Counted from the first letter of the whole stretch, positions 1-60,232 are shown. The stretch: 60,232 bases of DNA, filler included, from Sphacelaria rigidula (GCA_964200075.2; 10 parts of 10 records of this genome joined end to end with filler, not necessarily neighbours in it); one strand, 5' to 3'. The notes: generated by a model not told the origin, from the letters alone. Numbers and translations are program-made.

Positions 1-510
1 CGTGCATGCGCACAACGTGGCCGGCGTATAGGAGGGTCCGTTTCATCACAGTGGCAATACCAATAGCAATATATCTTCGCTTCTCTATCGAGGTGCTCGA
101 CTCAAGCACCCGCTTGTGCGGGACCTATCATGCGTGTACACTTGAGAATAACCCGTGCGTATCCTTCGTTCTCTCGTGTAATGACCACACTTGATCCCCT
201 TCCCTCACACCCCTTTACTCATACACTAGCCCTTGTTTGAGCCATTCTCACTCCTATCTAGTCCCTGAGGATCGCTCATACTCACAAATCCCATTAAGGC
301 ATGACAAAACCGTGAGACTCGCTACAGGGCTCCATGCCGCGCTCCATCCCATCTTCCTGCAGTTACCCCGAACTCATACTATTGTGCAAACTTCTACTAA
401 GAAGCCATACTTGACAGAAATCAAGGTATAAAGGTAAACGCCGACATACAACCACTCTCCCTCTGTAAGTATTAAGTATTCACCCTGAACCCGCACGCTG
501 TTCGCTCGTC

Positions 511-830
511 ATTTGCCTGTCCAGGCTATCAAAAATATGTGATTACTTTATCTTGCCGTGTTTGCTCACCGCACGGTGTCTTCCAAGCGCAGAGGGCATG
601 AGTACAGATCACCCCCGGATCTGCTGGCTTCATACCACCCTTCTGAACCGAGCGTGATCCCCTATCTACCTCTCCTCGTCATCTGTCTGTCCAGTCTGCC
701 AAAAATGTGTGATTACTGTATCTTGCTGTGTTTGCTTACCGCAAGATGCCCTCCAAACTTAGAGCACATGAGTGAAGGTCACCCCCTGAGCGGATCTGCT
801 GGCTTCATGCCGTCCTTCTGAACTGAGGGA
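511..830 (+). repeat. Diverged tandem duplication, ~170-bp period
   Basis: atttgcctgtccaggctatcaaaaatatgtgattac...ggatctgctggcttcatac (from 511) aligns with atctgtctgtccagtctgccaaaaatgtgtgattac...ggatctgctggcttcatgc (from 681). Confidence 0.8.
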
Positions 831-913
831 GACCCCCCACCTCCCTCCCGAGCTAAACGGCTCAATCCAACAATGAATCACTCAGTGTACACCAAAGAGT
901 TCGGTATGCAGTG

Positions 914-1159
914 GACACTTTCTACGACAGCCCCCCTAGAAAAACCAGCCCAAAACCGTCACGAGGAAAAGGGTCATACAGCGCCTGGTGTTGGGTTTCA
1001 GGCTGCACGAAGCGCCTCATATGGGCGACATTGGCGGAAACGAACCCACGCGTGGGAATTCCCAGCTCCTCGTTATGCTCGGCTTCTGTCATTTTGATTT
1101 TCGTGTAGTTTTTGCCTCCCCAAACCAGCCACTTTGGGGGGGCTATCGTAGAAAGTGTC
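914..1159. mobile_element. MITE, family with TIR GACACTTTCTACGAYAGCCCCCC
   Basis: gacactttctacgacagcccccc at 914 and ggggggctatcgtagaaagtgtc ending 1159; the internal sequence is the reverse complement of 9617-9860. Confidence 0.8.
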
Positions 1160-3407
1160 AGCAGTGTGTAAACCTCCTGCCGCAAGTCCTCCTACTCCGT
1201 GCATAGCTCGCTGGTCTTTGAAGTGCCAAGTTTTGCGCTTTTCCAACCGATTGCCTCGATTTGCAACTCGCCATTCCTTTCCCTTGCTTCGTGAACATTG
1301 AAATCTTGAAGAAATACCTAAGAAGTGCCCACCAACCCCTCGGTTACAGGTGGACAAGCGCCCCACGTTCTTAGTTCTTGCGAGTTCATATCTCGGCACA
1401 CCCCGTGCTCCCCAGCGACCCCTCCCCGATTAAAGTTATTTCGAGAAGTGTCATTTTTCTATTGGCTCATGTGAAGGGACGTCTCGCACATAACGACTGC
1501 TGCTTGAAAAAAAAACGATCCCAGTCATGCTGCATATTCCGTCAGAGAGATGAACTCTGCCTCCCCCTCTCCCCTCTTATGGCGTTGAAGGAATACTGCC
1601 AGTCGTGCGTTGCGCGCCGTTCCGAAACTAAACGCGTTTCTACGCGAATTCCTCACCACCTTGCGTTTTATATGCCGTCTATCCCCAAAACTATCTAGCA
1701 ATTGCTGCAGTACCCTCCTCGAAAACAGAGAAATCAACTACCTGATGCACGAAATATCACCACGACTGGTTTCAAACCTGGGCCTGTCGGCTCAATTTTT
1801 GCATATTTTTAAGCGTTCACTCCCCCACTTTATTCATGCAACTGCGCAAGACACTAAAACAATAACTGATGTCTCCAATTCTGATTAACCCTCGTCTCTC
1901 CTTGCTCAGCGAACGAATGCATACGAAGTATGCCATATGTGAAGAATATCTGCTACGCGCTTCGAGCACGTCAAGTGGTGTGCCACATATCACTTCCGGT
2001 CGGCAGTGGGCATATATCGTTTTCCTTCGCTGTTTCCATCGCCATCATCAACCTGTCAGCCTCCTTCCATCGTCCGTCCCCCAACGACATGTTCCGGCCC
2101 CCTGCCCAATCCACCTTGAAGATCTCGGAATTGCTAATGATCTGTACTTGACTACCCAATACACAACGCAACACATATCGAGCCATCCCACCCTACCGAG
2201 GCGAGCGCGATCCCCTGTGCGTTGTCGCCGCCGCCGCCGATGCCGCTCGTATCGTCCGGCGGACTGAGCTCCGTGGTGTGCCGGTCGTTGCCTCCCCCCC
2301 CACTCTCCCCGCTCCGCCAATGGCGCCGACCTTGGCGTCCGACCATCACCACCGGTTTCTGAAGCAGTCGATGTTTAAGTACTTGTTCCTCCCGCCTCTA
2401 CCACCGTTCCCTTTCACGCGACCTTCCGTCGCCTGGGCACGTCGTGAACAAAAAGCCCCGTCTGCCGAGGGCAGCTTGCTGGGGTGTCTGTCGCGGTCGG
2501 TGGACAACGATTGTGATTGCGAGTGGCCCTTGTCGGTACCGGTGCTGCTGGGGACCGAGCCTGGCCCTGAGCCCTGTTTGACCTGCTACGGTTGATGGGC
2601 GTGCAAGCTGCAATGTTGGGGTGTAACATTTGCGGGGAAGGGGGGAGAAGGTGGGGGTCACGGGTAGTGGTGTTCTTTCGCAGTGAAGGCGTATGACAGG
2701 AAGGAATTAACGTTTCAATGCAACGGTGGTTGCCCCTCCTGTTTGCGGTCACGACAGGGCGTCACCTGCCCCCATATGAGTCGCGATTGCATTTTTTCCC
2801 GTTGCTGTGAAAGTACAGCATGGTGCTGGTTCCCCGTGTCGATCCATGTTCGCAAGCGATAAGGTGATGTAGAGACGTGAAGCACACAGGAAACGTCAGA
2901 GAACATGTAGAGTTTTGACGCGGCTTTCACGGAGGTCACAAGCCCGGCTGTGACATCAAAGACCGGTCATTCACAATTCAAGGCCTAGTCAATGTAAGAA
3001 TCTTGTACGACGGGCGCCCGCTGATAGTGATTGTGGCGAATTGCTTTCAAACCGACAAAGTTCAGCCCTCCCAACAGGTGCTGACTCAACTTATCCACGA
3101 CAAGTGCCCACAAGAATACTGTCTCACTTAGTACCCGCTCGGTTGACGTTCCTGGCACCCCTTGCGACAGCCGAACCGGCATCCCCTCCGCCCATCCCTT
3201 TTTCCCGGACGCCTTCACCAAGGCTATCGCGGCTTGCGCATGCTCGCTGCTCCCTCTCCCCGGATCCTCGCCTGCACCTCCTGCACCAACCACCTAACCA
3301 CGTCCGACATTCTCGCTGGCGACACTTCACCAAGGTGACCTAGCCGAGAAGCAGTTCTCCTCTTGAGACTTGTACCTCTCCCCGAGACAACACCCCCCGC
3401 AGCAGTA

Positions 3408-5575
3408 TCAGTGCCCAGGGAAGAAATTCCCCCTGACGCCGACCCACTCGCCCCAGGTCGCGCGGAAGCAGGCTGCGGCACGCGTACTATAGTCTGGCGT
3501 CGTGGTGCAGCACTTCGTGGGGGTGATGGTTGTAGCGGAATCGGCTACGTTGGCGGAGGTGGAAGCGGCAACGTTGGCGGGGGCTGCGGCGGCTTGACCT
3601 GCTGCGGTGCTTGACGTTCTGATCGAAGCATCGACGGGACGGATGCTGGTATGGTGTCGCTCCGCCGGGACACTGGCACGAGTGGCAGCCCGTAGCGAGC
3701 GGGTCGTCTCTCGCCGTTGGTGCATCAGCAATCTGCCATGGGCCCGCCGGGGTGCCTCCAGCTGTACCGTCGCCGCTTCTGTCTTGCGCCATTTGCACTC
3801 AATCTCCTCCGTTTGGTGCGCTCGTGGTGGTTGACGGGCCTGCGACTCCCATGACTTCATCTCCATTTGCAGATCTCTGATTGTTTTCTGCACATTTTGT
3901 CCTTCCGTCTCCAAACGGCGTGTCATCATAGCCGCGGTCTCCTTCTTCTCCGCTGCGACCGCGATGGCCTTGTCACTATCACGCTGCAACTTCTCGGTTT
4001 CTTCTTTTGCCCTCCGCAATTCCTTGTAAAGAGATCGGGCCGCGTCTAGCCCTCCCTCAGCCGATTCTGCGCGTTCTCTCAAGTTCTTCACGTGGTGCCC
4101 CTGATTTTCAAGAGTTTTCTGCAGCCCGTTGATGGTGGAGTTCTTCGACTCCAAACCGACCTTTGCCGTCTCCAGGTTCCACTCCAGCTCCGCGATTTGA
4201 TTGACTTTTCTCGTGATCTGTACGGTGCTCTCTTCATTGGAAGCAGCGTGGTTGCTCTCCATCTCCCGCTGCGCCCTCACCGCGTCTTCCGGACGACTTT
4301 TGAGCCCACCCACCTCGCGTGCCAATATTTCCTCTCGCCTCTTGCATTCCTTGTCCGTAGCGTGTCGCGCCTCGTCTGACGAAGCCAACAAGTTGATAAA
4401 GTCGTCTCGCTGCTTCTCCCTAACTTTCAACGTCTCCTTCATGGAAGCGACGTCCGCCGTCCGCTTCCGTATCTCAGCCGTCAGCGCTGCATTTTTCTCT
4501 TGCAACTGATTGGCGATAACCTCCGTTTTGTGTGGTCGCTCCTCGGAGACCACGCCTGTTGTCTGTGTTTCTATCCTCGAGATGTGGGCTTGAAGCTTGG
4601 CTGTCCTTGCCCGTTCCTCCGACAATCGGGACTGAAGCGTCGACGTCAGGCTTTCCCGGGCTGCCAGGAGCGCCTGCGTCGATTCCACTTTCTCGTTGGA
4701 TTTCTGGCAGGCCCTGCGTATGGCTTCCTCTCGTTCTACCACAGCCCTGCCGCGTTCTTCCGCTCGCGCTTCGCGCATCCGCTTCAGCTCATCCATAGCC
4801 ACTTCTATAATTCGATCGGAGCTTCCCTTAGCGAACCCCGCGGCGGCATCGAAGGCTTTGATCACATCAACGTCACCGAAGCCATGGTCGAGGATGGCGG
4901 CGGCGGGAGTACTGGCGGCAGCGGAGCTCGAATCATCCACCGTACTCGTCCCGATCGATTTTTCGTCGCCCACATCCGACGTAGCCCCAAAGGCGGAGTG
5001 CATGCCCGGCGATCCCGGCGATGACTGTGGACAACCCTCTGCATCACCTGTTGGCGACGACGAACAGGTGCGTCGGAGATCCCTCCGCTCTGGTCTACAA
5101 CAGCAGCAGGTGCCGAGAGACCGCCAGCTTCCATCGCCACCACCGGTGACGGCACCGGCGACGTGTGGGCAGTGTTAATCGTGATATCTTCATTCTCCTG
5201 AACGCGACCCTTGCTCTCAGATGGGGATGAGCATCCCCCTTCAGTCATCCTCTCTGCAGTGCCGTCGTCGCGGAGGGCGGGGCTAACTTTGCCTTGACTT
5301 GACGACCCCGGTGGCGGCGATGTCGCACGCGCTATAGTGTCAACGGTGGCCTTGATGTTATTCGACTTGGCGGCTCGAGGAGACTGTAACTGTAGGAGGG
5401 ACTGGCTCGTGCTGCTCGCTGTTTCAGAAGCAGCCGTGTTGACGGCATATGCGGCACGTGCACGGGGTGAGCTGAGCTGGCTGGCTGTTGCGGCCCCGCG
5501 AGCCTCGGCGGCGACAATCACGCCGTCCAGGGCTCTCTCCAGTGACTCGATTCCCTGTGCGCACGCCGGAAGCAC
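3408..5575 (-). pseudogene. Large exon of a Ser/Pro/Ala-rich plus long coiled-coil protein, broken by frameshift(s)
   Basis: ORFs 4862-5575 and 3408-5003 overlap in different frames near 5050-5080; about 300 aa of E/K/R/Q/A-rich heptad-like sequence (MDELKRMREARAEE...LQMEMKSWE). No family recognised. Confidence 0.6.
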
Positions 5576-5599
5576 GGTCGAAAAACTGTTTCACATGCA

Positions 5600-5934
5600 C
5601 AGCAGAGAGGATGGAGTAAAGTGGAAAAAAGAAGTCGAGAAAATATGGAAGGAGGTCGGAGGAAACCAAGACGAAATTCTATCCACGGATGAAGATGCGG
5701 GGTACAAGGCAAAAGTAAGAGATACGATAGAAACAAGGGAAAAAGGAGTGCTCAGATGCAAAGCAGACGAGGAAGAACACCTGGAGATATACGGGTGGGT
5801 AAGAGAGGGACAGGGATGAAAGCATATTTGCATGGCCCGATGGACGCTGCGAAAATATGAAATTGCGATTTCGGGTGGGGGACCTGGACCTGCCAGAAAG
5901 AAGAAAGAGACATACCAGTCGCCGGGAAAAGGAT
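5600..5934 (+). mobile_element. 5'-truncated non-LTR retrotransposon (LINE) fragment, C-terminal region of ORF2
   Basis: Reads GVKWKKEVEKIWKEVGGNQDEILS...HLEIYG...HGPMDAAK../MKLRFRVGDLDLPERRKRHTS across frameshifts, matching the post-RT tail I recall for brown-algal LINEs; cut by the contig end. Confidence 0.7.
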
Positions 5935-6034
5935 NNNNNNNNNNNNNNNNNNNNNNNNNNNNNNNNNNNNNNNNNNNNTTAATTAATTAANNNNNNNNNN
6001 NNNNNNNNNNNNNNNNNNNNNNNNNNNNNNNNNN
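5935..6034. other. Artificial contig linker (44 N + TTAATTAATTAA + 44 N); identical linkers at 11969-12068, 18002-18101, 24035-24134, 30068-30167, 36101-36200, 42134-42233, 48167-48266, 54200-54299
   Basis: Nine identical 100-bp spacers with stop codons in all six frames; the segments between them are 5934, 5934 and then 5933 bp, i.e. length-sorted contigs. Confidence 0.98.
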
Positions 6035-6232
6035 GTAGCTCACCTATCGCAAACGTGCGTAGCTCATACAGCTCCCATAGCTCATCCAGGTCGAATATGA
6101 GCTGATGAGCTACGGGTTGGTAGCTCACGTACGATAAACATGCGTAGCTCATGTAGCTCTCATAGCTCACTAGGGAGCTACGCTCAAAAAGAGCTAGCTC
6201 GAGCTATAGGGAGCTGATCCGTCCGACGTGTG
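6035..6232. mobile_element. Right end of a CACACGTCGGAC-TIR element with dense AGCT subterminal motifs
   Basis: Ends in gtccgacgtgtg (6221-6232), preceded by many tagctc/gagct motifs; the same terminus occurs at 16559, 42639, 58759 and 59552. Confidence 0.7.
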
Positions 6233-7605
6233 CAACTTTCGGAACCATCCCCACAGATAGGGAGAAGAAATTATGTATTGCAACATGTTTTCACCAATTA
6301 GTCTTTCACAACACGAAAATGCGGGAGCTTTCCACCAATCATATGAGAGCTATGAGATGCATATGAGTCTCAAAAGGCTTTGATTGGCCCACACGTTGCG
6401 CCGCTGCGAGAGAGAACTGCGACGATCAATCGCTGAGGATACAGCAGTCCGTGCTGGCTCAGTTTGTTTGCCCCACCCTCCAGACACCTGCCTTGGGTGT
6501 CTTCCCCGATCACAGCACCAGACTACAACTGAAAGTTCTAAAGACGACACCCCAACGGTTGCACAGCCGTCATGTTTTTTTTTCAACTTTGTATAGACAG
6601 AAAATTGTTCCCTCCCCAGTTCTGTACAGACCTGTACAGACCGGAACGCGGCATGAGTGAAGTAGCCCAGGCAATCTCCAGCGTAGCTCGAGCCGTGCTC
6701 GTAGGGTTCAAATGCACCAGAGTGCAGCGAAAACTACAACATAGACATGATGAATGATGGTATGGGCACGAAATGGCTTGTTCATTTTCCAGAGGACGCA
6801 ACAGCCAACACACCGTGACGTATTTAAGAGGAGGTGAACAGCACTACGTGCCGAGCGCATTTTTATACCGACCATTACACAACAGTACACGAGGTCAGGC
6901 AACCCCCAGCACATATCACCGTGTTCGCAGCGCTCGAACGCACCACACTGCAGTATCAGCTACAGCGCAGGGATGATGGGTTTGGACACGAAGCTCGCCG
7001 TAAGTACAGCCCACCACAAGTGTGATGGTTTGGTATGGGTAGTGAGTGGTATGAGTGAGATGGCCAGATATTGTTCCAGTTTTTGGAAAACGGTTCTGAG
7101 AGGAGGCAAATCTAACAGAAACCTGTCGGAACTGGGCCTAATTTTGAAAAAAATATGTCAGTTTTGCCTCCTGTTGATATTCAGATGAAAAATTTGGACG
7201 ATTCCCTGTCCCACAATGGACGTGGTTATTTGTGCGCGGCGGAGATCCCTTGAAGAAGCAAACGGAAATTGCTCAGAATTTTCCCATAATATTCGGTCTC
7301 ATCATTTTCTTCGCCAGCGAGAGTTAGCGGCAGAATCGCAAAATTCCGATCTGATAGCTCCACCTCGTTCATGCTTCTGACTCCTTCACGTGATTTTTCT
7401 CGTGTCGGCCCCTTCGACCTACATTGGGAGATCCAAACAGCAAAACGATACGCGTGACTGTACTCTATACTTGCGAACACTACGCTCGCACGAGCACACA
7501 ACTGTCTAGAGGTTCGGTCGGCATTTCATTTTGAATATTCCAGCTTCCCGTACTGGGATCCATAGCCGTGAGATTGGAGCCCTATGGAGCACGTACCCCC
7601 CCCCC

Positions 7606-7607
<2 letters not shown>

Positions 7608-7646
<39 letters not shown>
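7608..7646 (+). repeat. (AC)n microsatellite; other simple repeats at 11661-11712 (AAC)n, 13136-13168 (AC)n, 15190-15213 (GA)n, 22313-22338 (GAC)n
   Basis: Directly visible. Confidence 0.95.
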
Positions 7647-7647
<1 letters not shown>

Positions 7648-9137
7648 GCACACTCTGACACCCATGCGAACACCTCGCACACCGAGAAGCAGACGCTTGT
7701 GCGCTATTACAGTCCCTTATGAGAACGCTCAAAATATTCGCGGCAGCGTGCGTGATTACCGCGCGGTAATGCACGTGACTCATATCCAACTCCCAACTCA
7801 AGATAGCGTTAACCCTCCCGAAGAAGAATGCTCTTCTGCGAAGCTAGTTTTATCAATGTTTTGAGCCTTAAACCGCGAGGGTAGTCCTTCTGGATCACGC
7901 ATACTTTTGTCAGGTGAAATTGAATGCCGATTCAAGAGATGACCTGCTCTCGCCGTCTTGAGGGTGAAATTCAAACGGAAACAATGAGATCGAGCCAATA
8001 TCAAGTCGTTGATGTTTCAAATGCGTAGGTGGGTGCAATTTTTTGCGTCGTATTCATTGATAGTTATGAACCAACAAGCCAAGCCATTTTTGTGAAAATA
8101 TCAGGAATTCGGGGGGGGTCACGTTTCTCACTTCCCCCCACAGGTTTTACGGGTTACACATTGATTTTTTTTCTTCGTTTCGACTCTCAAATGGACATAA
8201 TATGGCATTCAAAGAGGGAAAAATGCTTCGGAGAGTGTTTCAACTAATGTGATGTAGAGGCGAATGGAAACGAAAATGAGCACATTTCATGTTTGAATCG
8301 CGAAACGCACGTGACTGCATTTTTTTACGTTACAATTTCTGACAACCGTGGGAGAACCGTCAGATACGCATTATACAAAGCCCTCCCTTGACTGCATTTG
8401 TTGCACAGCCTGTGTAACTACAACTAGTTGGTACTACAACTAATCTGCCGTTAGTTGCCTGCAAAAAGCTCTCGGGTGAAAACATCACGCGACCACTTGC
8501 CTCTAGACTCGGACTGGATGAGAACACTGCGCAATTACTTGTATATAGCAACTCTCGCTCGGAAATTGCGCTTAACTGGATGCATGCACACAGCTCTCGG
8601 CCGAAAAAATCGCGCAACTGGCCGCATGTGGACAACTCTCGGCCGACAATGTCGCACAGCTAGTTGCCCGCCAACGTCCCTCGGGTGGAGGACCTGGGCA
8701 ACTAGTTGTGCAGCAGCAACTACCGACAAAGAAAAGTGAACTAGACTACGCAACTTTAAACGAAGATGTTGGATTTTTTGTACTGGACGCGATCAAATTT
8801 CACTTCGAGGGAAGCGAATCATCATCTATTGGTCAAAAGCTACCGCTCGAAATACAGTATCTGTGCTTTTCTCGGGTTGCGGACCTCAAGGATGCATGTC
8901 CTCTATGAGTGGCTATTACGCAGGTCTGTCAGATGTTGGCAGATGTTGGTATGCCCAAAACTGCACAAACCAGACACCTGCTTTTTGCGGTACGCTTTTT
9001 CGTGTTTAAATTTCAACGTCAATACTGTCTGCTGCACGGCTCATGTCTGGACAGCATCCCTACCGCAAAGCCGCGCTGATTTTCCAACACACTGCTAATA
9101 GCTTCGCGCTACGACGCGTGTTTACTGCCAACCTCAG

Positions 9138-9344
9138 TTGCACGAGTCATTGGAAGGATACCAACCAAAGGTCAAGTTGATTGAGCAGCATTTGGGGCTC
9201 TGGTCGTCCGTTCTGGCGCGTCTTGGTCGGGGGAACGGGACCACTGCCACATCGAACGCCTCTGAAGAGCAAACGCCTCGAGGCGTTTACATGTATGGAG
9301 GCGTCGGCACGGGGAAGACGTTCATGATGGACCTCTTCTACGAG
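9138..9344 (+). CDS. AFG1: Internal exon of an AFG1/LACE1/ZapE-family ATPase (Walker A)
   Basis: ctcAG|TTG...TACGAG|GTtagt; 207 bp, phase 0; encodes PRGVYMYGGVGTGKTFMMDLFYE, the AFG1-family P-loop signature. Confidence 0.92.
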
Positions 9345-9616
9345 GTTAGTGTAGAGTATACACTTTTGCTCGTCCTGCATTCCTTCACGACTGTGTTGTA
9401 CTGCGCAGTATTGATAGCTCTTAGGTGTCGTGTATCGTAGTGCAAGGTCAGCGTGTTGTCATGATTGACCGTGTCTCTTAGACAAAGACGTTTTCCATTA
9501 CGACCAGACCAAGGAATGGGGTACGTGTTGCGGCGCATGGTGCATACTTCGCGTTCAACCAACAGCTTCCAGTACGGTTACGTTGATACGTGTGAATTAG
9601 CAGCTGCGCTCAAGTT

Positions 9617-9860
9617 ATACCGCGATAGCCCCCCCCAGAAGAGTGACTGGTTTTGATGAGGCAAAGTCCACATGCGAATTAGAATGACAAAAGCCGAGCA
9701 CACCGAGCAACTGGAAACTTCCACGCTTGAGATCATTTTCGCCAATGTCGCCCATGTGACGCGGTTCGTGCAGCCTGAAACCGGCTATCATGCACTGTAT
9801 GGCCATCTTGTTCGTGGCAGTTCTGGGGCTGGTTTGGAGGGGGGGGGGGGGGGGGGGGCG
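9617..9860. mobile_element. Second copy (inverted) of the 914-1159 MITE family, inside the AFG1 intron; a more distant relative lies at ~49702-49935
   Basis: cgcgatagcccccccc...gccaatgtcgcccat...cgtgcagcctgaaacc matches the reverse complement of 914-1159. Confidence 0.75.
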
Positions 9861-10301
9861 CGATCAGTTTTTTCCTTTCTTTAAGACCTTTTCCCCTGCC
9901 CCCCTTGTGAGGGGGGGGGGGGNNNNNNNNATCATAAGACCATTGACCTCGCATCCCTACAAAGCCGGGACGGAGCACGCCGGGTTCTCGCCGGACCAGG
10001 CTCGCGGGGGTCATCGCGCCATCACTCGTTCGAACGAAGTGAAGGAAACTTGGCGAAGGGCTGCACCGGGCAACGGTGGGGAGTTACTGGGTTGGTACCG
10101 TATTGGTACAGTATGCTTGCTATTCATAATGGTTTTATGCGAACTAAAACCCTTACAGCATCGTTGCTGCGGTGTTGTAACTCCTCTCGTGACGTTCGAG
10201 TTTCCCGAGCAAGTCACGAATATGCCCCAGGAGTGTGCCCCGGGAATGTGTGTCCATGTTTTGAAACCGCCGGGCGTCCGTCACGGGTTCCGTTCCATCA
10301 G

Positions 10302-10472
10302 GAGTCACCCGTCAAGTCGAAGAGACGAGTGCACTTCTTGGATTTCATGCTGGATGTTCACGAGCGCATGCATCAGTGTCGGAAAAGGGGCATTAGTGGC
10401 GAGGACATGATATCCAGCGTCACAGAGGAGATTTTAGGAGAAGGCTGGTTGCTATGCTTCGACGAGATGCAG
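10302..10472 (+). CDS. AFG1: Next exon of the AFG1/LACE1/ZapE-family ATPase (Walker B)
   Basis: catcAG|GAG...ATGCAG|GTtcgg; 171 bp, phase 0, splices in frame to 9344; encodes KRRVHFLDFMLDVHERMH...LLCFDEMQ. Confidence 0.92.
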
Positions 10473-11005
10473 GTTCGGAGATCCGGATGTTAAACAGACG
10501 GGCGCACACATACTGATGGTTTCTTTCCAGGCTACTTTCTCTGTTATGCTCGTCTATTTTTCTTAAATGTTTCGGTCCATGTATAAGCCCGATCACTCAG
10601 ACCGCGGTCAGAGGATAGGTTCCCGTGCAAAATCTATTGAGAATGCTGTTATGCTGTTATCAACCAGCCATGAGGAAGAAATGGTGAATAACGGAATAAC
10701 TGCCTCATCACCTGACCGCGGGTAGTAGTTTGCTCACGAAAAGTTGAGACAGACACTCACACTACAATCGCCAGCCTTGGGACCAACCGAGATTCCACTG
10801 ACTTCACAGTTGAGCTGGCAGACCACTTTAGTTGAGTTGAAGGCCGAGCGCCAACAAAATAAGTCATATCCGTAGCACGGCGAGACAGATTTGGCCGTTA
10901 TTCCATGCCCTGGTTGCCGCACATCGTTAATGCATTTTGTGCCGTCTGTACGGTACACAGCTTGCGATTTCTGCGCGAAGTAAAAGTTTTTTAAGTTTGA
11001 CTCAA

Positions 11006-11262
11006 TAGTGATGCTACGGTAGGGGTGCACAAATATTTTCCGAGGTTATAATTGTTAGGAGCCCTTTATCTCATGCAAAACACGACCTTTGAAAATATGT
11101 GAGAGTACGCCAGGATTACTACTCCAATGTGCTGGAGATATCCCGAATGAATTTGCAAACGGGAATGCCCTGACCCATTTTTTTGTGCATCTAGAATCGT
11201 TAGGAGCCCTTGAACTAGACATAATTTCGCGAAAAAAGTGCACCCCTACTGTAGCATTGCTC
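11006..11262. mobile_element. MITE with GAG...CTC termini and 4-bp TSD (Sola-like)
   Basis: TIR (t)agtgatgctacggtaggggtgcac / gtgcacccctactgtagcattgctc; flanked by tcaa on both sides. Confidence 0.85.
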
Positions 11263-11659
11263 TCAACTGTGTCCAAGCTTTTATGACACTGCAAGAGCGG
11301 AATTTGCATTTCCTACAGCCTGTTATAATTAACAGGGTAACGAAGCTAAAATAGTGGCTAATAGTACAGAATTAGTCAAGGTGCGCCCAGGGCACGCCCA
11401 ACACAGCTCCGAGCAGCTGCGTCACCTGGTGGGAGATACCGTGTGCTTGACGACTAGACGAGAAAGCTCAGACTCATGTGGTATATCGATTAATTTGATT
11501 GATGATTGATTATCTCATATTAGGTGATTGCAATAATCCAGCCCCTGGTCAGGAACAGCGAAAATAGAACAGAATAATAAAAAGAAGAAAGAAAGGGACA
11601 AAAAGAGACAGAAGCAACGGCCTCAGAAAGGATAGAAAGGGGGCAGCGATAACAACAAA

Positions 11660-11712
<53 letters not shown>

Positions 11713-12327
11713 CAAAAAGATGATTATCGCGCATTACGTAGCTGATTGCAACACTCCAGCTTGTGATTAGAAATAAAAGGGGAAAAATGACAAGAATAAA
11801 AAGAAAGAAAAATAAAGAATAAAACGCAAAGAAAGGAATACAATGGACAAGAAGACAGAGCCAGGCTCGTTCCGGCGGCGGCGGGGGGGGGGGGGGGGGA
11901 ACCACAACAAAAAAAAAAACCACAAACAAAACAAAAACCAAAAAAAAAAAAGGAAAAAAAAACCAAAANNNNNNNNNNNNNNNNNNNNNNNNNNNNNNNN
12001 NNNNNNNNNNNNTTAATTAATTAANNNNNNNNNNNNNNNNNNNNNNNNNNNNNNNNNNNNNNNNNNNNAGAAATCGTGAATTTGGTGATTTTGAGTCGTG
12101 ATGATTTGTCCTAACCGTGGAAAAGAGTATGAGCATGGATACTGACATACAATCGTTGGTACTTGACCTTGAACAGCGAAAGTAGCTCATATGTTGAATC
12201 GGCACCAATTTCACTTGAAAAAAAAGTATGCATAGTCTAGATGGACCTCGTTCGCTGTCTAAGGGTTAGAAAAACATGTTCGAGCTGTCCGTGTTGCCCC
12301 GCCCCTTTTCGTCCGTGCCTACATCAG

Positions 12328-12422
12328 GCCGCACATTCTCCGAAATGGAAGAATTGGTTTCCAGGCTAGCAGACGCTCGGGAAGCTTGCCTCACTAAGAC
12401 CAATGCGCCCGCTGCTGTTGAG
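12328..12422 (+). CDS. Exon 1 of 3 of a TPR-containing protein fragment
   Basis: catcAG|GC CGC...GTTGAG|GTgcgg; RTFSEMEELVSRLADAREACLTKTNAPAAVE; phase compatible with the next exon. Confidence 0.6.
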
Positions 12423-12618
12423 GTGCGGCTTTGTTCACGAAATAATAGCTCCCCATTGGAGTAGTAGTGGTGGTAGTAATAGTAGCAGTAGTAGTAGGAG
12501 TCGTATAGTAGTCGTAAAGTAGCATGGTAAAATTCTCGTTATGATGAATATTTTAAATATTTTTCTATCGTGTGAGCAAATATTTCTTCATTCTTCATTT
12601 TTCTTGTTGCTTTTGCAG

Positions 12619-12713
12619 GGGCGTCGGCAAGTGGGATCGGTCATGTCTGATCTGGCCATTGCTCTCCGGAGACAGCCTAAGGAGCAGGCCATCCGAGCCT
12701 TCCCGCTTTTCAG
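12619..12713 (+). CDS. Exon 2 of 3 of a TPR-containing protein fragment
   Basis: Polypyrimidine tract then ttttgcAG|GGG...TTCAG|GTgcgc; GRRQVGSVMSDLAIALRRQPKEQAIRAFPLFR; ends in phase 2. Confidence 0.68.
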
Positions 12714-12936
12714 GTGCGCTCGTCATGTACGCGCGAGAGGAGCACGGCTGCGAAATTGATTGAATTTAGATTGCGACGCATGGAATACTATGTCGTAGTG
12801 ACGCCCGCGGGATTACTTGCGGTCGTGCCTTGTGACAGAAAACCTTTCCCCCTCCCGAATTATGATTCACCTCCGTATCTTGGGGGTGCTCATCGGGTTT
12901 AGTATCAAGTATCGATGTAAATCTAGATACATGTCT

Positions 12937-13134
12937 AACAATGTTTTCGTGAGATTCAGAGTAGACGATGCGATTGAGAGTGAAGAGCGGTTAATTAGTC
13001 AACGATTCGTTTCCGTTCCGAAATGCCCCTCCACGAGGTCCAAGATGCTTCCTGTAGTAGCTTGGCACTGAGGCCCTTGATATCCCTGAGTAGAATATGA
13101 ACGTGTAGCTGTAAGCACAGGCCAGTGATGGAGT

Positions 13135-13172
<38 letters not shown>

Positions 13173-13253
13173 TGAATGATTGGGTAAGTTGAAGCGATTA
13201 ATGAAATCCACTCTCGATCAGCACTCTACAGTCAATCTCACGAAAACGTTGTT
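12937..13253. mobile_element. MITE A (TIR AACAACGTTTTCGTGAGATTGA), uninterrupted copy
   Basis: aacaatgttttcgtgagattcagagtaga ... tctacagtcaatctcacgaaaacgttgtt; homologous to 19027-20151. Confidence 0.82.
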
Positions 13254-13524
13254 ATGTATCACAACAGCGTTGTGCCAGACCATCGTATCAGACAACTTGT
13301 GGTGCTACTCATGTAGGAATTTGATAAATGATATTTGTCCTATCTATCCGTGATACATTTATCAGTATATCAAAATTTCACATACCATGTCAAGTCGATT
13401 TTGGAGCCTAATGAGCGTTTCTACGATAGCGCACGGTCTGCCTTGCGTTTTGTGTCATGATTTGCGAGGGTGGGGTTGTCCCAATTAGGGGACATCATAT
13501 CTCATGGTCGACACATTTTTGAAA

Positions 13525-14140
13525 TAGCCCTAACCCCAATCAAGGCATACTGAGAACCCTTGGGCGAGGGGGGTGCATAGGGTACCCTAAGCATGGTTTG
13601 CGTTGGCAGACCTCAAATGGGCGCTGTAGGTGCCGATGTGGATAAGAACGTTTTCTTTGCATGCCAAGAGAGAGCGCACTTGTGGCTGTCATCCCCGCTA
13701 GAGATCTGAATCTCGGTGTTGTATATATCAACCATGGATGACATGGTCCCGAACTGGGGAATATTATTCTGTAATTCGTATTAGTCAGTGTCCGATTTTT
13801 GACTCTTTCTGCATTTTTTTCAGTAGTGTTCACCACTTGGTCGATTAAAACCTTCCCGGAATTTTATTACTTGATTTGAGTGTAAACATTGATATTCGGA
13901 TCTTCAGCGGGGGCTAACAGCCCCAAATGCCCCTCGCGTGCGCAGAACGCGTTTTCGTTGAAATTGCCGTTTGGAGGTTTGCCAACGCCACACTTTGCCT
14001 AGGGAACGCTTCACACCCCCCTCGCTCCAGGGTTCTCGGTATGCCTTGGGTTGTGGTCCGCGTTAGGGTTGGCGTTGTTTGAAAAAGACGTTTCCGAGAA
14101 AAAAGTTCATCGATCAAATGGTGAGTAAACACACGTCTTT
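13525..14140. repeat. Two inverted copies (13525-13720 +, 13885-14140 -) of a dispersed repeat carrying a CCCTAA-like motif; third copy 16740-16975 (+)
   Basis: Shared caaggcatac(c/t)gagaac...gcgagggggg...gcgttggyagacctcaaa...agatc(t/c)ga. Confidence 0.7.
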
Positions 14141-14572
14141 TTTTTTCCAACTGCGAGGGTAGCCTTGGTGTTCGTTCACGGCTTCCTTGACGAGAGAGGG
14201 GTTCGTGGGAATCACAATATCAATCATTCGATGAAGCTTACGTCGGCGAAGGCAGGCTCTTAATTTTTTTCTTTGAATAATGTTGACTTGGAAAAAAAAA
14301 ATCATTGCAATATATATATGGGCCGACAGTACTTTTGGAGAGGAGCGTTTTTTTTGTCAAAAAGGGGTGGGGGAGGGGGGGGAGCCCGTGAGGCTCATTT
14401 TGAATTTTTCACAATGTCATTTCCATTTCAATCTGTTTCGGCGTCAGATGATAGAATAGCCATCATGATCAATCAAGAGCGCCGGGCCACCTGTCATGAA
14501 CTTGTTAGCAAAAAGCCATTTCTTCTCTCCATGTTGCTACGTTGCGTCGCTGTTTCGTGTGCTGCGTTTCAG

Positions 14573-14666
14573 GCGAGTGTTCTTATCCGATGAAAGGATT
14601 TTGGGGAGTTATCATGCTCTGGTTGCGGAAGATGTCGTCAACCTCGCTGAAGTCATGTCTGCTCAG
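14573..14666 (+). CDS. Exon 3 of 3: kinesin-light-chain/NPHP3-type TPR
   Basis: tttcAG|G CGA...GCTCAG|GTgaga; starts in phase 2; RVFLSDERILGSYHALVAEDVVNLAEVMSAQ resembles the 42-aa TPR consensus RALAIDEKALGPDHPDVAxDLNNLAxLLxxQ. Confidence 0.72.
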
Positions 14667-15189
14667 GTGAGAACCAAGAAAAAACTCTCCGAATGAACAC
14701 TATTATTTATGGGTTGATTGCCGTACATTGAGGAATCCCTGAGGGACTCAGGCGTCGTCATTATCCACAATATGAACGGAAAATGAAAATATAATATGAT
14801 GAAAGGGATTAAATAAATGGTTCAAACAATAATTGATGGTGACGGTTGGTCATAAGTATCATAACTATTATAGTTTTCAACCAATGAATTAATCAATTAG
14901 TTGATTGCTTGGGAATGGATGGTTGGATGGTTCGTTGAATTTTATTTTCTGAACAAGGGAAAGACTATATCGCTGAAGAAAACAAGAAATTGGAGAAGAA
15001 AAGTGTAGGGAAAAATCTTGTGTCTTGATACTACATTATGTGCCACAGAACGATACGAGGAAGGAGAAAAAGGGGGGGGGGGAATGAACGAACACGAAAA
15101 ATAAACATAGAAATGGCATGAAAATACAGTATAACTGTAATGAGCTTATTCCGTGGTCGTGTCTTTTTGACATGATCTTTCAAGAGAGG

Positions 15190-15223
<34 letters not shown>

Positions 15224-15569
15224 TCGAGGGTAGAAAATACGACTGACGATCCCAGTCGGTTTGTTCCTTGTTTATGGGAGATGAATGTTTAACCCACATG
15301 AGAGCATGAGAAAAACGAAGGGGTTGGTGTGTTGATCAAGCAGAATACTTTACGGGACCCACGTGACCGTAACGGTAAAGCCCCATGTATCACGTGTATT
15401 TGCGGCATCAGTACTGGGTAGACAGACGTAGCATGCTAGCAGTATCACGGGACCAACGCCACCTTATTGGGAACCCTATGCATCTCCGTGTATTTGGAGC
15501 ATCAGTGTTGGGTAGACAGACGTTACATAGTAGTAGTATAGTACCTCTCATGGAGAGTAGTTTTTCTTT

Positions 15570-16045
15570 TCTTTTCTAGCGTACCACTCTTTGCCAGAAC
15601 TCGAAAGTGCTAGCGTCGGTAGATGTGTGGTGAAACAAACAGATCGTCTTCAAAACACAGTGCCCAAGTTAGCGTTAGTTGGTGGTTTCGGGCGATACGA
15701 GTAGATACCCCGTTCATCAGGAGGATGTTGTTGACCGTGAAACACAGTTTTTTGGATATAGTGCAGTAAGAAGGTAGATTTTATTTTAAATGCCTTTTCA
15801 GTCCTTCACAAGTACGATCGGAACAGGCTCGATCGACGGAAAATACCGAAGAGTCGGAATCTTGGTTGAAAAAGTGATAGAACCCCCGATGACCGGTCAG
15901 TCCGTAAGTCACTCAATATTGGATATAGATGTTTTTTTTCTTGGAATGTGGAGCGGATACTAGTATCTTCAGATTCCTTATGTGATGAGCGGTGGCAAGC
16001 GAAATAATCTAAGAGAATCGCCAGTGTCGAAGAAATCACCAAGTA
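15570..16045. mobile_element. Degenerate inverted copy of MITE B
   Basis: acagatcgtcttcaaaacacagtgcccaagt...gatgaccggtcagtccgtaagtcactc is the reverse complement of the body of 50452-51001. Confidence 0.75.
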
Positions 16046-16319
16046 CCTTCCCTACCTTGAACGCGAGGTACTGTATCACCGGACCCAAGCCACCATATCG
16101 AAGGCTTCATGTATTCCGTGCATTTGGGGTAGATTGCGACAAATTCCAAAGGTGGCTGGAGTAGGATGCGTACCCTCGGTTACACCGGATCTTCAGGGTA
16201 TCTTGGAGAACCCAGTACCCAGGGTATCGATTGCTGGAAAAACTCAGTATTATAGAGTGTCGAGGGTGTCGAGAGTCGGAAATACTCAGTATTCCGGCAT
16301 ACCTAGGGTATCATGTACG

Positions 16320-17276
16320 TGTGCTGTGTGTATCATTCCATTATCTCTGGAGGCCAGTCGACACCTTTCGGTATAGCGGGCGCATCAGCCGGGGTAGCAC
16401 AGGAAGGAGATCAACACACGAGTGTTTTTGTCAAATTTGGTTAATTTTATTCTTTTAGTAGTCCACCTTCCCTCTGCGGTGCTTGCAATTTTCTTTTCTC
16501 ATCGCGAGAAGAGTTCAGGAGATGCTTTTGCCCCCGTCGATCGTGGAGTCAAATGTTGCACACGTCGGACAGCTCATGAGCTACCAAAAACAGCAAATCG
16601 AAGAGGATTTTCAGATCCTTCGTCCAAAAACACACAAGATACGTGTCAGCAGTGTTCGAGAAACCGAAGCGCTGCCTTTGCGATACTCCCCGTGCTCGGT
16701 GTCCAGCGTTGCAGGGAAAAAATATGGGAAAAAGGGAGGTGTGTTTACCACTCGGTCGATGAAAAATAATTCTCGGAAACATTATTTTAAAAATAACGCT
16801 AACCCTGACCCTAACCCCGACCCAAGGCATACCGAGAACGCTGGGGCGAGGGGGGTGTGAAGCGTTCCATGGGCAAAGTGCGGCGTTGGTAGACCTCAAA
16901 ATGGTGCGTTCTGTGCACGCAAGGGGCAGTAGGGGCTGTCAGCATCCCTAAAAGATCCGATTATCGGTGTTTAGACTCGAATCGAGTGATCAAGTTCCGG
17001 GAAGGTTCTAATCGACCAAGTGGCGAACACTACTGGAAAAAGGCGCCAAGTGAGCTAGCTCATGATCTGGATCAGTACACTGATGAGAAGTAATGTTGAG
17101 GTAGCTCATGACCTGTCCCACGTGTGAAATCTTGTGTACCCACGACGTAGCTGCTCTCCACTGTTGGGCGTGATGTGAGAAAAAGTCCCAGACCATGTGA
17201 CTTGACCGAGATTCGAACCCACGCCCCAACCGTCAGATGGTTTCGAGGTTGCCAAGTGAGCCACCGGGGCGACCGG
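16320..17276 (-). mobile_element. tRNA-derived SINE interrupted by a TIR element at 16559-17126
   Basis: Minus-strand head ccggtcgccccggTGGCTCACTTGG...GGTTCGAATCT (Pol III A and B boxes); body colinear with the uninterrupted copy at 54300-54647. Confidence 0.8.
16559..17126. mobile_element. CACACGTCGGAC-TIR non-autonomous DNA transposon with 8-bp TSD
   Basis: cacacgtcggacagctcatgagctac / gtagctcatgacctgtcccacgtgtg; flanks aaatgttg and aaatcttg; empty site gtcgaactttgtgtacc in the SINE copy at ~54502. Confidence 0.82.
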
Positions 17277-18336
17277 TTTTATCTCCAGCCAAAAATACTT
17301 GGTATTGTGTAGCGCCAAGCGTATCGACTGCCCACGATACTCAGTATTCCCGGGTTCCGAAGGTGTAAAACCCCCCCAAAATACCCTACTTGGTACCCTA
17401 CCCTACCCCACGCTGGGGTAGCCTAGATCTTGAGGGCAGAGTGTGAGAGGGAAGAGCAACAATAAGAATCCTGGCGCCGAAAAAAATACTGCGTGAGGGA
17501 CAGGTATACCGGTGAGCTGTGGCGAATAATGCAGCAGTAGAAGGCGTTGTAGTCGCGGTATGGATGATGACAAGAACAAAAAGTACCAACAAGCCACAGT
17601 GAAAACAAATGCCAGTAGCGAAATAACACATGGTGAGTGCAAAATGATTTCGATTTTGTTTTTGCAAAATAAAGGGCGGAAATATTTCACAAGTGTTTTG
17701 AGCAAGTACACATGCGCAGTGAATCGATAATTGTTGAGTGCCCCCATGTACTGCTGTAAAGATAATCGCGAGCTACCTCAAATCATCGTTGATCATGTGG
17801 ACATAGAAAAATAATCAACCACCGCGTCAACCCTTCTATTCTTTTATTCAGACCCCCGAGCAAGATATTAAAACATTCGAGTAATAAAATAATCTTTTTT
17901 TTTGGGGGGGGGGGGGGGGGGGGGGGGGGAAGGGGGGCGAAAAGGAGGAGGCGGGGAGGGGGAGGGTCTGAATTTCGGAGGAAAAAAAAAAAACCAAAAA
18001 ANNNNNNNNNNNNNNNNNNNNNNNNNNNNNNNNNNNNNNNNNNNNTTAATTAATTAANNNNNNNNNNNNNNNNNNNNNNNNNNNNNNNNNNNNNNNNNNN
18101 NTTTTTGAAGATGTGATTTGGAACTCAGCATAAAGACCCAGAGGAAATTCTTATTAAAAAAATTGGAGCCTTCTTCTTTTTTTTTTTGGGGGGGGGGCGT
18201 ACTCGTTTGTTTCTTGCCTTAGTCGTTTGACCATTGACCACCTACCCCTTCCGAGACGCAGCACATATGGGGCTTTTTCTTTTAATTCTCCACGTCCCTT
18301 ACCGTTTCATTTTGTGTTATTTTGCTGTGTTTTCAG

Positions 18337-18399
18337 AGTCTCAGAAAAAGCAATGAGGGCTTCATCTTACAGCGGAGGAGGGAGTTCGATTCCCAGCAG
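18337..18399 (+). CDS. Candidate isolated exon, unknown gene
   Basis: Long pyrimidine tract then ttttcAG|...CAGCAG|GTgcc; 63 bp, SLRKSNEGFILQRRREFDSQQ. No homology recognised. Confidence 0.35.
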
Positions 18400-19026
18400 G
18401 TGCCACTCTACATGAACTTTGTACGGGATCCGCTTGTTCTTGTTTTACTTTGTTTTTTCAGTTGTCTCCGTCTCTTCTATCGTCATATTTCTCCCACTTA
18501 TTCTCAGCAAGCGTTTCCGTCATGACTTGGAGCACCTTGGGCACGTCTCTCGTGCGAATAATGACCACCGCTAGGTCCGTCGGGGACCACTTTATGTGTA
18601 ACAATCAATCAATCAAAACAGTCAAGGTCAATTTCACACGACTAGGTTATTTTTGCAGACAGACACTGGTAACGTTGTGATTTGGTCCACTGACGGCTCG
18701 AAGATGTCTAGGGTGCGCGAGAATCTTTCAGGGGCTGCTGCAGTGCCAACGTAGCTTCAATGATGACTTTTTGCGGACCGACGAATCCACGGTCCACCAC
18801 CGAGTACGCTCTGGATGGGTGTCACACCATCCGGAATGCATTTCTCTACTGTGCCCATACTATCAAAAAAAAAGTCGTCCACACTACAGTCAAGCTTCGC
18901 ATACTAGTGTTTATTCGCATGGACAGCATGCGGAGGAATGTCCATTCCCCTGCTTGACAAACAAGTTCAAACAGGCGTCTGACTTCCATCGAGAATTGAC
19001 GATAATACCAGCAGCACCCCACGAAA

Positions 19027-20151
19027 AACAACGTTTTCGTGGGATTGAGAGTAGAGGATACGTTCGAGAGCGAAAAGCGGTCATCAGTGAATGAGTCGTT
19101 TCAGTTCCGAAATGCCCCTCCACCAGGCACGATATGCCTTCTGTAGTAGGTTGCCACTGAGGCTCTTGATGTCCCCGAGTAGGATATCGACGTGTAGCTG
19201 TGAGCACACGCTAATGATGAAGTCAAACAAAAGCACGCACACGGAATGAAAAAATGGCTACAGTAGTGGGGTCCAACTATTCATTTTGAGCAATGCTACG
19301 GTAGGGGTGCACATTTTTCGCGAAATAATGTCTAGTTCAGGGGCTCCTACCGATTCTAGATGCACAAAAATATGGGTCGGGGCATCCCCATTTGCAAATT
19401 CATTCGGGGTATCCCCAGCACATTGGAGTAGTAGTCCTGGCGTACTTTCACATATTTTCATAGCTCGCGTTTTGCATGAGACAGAGGGCTCCTAACAATT
19501 TTAACCTCAGAAATTATTTGTGCACCCCTACCGTAACATCACTCTTTTGTGGCATTTTGTGATACCTTGGTAATTGGCGATTTTCCTGGGCTCTTTCCGC
19601 TTGCCGCCGCTGATCATATTGGGGATCCGAAGATGGTTGTATCCCCTGCACATTCCAAGAAAAACAAATTGGTCATGCTCAGTATTGAGTGACTTACGGG
19701 CTGACCTGTCATCGCGGGTCCTGCGACGTTTCAGCTCAGATTCTTACTCTTCGGTATCTCCGGTCAATCGAGCATGTCCCGGTCATATTTGTGAAGAAAT
19801 CTACAGTTTGATTTTTTTTTAATTCTACCCACTCATTGCACCAAAGCCGAAACACTGTGTTCCACGGTCAATAACACCCTCCTGGTAAACGGGGTATTTA
19901 CTCGTATCGCCCGATAACACCAACTGACGCTGACTTGGGCACTGTGTTTTGATGACGATCTGTTTATTGTACCGGAATATCTTTAATGTACCGGAATCTA
20001 TCGACGCTAGCAATTTCGAGTTCCAGCGAAGACTTGTACGCGAGGAAAATCCCAAAACATCCCTGAATAGTTAGACCGCCAATAGGTGAAGGCGAATTGC
20101 CGAAGCCACTCTCAATCAACGATCTACTCTCAATCTCACGAAAACGTTGTT
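19027..20151. mobile_element. MITE A copy containing nested MITE B (19261-~20082), which contains a Sola-like MITE (19288-19544)
   Basis: TIR aacaacgttttcgtgggattgagagtaga / tctactctcaatctcacgaaaacgttgtt, flanked by gaaa/gaaa; the two halves rejoin to match 12937-13253. Confidence 0.85.
19288..19544. mobile_element. Sola-like MITE with TTTT TSD; truncated copies at 36035-36100 and 60164-60232
   Basis: gagcaatgctacggtaggggtgcac / gtgcacccctaccgtaacatcactc; the empty site tattcattttgtggc at ~50471 confirms a 4-bp duplication. Confidence 0.88.
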
Positions 20152-23100
20152 GAAAGTCATTCTCGAAGCCCCGAGTCCGCCAATGACATCAGTCACCACA
20201 ACCTCGTCTGCCACTTACTCAAATGGTTTACTTGAAACCCGTAGTACATATTCGTCCGCTTCTGGCCAGTTTACATCGCTCTGTGCTCGCATTGCGCTGT
20301 ATGGGACGACACGGCACACAGCATCCCGTAGGGTAGAGAGATGAACGCGTACTACTTGGCACGGACACAGCACCATCCCAACCGTCTTGCGTACAAGGCT
20401 CTAATAAAAGCGAAGCCTCATCGATTTACTTCTTGTGGGTCTGCTAGAGGTGGTGAGAGCCACCCACACTCACGCGGGCCTGTTATGTATTGCTACCAAC
20501 ATGAACTTACTTCGGCGCACGCCCTGCGACACGTCCGCGAAAATTGGGCACCGCACAAGACACAAAGTTAGTATACGCCACACTGCTAGTTTCACCTCAC
20601 CACAAAAACTTGTTTTCTTGCGAAGATTTTCAAAGCTGCTTTGGTTGAGGTCTTCGTCAACCCCGCATGCTCATCGAGACTGGCGAAGTCACCTCTCATA
20701 CCGTACTCTGCGAATACGACATTGACTGGCACCACCACCGAATTACGCCGACATTCATCATGAATCTTACCTACTGCGGTGCTCTTTCAACAGTTATCCG
20801 CCGTTCGTAGTGACCAACATCGCTTTGTAAACTAGAATATTTGCCATCCATAATAGCGCCGTAAATACCTCAGTTGTCGACCAAAAAGCAAGCTCAAAAA
20901 CTCTGCTGGGACTTTTTACTCCCTTTCAGAATTAAGATGCTTGAAATAAAACCCTGTACACGGTCATCCATGGCGAAAAAGACGGCCCCTCGGAAGACAG
21001 TGGATGACGTCAGCTATCGACCAAGTACTGTCAATCAGTCTTCGAAACCTCCCGCCGCAGTTTTCCCTCCGCCCAAAAATACAAAAGTGCCAGTTGTGCG
21101 TCGCTACTCATGACCTGAGGGTCCCGACACACTCCGGCTACAAGATATCAACTAAACGTTGGAGCTCTTGCCTTCGCCATAAGGTCGCGCTAACGCAAAA
21201 TAAATTCTTGTATCCTATACAGTCCGACCGCAATACGCGCAGCGAAGGGATCCCAGTTTTTTTAAACATCGGACGTTGTGTGCCGACGACATCACAATGA
21301 CACCCGAAGAAATTATTTTTTATCCTCACAACCACACGATCAACTAATGCGACCAGTAACATTTTCTTGCTATATGAATGACAACCACTCCGCGCACACT
21401 AGGTGGAAAGAAAAGAAAAGGCTCAACCTGATACAAAACGAAACCATGCACTCAAAAGTACGAGAGGCGTGCTTTGCTTGTCGGCCATCACCGCAACGCA
21501 CAACGCATTTACCCACTAAATCGAGGACCGCACCGAACACGCGCAGAGAACGCGGCATACACACCTCACTTCACTGCCGTCCAGTACGCTCAACATTTCA
21601 AAGTGTGACACATGGCTTTCCCGATCTGCAGAAAGAATAAAAAAAATCTGAAATCTGCAGGAGAAGATTCAAAACGTTAAACCGACTGGAAAAAAAAGAG
21701 GGACACAAGATAATAGGATGAAATAAATCTCCACGTAACACGTATAAGAACAAGTACTGCATGGTCCTCATTTTTCTACTCAGAAAACACACATGCTTTA
21801 TCACTGCTAACAAATGAGGCAGTATCTACGAAATTCATCAATGTGGAATACGTGGAACTCCCAACTCGCACACCACGAGACACAACATTCTAAAACGAAA
21901 AACGAGAAAAAAAAGAGAAAAAAACAGCAACACAATCAACACAATCAACACGTTTCACACGCAACACGGAAACGCGGTCGTTGATGTCAGACTCCCTCGC
22001 ACCATGAGCACTATCCGATGGGTTCTCACGGAAGGGACCTCACCACCAACAATTCACCACCAACGTAGTCATCGCGCTGAAAACAGCCGACACGATCATA
22101 TCCTGTGTTCCCCACGACTTTTGCGAAGCGGTGTACCTTACCGCAGCACACCCCGGAAAAACACCAATAGGCAATGAAATATTAGGCAAAGTAATCGTTG
22201 CCCGTTGACTTCCCCGCATCTCCGAACACAATATTATCGTCCTTCAGGTTGATCTACCAAGAAAGAAAAACGTCAAAGGGGGAGGAGGGGAGGGGAGGGA
22301 GGGGGGGGGGGAACGATGACGACGACGACGACGACGACGGGAGACGATGGGGGGTGAATAGATAGCTACGCGACATTTTCTTCAGATCGATCAAGGCCGA
22401 CGGAAACACCACCCGCTCTGACTTGCTGCCTAGCAAAGGCGAGGCTATAGGCGAGGCTTCTCCCATAGACCATGGCCCTCAAAAAATCGCCAACACATAT
22501 GTCGCATACCCCACGGCACAAATTCCTTGGGCGAGAAAGCGATCACTGCCCAAAGCGAACCGCGTTAAGCATCAGGGGAATACCTGTTTGGTTTGCTTAG
22601 TTAATAACGATGTACAGCGTGGATGTGAAGCGGAGTAGCTGCGATCACAGAATGCTCAAACGTTCCACAACCGCGGAACTTGACCTGTTACTGCTGACGC
22701 GAACACATGCTGGAAACATCAACCGAGTGTGTGCCGTAGAGTACTGTGGATATCGCCCCAAATGACGAATTAACACCCGTTGTCTCATGCCTCGACCACA
22801 ACGGTGCTAGTGACGCCGAAACTCGTGTCACCAGACATATTTCGTCCCTGTCGAGGTTTCTTCCTGAAGTATTGTTCGTTGACCGGTGTCTCCGTCGACC
22901 CGGTGTAACTTGCTCCATGAGTTTCTTTTCGTGCCCCTTTGTTTTTGTTTCATGCTTCTACTCGAGTTTTGCTAGCGACTGGTCTCCGTCGACTTACTAC
23001 AGGTATCATACATTGACGTCAGCACAGATGAATTCCCGGCGCATCAGTCAGTGTGAGTCATCATCTATACATATGCACGAGGTCTCTTGCTGTAAAATGG

Positions 23101-23924
23101 TGCAGGGTACTTGCTGTTCAGAAACTTAAGCTTGGATAAAACAAATAGACACTATCGCGCGATGTGTTGTTCATCCCCTGAAAGTGACGGCACATACCTT
23201 CCAGTAGTTGAAGAGAAGAAGGATCGACTCCAGAATCTAGATGGGCGAACCCGTAGACATTGAACATCACAGAACGAACACAATGAACACAACGAGGCAG
23301 CAACGAACCGAAAGACATCAGCTTGGCGTTGTGCCCGAGGAATAGTTGATCTCTTGCTGGTCGATGCGACTGGGCGAATACATTCTCTCGTGCTCTTGTG
23401 CTGCCTATTTGAAAGGAGGGGAACGGTTGTTGAGACGTTGATTTTGAGGCTTTCAACCGCAGCCATGATATAAGATTCAACCACAGGTACAGTATTTCTC
23501 GGTTCAAACACGAAAATGCTGTCAAACGAACCAAAATCTGTTCTTTTATTGCCAGCATATCTGTCGCGTTCACCGCGGCAGAAACTCCGTGGACAAGACA
23601 GCCATCTTGCCTAACGCATAACGCCTGAAAGAAAAGAGTCCACAACCATTATAAAAATCTGAAGACCCTGTGGCTGTACCCAACAACAACGAGCACAGAC
23701 GAACACAAGGGGAAACGGGTACTTACTTCTTACGCAAACGCGTGACCAATCGTGGTTCGCATGAGATAGCAAAAAGCCGAGTTCACGACGAGCTACTGCT
23801 ACGGTCCCCTTTATTATAACAAGTATGACAAGCAGAAACGGAACATGGATTCACCTGTTCCCAACTCCGGCCCATGTGCAAATAGGCATTTGATTCCTGC
23901 CAGAGAGAGCACGAAACGCGCGCA

Positions 23925-24034
23925 TGGGAGGGGGGGGGGGTGTACTCATGATCATGCATGCCATAGTCATCAGACCATTGACCTCGCATCGCTACCAAGC
24001 CAGAACGGAGCAAGCCGGGTTCTAGCCGGACCAG
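23925..24034 (-). mobile_element. LINE 3'-tail fragment; related tails at 9931-10000 (-), 47998-48070 (+), 52560-52725 (+, duplicated), 54068-54155 (+)
   Basis: Shared core gctccgt...gggatgcg(a/t)ggtcaatggt...atgagt followed by a C-run. Confidence 0.65.
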
Positions 24035-24134
24035 NNNNNNNNNNNNNNNNNNNNNNNNNNNNNNNNNNNNNNNNNNNNTTAATTAATTAANNNNNNNNNN
24101 NNNNNNNNNNNNNNNNNNNNNNNNNNNNNNNNNN

Positions 24135-25287
24135 CTGACACACTTATGAGCCTCTTTTTTCGTGCAACCAAATACCCCCCTCCCTATCGTAGGATGGCTC
24201 TGAAAAAGCTTTGGCATATCAAAAACATGCCTGCTGCGGATAACGAAGATTTGGGACAGTTTACTTCTGCCCTCATCACATCCACCCGCCGTACCGTTTG
24301 CAATATCCTTCACTTGGCGGATGCAACTGGCGTCCAACGCTTTGAAGATCCCAAATGGGTAGATGGCTGACAGATCCCATTGCATAAGGCATTGCATAGA
24401 TCCATCAGCCGCCGCTCTCCCGACACTGCTGCGTCTTTAACGCAAATCATCGACGGCTTCCTCGCCGAGATGGATCCGAATCATTCCAAGGCAAACATGG
24501 ATCCGATACTGCTTTCTGATTTGGAAAGGCGTCTGATCGGTTGTTACTTCGACAAAACCGACCAAACGAGCGCTATCCAACGACTGACTTTTTTTTCTGT
24601 CGCATCGGATGTCCCTTTCGCGGATTATCTTCGCGAATATAGGCTTTTAGTCTCCGGTACTACGGGCGTCGGACGCCAAAACGGTCCAAGCGACGCAATG
24701 TGTCAGACTTACGTTCGCAGTAGCGTTGCCTCAGCAGTATCCGGCTCTGATGCCGTCGTTGTTTCCGGGTGTCTTGGCGCATCGCGAGGTGTCTTACGTC
24801 TACGTTGATACTATGTGGTCTGCTTTTGTACACCGAGAGGGTAATTTAATGCCCGCCATACGTGACAAACCTTCTCCCGTCTCCTGCTAGACGCAACGTC
24901 TTCAGCAGTCATGCCAACAGTTGCATCAACTGTAGTGTTCAAGGCCACAATGTGCGCGACTGTGACAGTCCATGCATCAATGCCTTTGATCTCATGAACC
25001 CTGAACTGCAGGACAATGAACCCGCGTGGCGCCGATGGCAAAAACGCATGCACGACTATCGCTCATCAAATCGAAATTATCGTAATCATTCGAATCAACG
25101 AGGCAACAAAAGCTTCGATCACGGTCGCCGACAAAACAACAATAATGCAAGCCCTCGCCAGAACGATCATAATTCTCGCGAAAACAAACGATCCGCTGAT
25201 GAAGACCAGCGGACGGGACCGACACAAAACTCGAACCCCAACACCAGGAACCCTGGTACCTTCACTACGGATCGCATAGATCCATGA
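24135..25287 (+). pseudogene. gag: gag with CX2CX4HX4C zinc knuckle
   Basis: CINCSVQGHNVRDC at 24922-24963; capsid-like DVPFADYLREYRLLVS; several disruptions. Confidence 0.75.
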
Positions 25288-25663
25288 CGTGCCGGCGCCG
25301 GCGTTCTATGGTCTTACGCGCCGCCGACAGCACTGGCGAAGATTTTTTCAACACAGCCCGCGGAGCCCGTGACTGAGATTGCTCACCTGACTCACCGGGC
25401 ATTATCCAGGAGCACAACAGACGGTCGTTCAAATCGACCCCCGTCTCCAACCTCCACACACTTTTCAACACAGCCCGCAGAGCCCGCGACTAAGACTGTT
25501 CGCCCGGCTCCCCCGGCACTATGCAGGAGCGCAACTGACGGTCGTTCGTGTCGACCCCCGTCTTCACCCCTCCACACACCGCGTAACAGATGTGTCACCC
25601 CGCGACTCAGACCTACACCCGGCCCTGAACTTGGTCCTTTAGTGCCGAGTATAAAATCGAGGT

Positions 25664-27120
25664 GTGGGAGCACCAACATCACCAGATTCTCGGAATAAGT
25701 TCTTGGAAATGTGGCACCAACTGCCGCCAAACATGCGCGACATCAATTTTGACCTTCATGGGCCCGGCTGGGAACCGGCAGTCATCCGAGAACTCAATGA
25801 TGCCCTGCTACAGTACCAAGACCGACTTTCCCGATCCAAGACGGATCTTGGGCACTGCAAAACGTTGACTTTTGAGGTTACCCTCCAACCCGGCGTCTCG
25901 TCGATCTCTTCTCGACCATACCGGACAATCCCAATCTTCACCAAGAAGATTAACGCCATCTTGGATACATACTCGGGAGCGGGATTGATACAACATTCCT
26001 CCTCTCCTTGGGCCTCGCCACTTGTGGTCGTTCCCAAAAAGGATGGAAACATACGCATAACCGTGAATTACCGAAGGTTGAGTCGCGGGCACTGTGGTTG
26101 GTAAACTTCCAATTTCCCGCATTGATGAAGTCTTCGACTCCTTAGGCGAAGGAAAAATATTCAGCACCTTCGACCTCGCTTCTGGATTTCTTCAGAATGC
26201 TATTCATCCCGACACAATCCCACTAACGGCCTTTTGTACCTCGTCCGGACTCTACGAGTGGCTTCGAATACCACACGGTGCTGCCACTGCCCCGGGATGC
26301 TTTCAACGCTTAGTGCAACGCGTCACTGAGGGCCTCGAGCAAATCATCATGTACCTAGATGACGTTATTGCTTTCGATGCCTCACCTCTTGCACATATCC
26401 ACACTCTACGAGAATTTCTCTCTCGCCCACGCACACACGATTTGAAACTGTCTCCATCCAAACCTCGCCTTGGTGCGACTGACTTGAATTTCCTGGGGTA
26501 TTCCATTTCGCCAGCAGGACTGCATCCGGTTACAAACAAAGTCAAGGCGATGACTGACTTGCCGATGCCAGCTAACATTTCTCAACCTTGCTTATTGTTG
26601 GGCGGACTATCCTACTACCGCAAATGTTTGCCGAATCTATCAAAACGGATTCCCTCCCCTTACCGAGTTGCTCAAGAAAGGAGCCGTATTTACCTTCACC
26701 ACCGATATGGAGAATATCATCCGAGGATTGCTAAAAGTCGCTTATCGAAAAGCCGGTACTCTGCTTTCCTGATTGGGAGGCAGTACAAGATGGCTCTCGC
26801 CTTTTCCAACTCCACACTGACGCCAGCACAAAAGGATTTGGAGGAGTTTTGAATCAACCTCAGGTTGATGGCTCCGTCCGACCCATCCTCTATATTAGCT
26901 ACGCCACCCTGCCTAACGAGGCCAACTGGAGCCTTCTACACCTGGAAGGCGGAGTAACCACCTGGGCCATTAATCGCCTTCGACAATATCTATTTCACGT
27001 GCCCTTTGAGGTTTATACGGATCACGGAGCACTCAAAGATGGTTGGAGTTTCTCACAGCGTACCAGTAACCGTCCAAGCAAATCCAACGGGAACGCTGAT
27101 CTTCTTTCTCGACTACCCCT
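25664..27120 (+). pseudogene. pol: pol: reverse transcriptase and RNase H (frameshifted)
   Basis: SSPWASPLVVVPKKDGNIRITVNYRRL; LPISRIDEVFDSL; FSTFDLASGF; TAFCTSSGLYEW; YLDD at 26352-26363; RNase H-like FEVYTDH and NGNADLLSRLP. Confidence 0.95.
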
Positions 27121-28069
27121 GCCGCCTACGGCCTCAGGTTCCAGCCCGGCTTGCGGTTTAACGAAACCCGATGAACCTGGAATTTATCCTACTAGACGTT
27201 TTTCAACGCCCGTTTACGCCCTCGACCTTCAGTGCGCAGAAACGGGTATGCATATGGTAGGGCCTCGCCCTCTACCATATGATGCCGTCTTGGGTGGGTT
27301 AGCGCCCACTACCTCTGATTTTGTCGATTTCAGCATTTTCGGTACTCGCGCGAAGCTCTTCACGGAGACACCTTCGGTCACCCACCTAATCTCTGACAAC
27401 ACGCGCTCCCGGTCTGCCACCCGCACCACCCCCCCGAGTGCCCCGCCGCCACCGATAACACCTGAAAATTCCACGAGCCACGCAGCACCGGTCCCACGGA
27501 CCAACTCGCAACGCTCCGCGAACACTCCTGCAACGTGCACCACGCGCCGCGGACAATCTTCGCCGCGCACTGATACAGCCCCGCCGCCCATGACGGCGCC
27601 ACCGATATCTACCGCTCCCGAGCATGGAGCTGATGACTCAGCTCCTGCTCCCGGGGCAGATATTGACGTCGGCATTCCTGCCCTGTCGCCTATTCCCCCG
27701 CTGTTTACCCCACCATGTTTGGTCGGCTCGCCAGGGGAAGGTCAACTACGCGAGTTTTCCGCCAGCTACTCTCACCGCGATTGGGCTCGCGAACAAAACG
27801 CGGAACCGTTATGTCGCGCAGCCATCCGGTACTTTCAACTTGACTGTCCAGTCCCTTTTTCATCCACACTTCTGGCCCCGGTTGGCACACTGCCCCCGCT
27901 AGATATCTCTGACGTATACAAAATCGCGCGTAAAGGCACCCTTTTTACTACGGATGAAGGTGAACAACTACTCGTGCGTCGCTCCACGCCTTTGACGGGC
28001 GCAATTTCGGTCTCAACCACGGGACGCCACGCACGACTACTCGATGACGAACCAACGCACATATATGTC

Positions 28070-28396
28070 CCATTATTAATGCGCGCCTGGGTCATGGAAG
28101 GCTGCCACACAGACTTGTCATGTCACCTTGGCGTCACCCGCACCCTAGCGCTCTTGGAACGCTTGTACTGTTGGGTTGGTATGGAAATTTCCATCCGCTT
28201 CTGGATTCGGCGATGCTTCAAATGCCAAACCCACAAGACTTCACGGCAGACAGTACGCTGGCCAGTCATCTCTATGGATCTCCCCAACGCGCCAGGCCAC
28301 CCTGTGTCCTTTGGCTAAATTGGCCCTCTACCGTCCACAGGTCGCGGCAACACCTATATCTTACTCTTCACTGACCGCTTCAGCCGCCACGCGTCC

Positions 28397-28437
<41 letters not shown>

Positions 28438-29120
28438 CGCACTTTGACTGACCCCTCAGGGGTCCAGCCGTGATCTCATGATAGACGTACCTAAGGAAAA
28501 CGAAACTGAAACACGCTCTAAGGGGAAAAAAAACAGGAACAGGAACAGAAAGAAAAAGGAAAAGAAAGAGGGGTCGAACAGAACGACATAGCAGACTAAG
28601 TCGTGACAAAAAAGTACCCATGTACGCGGTAACCGCTGCAGATTTCACTGCCGCCGGAACGACCGACATATTGGTCCACGGCTACATCAAGCTCTACGGT
28701 TGCCCGAAGCGACTCCTTTCAGACAATGGTCAGCAATTTTGCTCAGATCTCTCTGATGAGCTTTACAAGTTCCTGGGCATCCGAAAAATTGCCACAAGCG
28801 CCTACCACCCGAACGGTAACGGTGATACCGAAAGACTCAATCACACCATGACGCAGATGTTCTCTATGGCTGTCAATGACCGCCATAATGACTGGGACCT
28901 ACATCTCTCGTACATCATGTTGTCCTACAACAACTCGGTGAACGCCGCTGCAGGCCTTTCTCCGAACATACTCCATCTTGGCCGTTACCCCCAGCTGCCC
29001 ATCATCGTTTTTGAGCGACACACGATCGATGGCCACCAAGGATTGGATCAGGATCAGATATCATATCACGAGCTAGCGCATTCACGACAACGCAGAGCAT
29101 TTACCCTCATGCGCGAATAA
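28070..29120 (+). pseudogene. pol: pol: integrase (HHCC zinc finger + DDE core), interrupted at 28399-28617
   Basis: CHTDLSCHLGVTRT...RRCFKC; YILLFTDRFSRH|MYAV; LLSDNGQQF; SAYHPNGNGDTERLNHT. Confidence 0.93.
28399..28617 (-). mobile_element. Short retroposon 3' end with (AATC)n tail inserted into the integrase
   Basis: (GATT)n at 28397-28435; ccat duplicated at both junctions; reverse complement matches ggctggatccctggggagtcagttaaggtgcgacaatcaatc at ~49522-49570. Confidence 0.78.
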
Positions 29121-29539
29121 CACGCTATCAACGCCTCACGCCTGGAGAGATCTAACACTGCTCTTTACAAGCTCATGCACAAACGCCCCAACTGGAATAT
29201 TGGTGGTTGGGTTTGGATCTACAACAGTTTTGTCCCTCAATTGGACAGTACCATTCAAGATCCTGACAGTCGAACCATCGCCATCATCACCGGATGATAA
29301 ACCCGTTGGTGACAAACTGCTCTACCTCGACCTACCTCGCGACTTCCAGGGTAATGACACTAAACCCCGCGTCTCCGTGCACAGACACAAACCCTCCACG
29401 AACTCGCATGATATAAGCGACATGCCCAAGTATCTGCCTGCCGGGCTCACACAGTATGTTCTCAACAACTCCTCGACCAAGCTCCCGCCTTACCATGTTA
29501 CCACCGACGAGGTGACAGAACAGCCCCTCCCATTGACCG

Positions 29540-29690
29540 TGTCCACCATCTCCGGCCACCAGATAAACCGTGGTCGAGGTGGGAAAATTGCTGTCATGTA
29601 TTAGACCCACTAGCACGGTCTTCGGAGAGCGTCTTGGGAACGCGAATCCGACTTACAAGTGCACCGCCGTGCAATCCTCCTGTACTGGAC
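29540..29690 (+). pseudogene. Chromodomain-like C-terminal extension of integrase, two in-frame stops
   Basis: VSTISGHQINRGRGGKIAVMY*TH*HGLRRASWERESDLQVHRRAILLYW fits the chromodomain pattern (I-x-x-H...Y-x-x-x-W-x-G...SWE...L). Confidence 0.6.
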
Positions 29691-30167
29691 GCAATCCCAA
29701 CATCAGCATCTTGCTCACAACAAGAAATATTGCAACGTGCGTCGTGGTGCAGTAGCTCGAGAACTTGACCGCGATCAGGGCCTACGCTTTGTCGCCGGTG
29801 GCTACGGACTTGTACCCACCAAGACTCGTAAGGCGAAGTTCTTCATTATTATTATTAGTATTTATTATTTCCGCACACTAGTCCGATCTCGCGAACTCGT
29901 GGTCACAGACGTAGGCTTGCCTTTCCAATACCGTCCCTGCTATTCCTTACCAGACATATTACCAAAATAAAGAAAAAATAATAAGAGTGACGCCACGAAA
30001 ACCGGTGAGAAGTAGCTCCCCCGAGATCAACGGGGAGAGAAAAGAAAGGAAGAAAAAACAAACAACCNNNNNNNNNNNNNNNNNNNNNNNNNNNNNNNNN
30101 NNNNNNNNNNNTTAATTAATTAANNNNNNNNNNNNNNNNNNNNNNNNNNNNNNNNNNNNNNNNNNNN

Positions 30168-30287
30168 GGGGGAAGCAAGACTTACAGGTGTTCGAGATGT
30201 GGTCTCCACGTAGATCGTGACGAGAACGGAGCTCGCAATATCTTGCTGAAGAGCCTGTTAGAATCCGGTGTTCATGTACTAAACTAG
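30168..30287 (+). CDS. tnpB: C-terminal 39 aa of a TnpB/Fanzor2 (IS607-type) RNA-guided nuclease, 5'-truncated by the contig edge
   Basis: Translates [39 protein letters not shown]: second CxxC of the zinc ribbon plus RuvC-III DRDxNGARNI. Absent from the supplied ORF track. Confidence 0.9.
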
Positions 30288-30408
30288 CGTCACTGAAAGG
30301 TGACTTTGAGGCCTAGCTCCTGGAGCACTGAATAAGTGCTCTTGCAGCAGTATTCTTTTGCTGAGAAGAGTAGAAGAGCGGTGTCGGGTAGATCAGGCTG
30401 TGTTTACC
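30288..30408 (+). ncRNA. Putative omegaRNA scaffold (~30288-30388) plus guide (~30389-30408)
   Basis: Hairpins gtcact-gaaa-ggtgac (30289-30304), gagcact-gaata-agtgctc (30323-30341) and tattctttt-gctg-agaagagta (30351-30372); closing pairings gctc/gagc and tttgaggcc/ggtgtcggg; located directly 3' of a TnpB-like ORF. Boundaries are inferred. Confidence 0.65.
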
Positions 30409-30457
30409 AAGAAGTAGACCTGCTTCCCTGTTTCCGACTACATCTCGAGATATTCTT

Positions 30458-31444
30458 CTAGGAAGCATAGCTTGCATTTGTAGCGAAATAGTTTACTGTA
30501 ATGATTTCCGTTGAGAGTGTCACTTTTAGCGGTTTTCTACTAGGCGCATCGACGGCTTGCTGGTAGTGCACCTGGGCTTTCAGAATAACACATGCCGCCG
30601 TGTACAACTCCACGTCTACAATGTCGCCCCCAAAATAGTAACACACTTCATCAATTCGCGGGGGCTTGTCTTCCCTGACATCCAGCCCCCACCTCTCAAA
30701 ACATTCTTCCATGTCACACCTCAGCAGTCTCTGTCGCCTCGTTCGAGCGTGGAAATGGGGTGCTAAGATTAGCGCCACGCGTTCGGGCCGCATTGTAAAT
30801 AGGTACTTCCCTACCCAACAGTTTTTGGAGTCGTGCAATTTGGCCAGCACTCGGCCGAAAGGTAGCTTCAGTAGTCGGGATACCTCGTCACAAAGATAAA
30901 CCCACTGATCGGATAGTTGGCGTTTTGGAAGGTCGTACATTTGCCCTGTGAAGAAGGGGTTAAGACGCTTCAATACCAGTCGATCCACCTCGTCCAGAAA
31001 GGACAAGACCCTATTACCCTCAGAATTGGCAACCTTGTCGAACAAGTGCTTTTCATGCTCAACGCCTTCCACTAGACTCCACGCTTCATGCTCAAGCGCA
31101 CCCGTCTCCTCCAAGAACACGGCAGACCTTGGACGCGCTTTGGCGACGGAAGTTTTGGGCGATTTTACCGGGCAGGGGGAAGACGATCTCGACCAGGGTC
31201 TTGGCGTCCGCCACCGGAGTAAGCTGTCCCTTGCCGTTGATCCTAGTTTTGATGAGAGTGGGGCAGCCTGCCCCACCCTCAGCCCCAAGCTCTGGAAAGT
31301 CCTCCTTCAGTCGGCGAAAAGCTGTGTTGGCAGAACTTGCATCACACCCTAGGACCATCCTTACTACATCAAACACCTTCCCTTTTGAGTAGCCGTGTCC
31401 ACGCGGATGGTGGCATTTTCTACGTTGTCGATGATGCTGTCCAT
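30458..31444 (-). pseudogene. Intronless giant-virus-type gene: KilA-N/Bro-N-like N-terminal domain plus unknown C-terminal domain, two frameshifts
   Basis: ATG 31444 MDSIIDNVENATIRVDTATQKG, 1-bp deletion at ~31378, then VFDVVRMVLGCDASSANTAFRRL...INGKGQLTPVADAKTLVEIVFPLPGKIAQNFRRQSASKVCRVLGGD, shift at ~31100 into the frame ending at 30458. Confidence 0.65.
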
Positions 31445-31534
31445 TTTAATGGGTAGTAATATGTGTCGAGCTCTTGGTTTCTTCTCGTGTCTACAAGCAC
31501 GACACATTATATTTGTACACGTCGAAGCGAGTGT

Positions 31535-32135
31535 GACTTCCCTTGCCTCGACATGATGCACACAGTGAAACGTGTCACACATGTTGTTCCATAACAATTC
31601 GTTGTACCCACGCTTGTCACACTTGTCACACATTTGGACTTCCCTTGCCTCAACATGATGCACATTGCGAAACATGTCACACATATCGTTCCATAGCAAT
31701 TCGTTTTACTCACACTTGTCACACTTGTCACACATTTGGACTTCTCTTGCCTCGACATGATGCACATTGCGAAACATGTCACACATATCGTTCCATAGGA
31801 GTTATTTGAGTTTGCACTCGTCAATGTTCATACCCGACGTTGGCTGAGACTTCGACCGAAAACAAGACGCAGATGTGGTGCACAACGACTTCGAAATAAT
31901 GATGCACACAATCGGACTTCGCTTGCCTCGGCATGATGCACATGGTGAAACATGTTACACATGTGGTTCAATCGGAGTTGTTTTCCCTCACACTTGTCAT
32001 ACTTGTCGTTCAATCGGAGTTGTTTTTCCTCACACTTGTTACACATGTCGTTGTTTTGGAGTTTGTGTGACCTACACTTATCACACATGTCGTTGTGTCG
32101 GAGTTCTCTCTATTTCACACATGTCGTTCCATCGA
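31535..32135. repeat. Tandem array 1: 102-bp units (starting 31535, 31637, 31739) plus degenerate and 42-bp sub-units
   Basis: gacttcccttgcctcgacatgatgcaca...tgtcacacat...gttccatagcaattcgtt...cacttgtcacacttgtcacac. Confidence 0.92.
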
Positions 32136-32408
32136 AGTTTGTTTTAGCTTTACGGGCAGGAGGAAGACGATCTCGACCAGGGTCTTGGCGTCCGCCACCG
32201 GGGTAAGCTTGCCTTTGCCGTTGATTCGGAGTTGACCGCACATTGCGGTCAACTCAGGGAAGTCATCTTTCAGTCGGCAAAGAGCTGTGTTTGCATGGCC
32301 CGAGGTACACGAGAGCACCATTCGGATCACATCGAGAGCGCTTCCCTTTTGAGTAGCCGTGTCCACGCGGATGGTGGCATTTTCTACGTTGTCGATGATG
32401 CTGTCCAT
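32115..32408 (-). pseudogene. Second, 3'-truncated copy of the KilA-N/Bro-N-like gene
   Basis: MDSIIDNVENATIRVDTATQKGSALDVIRMVLSCTSGHANTALCRLKDDFPEL...INGKGKLTPVADAKTLVEIVFLLP, then runs into array 1. Confidence 0.7.
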
Positions 32409-32521
32409 TTGAAGTGGAATAATTTGTGTGGTTTGTGTTCCAACTCTTGGTTTCTCCTCGTGTATACAATCACCACACATTTTATTTGTACACGTCGAAG
32501 CGAGTGTGTCCTAGGTAACGA

Positions 32522-32982
32522 TATGTCACACAATTGGACTTCCCTTGCCTCGACATCATGCACACAGTGAAACGTGTCACACATGTTGTTCCATAGCAAT
32601 TCGTTTTGGTTACACTTGTTGCACTTGTCACACTTGCCCTTCCGTAACAATTCGTTTCGGTCACACTTGTCTCACATTCGGACGTCGTTGGCCTTGACAT
32701 CATGGCATGGAATGCGAATACCTCATGTAACGCATATTGTGCACGTCATTCAAAAACAGTTCTTTCAGACCACACATGTCACACATGTCTTGATCATAGA
32801 CCACTCAGTAGTACATGTAGCACACGTGTCGTTCCGAGAGAGTTTGTGCGGGTTACACTTGTCTCACATTTGGCCTTGACATCATGTCCATGGAATGCGA
32901 ATACCTCATGTTACGCATGACCACAGCACACGTGTCGTTCCGTAGGAGTTTGTTTTTGTTACATTTGTCACAAATTCGGACT
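32522..32982. repeat. Tandem array 2, degenerate units of the same family
   Basis: tgtcacacaattggacttcccttgcctcgacatcatgcacacag...; repeated ttggccttgacatcatg(g/t)catggaatgcgaatacctcatgt. Confidence 0.85.
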
Positions 32983-33148
32983 AAAAATCACGGATGAAAC
33001 CCGACAGAAACTCCTTCAGCTACACAAAAGTGTAACATGTACAGTATCGCAACTCGACTATTTTTGACGTTTTGGACGAGTTTCGCACGCACACGACAAG
33101 TTGACACTCCGAAAGTCTTCGAGAGTTTAACCGTCACGAACGACGTCG

Positions 33149-35062
33149 CTAGAGGTTGCGAACAATTGACTTTTTCCCGTTAACGATGTATCCTTGACCG
33201 TACGAGTAGGGGTCTCCATTTATGCTGATTCGATCATTTGCCTCATCATACGTCACTACTAGGTTTGTCGTACCAGTATATATTGTAGACGTCTGCCCGG
33301 AACCCAATGATGGTGAGAACGGTAACATAAAATTGTCGATACCGTTAGACGCAGTTGCATCATGTGTGTCCCCCAACTTGACGAACGTAGCTCGCAGTAC
33401 ACCTGTTGGAGTCGTCAGTACTATCGATTCACCCGTGGAAACTAGATCGTTCAGGTGTTGATCGATATGTTGAAAGTCGCTCACACTCAGAGAGCTTAGG
33501 TCTGTTGTGCCAGCAGAATCATGGAAATCGGTAATGTCGTAGTTAGCAGCCAAATTTTGTAGAGTGTTGGCCGTCTTAGATTTTCCATGCTTCACAAAAG
33601 GACCACCATCGGACGAGTAAAGTGTGACTTCGTATTCTGTGTCTGGTGTCAACGACTCAATTGTGGTACTGGTTTGTGATGTGAACTGTGCCCCTTCAGA
33701 TCCGTCGGTGCCCGTGTATTCTACTCTGTAACTCGCCCCAGGTAACTCTGTCCAACTGAGCTCAATTAAAAACACGCCAGGTACCGCCAATAGGCCTAGG
33801 ACGTCCAGTGTGGATGTGTCTTTGGAGACATAAAGGACGTTAGTCTCGTACAACACTGACTCTATGATAACCACCCAATCGAACCCTGTGGCTGCCGACG
33901 TGTTACCAAAGACAATTGGCCAGACAGCAATGGTGGGAGAAAATTCCCAGTAGAGTAGATTGAGCACGCCATTTGATTCGAATGTGGAAGTATCGGTCGT
34001 GGAAAAAACGGTCCCTAAATTGGTATTGTAGGTTATACCATACGATGCATCCAGTAGAATCTGCGATGATGAGTGGCCCGATTGGAAGGCGGCGTATGTG
34101 GTGACACCATTCATGGCTACTATGCAGTTCAAAAAGATCGTGGAGGTTGCTGTGCCGACGAGTCCCGACGTTACGTCCCCTGTCATGTAGTTTATCCAGT
34201 GTGTACACGTACCACTCCCGCTCACGGTTGCTGCAATGGAAGCAGCCGTACCACCGGTGATATTACCTATACTGCTGTTCATCATGTAATTGACAGAGCC
34301 ATTAGAAAGTGTCCCAAAAATGCCTCCGGATGTACCCGATCCTCCTTGAATTGGGCCTCTCATGGCATTCAACACATGTGAAACTGTGTCGCCAATACAC
34401 GTTCCGTATACACCTCCTACGTTGCTGCCCGTATTCACGATACCATTTGTGAAGTTGGCAATATTTCGAATATGCGACGTGTTCGCACCCGACCCGTACC
34501 CCGAGAACCCTATGATCCCACCCGTGTTTGCCACTCCTTCGAATCTGTCGATGGTACCTCCAAGTGTGATGTTTTCAAATGTTCCACCACCGGTGTATGA
34601 AAATAGACCACCTAGACTGTTGGCTGTGGCGGTTATCTCCGTCCCTGGTGCGAAGTCGGCCGTGATATTATAGAAGCTAGAGTTTGTGTTGTGGGCAGAC
34701 AAAAAGCACCCATCGTTCGTACCTATTGCCCTCCATACACCATTCAATACCACATTTTGCACGGTGGCACCGTTCGTGGTTCCGAATAGGCCTGTTCCCT
34801 TGCCAGATGGAGGCACACAGTTCCAGTTCGATATTGCAAACCCTTGTCCGTCGTAGCTCCCCGAAAAAGGTGAAATGGGCACTATATTCGTGGAGTCAGA
34901 CTGTAGATCGATATCGATGGTCTGGATGTAAGAAGCAGTTTTGTAATCCGAAGGGGGGGATCCCGTGTTGGCAAATACAGACCCTGAGTTCATGATCTGC
35001 AGAAGGTGATTCTTACTCGAGACCTCGTACGAACCGTTGCTAAAAACCCAAAGGACTGACAT
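33149..35062 (-). CDS. Intronless 637-aa protein: GLUG/beta-helix-like Gly/Thr/Asn-rich region + fibronectin type III domain + C-terminal domain; probably viral
   Basis: ATG at 35062 after an AT-rich leader; YIQTIDIDL...PISPFSGSYDGQGFAISNW...GLFG...GGIIG/GGVYG/GGIFG; FN3-like IELSWTELPGASYRVEYT...TIESLTPDTEYEVTLYS. Confidence 0.85.
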   Translation of the reverse strand: MSVLWVFSNGSYEVSSKNHLLQIMNSGSVFANTGSPPSDYKTASYIQTIDIDLQSDSTNIVPISPFSGSYDGQGFAISNWNCVPPSGKGTGLFGTTNGATVQNVVLNGVWRAIGTNDGCFLSAHNTNSSFYNITADFAPGTEITATANSLGGLFSYTGGGTFENITLGGTIDRFEGVANTGGIIGFSGYGSGANTSHIRNIANFTNGIVNTGSNVGGVYGTCIGDTVSHVLNAMRGPIQGGSGTSGGIFGTLSNGSVNYMMNSSIGNITGGTAASIAATVSGSGTCTHWINYMTGDVTSGLVGTATSTIFLNCIVAMNGVTTYAAFQSGHSSSQILLDASYGITYNTNLGTVFSTTDTSTFESNGVLNLLYWEFSPTIAVWPIVFGNTSAATGFDWVVIIESVLYETNVLYVSKDTSTLDVLGLLAVPGVFLIELSWTELPGASYRVEYTGTDGSEGAQFTSQTSTTIESLTPDTEYEVTLYSSDGGPFVKHGKSKTANTLQNLAANYDITDFHDSAGTTDLSSLSVSDFQHIDQHLNDLVSTGESIVLTTPTGVLRATFVKLGDTHDATASNGIDNFMLPFSPSLGSGQTSTIYTGTTNLVVTYDEANDRISINGDPYSYGQGYIVNGKKSIVRNL

Positions 35063-35285
35063 TTGTTTGTACTTTAAGTAACCGTGATAAAAAAATATCC
35101 AAGAAAGGTAAATTGGTCTCGTCACACGTTGGTATTGTGCCGCCTAGCCGCACCACTTCGATGGCGGCACAACACCGAGGATGCTGTCCATTTGGAGGGG
35201 AGTAATTTGTGTCTAGCTTGGTTTCTTCTCGTGTCTACAAGCACCACGCATTTCATTTGAAGCGAGCGTGTCCTAGGTAACGATA

Positions 35286-35830
35286 TGTCACATAATTGGA
35301 CTTCCCTTGCCTCGACATCATGCACACAATTGTTCCATAGCAACTCGTTTCAATCACACTTGCCATACGTGTCACACAATTGGACTTCCCTTGCCTCGAC
35401 ATCATGCACACAGTTGTTCCATAGCATTTCGTTTTAGTCACACTTGTCATACTTGTCACACAAACTTCCCTTGCCTCGACATCATGCACACAGTTGTTCC
35501 GTAGCAACTCGTTTCAATTCCCTTGCCTCGACATCATGCACACAGTTGTTCCATAGCATTTCGTTTTAGTTACACTTGTCATACTTGTCACACAATTGGA
35601 CTTCCCTCGCCTCGACATCATGCACACAGTTGTTCCATAGCAACTCGTTTCAATCACATTTGTCATACTTGTCACACAATTGGACTTCCCTTGCCTCGAC
35701 ATCATGCACACAGTTGTTCCATAGCATTTCGTTTTAGTCACACTTGTCATACTTGTCACACGTTGCTCAGGGGTTCTACAATTGTCACAGTTGTCAAACA
35801 TGTCGCACATGTCGTTGCTCAGGGGTTCTA
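35286..35830. repeat. Tandem array 3: six 84-bp-type units alternating between two variants
   Basis: gacttccc recurs at 35299, 35383, 35599 and 35683; variants caactcgtttcaatcac and catttcgttttagtcac alternate. Confidence 0.93.
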
Positions 35831-36248
35831 TGTCGATGCTTATTGGGGTCGAGGTAGACGACTTAGGTGACGCAGGTCACTGTACCTTGTAAAGTAGCAT
35901 CCCGTACGATAAGAAGACTGGTGTGATGTTTTGTTGTTTTCGGGTTTGGTTTCGGTATATTTTTTTTTCTCGAGAGGTTTTCTTGGATTTGTGCCTGGCG
36001 TTGTTGCCGCGGGAGGCTTGAGTCTGCCGCACGTGAGTGATGCTACGGTAGGGGTAGAGAAATAATTTCTGAGATTAGAATTGTTAGGAGCCCCTTATCT
36101 NNNNNNNNNNNNNNNNNNNNNNNNNNNNNNNNNNNNNNNNNNNNTTAATTAATTAANNNNNNNNNNNNNNNNNNNNNNNNNNNNNNNNNNNNNNNNNNNN
36201 GCGTAGGTGCGTTGTTGCTGGGGGCGGTGAGGGGGGGGGCGTGGGGGT

Positions 36249-36287
<39 letters not shown>

Positions 36288-37086
36288 TAGGTCCTGCTGG
36301 GCTCAACCTAGAAAAGAGAGTATGACCTTACTTTTTTTGTTGGAACACTACGCGGCTACAAATGCAACGCGCTGGATAACACCGAGCATATCAATCAACT
36401 GTGACGATTTTCCGATAACCCCATCATTGTATCTATGAAATCTACCAGGTACACAACCCCGATTATATATATTGTCGATGCCGCAGGTACCCTCCGTAAT
36501 GCGGTACATCTTGCGCATTACCCTCACATACTCAACAGAGTTTACCGAATGGTCGTAAACAATGGTACATTACTAGATCTTGGAATGAACCCCGCTAGTT
36601 AGATTTTAGGAGCAGCTGGCAGTCTCAACAGCTCCTGGCTCGTACAGGACGTGTGTTAGCCCAACGCACACCTTGCCTAGAGCACCCTCTCCACCCCCTC
36701 CGTCGCGGGCCCGAGTGTTGTCAGGGTTAGGGTTATAGTGTTAGTGTTGGGGTTATAGTTAGTGTTACGGTAGGCGGGGCCTCAATTTTAGTACCAGCCA
36801 AAGTTTCCGACCATTTGGGAAACAGCCCTTCCAAGTACCTGTAAGTCATTTTCCACCAAGTGCCGAGAGTTGGAATGGAACAAGAACGAACTGCGCAAAA
36901 AAAGTCATTAGACACTCAGTTTTCCCATACAACACGGACGTTTTCTAGGCCTCGACACTGACATGGGTTCGTCCAAACGGCCTGGATTGACATCCATTAG
37001 ACATCACCGCTTTCGCCTCGCATCAGCGACGTGTTGAGTCTTTGTAACATCCATTTTTCGTGTCAAATCCTGGTCGTTGAAAGGCT

Positions 37087-37438
37087 TCAGGTGTGACGGA
37101 AACGGGATGAGATGGACTGTTCCGTACCAGTGGGACCATTACCCTCCGTAGCTGTGACCGGGCCATCAGAGACTTCCCCTGCTGTAGCCGTGACAGTGAC
37201 ACCTTCCTCTAATACCAATCTACACATCCTCCAAGTTTCGGCGTAATCTGACGCGGGGTGCGGATGCTCTTCCCGCCTAAGCTGCCAAAACACCGCTTCC
37301 ATATCATCGAAAAGGAACGACACTGTATTCTGAATGACCAGGTCTTGCTCTAGCTCGCGCCGTGTGGACAGCAGGCGGTCGCGAAGAACATGCAGTTTAT
37401 CGTATATTGCAGCAGTCATTACCCAATGGTCCACACCC
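37087..37438 (-). CDS. Candidate exon or small ORF, unknown function
   Basis: Acceptor-like ttatccAG upstream; protein-like helical segment YDKLHVLRDRLLSTRRELEQDLVIQNTVSFLFDDMEAVFWQL. Confidence 0.3.
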
Positions 37439-37633
37439 TGGATAATGATGATAAATCATGTTGTCAAAAAAATGTCCTGCGTACCGTCTGACTTTTGTGT
37501 ATATTGCGATGAACAACAGATTCCACACTGTACACAGTACATTTTTCAACACTGTAATATTTTTTCATGATCCAGGCCGTGGACACGACACAGCTACTTC
37601 TGCAACGCGGTGACCAAAACTCAATCCGCAATA

Positions 37634-38474
37634 CGAGCTGGGCCAGCCCAAAAACAGATTTGAGCTCTAAAAGCAATATCTCATCGACACAGAAAGGTTC
37701 GGCCGTGGTCCGCACACCGTATTAATCGCCTAACCAAGGGAGAGGTGCCAATCTGCTCGAAAGTTTGGGCCCATATTTTCTCGTTTATTATACGCCATGT
37801 CTAGTAATCCCTATACCTAAGGGAAATAGCACCAATACTAAAATCTCTATGAAACTCCCGATCGATGCATATAGCGGATGGCGTCGAACTTTGGTGCGGA
37901 GAACCACAAAAGAGTGCCGAATGATGAAAAAAATAGGCCTTCCAATTTTTCTTCACCGAGGTTCTCGTGAAATATGGTCTTCACCATATTAGAACGCCCT
38001 AAACCACTGGGAAAAGTTGAAAAAAATGAACTTGACCCGCTTTCTTTTCTTTATTATGCCTTAGTGAGCGCCCACACAAAATTTCAATACACATACACCA
38101 AACGTGGGCCGGTAAATGGCCTGCAAAATACTGTTTCGAATTTCTTCTGACCCCGTCACTTAACGACCCATTATACGGCCAATACTTGGAGTTGGACCCT
38201 GAAATTTGGTATGGACAATGAGTAGGGCATTATGAAGAAATTACTGGCGTACACAAGGGATTTTTTTTCATGAGCTAAGGGCAGTAATCAGTTTTCAGAT
38301 ATCGGTGAAATGACTTTAACTTATGAAAAAATAGTAGAATCACTTGTGTACGCCAGTAATTTTCTTCATTATGCCCTACTCATTGTCCATACCAAATGTC
38401 AGGGTCCGACTCCAAGTATTGGCAGTATAATGGGCCTGCAGACTGCAGAATCGCTTTTCGGCTGGCCAAGCTCG
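37634..38474. mobile_element. Tc1/mariner-like non-autonomous element (TIR CGAGCTKGGCCAGC); solo ends at 47564-47577 and 58680-58693
   Basis: ta|cgagctgggccagcccaaaaacagatttg and gcagaatcgcttttcggctggccaagctcg; three of the four ends seen are flanked by TA. Confidence 0.65.
38167..38434. repeat. Foldback inverted repeat, ~115-bp arms, ~30-bp loop
   Basis: cccattatacggccaatacttggagttggaccctg...ttactggcgtacacaag versus cttgtgtacgccagtaa...cagggtccgactccaagtattggcagtataatggg. Confidence 0.9.
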
Positions 38475-38877
38475 TGGGTGCGTTATGGGGGAGGAAAAAG
38501 GGTTTCCTTACTTCGAAAAGTTGGAATCAATTCCTGTACATATATTGATCATCTTGCCTTCGTCCAAGACATATATGAAACATATCCACACCAACCCAAC
38601 CCTATCCCGACCTTCTCATCAGACCCGTTCATCGAAACCAACCAAAATACGATCACGTGGATCTCTGCAGACGCTCGAAGGCTCCAAGTCTGTACAGAGT
38701 ATATTTTTTCGGATTGACAACGTACATGCAGTGTGTGTGAGCCTAGTGCTGCCCGTTGCCACCCCTCGTGGTACGTGCCCCATGACATTCGGAAATTGTA
38801 GTTACCCCCGAAAACCGGCGTACGGCACGACGATACCGTACCCTCCTTCGCACCTCGCTCTACAAGCGGTCACTTAC

Positions 38878-39021
38878 ATCGCAGTCCTCGTCCAGGGTGA
38901 CCCTAGTGGCGATGGAGTTGTCGGCCGCTGCTACCTCCTCGTATTCGTCCCACGCGAGTCTTGCCTCCTGAGATTGTGCGCCGAACTTCTTAGTGGCCTC
39001 CAGAGCCTTCGCCTCCGCCTC
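38878..39021 (-). CDS. CP12-like exon (Calvin-cycle regulator domain)
   Basis: cctttAG|GAG...TGCGAT|GTAAGT; 144 bp, phase 0; EAEAKALEATKKFGAQSQEARLAWDEYEEVAAADNSIATRVTLDEDCD contains the CP12 AWDxxEE motif. Absent from the ORF track. Confidence 0.78.
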
Positions 39022-40680
39022 CTAAAGGATGCGGGCAGAAATATAAGGAAGATGATGAGGGCTGGGTACTGGAATAAGAGTAGCTGGTACTTTCCTAGTT
39101 CACGTACGTCTCACCATAACGCCTTGATATTCAACGAAAACGCATCCAATTCCGCCGCGAGTAAAGCGGAATCGCATTTCTGCTCCAGTGAAGCCAAGTC
39201 GTGTGAAACTGTGCCTCGGGCGGGCCACGGACCCAAGGAACTATAAAAGTATGACCTAGTATACTGCTTGCTGATGCAGTCATGGCTAGCTGGGCCAGTA
39301 ACCAGCCCTAGAAATGGTCACGTTCTGGTGTATTGATGCGTTTTTGGGACAATGTCAGGTACAGCCTGGTAGCAAAAAAAAAGCAGCAAATGCGGCCATC
39401 CGGTGAGCCGATGAGGCAAAATATCTGAAGGCGAATCGAATATATCGAGGGTGGGTATAATTTTTTTCCGTTTGAAACAACACAAAAAAAAACAATCGGC
39501 ACAAATTTGGCGGGGGGGGCGGGGCGGGGTTATTCCAAGCCCAAGTCATGATGCTACCAGGCCTGGCCAGACTTCCTCTAAGGACAAATTTGGTTCGCGT
39601 CATAAAAGTACGCTCCTCTATCGGAGCAAGAATTTACCCTCTTTTCAAGATATTGGCACGAGTCGACCGTACCCTGGACAATGGATCTTTTGGTCAAAAA
39701 TTGTACTGTGCACAGTATGGAATTTTCTGTCCATTGCAATAGACGCAACGGTCGATACTGTACCCAGTACACTTGTTTAAAACGGAACTTGTCCAGGGTG
39801 TGGAGTCGATCCCGAGTCCAAAAGGTCGAATTCATGTAGTGATGAACGAAACATTAGTGAGGCAGGTGATCCAGTTCCGGAGTTCCATGGACACCACGCC
39901 ACATCCCACAGGGAAGTGAGTGTGCGGGGGAGGGGAAGATCCGTTGGCCCCAGCAATTGTTTACATACAGTTCATCACTGCTGCAGCTGATGCAGTCCAT
40001 CACAGATATTTTCCACCTTTTGAAAGTGGTCTTCGTCCAACGTGTAATTTCTACACGTGAGACAAACCAGGTGTGCCTGGAATGAAAGATATGCCACCCC
40101 TTGTCTGGGGAGGAGGAGGGGAAAGGGGGGGTATTTTGTATATCGTGTTATTTTCCCCAGATTGCTCCGTTTGCCTCTCCGTCTTTTTCGCACGTCTCTT
40201 CTCTCACTCTTGATCGATGAGATGGTCGCAGCAGTTTTCATTTGGGCTCTTATGTTTGACAAAGTTCCCACTGAGAGTTTACATGTTTCGGGATGTTGGT
40301 GATAATACATCACATTCGATTCACCCTTTCAGCATCCGCGGCCAACTGGCCGATGCCCCTGTCCCGCCAATTCTTAGGTAATGGCAACAGCGTACGCGAG
40401 GATAGCCACTGGGCTGGACATGTGTTCGTTCGTGGGTGGGTTTTGCAACGGTCAAGAGGGGAGGGTGACTGTTCCTTGCGCCGTCTGCTACGGCCTCAGC
40501 AGTAAACCGCCCGGATGGCAGCATCAATCGATCAATGAATGGATCAAATCAATAATTCTACGGCAATCTATACTTCTCATTTCGCCCGCCCGCGCTACCC
40601 TTCTTACCTCGTGAGCGAAGAGCACAGAGTGTTGTCCTGGTCGCCTGAAAAAACTGACAGCACACTGCGAGGTTCCACTG

Positions 40681-40725
40681 CTAACCCTAACCCTAACCCT
40701 AACCCTAACCCTAACCCTAACCCTA
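40681..40725 (+). repeat. Interstitial (CCCTAA)n telomere-like repeat, ~7 units; degenerate TTAGGG-like tract at 36722-36768
   Basis: ctaaccctaaccctaa... directly visible. Confidence 0.9.
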
Positions 40726-42381
40726 GTAACTTTATTGGGTGTCGCCACACTGTGATGTATGTTCGACTTTTCTGGCCCGCGTCTGACTCCTGTTGAGCCT
40801 CCTAAGCGGTGCGGGTATCGCAGTGTCCATTTGTGACACCTTGTTTCGCCTCTTCCAAGCCAAGAGCGTTGGTGAGGGATCGGAAGAGAGTACTCTCCCT
40901 GCCCAGGGTGGATCATGATCAAATAGTTATCACGAGCCCGATCCACCTACACTAGTATCACATATTACGCGATTGCACGATACAGGTATTTTTGGGAGCT
41001 CCTGCATAGTGCCATCAGGTCGGGTTGGTGGCGATTCACCACATAATGCTGAAATTCCCCCTATACGAGAGTAGCGAAACGAAATCATCACGCGGCCGTC
41101 TCGTGAAGAGTGGAGTCGATGAACTCAAGCAGTCACGTTCACAAAAACGATATCGATTTATTTTTTTCCCCAGTCTAGATGTTCTTTCCGAATAAAGCGA
41201 AGGACTTGAGGCTGTCAATCCGAAGGATGTTTTTCAGCCGTGATCTGTGACACAAGGGTTGATCACGCACAATTCTCGTCAGAACTGCAAACCTTCAAGC
41301 GTTAGACAACTCTCTCGAGGGTGTGATTTATCGCTTAGCACTCGCTGCTGTTGCCTGTTTCTCTATTCCTCAAGTGCAGCGTGCACTCCAAAAAAGTACT
41401 ATATCCTTTGCCATGGTCGATATCCAGCCTTTCGCCGCTACGTTCTGTACATCATACTACGCATGCAACGGGACATACGGCAGAATGGTTTTTATTCGAT
41501 TGAATCGGCTGATTCGGGCGATTCAAGGTATCTTGATATTGATTTATGATCCACCTTGGAATATGCTGACATCCATTATCACCACCATTTCCGACAGTTT
41601 TCAGGCCACCTCCTCAAACTCACGCGTACGATGATACTACTACTAGCCAAATCCGCCCCCCCCTCCCCAACCACTGTATTGTCTGGTCCGGCGAGAACTC
41701 GGCGTACTCCGTCCCGGCTTTGCTGGAGCGGACCCCATACGGGAGTGGCGTCGGTTGGCGATGCCGCTATAAAGCACGCCACTCACTGCGTAAGCTAGGC
41801 AACCAGGGTACCGATTTGTTTTGCGCGCGCTTGCTTTTCTTTGCGGAAACCGTGTTGGTAGTTGAGCTAGATCATGTTGTGCCGCGTGGGAGAACCTCAA
41901 CCCCGCACAACGAGGATACTCGTAATACGTAGTGTTTAAATGGTGAGACACCCATGAGGCAGCGTATGAGCCGTGGCTGTTTCTGGAAGGGCCGATACCA
42001 GAAAATAGAACAGCTCATTGGAGGTTGTCATCCACGTGCAATATAATCAGTAGACTTCGGGCCGAAGAGTCTTAGCAGGATACAGCTCACCCTTAATGCG
42101 ACTCGCCGAACACACCACGGCGCTTCGCGCTTGNNNNNNNNNNNNNNNNNNNNNNNNNNNNNNNNNNNNNNNNNNNNTTAATTAATTAANNNNNNNNNNN
42201 NNNNNNNNNNNNNNNNNNNNNNNNNNNNNNNNNATACAGACTTATGGGACAGAGGAAGTATGTAAACAGTCGGTCATTCCCGCATCACGAGAGGCAAAAT
42301 ACCTGAGGATAACCAAAAGCAGCTCTGAATTGGCGCCGAACATCTACTTTTGCATGCTGTGATATCACATGGCGGAACTTC

Positions 42382-42639
42382 AAGACGTCGGACAGCTCAT
42401 GAGCTAGCTGAATACCACATCTTGTAGGTGTACTGATCTGGATCATGAGCTACCTCATGTGGCCCCTTTCCCGAGATTCGCTCCCTACAGTGCTGGACGC
42501 CGAGCACCCAGAGCAGTGCAGAGGTAGCGCTTTGGCTTCTCTGACCCCGCGGTCACGCATTGTGTTCTTGGACAACGAATCTGAGATTCCTCTTCGATTA
42601 GCTATTAATTTAGGCAGCTCGTGAGCTGTCCGACGTGTG
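42382..42639. mobile_element. CACACGTCGGAC-TIR MITE, inverted relative to 16559-17126
   Basis: gacgtcggacagctcatgagctag / gcagctcgtgagctgtccgacgtgtg; internal homology to 16590-16715. Confidence 0.8.
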
Positions 42640-42917
42640 GAGACTTTTCCTCTGAACATGGAGCGAATGAATGCTGTGCGAAATTTCTGCTTAGTGGTGG
42701 TGTTCTCCTCCTCTCATATCATTTTGGTCGTTTTGCTGAGCGGTAGGTGCTGGGGGGACGCGCGTCGTGTTCCGGCATTGGAAGAAGAGTCCTAATAGAG
42801 GAGCCAAATATATCGGCATGTAGGTGATGTGCGGCAAAAAATGGGTCACAAAATCGTGGTGCGATAGTTCAGGTGCATTTTCATCGCGGGTATGGAAAAA
42901 AGTCTCTTCAATGGAGG

Positions 42918-43358
42918 CCTATTTATTGGGCGATTCAGCGGCGATTTTCGCCCGAACACAGTAGCACGGGCAGTTACGGGGCTGAGCGGATTGTGCCACC
43001 TGGGAAGGTTTTGCTGTACTTTCCTGAGAGGCTTCCAGCGCCCTTCCCGACCTTTCGCACACCCACTTTGAATTTTTTCAGGATGAACGATTTCTCAAAC
43101 AACCCCACACAGACCCCCGAGGTCTTTCCCTGAAGGCACTTACCGATGGTGTCGGAGAAACACGGTAGTACTTTGAAGTATTGTTTCATGGGGTTGCTTG
43201 AGAAACCGTTTGTCCGGACAAAGTCAACCGCGGCACGAAATATCGAGAAAGTGTGCTGGAACCGTCCCAAAGAGTACAGCAGCAATTCTTTCTGAGGGGA
43301 ACAAGCCGCCGACCCCCGTGTTTCAGGTAAAAATCAGCGCTGAATCGCCCGAAATAGG
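42918..43358. mobile_element. MITE-like element with ~40-bp imperfect TIRs
   Basis: cctatttattgggcgattcagcggcgatttt versus aaaatcagcgctgaatcgcccgaaatagg. Confidence 0.6.
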
Positions 43359-45515
43359 TATTTTGGGGAGATTTCTTCTCGTAGAATAACAGTAAGCGGC
43401 ATCACACGACTTTTCTGTCCCTCCTTAACCCCATGCGAAGCAAAGACACCGCACGAATGAACGGCAGAATGCTGCTGCCTGCACGTGTATAGCGTTCGAA
43501 ACTGCGGTAAATATCTTTCTCGTAACCTCTCTGTGAAACGGGAGAGCAGCCGGAAGGAAGGCAAGGGCGTGATCGACCGCTAACTATTATTACTGTAGGA
43601 AAATTTATCGCTGACTTTTTTTTTTCCATCACCATTGGCGATGATTGCCCGAGGTCACCCGGCTGAAAACACCCTCTCGCGGAATGCAGCAGCACCATAC
43701 ACACAAAAAAAAAACGTACCAATTGCTGAAATGCTCAACCAGTAGATGATCATCATTTGAAATTTGTACAGAAGAAGTCGTGCTTGCCACCTGCTTCATT
43801 TGAGGCTTCTCAGATGGCCGGTGAATCTACACAGAAGTGCATTTGAGCTCAGACAGATTCACGTGCTGCAAAACGGAATCAAAACATCTTGCTAGGGAGG
43901 GGAAAGGCTAGCAACCACACAAAAGGCCAGCTGCGGTACAGCAATGGCTTGATGTAGCACAGCCCTCCGTGCCGATTCATCGGTGGTGGTGGTGGTGGAC
44001 ATGGCCGCTCGATCGACGCGTTCTACTGTATTGTACTATACTGTATTTGCGTTCGCGCCAATCGAGGTCTGAGGCGGCGGTCCCTTCGGTGAGCAGACAT
44101 GCCCTTCGAGGAGAAGCGTGCTTGTGACTGCCTACCCGGTACCATCTCGACCTGTGTTGTCAGCACATTACAGTACATTCAGCTGGAGGTCGACCGCTTC
44201 TCGGGCGACCACCACAGCGTTGGGAAAGACTGACAGAACACCGCAGGCAGCGGTCAGCGGTGTGAATTTTCTCAAAGCGACCCGAAGATCGCCGGTACCG
44301 CATGAAGCGTGTCGGGCGTAGGAACGCTTGTTGTTATAAAGCTGGCGCGCGCTACGCATCGTTTGTCGCGAGCGGTTATGCAATCAAAATTGCCGTTTCA
44401 ATTTGCGTATAATCGGCTCTGAACCTCGTCGAGGGAGGTATTTTCCCTTGGGTCAGGGACGGGAGAATATCGTAGTTAGATATAAAAGTTATATAAATTG
44501 TTCTGCTTACATACCCAGAACGCCGTTGCAACGAACGTCAGGCCTCCATTTAATAGTACAGTACAGTACAGAACAATAGTGCAACAAAAAGGTTTTTCGC
44601 TGAACTCAGCCCCACTTTCCCAACCCGGAACGCTACGAGCTTTCCTTCGGACAGGCGAACTCGTGCAGCAGAACGAGTTTATCGATTTGGATCCACTCCC
44701 GCAGGTCCCTCCTGACTACACCAAACGCGCTTCGCATGTACTTCGATGAAGAGAAGGAGAGCGTGTGTGCCCATGGGAGCACTTTTTTTTTGTGGAAAAC
44801 AACAAACCGCGTATAGACTTCTGTGTTGACCGTGAAGAAATAGCTTTCATTTTTTTGCAGCGACTAGCTTCATCTCTCTTGGCCGATTCGGCACTGTAGA
44901 CGACCAAATCATCTCAAGCGAGAAGAATGCGATGGGTGTGGCGGGTCGAATCCCGCGGAGGAAGCGTGAGGCAGCCATCTTCGATACTCCAGCGGCGGCA
45001 GCGTGCAAGAGTAGTACACGCAGCTCCGTTTTTTACCGTTTGCGCGCAGATTGTGTTCTTCAGTAACGTGTACTTGTTCACGCTATGTATCCGGCTACGT
45101 CGAAGTCGGCTACTCCGTTTATCACACAACAGTGTGCGACCTCTTAACCCTAGGGTTCAAACGTGGGCTCTAGCAGACTTCAGCGAGCCCTATCCCTATC
45201 TGCTGTCCTTAGGTTCATACCCCCCCCACGACACATACTCTCATTTACGGTACGAGTATCCCAGCACTTTGAGTGATTCCTAAGGGATCCCGCCGTGGTC
45301 ATTATCTACATGGTAGACGGACCCAAGACGAGACAAGACAAGGCAAGGCTGAAACACTCGCTGAAGAAATGTTGAATAAAAAATAGAAAACGTAGAACAG
45401 ACAGAGTAGACGAAGGAAAGAAGAGAAGCGAAAAGAAATGTGCTGCAGTGCTCTCACCGCCGCTGGACTGCGCATACATGTACCCGTGCTGTTGGGCCCA
45501 AATTTTTGTATGCAG

Positions 45516-45594
45516 CGGGAGCGACCCCTACGCGATGATCAGGAAGCAGATTGCACAGGCGACCCAGCAAGCCATGGACGCGGGGATCGAGTTG
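45516..45594 (+). CDS. Candidate exon resembling the N-terminus of DUF1995 (LPA3-like) plastid proteins
   Basis: tatgcAG|C GGG...GAGTTG|GTgcgt; GSDPYAMIRKQIAQATQQAMDAGIEL; in that family a xEVEFP motif would follow in the next exon, which I did not find. Confidence 0.4.
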
Positions 45595-48266
45595 GTGCGT
45601 GCTGTACTAGAGTGCTCACCTCCCATGTATGCTACATCGCACATGCCACCTGTGTCACGGGTTCGTGTCTCGAACGCATTGGCTCGCCTTCGGCTGTATT
45701 TTTCATTCCGCCCATCGGCTTCTATTTTTCTTTGGCGAAAGAGATGTTCGTGACGTGCCCCTTGCCGCCGATCTGGTGGCGTTCTTCTTGGGCCCCTGGA
45801 AGCGCGGTAGGTCCATTTGTCTTGTAATATGTCGTAGGCCCATTCTGAGACGTTTGTTTGTGTGTTTCCTTTTATCTTCCACTCTTTTGCTCATTTTCCG
45901 CGCGCGGAGGGGGGAGGGGGGGGGGGGGGAGATAGCCAAATATTGGTTTTCCCTAGTGTCCAGACGCTGGGTACTGGATTGCGGAAAATACAGAGGAAAA
46001 CCGGCAGTATTCATTGTATGTTGTATGTGGATATATATTCGTATATATATTTATATGTATGTAGTGGTGATCCCCCTAGGCCAATCACACGCAACAAATT
46101 GGTCGATCAAACTTCGAATCTCCGCGATCATGAACAATCGGTGGGCAACTAATGGCCTGTAAATCACTCCGAACCACAAAATCTCCAGCCGCGGTGTACA
46201 GTCAGCGCGAACCCGCCTGATTTTCGGCGGAAGGCATCGTGAACCCACCTGCTCTGCGCGACCCGCTGAACGGGTGCGCCGCGCCACTTAATAGCATAAG
46301 GTCACCGAAAGCAGGACGCACAATACTAGGGTGAGCAACAAGACTAGAGATGACACACGTCACTGGTCGCTTTTAAGATTTACACTCGAAGCAAATATAG
46401 TGTTGTTTTGTACTGGCATTTTCTTAGCAACTCTCGGGTGTCCGAAAGTTGAGAATTTTCCTCCGAGGGAGGCATGGGGTGTGGAGCAGGTTTGAAATTC
46501 CAGCCCACGAAACCTGCTGCTGTCAATGCTGCTGATTTATTCGTGTGGACCAAGAAAGCGAGCCAATATACCTAACGTCGATGGCTATCCGAGCGCGGGT
46601 TGTGGAGCCCAGCTGATTGCGGTGGCGAACTTCATGCCCCTTTTATTCAAGAGATATCGTATCTTTAGTGGAGGACAGCAAGTTCTTCTTGGTGCTACAA
46701 GATCTCATTTTCTTTGTACAATAACGGCGAGTCCTGTATGGAAACCCGGGGGAGGTGGTGGTGTGCACAGCAGCCAGAAAATATGCGCGAATTCGTCGCT
46801 GGAGTTCGTGGTTGACACTAGAATGGTTTCAGTCTGGACCATCACATTCGGATCATTTTCGGCACTGACAGTTCCAAACGCTCGTTAGGGTACGCGCATG
46901 TGTACCCCAGAATACCCCGCAACCCTGCGGAGACACCGATTTAGCGTGCACCTTATGCCCTGGTCCGTCGGTACACAGCATATACGAGCCGGGTCGGCCA
47001 AGAGTAGGTGTGAATCTCGCTCAGGCGATGCACGGCGCGATATTAGGAGCTGGGCGCTAAACTTTTGACAGCAGCTTTTCATGATCGAAATGCAGAAGAT
47101 GACGTGAGCAGCAAAGAAAAAATAAAAGTTATATGTATTTGAAAATTGAGCAAAAACAAGATAATGTCATAAGTCCAGTAAAAAAAGGAGAATCTGCAGC
47201 TGCTCACGTGAAGTATCAGTTCCTTGGGTGCACAAAGTCTACCTGAAATTTCAGCTCAAGAGTCGTCGAATTGGGCCGTGCGTTCAACATTTTCCGTGAC
47301 GCTGCTTCACCCCTATAAATCAAGTGATGATAGACTCCAATTATGGAGGTCATGAGTTCGAATCCCGACAGATTTTGTTGTTTTTTCGTCCGTCGTTAAG
47401 GTCATACGTTATGCAGTACATATTTTTTCGTTTCTTTTATTCATTCAGCGGCGGTGCCGTGTGCTACCAGGTTGATCTACACTTCACAGTGATATATGCT
47501 TACATCGGGTTCATTCGGGAAACTGGGAAAGCTTTGGTGTGAGCAACTTTAAGCCGCTTTTAAGCTGGCCCAGCTCGTATACAAGGTCTTGTCTGGTCCG
47601 ACGTCTTCCAGAAATTGTTCTCCTTTTTGCGCGCTTGCGATGTTTTGCAGCGAGGGGCATAATGAAATGAATGAGATCGGCCTCTGTTTGTTTTCTGCCT
47701 TCACCCTCCTGGAGTCCCCGTCGGTCGCATGGCACCGCGCAGCGTAATATTCCAGACGTACTCTGCTCGTGCTGTGTCCTTGCTGGGCGCATTAATCTCT
47801 GCACGCACCCACTCCTGCTCAATATTCACTCGCGTGACACACTGAGACAAGCTCCAAGATTGATCCTCACCTGCGGACTCGTTTCCGATTCATTTTTAAC
47901 CACGGGTTCGGGGCTGCATTTTGCTTCCGATGTGCGTGCGTCGTAACAGCAAACCGGGCGCGCAATGTCACCGCTAGTCCCCTCCCGTCCCCCCCTGTGC
48001 TCCGTCTCGGAAGGGATGCGTGGTCAATGGTCAAATGACTGAGTCAAGCAACAACTTAGTATCCCCCCCACCACTTTCTCGACTTCTTTATCCCATCTTA
48101 CTCCAGCCTGCCCTATCGTACTTTTCTTCCATACGGCCCTATCAACCATAGCTGGCAGGGCTGTATNNNNNNNNNNNNNNNNNNNNNNNNNNNNNNNNNN
48201 NNNNNNNNNNTTAATTAATTAANNNNNNNNNNNNNNNNNNNNNNNNNNNNNNNNNNNNNNNNNNNN

Positions 48267-48499
48267 AGCGACTATGTCGTGGGTACACAAAATTCGACTT
48301 AACGGTCGACGAGGGAAAGGGATTGCTTAACCACTCTCCTGTCCGCAAAAGGAGGGTGGGGTACTAAAAACGAATAAAAAATATAAAACTCTTGTGTTGA
48401 CCTTCCTCGTTTGTGATCCCGGCTGGTGCACCCACATACTGTATGCCGAAAGGTGTAGACCGGCGTCCAAAATAGATGAGACGACAACACACACACACA
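48267..48499 (+). mobile_element. tRNA-SINE body, head cut off by the contig edge
   Basis: Reverse complement of 54300-54530 (gtgggtacaca...ttgaccttc...cccggctg...gaaaggtg...acaacacacac). Confidence 0.75.
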
Positions 48500-48659
48500 A
48501 TGCAAACCGTGAGAACGTGAGTGAACAAAGCAGAAAGAATTTCCCGCCTTGTACACGTCTAGAGATGAGTGGGAGAAGCTGGATTATCACGGAAATGATG
48601 TACCCCCTGCCTTTCCGTATCCGTTGTTGATACTGTCTCCCCTTGTCCGAAAAGTACAA

Positions 48660-49005
48660 TTCAATCCCAACGAACTATCTTCCATCCTCAAACAATCTTT
48701 AATTCATTGATCAATCCTACCCCCCCCAAAAAAAAAACAATCCCAACGAACCATCCAATCATCCATCCTCAAAAAATCTTTAATTCATTAATTATTCATT
48801 AAAAAAAAATCCCAACGAACCATCCAATCATCCATCCTCAAAAAATCTTTAATTCATTAATTATTCAATAAAAAAAAAACAATCCCAACGAACCATTCAA
48901 CCTTTCATCCTCAAACAATCTTCAATTCATTGATCAATCCTACCCCCCCCCCCAAAAAAAAAAAATCAATCCCAACGAACCATTCAACCATCCGTCCTCA
49001 AGCAA
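48660..49005 (+). repeat. Minisatellite, five ~70-85-bp units
   Basis: aatcccaacgaaccat...catcctcaaa...aatctttaattcatt repeated. Confidence 0.9.
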
Positions 49006-50451
49006 TCGTTCTCTATGGCACTTGGTCAGTGATTCGCGGTGTTCCCTGGTTGCTCTGCTGCCCTGAATTCTTTAGGCTCCACCACTTCTGCAGTCTCCTT
49101 CTCTGCTTTCCCTATCCCCCATCTTTCTCTTTCTGTATGTATTCTTCCCTGCCGGTATATGACAGAACAGTGTGGTGCCTCGCTCCATTGTGTCTGTCTG
49201 TGGATGGGAGGTTTCATACCCCAAGTAGTGCGGTCATAGTAGATAAGCCCAAACAATATTTTCCTACGGCCTCTTGTTTTCTGCACCTGAGTGGGTATGA
49301 CTGTGGTTAGGCGCAAGACCTTCTCCACCGAAGCCAAGCCATGTAGCAGCCAGAGATCGGGCATTTTTGTTTTTTCCTTTTTCCATTTTTTTTTGTCGTT
49401 GTCGTTGTCGTAGTCGTAGTCTACCATGCTGTTCTGTTCTACCTTTTCAATTTCTTAGTATTTCTTGAGCGAGCGAGTTTTTCAATTTTCTTTTGTCTCG
49501 GGTAACTCTACCATGCGACCGCGGCTGGATCCCTGGGGAGTCAGTTAAGGTGCGACAATCAATCAATCAAATCAAATCAAATCAAATCAAATCGAATCGA
49601 ATCGAAATAAACCGAATCAAACCTGGTTCTGTGTTGTACCTGCTCTACTATTCTGTGTTCGCCCACCATCTCCCCTTCTCTCATCTTTCTCCATATGAAT
49701 AATACCGAGATAGCCCCCCCACAAAGATGCACCGGAGACCGTCCGACAAACCGGTTGCGATCCCACTATTGGGCTCGTTTGCAGCAATTTCACCCACATG
49801 AGAGGCGTGTAGCACTCTGAAATCAGCTATAACGCCCAAATTAGTCGCGTCGTGCAGCATGAAACCAGCTCTAACGGCATCTATGATCATCGCCTCCGTG
49901 CACATCTTTGGCGGGTTCGGGAGGGGGGGCACCTCGGCAGCAGCTACGTGTTTATTCCCTCTCAGTGTATGCCAGCCGCAGTTCGGTACCTCGCTTTCCT
50001 AGGGTTCGATGAATGAGAGCTCATGCCCGAAATAGTGTGGCCGAAATATGGGAACCGCAATCTGCTCACACGTCTCTTTTGCTGTGAGAGCATATGTTTT
50101 TGCGGAAGAACCTTTCCCACCTGAAGCCTGGGCTGCAGCGGTCAGCCATTTCTAGTTTTTTTTTCCATTATTTTCAGTCTACTCTGTCGGTTGTACCTGT
50201 CTGCGTTCTCCCCTTTTTCTTCAGCGAGTTTTGCCGTCTTGCTTGGGGTTATGGTTATTATTCATTTTTCCTATGGCCGCGCCTGCATCTCTGGGGAATC
50301 GGTTAGGGTTTCCGACAAATTAATCAATCAATTAATTAATCAATCGGTCGAGCAAAGCCGCATTTTCCCCCGATCTACCGGTGATGTTTCCTCTACTTTG
50401 ACGCCATGGAGGCACGGTGGGTGTCATGATACCTCACGGGTTCTAGGGGTA

Positions 50452-51001
50452 CAGTAGTGGGCGGTCTAACTATTCATTTTGTGGCATTTTGTGATTCTGT
50501 TGTGATTGGCGATTTTCTGGGACTCTTTTCGCTCTCCACCCCTTATCACATCGGGGACCTGAAGATATTTGTAACCGCTCCACATTCCAAGAAGAGAAAG
50601 TCATCTTTACTCAACATCGAGTGACTTACGGGCTGACCGGTCATCGGGGGTCCTGCCACTTTTCAGCCCAGTTATTACTCTTCTGTATTTTCGGTCGATC
50701 GAACCCGTCCCGATCATATTTGTAAAAAAGATGTACAGTTTTGTTTTCTTGAAATGCTGCCTACTCAGTGCACACTACCGAAAAACTGTGTTTCACGGTC
50801 AATAACACCCTCCTGATAAACGGGGTATTTACTCGTTTCGCCCGATAACACCAACTAACATTGACTTGGGCACTGTGTTTTGAAGATGATCTGTTTTGTT
50901 GTACCAACGTCTATCGACGATAGCAATTTCGAGTTCTATCGCAGAGTAGTACGCGAGGAAAACCCCCAAACACCCCTGAATGGTTAGACCACCCACTGCT
51001 G
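50452..51001. mobile_element. MITE B, complete, TA-flanked (Tc1/mariner-type)
   Basis: ta|cagtagtgggcggtctaactattca ... tgaatggttagaccacccactgctg|ta. Confidence 0.88.
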
Positions 51002-51206
51002 TATACTACTCTGATGAGGCTTCGCGTACAATATCACGCGACCCAAATATCTGCAGATGATAAGGTGGTTTAGTATACCTGAAATGGGAAGATTTGTGCG
51101 TTTGCGAAAATATGTGGAACTGAGTCAATATCTTCATGTCTCTCACGCAACCTCATTTGTCAGCTGTTCGTTCCGTTCCGGATCCCACTATTCTGATGCC
51201 AACTAA

Positions 51207-51687
51207 GGCCGGATGTTATGGGACACAGATTCTTGGCCCCAGAATTGTTCACTGTTGGGACGTTTGACCCACCTTTTGATCCCCAAACAAGGAAAATCGC
51301 CAACACACGTCTCGGACACTTTGCATCACCCCACAAAGGGGAGCCTAGCCTACCTTTCAGTTCGCTTGGCTCCGAGGTTCCGAGATTAGCCGCTGAACAA
51401 TAATTCGTGTGCAATAAAATCTACGGCGATCTCCACAAATTATTGGGCAAACTGCGGGATGTTGGGAAGCACAGATTATTGCACACGAATTATTGTTCAG
51501 CGGCCAGTGTAGGAACCTCGGAGCCAAGCGAATCTGAAATATAGGCTAGGCTGCGCTCTGTGGGGTCATGTAAAGTGTCCGAGACGCGTCTTGGCGATTT
51601 TCCCTGTTTGGGGGTGAAAAAGTGGGTCAAACGTTCTAAAAGTGAACAATCCGTGGGCCAAAACTCTTTTCGCCATAACATCCGGCC
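51207..51687. mobile_element. PIF/Harbinger-type foldback MITE, TAA TSD, ~210-bp arms
   Basis: taa|ggccggatgttatgg ... ccataacatccggcc|taa; arms pair inward to gtgcaataa/ttattgcac. Confidence 0.88.
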
Positions 51688-52149
51688 TAACAGCGAAAAT
51701 AAATGTTTACAGATTTCAAAGAAAATGAAGAGACGCGAAATGTTTACTTGAAAAACAAATTCATAAACTATTTTTTCATTGTCAGCTACGGTAGGGAGGG
51801 AATCATTTGACTCCACTAAAAAAAAAACCCTTGAAGGTGTGTCAGGCGACCTCACACACTCGCAGCACGCTCATATTTTGGGGGGAAAGCGGTGTCAAGC
51901 AGTATGAATGAGCGTTATTTATTGGTAGCAAGCGCATTCGAACAACCGTCGCTGCTTTTAACGACGGTCTGAAGTGGAGTGTCGTGGAAGAAATCGCCTA
52001 GAATGCCCCCCCCCCCACCCCACCCCCTATCGTAGCATGACTGTGGCATCAGTGATGGTGTGCTCCAGGACGATGAGCTCAGCAAATATTTCACGGGTGA
52101 AACGTACAATGGACAATCGCATGTTGTCGTAATGTCACTTTTTTTCTTA

Positions 52150-52340
52150 GGCCGTGTCTTATCAAATTGTTCTCGACTCGAAAACGTGAGGTGGAATCGA
52201 ATTTTGCTCGTCCCTGATACGTCCACGACGTTCATGTTTTCAACCATCTGAAAAAATAAATAGTGTAGACGAATCAGAGACGGTCGAATTCGATGCGACC
52301 GCACGTTTTCGACGCCAAAACAATTTGATAAGACACGGCC
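52150..52340. mobile_element. PIF/Harbinger-type (Tourist-like) MITE, TTA TSD
   Basis: tta|ggccgtgtcttatcaaattgtt ... aacaatttgataagacacggcc|tta. Confidence 0.9.
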
Positions 52341-53082
52341 TTACTCTCACTCTGGTGAAAACAGTCCAACAACATTACACTACCCAAGAAGAGCATGCTT
52401 GAAAACCCCCACAACCGTAGCGAACAGCCGGGGGCTTCGATCAGCCCAATTTGAAACGGAATGGCGCCGAAGAGCCGAGTTGGGCACAACCATCTCGCAG
52501 TGAACCTAAACGTCTCGGCTGCGGGCTGCGAGTTGGAACGGGCTACGCACCTTTTTCCACCCCCTACCCGGGTCCGCCTTGCTCCGTCTCGAAAGGGATG
52601 CGTGGTCAATGGTCAAATGAATAAGGCAAGCAACAAATGAGTACGCCCCCCTTACCCGGGTCCGCCTCGGAAGGGATACGCGGTCGATGGTCAAATGACC
52701 AAGGCAAGGAAGGAACAAATAAGTACGCTTCTCTTCTATCTCTATCTATTTTTCTCGGCAATTTTTCTCGGCGCAGTCCGCACTTAAAAATAAGACAAAC
52801 AATGATGGGAAAAAAAATGCCGTCGCTGTTTTCATTTTTCAAGCTCGTCTACGATTATGCTTCCGATGCCTCAAAGAAAGGGCGGCAAGAAAAATTCACC
52901 ATCGCAGTGATCATTACCCAGCAGCCTTCCACTTTCACACACATACACATACACACACACGCGCGCGCGCAAAATATGCTGTACCTAGAACATATGGCTT
53001 GAAAGGAAACAGGCCGCTGTCTCTCGCGTATTTCAAGTATATGTTATCGCAATTTTTTTTTTTTTACTGTTTTTTTTGTCAG

Positions 53083-53184
53083 GTTTGGAATGAAACATCC
53101 ATTGCGAAAGCGGAACGATATGACCAAGCGGACTGGAGAGTGTTCGAAGCCGCAAATGACATTCTCGATTTCAGACTCTGGACG
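53083..53184 (+). CDS. Candidate exon, possibly the C-terminal helix of a carbohydrate (Gal-3-O-type) sulfotransferase
   Basis: T-rich tract then tgtcAG|GTT...TGGACG|GTGAGC; 102 bp, phase 0; VWNETSIAKAERYDQADWRVFEAANDILDFRLWT resembles the N/D-x-x-D-x-x-L-Y-x-x-A-N motif. Confidence 0.5.
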
Positions 53185-54299
53185 GTGAGCTTTTCTACTG
53201 TAGGATAATTGCGGGCTCGTTTATTTTCGTCTTCAGTCTGTCGTGATACAAGCATGTATTCGTGCAGGTATGTGTGTGTTGACAGGGGGTGGGGAGGCGG
53301 GGGGGGAATCATGTGCTTCACGATGTACGTGCTGGGAAGTGCATATGATAATTATTACGTGTACGAGGACAGAGACGAGGGACCGCGAACTAAGCAAAGA
53401 GATTTTCGCCAACCTCTTGACTGCGACGTGAGTACGGATCTTTACTCCGCCAGCTTTTCATACATTATTTCAAGTCGTCAGTGTCGAAGTGGTCCGGCGT
53501 TTCGTGTGACGTCACCGATTTGTTGGGGGCCCCAAGCCGTTGGATATGACCTGGGATCCCAAGGAACCGGTCAAATCGACCGAAATACCGACTGCCTCAA
53601 CACTGGCGACCTCGGGCTTGCCTTCAGAAAGACGGGCGTAAAATGTCGCGCCCTAGCTCGCGAACTCGGCGTAAGGTTTGCCTGTCAAGTAAAATTCGCA
53701 TTGTTTCCGTGAACCAGCCTCTATATAGATGTAAATACCATACCCTGTACAAAAGAATACACGGTCAAAAAGTGTACTGCGTACAGTATTGACTATTGCG
53801 CCTATTGCAACAGGCTATAGATTCCATACTGTACGCAGTACATTTTTTGATCGTGTTTTCTATTGTCCAGGGTGTGGTAAATACATATGTGTATGTGCAC
53901 AGTATGTCATGTATATATATACACACATTTTTACCGTTACACTTTCGACCCCCCTCCCCCCCTCCCTCCTTGGGAAGAGTCCTTGCTGTCAAGGGATAAT
54001 ATTCCTTGTAAATATACACATTTTTGCCGTTGCACTTTCACGCCTCCCCCCCCTTCGCCCCCCTAATCCGGCGAAAACCCGGCATGCTCCGTCTCGGCTT
54101 TGTAGGGATGCGAGGTCAATGGTGTCATGGATATGGCATGCATGATCATGAGTGGGCACACACGCCCCCCCACCGCCCACCCCCGCACACACCCAACGCN
54201 NNNNNNNNNNNNNNNNNNNNNNNNNNNNNNNNNNNNNNNNNNNTTAATTAATTAANNNNNNNNNNNNNNNNNNNNNNNNNNNNNNNNNNNNNNNNNNNN

Positions 54300-54647
54300 T
54301 GTGTGTGTGTGTTGTCCCATTTATTCTGGGCACCAGTCTCCACCTTTCGGTATATGTGGGCGCATCAGCCGGGGTCACACAGGAAGAAGGTCAACACAGG
54401 AGCTTCTTTTTTTTTTGTATCCCACCTTCCTTCTGCGGTGCTTGCCTTTATTTCTTATCGCGAGAGGGGTCCAGCAGTCCCCTTCCCTCGTCAATCGTTA
54501 AGTCGAACTTTGTGTACCCACGAAATAGTCGCTCTCCACTGTAGAGCATGGTGTGAGAAAAGATTCCAGATCACTCCGGGGAACGAACCCCCCTACTCAA
54601 CCATCAGAAGGTTACGAGGTTACCAACCGAGCCACCGGGGCGACCGG
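54300..54647 (-). mobile_element. tRNA-derived SINE, uninterrupted copy
   Basis: Head ccggtcgccccggTGGCTCGGTTGG...GGTTCGTTCCC; body followed by a (CA)n tract at the contig edge. Confidence 0.8.
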
Positions 54648-54867
54648 CAAATTATGAGGAAAAACTACCGCTGAGGGAATACTATGAGAGATGTTGACCC
54701 TAGCTTACAGTTGCAGATATATTTTGAGGGGGGTGGGGTACCAAAAGAGTGGGGAGATACCAAAAGTACCCCAGGAGGGCATTTTTTCAAAAGCTGTCAT
54801 GATTTTTTTCCTTGTCAACTTTGTTGCAAGAACTTGATCAATAAAAATATTTTCAAATTGTTTTCTG

Positions 54868-55162
54868 TCAATTTTGTTGCAAGACAATTGATCAGTAAAA
54901 TACTGACAAAAACCGAAAAGTCTGGTAGGCTTTGCGAGGTTCGTATATCTCCTTCTACTCCTTGCCCGCTCTGTCCCGATGATATCAGATGCCGGGGAGC
55001 GTTTTTTCGGAAATTGTCCTGTTTTTTTCGGTAATTTTGTTGCAAAAAAATCATCAATAAACTCTGACAAAAACCGAAATGTCTGGTGAGCTTTGCGGGG
55101 TTCATATATCTGCTTCTACTCCTTGTCCGCTCTGTCTCGATGGCTTCAGATGCCGGAGGGCA
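54868..55162 (+). repeat. Tandem duplication, ~163-bp period
   Basis: aattttgttgcaa...ctgacaaaaaccgaaa...gtctggt...cttctactccttg...cagatgccgg occurs twice. Confidence 0.8.
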
Positions 55163-56359
55163 TTTTGTCGACCGCCAATGCTTCGGCAATAAACCAGGGG
55201 ACAGACGGTGGGTGTCGCCCCCTTAAAAACTCAATTTTTCGATCTTGGGGCCTTAATGCCCTGATATTGTTTTTTATGCTACCCCCTGTTTATGCCTTTG
55301 TTGTGCTCAAATGTCGAGAAACATTTGTTTTCCGAAAACGCGTTAGGTTGTGGTCAAAACCCCATGTTATGCCAAATTATACCCGCGCATAAGAAACAAA
55401 ATCCAAACGAAAGGCGTGTGCGACGACCCTTTGCGATGGGCACTGATACGAACCGGGCGACAGAAACACATGGTTGAATATACATGGTCTTCTTTAAACC
55501 CGGTTAAATCAATCGACGACCAGCCTAGAAAGAGTTTCTCCTTCGATCACGAATCTTTCACGACCTGGACATATGTTCTTGCATCGGCAAACTCGAGACA
55601 GCCGAGGGTAAAAAAAAATCATTTTCTGGTCGCCCGCTGCTCCGACAAGGCTTCAAGAGCGAAGCGCGCGGAAAATAACATAGTGTAAGCGAGTAAGATT
55701 TTGACACCGACCATTCTGAAGCGAACCGAAGCCTGAAACGACGGAGCAAGATCTGCGGAGGAAGTATCAAATAAGGTGTATCCTGGGATATAGAGTCGTG
55801 ACATATCTCTCGAAGAGTGCAGGTAAGTGGAAGCGCCTTTATCCACGTCTTGAGAGCCTAGAATGGGCAGTGACGCTCCCTAACGCCCATCAACAACTCG
55901 CAATTATGAGCCATTTGCTCATCATGTTCCCCAAGGGTGCGCACCCTCCGACGGGTGGGGAATCTCCGTATTCGGCCGAAGTATCCCATGCGTACCATAG
56001 GATAAGAGCACGCAAAGTTGGAACTGAAATCATCAGAAGGGGGTTGCACATGTTCGAGAACTCGGGGCGTTGTTTGGACGCCTGCCAGAGAAGCGTTTTC
56101 AATATGCGGTGCGTGCTGTACAGTTTATAACGGCAGCAGTGCAATATTACAACAGTGCGACAGTATGTGCCTTCACAACCAAAGTCGGTCAGTACCACAG
56201 CATACATATCGCAAGAATCGTATTTCACGATCTTTATGGTACAAGTTCGCAGTGACAAACAGGCAAGAGAAGAGGAATGCTCTAAGTTCGTCTTTTTGTC
56301 CTCCGTTTTCTGTAAACATGCGTCCGTTGGATGAGGGCGTGTCTTACCACCTATGTTTT

Positions 56360-56923
56360 CGGGGATGTAAGAAACCGCTGACCGGTTGTAACCGGTACGC
56401 AGGGTTCGCGGTACGTTACACGGAAATTCCAGGTTATTTTTACGTACGGGGGCCCGCTGATTGTGTGTGGAGGGTATTTCCATGGCGCGGGCCCCCTTTG
56501 GCAGCACGCAGCACACACCTGTACACATACACACAGAAAGACGGCCGCCCGCACAACCAAACGACCCACAGCAGATAGCAGACCCCACCAGACCACCATG
56601 GCATCCGCCTCTTGGGGTGCTGTAGGGCCCGCCCTCGGAGACCACCATGACATCTGCCTCTTGGGGTGCTCTATGGCCCGCTCTCTCGGCTGAGCCTGTG
56701 AACACACAGCAGTACCTTAGTACAATACATCACCGCATAGGGCATGTCTCGAGAGCTGCTTCCAAACGAAAAATATATCAGACATATACGTTGCGTACCA
56801 TCCCGGGGATGGTACGTTTTCGTCCCCGGCCTGCACGGTTGTAGCCTGTATGTTACATCAAAAGTTGATTTGCGGTTATAACCGGTACGTAACATGGTTC
56901 ACGCGCGGTTTCTTACATCCCTG
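56360..56923. mobile_element. hAT-like non-autonomous element (TIR CAGGGATGTAAGAAACCGC) with an internal ~49-bp duplication at 56591-56689
   Basis: cggggatgtaagaaaccgc / gcggtttcttacatccctg; subterminal taaccggtacg at both ends; TSD not clean. Confidence 0.65.
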
Positions 56924-58758
56924 TCTTTTTGTTTTTTTTGCCGAAAAAACGGGGCGGTGGAATCGATTTGAGCGATTTTTTTTCTCGTTTTGATGTTGTT
57001 TGGTCCAGTTGGATTTCCAAGCTTTCGATCGGAAAAAAAGGCAGTGAAATTCGTGAAATGGTACATGGTCAGTCGCGTACAGTATACAGATAGTCTTTTA
57101 CTGTCTGCACTGCTTGCAAGCAGTGTCTTGAGTGCGTGTGCGCACGTTTCGTACAGAAGGATATGAAAGAGAAGCGGGCAACGTGCGGTGCAGACAGCCC
57201 AGGACCGTCAGTTTTCTCTGCTTACAATGCGACATGAAAAGGACCTCAGCAACGTGCAGCTTTGTACTGCTTGCACTATCCATGAGCGCGCACGTCAGTC
57301 GGTTGCCCACCGTACCACGCAGTTTCTTCGCTGATCTTCACCATTAAAGGAGATGCGCAAGTTTTCGCCAACAAAAAGTATGCAAAGCACACCCAACTAC
57401 TGTAGTGTATCTATCCCTGTCCTCAACTCGAGCTCCATGCTGCAGGGTTGCGGTGGTGGCTGAGAATGAGTTGGATGGAGTTTGCATGGTTCTGTGAACA
57501 GGTATTGTGTGACGTGGTGGTGGTCTGTAAGATAGGAGTCAAGTGCCGCTTCGTGCCTTTCGACCGCATGTTTTCGATCGAAAAGCTTTTTTTTTTTTTT
57601 GTCAGAGAGTTTTTCTCCGCGCCACTAATTATAATTTTGAGCTGAAGCCTTCTGGGAGCGTAAATGCGGTGGGCCTACGTATCAGATCGGCAAAAAGAAA
57701 GTCGACCGCACTTTTTTAATCGAAAGAAAGTGCTAAGGCACGCCATGACGGGTTAAAACAACCCGCCGGGCAACTTGCAGGCAGCCCCGAATAGTTTCCT
57801 ACAATCTGCACCCCATAACATACCGAGATCCAGGACCGACGAAGAGGATGTTCATTATAACAGCACAGCAGTAGCACGGCACGGCTACTCCTGCCGTTGC
57901 TCTGCGCAAACGTAAAAACAACAACGTCTGTCTCCCCGAAACACGCTCCCAACCAACCAAGGTTCAACTCACCCAAGACGCTGTAGCTTCGTTGCAGATA
58001 TTGGTCGTTCTCGATCTTGTGATCGCCCAGATGTTGTGCGCTTCTGTTGGATGAGCAAAATATCACGTGGAAAATAAGTGTCATGCACAGGTTCTCATGT
58101 GTGGGAGTTCGAATGCATGGTAACCCTTTGTCGCCAGCTTCGTCTCGAAACAGTATCACCCGCTGACAGTCCAGGGTTTCGATGATGAGCGTATTATAGA
58201 ATTTACTTGACAATTGAGTAATAGGTTCAGGTTCGTATGTGCGGGCATTCAAAGGGTAACATTTCGTCGCCAGCTTCGTCTCAGAACAGTATCACCTGCT
58301 GACAGAGGAAGGTTTTCGACGGAAAGAGGACGGACGTTGTTGCTGACGGGAGGGTGCGGTTTTCCAGATAAGCCATACGACATGTCTACAGGAATTCCCG
58401 AGGTCGGGGCATCAGGCATCAGATCAGACCTGAAAGAGGTGGCGTCACTATTTCGATGGTCCTCAGGCCGTATCTTATGAAGACGAAAAAAAGGAGCGAG
58501 CAAAAACAAGCGAGAAAAAGAGTAATGTTGGTTGGTCGCCGCGATACCCCCTCACCTCCCGCCCGCCCCCCTCTTTCCGCGCGAAGAAAAGGGGCGGTGC
58601 TCCCTTTGAGGCGGCGGCGCTTTCTCTTGAGGTGGGGGCGATTTTTGCTTCTTCACACATCATTTTGGAATTTGAGGTACGAGCTTGGCCAGCTGATGGT
58701 CAACGCCCAGAGAATCGAAAAACTGACCTCGATTCTCACAGCTAGCCGAAAAACAGTG

Positions 58759-59552
58759 CACACGTCGGACAAGTCATGACTCGTCGAAACGAGTGCACTC
58801 GTTACTGTTTTTTGAAAACACCACGAGCATGACTCGTGTGCTCGAGTTATTATTATTTTTCACCACGGGCATGACTCATGTGCTCAAGTTGTTCATTTTT
58901 TTCACCACGAGCCATGACTCGAGTACTCGCCCTCTGATTTGTTTTCACCACGAGAAATGACTCGAGTGCTGTCGGACGCCGTCCCTTCCGGCGTTGCCGT
59001 CGTCGGCATCTTCTCTGCCGTGGTCTACTCACCCGTTGCCGATTCGCCAGCATCTTCACAAGAAGAAGGGTGGCTCATGGGCCGACACCAAACGGCACTG
59101 CTATTAAATGTGAATGTAAATGTACTCCTTGAGTAACACTCTCCAGTAGTAAGTGTGTATATGTTGTGCTTGGATAGAATGAAAGCGAGCTTTGGAGCTT
59201 GACACTTGTAGATGTGCAAATATGCATGTGAACTTGAAGATTCTTGGTTCAAAAACGTCGAGTAGCTGATTGAAATTATCTGCTCGTCGGATCGCTGACT
59301 CCTCAACTCAAGTCGTTCATCACGAGCATGTTTTGTGTGCTCGAGTTATCTATTTTTTTTCACCACGAGCACGACTCTTGTGCTCGAGTTTGTTTGTTTT
59401 TTCCCATCACGAGCAATGACTCGAGTACTCGCCCTATTGATTTTTTGTGCCACGAGCAGTGACTCGAGTACTCGCCCTATTACAAAAACGCCCAACGAAA
59501 AGCTGAACGAGTGCGAGTGCCACAAGCCATACTCGTGCTCGTCCGACGTGTG
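58759..59552. mobile_element. CACACGTCGGAC-TIR element with CTCGAG/CACGAG subterminal arrays
   Basis: aaaacagtg|cacacgtcggac ... gtccgacgtgtg|aaaacattg; repeated caccacgag...atgactcgagtactcgccct. Confidence 0.85.
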
Positions 59553-60232
59553 AAAACATTGCTGGGGTTCGAAAAATTAATCCGCGGGAGAAAATCGCCC
59601 TTAGACGGGCTGAGATCCTCAGATTTGTGTAAATGCACATCGTTTTCCCATTAAATGTGGTATTGGGCGCTGAAATTTTGACACGACTTTTTCATCACGA
59701 ACCCTTAAACAGCGAGGGTCGCCCCGGAACAGTTCCACGGGTTGACAGTCCAGTGACATCCGGGGGTTTCCAGGGGGCGGGGGGGGGGTGTGGTTTTGAC
59801 AGGGGCGTGGGGATCTGTTCGCAAAACAGTCAAAAGGCTCACCAAATAACCATGTGCGTTTGGAAGTTCCCCATGGGCTGTCATAAGCCAAAAACAAGGC
59901 CCCAGAGGAGCGGAGTGTGACCATTTCAGGCAATCATGGCTATCAAAATGGTCACTCTGTCCCCCTACAGATGGACTACAGGTGGTGGCCTACTTCGCTG
60001 TCTAGCCGTATTCTCATTTCGGTCATGACGAGTCAACCGTAGATTACATTAGCGCGAACAACGTGCTTTTCATTCTGCTCGTGATCTGTGCCGCCTAACA
60101 TGAGGTCAACCCTCGGAACGCGAGGGCGGTTCATCTGGGTTATGCATATTTTTTCCAAGTGAAGAGCAATGCTACGGTAGGGGTGCACTTTTTCGGGAAA
60201 TTTTGTCTGGTTCAGGGGCTCCTAACGATTCT

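What the first reader, a model, noticed from the sequence alone, without database searches (positions are those of the whole stretch)
31435..35830. Thrice-repeated module: TGTCACA-rich tandem array + shared ~100-bp leader + MDSI start of a KilA-N/Bro-N-like gene
Seen: on the minus strand each of three related arrays (31535-32135, 32522-32982, 35286-35830) is followed by the same leader (cactcgcttc...gagaagaaaccaag...aaATGGACAGCATC) and an ATG at 31444, 32408 or 35191. Copy 1 continues into a long gene, copy 2 stops after the putative DNA-binding domain, and copy 3 stops after a few codons just upstream of the unrelated 637-aa gene. Units are packed with TGTCACA/TGTTACA-like motifs at 9-bp spacing. 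Inference: a mobile or recombinogenic cis-element paired with a cognate DNA-binding protein, analogous to baculovirus hr repeats next to bro genes (origin, enhancer or recombination hotspot). It could donate its promoter and N-terminal domain to different cargo. I know of no description of this module.
Basis: partly seen in the sequence, partly recalled or inferred. Interest (0 to 1): 0.75.

Follow-up and report, generated by a model that had tools for sequence, protein, structure and literature searches.

The report
Broken algal-virus genes hiding palindromes
Three broken copies of a DNA-binding gene from a seaweed virus, each behind a repeat array, lie in a decayed viral insertion; the arrays look like local by-products, but the gene family hides a mirror-image DNA site in its own code that the protein may well bind.

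Summary
The three arrays, shared leader and three starts are real and not a misassembly. They lie on one 5.9-kb contig of a decayed phaeovirus-type insertion. All three gene copies are broken. Copy 1 is no long gene: it shifts frame after codon 23 and abuts half of an unrelated gene. Copy 2 ends inside the domain. The family (EsV-1-211/FsV type, ~340 aa) has a winged-helix, KilA-N/Bro-N-like fold, a predicted homodimer, and forms truncated clusters in phaeoviruses. The 637-aa GLUG/FN3 gene is a recurring neighbour with its own start, not cargo. Arrays lie near 4 of 37 family hits versus 7 of 97 control genes; related arrays were not found elsewhere. New here: codons 51-59 form a 12+3+12 DNA palindrome, perfect in copy 2. 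It is kept by compensatory change across the family (19 of 43 DNA rows; 110 proteins), and its inner codons change in step with the predicted recognition helix. Best reading: a dimeric regulator with an operator inside its own gene, multiplied and shuffled by recombination. Binding is inferred, not shown. The arrays hold no copy of this site.

The parts
30168..36100 (.). Whole contig (G000:C23373): decayed phaeovirus-type endogenous viral segment
   Evidence: Spacers; place; viral homologues
36032..36100 (.). High-copy host repeat at the contig end, compatible with integration in host DNA
   Evidence: Very high depth and many loose ends; two more copies in the window at 11007-11071 and 19486-19544
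35286..35830 (-). Array 3: mostly 84-bp units with 52- and 48-bp variants; non-coding
35192..35285 (-). Leader 3
   Evidence: (D8, D11)
35144..35191 (-). Copy 3: 15-codon remnant of the gene start; similarity to copy 2 fades after about 50 bases
33149..35062 (-). 637-aa gene with GLUG-like repeats and an FN3 domain; intact, own start; recurring neighbour of the family in phaeovirus-type DNA
   Evidence: Pfam fn3 E=2e-5; Atlas GLUG/fn3; 45% identity over residues 1-637 to a gene beside a family cluster in L175; 30-31% partial matches in L050
32522..32982 (-). Array 2: degenerate; includes two copies (183 bp apart) of an element also found just downstream of the paralogue on G000:C25608
   Evidence: D13; score 93, shuffle maximum 37
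32409..32521 (-). Leader 2
32115..32408 (-). Copy 2 (P0001, 97 aa): family N-domain to about residue 86, then runs into array 1; lacks the helix at 87-104 that forms the predicted dimer interface
32229..32255 (.). Perfect 12+3+12 palindrome inside copy 2, codons 51-59 (ELTAMCGQL), just before the RINGKG hairpin; candidate operator
31535..32135 (-). Array 1: distal 42-bp units (about 31950-32135), an irregular middle, proximal 102-bp units
   Evidence: the distal block fits the family protein profile weakly (2 of 200 shuffles; 1 of 12 regions tested)
31445..31534 (-). Leader 1
31101..31444 (-). Copy 1: pseudogene; frame shifts after codon 23, family similarity ends at 31101
31253..31281 (.). 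Different palindrome (14-bp arms, one mismatch, 1-base loop) at the same loop in copy 1, off the family register
30680..31099 (-). 3' half of an unrelated gene, joined to copy 1 by a deletion-type junction; the frame runs on to 30458
   Evidence: 57% identity to P0190 residues 183-321; P0191
30168..30546 (.). 379 bp shared (98.7%) with the end of G000:C1802, a phaeovirus-type contig; about three-fold depth

Best explanation
The segment is a decayed piece of an integrated phaeovirus holding a local cluster of paralogues of a bro-like multigene family (EsV-1-211/FsV type). SHOWN: all three copies are broken; their 5' ends (array, leader, first 23 codons) have been copied and homogenised while codons 24-60 differ; the family forms such clusters elsewhere. 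Intact members are ~340-aa proteins with an N-terminal winged-helix domain (predicted) that dimerises through the helices after the wing (predicted). Their genes carry a 12+3+12 DNA palindrome at codons 51-59 whose inner bases vary with compensatory change (shown) and change in step with helix residues 35-45 (shown as a correlation). INFERRED: the dimer binds this palindrome in its own gene, for autoregulation or self-marking, so helix plus site form a ~90-bp specificity cassette that recombination swaps between conserved flanks. The arrays are upstream intergenic DNA amplified by slippage and unequal exchange and carried along with the gene starts. They act as recombination substrates and not as a mobile promoter donor. 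My odds by step: decayed insertion with paralogue cluster 0.9; palindrome under DNA-level selection 0.9; read by the protein itself 0.55; arrays not the cognate site 0.6.
For: FAMILY AND CONTEXT: 45 longer homologues, those named by sources from brown algae, xanthophytes and Feldmannia species virus; 2,455 representatives; structural matches to EsV-1-211, FirrV-1-A34/B3/P1 and FsV proteins. 14 matches in 4 clusters in G001; clusters also on C122, L175 and L176, the last with a duplicated leader.

FOLD AND DIMER: model pLDDT 91; DdrC-N Z 9.1 (rmsd 3.9, 107 aligned), Mbp1 Z 6.5 (3.9, 78), Dachshund Z 6.3. Homodimer of P0004: score 0.74, best control 0.01, runs agree in at least 73% of contacts, pLDDT at least 69; the mark was reached by 21 of 30 solved homodimers and 0 of 23 single chains.

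MOSAIC: copy 1 vs copy 2 identical at 68 of 68 bases in codons 1-23, 72 of 111 in 24-60, 71 of 78 in 61-86; other paralogues match codons 1-23 at only 53-55 of 64-68.

PALINDROME: 19 of 43 DNA rows pair at 8 or more of 12 positions in this register, 0 in seven shifted registers; inner six pair 3.40 with their own arm vs 1.93 permuted, 0 of 5000. 280 of 516 pairs vs 218 in synonymous shuffles, 0 of 2000. In 110 distinct protein domains, middle-base complementarity is 51.5 vs 30.5 and 54.5 vs 39.3 at the two inner in-register codon pairs (0 of 1000 each), with no excess at the two outer in-register pairs or six off-register pairs. No G-T over A-C bias (12:9).

CO-CHANGE: in sister pairs only helix 35-45 tracks loop change (rho 0.46, P=0.005, 36 pairs); five other segments do not, including the nearer, equally variable 46-50 (rho -0.06) (first pass).
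Against: No binding data. 24 of 43 DNA rows fall below 8 of 12 pairs, and copy 1's palindrome is off register. The co-change rests on 36 pairs, 1 of 6 segments tested, and on 13 pairs without indels (P=0.049); helix and loop lie in one block that can be exchanged together, and may touch in the structure. No Pfam Bro-N, KilA-N or similar match in 90 members. Mbp1 Z 6.5 is within the range that can mean only a common arrangement. The dimer resembles solved DdrC and may pass from memory. The nearest paralogue (C2548) has an array at the same 91-bp distance and the G001 repeat region is bracketed by two clusters, which this reading treats as partly incidental. The idea to look for the palindrome came from earlier AI notes, which are no independent support.
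Confidence: 0.55

Rival explanations
1. The arrays are functional cis-elements of hr or iteron type (origin, enhancer or partition site), read by a family member or another viral protein, and the family is kept beside them.
For: Direct 9-bp-spaced motifs and 42/84-bp periods. C2548 paralogue with a 158-bp array 91 bp upstream and C2963 with a 157-bp array 151 bp upstream. All 51 matches to the 172-bp unit of G001 lie at 60.4-72.8 kb, among and between 2 of its 4 family clusters. Per cluster 4 of 19 (P=0.08) and 5 of 19 at 500 bp (P=0.04). PMC13236599 cites a possible internal origin in FsV-158 (its position was not seen).
Against: Per gene 4 of 37 vs 7 of 97 controls (P=0.50); clusters are larger targets than single ORFs. 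Units of different loci are not significantly alike. Arrays occur without the family on C1802 and far from it on C2431. Copies 1 and 2 have different helices but the same proximal array.
Confidence: 0.25
2. The palindrome is a hairpin or recombination signal (or an RNA stem) and not an operator; it drives loop duplications and cassette exchange.
For: Duplications within the loop in several members (C2548, L175, alignment A1). Headless loop fragments upstream of genes in L180, L184 and L194. The mosaic between copies 1 and 2.
Against: A plain hairpin does not predict co-change with helix 35-45 and not with 46-50, nor a fixed 3-base loop in codon register. No G-U bias for an RNA stem. The predicted two-fold protein suits a dyad site.
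Confidence: 0.25
3. The arrays are fossils of the gene's own loop codons, multiplied by unequal recombination and since decayed.
For: Array 1 begins where copy 2 breaks. Its distal 42-bp block fits the family protein profile at positions 31-71 in the gene's sense (2 of 200 shuffles) and resembles the QLRING codons (15 of 18; matrix score reached by 5 of 200 shuffles).
Against: 1 of 12 regions tested. The 84- and 102-bp units, array 2 and the arrays of other loci do not fit, and the DNA profile found no array though it found both positive controls. A 15-of-18 match also arises at an unrelated codon in array 2.
Confidence: 0.15
4. A mobile module that donates its promoter and N-terminal domain to different cargo genes.
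For: The module stands upstream of two unrelated genes: the 637-aa gene and the P0190-like half gene. 2 of 90 family members carry a T5orf172 domain, so the domain does shuffle.
Against: No copy on another contig or in viral contigs. No inverted repeats in the contig. The 637-aa gene has its own start and recurs beside the family. The copy-1 junction gives no readable fusion.
Confidence: 0.05
5. The triplication is a misassembly.
For: Fragmented short-contig assembly; no single unitig spans the contig and the array interiors are not bridged.
Against: Unitigs bridge all gene, leader and array junctions at even depth; the copies differ by 35% in the middle.
Confidence: 0.02

Closest known systems
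EsV-1-211 / FirrV-1-A34, B3, P1 / Feldmannia species virus uncharacterised proteins (phaeovirus multigene family)
   Same: Same family by sequence and predicted structure; occurs in clusters with truncated members. A 2026 preprint (10.64898/2026.08.29.747986, passage seen) mentions an antirepressor/MSV199-like domain widespread in phaeoviruses; whether it is this family was not tested.
   Different: All three copies here are broken. The intragenic palindrome and the shared array-leader block were not found described in the searches run.
Baculovirus bro genes and hr repeats
   Same: Multicopy, plastic genes with an N-terminal DNA-binding domain, shared 5' fragments between neighbours, and variable regions flanked by repeats (PMC4758234, passages seen).
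   Different: hrs are dispersed families with 28-30-bp palindromic cores. These arrays are local, direct, without significant hairpins. No Pfam Bro-N match.
KilA-N/APSES (Mbp1, Bqt4) and Deinococcus DdrC N-terminal winged helix
   Same: Predicted fold: DdrC Z 9.1 and 8.1, Mbp1 Z 6.5, Bqt4 Z 4.6; dimer like DdrC.
   Different: 7-14% identity; no sequence-level match in PDB or Pfam. DdrC is recalled as not sequence-specific.
Operators inside coding sequence (lac O2 in lacZ, gal OI in galE, parS in spo0J; recalled, also named)
   Same: A dyad site embedded in codons and read by a dimeric regulator (inferred here).
   Different: The same theme is noted for Bro-N, ORF6N, RhuM and MSV199 genes in unchecked earlier notes of this scan.
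The ~173-bp repeat region of Feldmannia species virus (name and papers recalled; unit seen)
   Same: Tandem array beside family genes, with unit fragments between the genes.
   Different: Unit not significantly similar to the window's units; large inverted blocks, against small direct arrays here.

Membership tests
EsV-1-211/FsV phaeovirus family | Sequence homology of the N-terminal domain | tested here: met
   53-66% identity to G001 members; 45 homologues; BFVD matches
EsV-1-211/FsV phaeovirus family | Intact ~330-350-aa protein with coiled coil and C-terminal domain | tested here: not met
   All three copies end at or before residue ~108; they are remnants
Phaeovirus endogenous viral element | Intronless genes with phaeovirus homologues, next to host DNA | tested here: met
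   host repeat at the contig end; overlap with viral-type contig C1802
Phaeovirus endogenous viral element | Core genes (capsid, polymerase) or att ends on the same piece | not tested
   The contig is 5.9 kb; none among its ORFs; no search for att ends was run
Bro-N (PF02498) | Pfam profile match | tested here: not met
   0 of 90 members at E<=0.05; 0 of 32 at E<=0.1
Bro-N (PF02498) | Feature-level likeness | tested here: inconclusive
   Atlas: 26 of 30 hits Bro-N, best of them 0.91; uncalibrated for parts of proteins
KilA-N/APSES | Winged-helix fold as in Mbp1 | tested here: inconclusive
   Z 6.5, rmsd 3.9, 78 aligned; DdrC scores higher; Mbp1 was top row for the full-length model at Z 5.9, tied with coiled coils
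KilA-N/APSES | Pfam profile match | tested here: not met
Baculovirus hr-type element | Related arrays dispersed over the genome | tested here: not met
   Only on C23373 in G000, apart from one sub-element on C25608; DNA search in G000 gives lower bounds
Baculovirus hr-type element | Long imperfect palindrome at the core of each unit | tested here: not met
   0 inverted repeats of 20 or more; fold z-scores 0.31, 0.11, -0.21 for three array pieces
Baculovirus hr-type element | Origin or enhancer activity | not testable with these tools
   Needs experiment
Self-encoded intragenic operator | Palindrome in fixed codon register kept by compensatory change beyond protein constraint | tested here: met
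Self-encoded intragenic operator | Site changes with the predicted recognition helix | tested here: met
   rho 0.46, P=0.005, 36 pairs, 1 of 6 segments; modest sample
Self-encoded intragenic operator | Copy of the site upstream at the promoter | tested here: not met
   Own arm matches the 700 bases upstream no better than other members' arms in 18 rows with flank
Self-encoded intragenic operator | Direct binding and regulation | not testable with these tools
   Needs EMSA or reporter assay
Mobile element | Dispersed copies, terminal repeats, mobility gene | tested here: not met

The most novel reading that the evidence does not exclude
Phaeoviruses and related giant viruses run a self-addressing system. 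Each paralogue of this dimeric winged-helix family carries its own operator in a swappable ~90-bp helix-plus-site cassette, and neighbouring repeat arrays (such as the inverted repeat region of G001 and the arrays here) are multimerised landing sites that make these clusters origins, partition sites or latency switches of the provirus.
Probability: 0.15. Interest if true: 0.8.

Novelty: new variant of a known kind. Interest (0 to 1): 0.5.

Why it matters
Phaeoviruses integrate, stay latent and reactivate (PMC13236599, abstract start and passages seen), and how they regulate this or start replication is open. This large uncharacterised family now has a predicted fold, a predicted dimer and a specific 27-bp candidate site per paralogue, so a specificity code can be tested with short oligonucleotides. 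It also extends the intragenic-palindrome theme, noted in this scan for Bro-N, ORF6N, RhuM and MSV199 genes, to a family with no Pfam model. The thrice-repeated module itself is of lesser interest: a decayed local triplication.

Tried and rejected
Exact scans for two array words and for the palindrome-plus-RING pattern found 0; the one extra match in G000 was not a family gene.

Motif likeness by eye between the window units and the C2548 and G001 units did not pass shuffles. Arrays as coding repeats: the one frame that is open within regular units shows mostly non-synonymous change (2:16 and 3:7), another frame has 10:8 but stops in the units, and 52-bp and 80-bp units break frame. Arrays as stores of the palindrome arm: no excess. 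No Rfam match. No hairpin excess in array units; leader 1 folds at z -2.7, 1 of 4 pieces, not followed up.

Foldseek against PDB gave no E<=0.001 match; the profile search of PDB sequences gave 0; PHROGs gave only an unnamed family in 19 of 90. The tree of 28 domains does not resolve whether copies 1 and 2 are sisters. No RNA holder listed, so expression is untested.

A genome-wide array-versus-gene map of G001 for all repeat types could not be made; only the 172-bp unit was mapped. The 335,593-bp record could be examined only over 10.9 kb. Three papers on KilA-N/Bro-N domain shuffling and the FsV-158 genome were not held, so their content is recalled only. No supplements were read; supplementary gene tables of PMC11890097 and PMC13236599 may name this family.

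Full report
WHAT THE WINDOW IS. The window is ten unrelated contigs of about 5.9 kb joined by N spacers. The finding lies in 30168-36100, contig C23373 of G000, a 244-Mb assembly in 27,214 contigs. The right end of the contig is a very high-copy repeat. The left 379 bp match the end of C1802 at 98.7%, a contig of intronless genes of giant-virus type.

THE OBSERVATION. The three starts, leaders and arrays exist at the stated places. TGTNACA is about 60-fold enriched in the arrays (22 in 1,607 bp against 13 in 57,825 bp), and 17 of 43 motif gaps are 9 bp. The arrays are mosaics of a few sub-blocks of 32-52 bp and do not behave as coding repeats. Unitigs from runs X1 and X2 (one sample, possibly the source sample) bridge every gene, leader and array junction without differences at even depth; array interiors are not bridged. 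Misassembly is therefore unlikely.

CORRECTIONS. Copy 1 is a pseudogene: read from its ATG it stops after 26 codons, family similarity continues in another frame and ends at 31101, and what follows is the 3' half of an unrelated gene (57% to P0190 residues 183-321). Copy 2 ends near residue 86, inside the domain. Copy 3 is a 15-codon remnant. None can make the full protein.

THE FAMILY. P0001 has 45 longer homologues, mostly 330-350 aa; those with source names come from brown algae, xanthophytes and Feldmannia species virus. A profile finds 2,455 representatives. Structure search names EsV-1-211, FirrV-1-A34, B3, P1 and several FsV proteins. Members cluster and are often truncated: 14 matches in four places in G001, the 154,641-bp record, and clusters on C122, L175 and L176. 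In L176 the leader is duplicated with the gene. The N-domain model (pLDDT 91) matches DdrC-N (Z 9.1, rmsd 3.9, 107 aligned), Mbp1 (Z 6.5, rmsd 3.9, 78 aligned), Dachshund, Ski and Bqt4. The Atlas points to Bro-N, but no Pfam Bro-N or KilA-N match was found in 90 members. It works like a KilA-N/Bro-N-type DNA-binding domain; formal membership is not shown. An intact homologue (P0004) is predicted to be a homodimer: score 0.74, best control 0.01, runs agree in at least 73% of contacts, pLDDT at least 69; the mark was reached by 21 of 30 solved homodimers and 0 of 23 single chains, and a pass may come from likeness to solved dimers. The interface lies mainly in residues 75-119, most of which copy 2 lacks.

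THE 637-AA GENE. It has an FN3 domain and GLUG-like features. In L175 two homologues (45% and 31%, full length from residue 1-2) flank a three-gene family cluster. In L050 two partial homologues lie 2-5 kb from a family gene. It is a recurring neighbour with its own start, not cargo.

ARE ARRAYS TIED TO THE FAMILY? The window's arrays and leader were found only on C23373 and not in viral contigs. One element of array 2 recurs just downstream of the paralogue on C25608. For a link: the nearest paralogue, on C2548, has a 158-bp array 91 bp upstream, the same distance as copy 1; C2963 has a 157-bp array upstream; in G001 all 51 matches to the 172-bp unit lie at 60.4-72.8 kb, among and between two of the four clusters. 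Against: over 25 loci outside the window, arrays lie within 300 bp of 4 of 37 family hits and 7 of 97 control ORFs (P=0.50); per cluster 4 of 19 (P=0.08), and 5 of 19 at 500 bp (P=0.04), with clusters being larger targets. Units of different loci are not significantly alike, and C1802 has a 1.1-kb array with no family gene seen on the contig. A general pairing is not shown; a link in one subfamily is not excluded.

RECOMBINATION. Copies 1 and 2 are identical at 68 of 68 bases in codons 1-23, at 72 of 111 in codons 24-60 and at 71 of 78 in codons 61-86. Other paralogues match codons 1-23 at 53-55 of 64-68. The 5' ends were homogenised, or the middle block was exchanged. The middle block holds both helices of the predicted helix-turn-helix and the loop described next.

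THE INTRAGENIC PALINDROME. Earlier AI notes on other Bro-N-type genes prompted a look; the tests are my own. Copy 2 holds a perfect palindrome, GAGTTGACCGCA-ATG-TGCGGTCAACTC, at 32229-32255, codons 51-59; copy 1 holds a different one at 31253-31281, off this register. The pattern search gave 47 rows, of which I dropped 4 non-family matches. Of the 43 left, 19 pair at 8 or more of 12 positions in this register and none in seven shifted registers. The inner six bases pair with their own arm (3.40) more than with permuted arms (1.93; 0 of 5000), and all four pair types occur at two inner positions. The total exceeds synonymous shuffles (280 vs 218 of 516; 0 of 2000). In 110 distinct protein domains, from 186 of the 191 proteins held, codon middle bases are complementary at the two inner in-register pairs (51.5 vs 30.5 and 54.5 vs 39.3; 0 of 1000 each), not in excess at the two outer, nearly invariant pairs, and not at six off-register pairs. 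Mismatches show no G-T bias (12 G-T, 9 A-C, 21 other). In sister pairs, change in the inner codons tracks change in helix residues 35-45 (rho 0.46, P=0.005, 36 pairs; 0.55, P=0.049 in 13 pairs without indels). It does not track five other segments held out in the same way, including the nearer and equally variable 46-50. Top single columns were 37, 38 and 42. More than half of the DNA rows lack a good palindrome, some being decayed copies or other subfamilies.

DO THE ARRAYS HOLD THE SITE? No. An arm matrix finds no excess in any of the three arrays, and own arms match upstream DNA no better than other members' arms. Only the distal 42-bp block of array 1 fits the protein profile weakly (2 of 200 shuffles; 1 of 12 regions), so it may be a fossil of loop codons. 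Headless loop fragments do lie upstream of genes in L180, L184 and L194.

MECHANISM. Shown: decay, local triplication, 5' homogenisation, the palindrome and its covariation. Predicted: fold and dimer. Inferred: the dimer binds the palindrome in its own gene, so helix and site travel as one short cassette between conserved flanks, which lets many paralogues keep separate addresses. The arrays are amplified upstream DNA that favours unequal exchange. Whether they once served as origin or enhancer is open (0.25).

LITERATURE. Seen as passages only: PMC13236599 (possible internal origin in FsV-158, cited), PMC11890097 (BRO and KilA-N labels among EVE genes), PMC12993054 (nothing on such repeats in the passages shown), PMC4758234 (bro and hr plasticity), 10.64898/2026.08.29.747986. 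Other papers were seen as search listings only. Searches for the family, the repeats and an intragenic palindrome showed no description, in a library that lacks most subscription journals. Three classic papers were not held. lac O2, gal OI and parS are recalled and also named.

VERDICT. The module as described is a real but decayed local triplication in a phaeovirus-type insertion, and the mobile promoter-donor reading is not supported. The lasting result is the family-wide coding palindrome that varies with the recognition helix. Novelty: new variant of a known kind. Interest 0.5.

Noticed in passing
G001:C1:60417-76000 (L048): The whole 172-bp repeat region (two large blocks in opposite orientation) is bracketed by two clusters of this family, with unit fragments between the genes of the left cluster.
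   Followed up: partly
G000:C2548:7496-7940 (L030): 158-bp x2.8 array between the nearest paralogue (91 bp away) and a divergent ORF; the paralogue itself is broken near residue 206 and its loop carries a duplicated left arm.
   Followed up: partly
G000:C1802:7600-8720 (L239, L234): 1.1-kb array with 42-, 136- and 141-bp periods between a collagen-like gene and a clamp-loader-like gene (named by eye); no family gene seen on the contig. The 42-bp period recurs in window array 1.
   Followed up: partly
G000:C25608:2840-2886 and 3690-3754 (L034): Two copies of the array-2 element downstream of a two-domain paralogue whose start also reads MDSI.
   Followed up: partly
G000:C2431:8893-14144 (L032, L033): Several long arrays with 54-bp and 83-bp periods on a contig that also holds a family gene 5.6 kb or more away.
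   Followed up: no
G000:C2963:1677-2102 (L237): 157-bp x2.6 array upstream of a decayed family gene; three weak matches to the palindrome-arm matrix (1 of 100 shuffles).
   Followed up: partly
L180:5700-5860, L184:1729-1790, L194:640-810: Headless fragments of the loop region, some with variant arms, upstream of intact family genes.
   Followed up: partly
L052:6644-7082: 160-bp x2.7 array with 10-bp-spaced GGCGACA motifs 675 bp downstream of a family gene in a giant-virus contig.
   Followed up: no
window 31445-31535: Leader 1 folds better than shuffles (z -2.7; 1 of 200).
   Followed up: no
window 31060-31100: An 11-bp direct repeat at the junction between copy 1 and the half gene suggests a template-switch or microhomology join.
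   Followed up: no
window 27248-28318: 356-aa ORF with an Integrase_H2C2 domain, probably an LTR retroelement, on another contig.
   Followed up: no
window 36726-36771 and 40681-40725: Short telomere-like repeats on other contigs.
   Followed up: no
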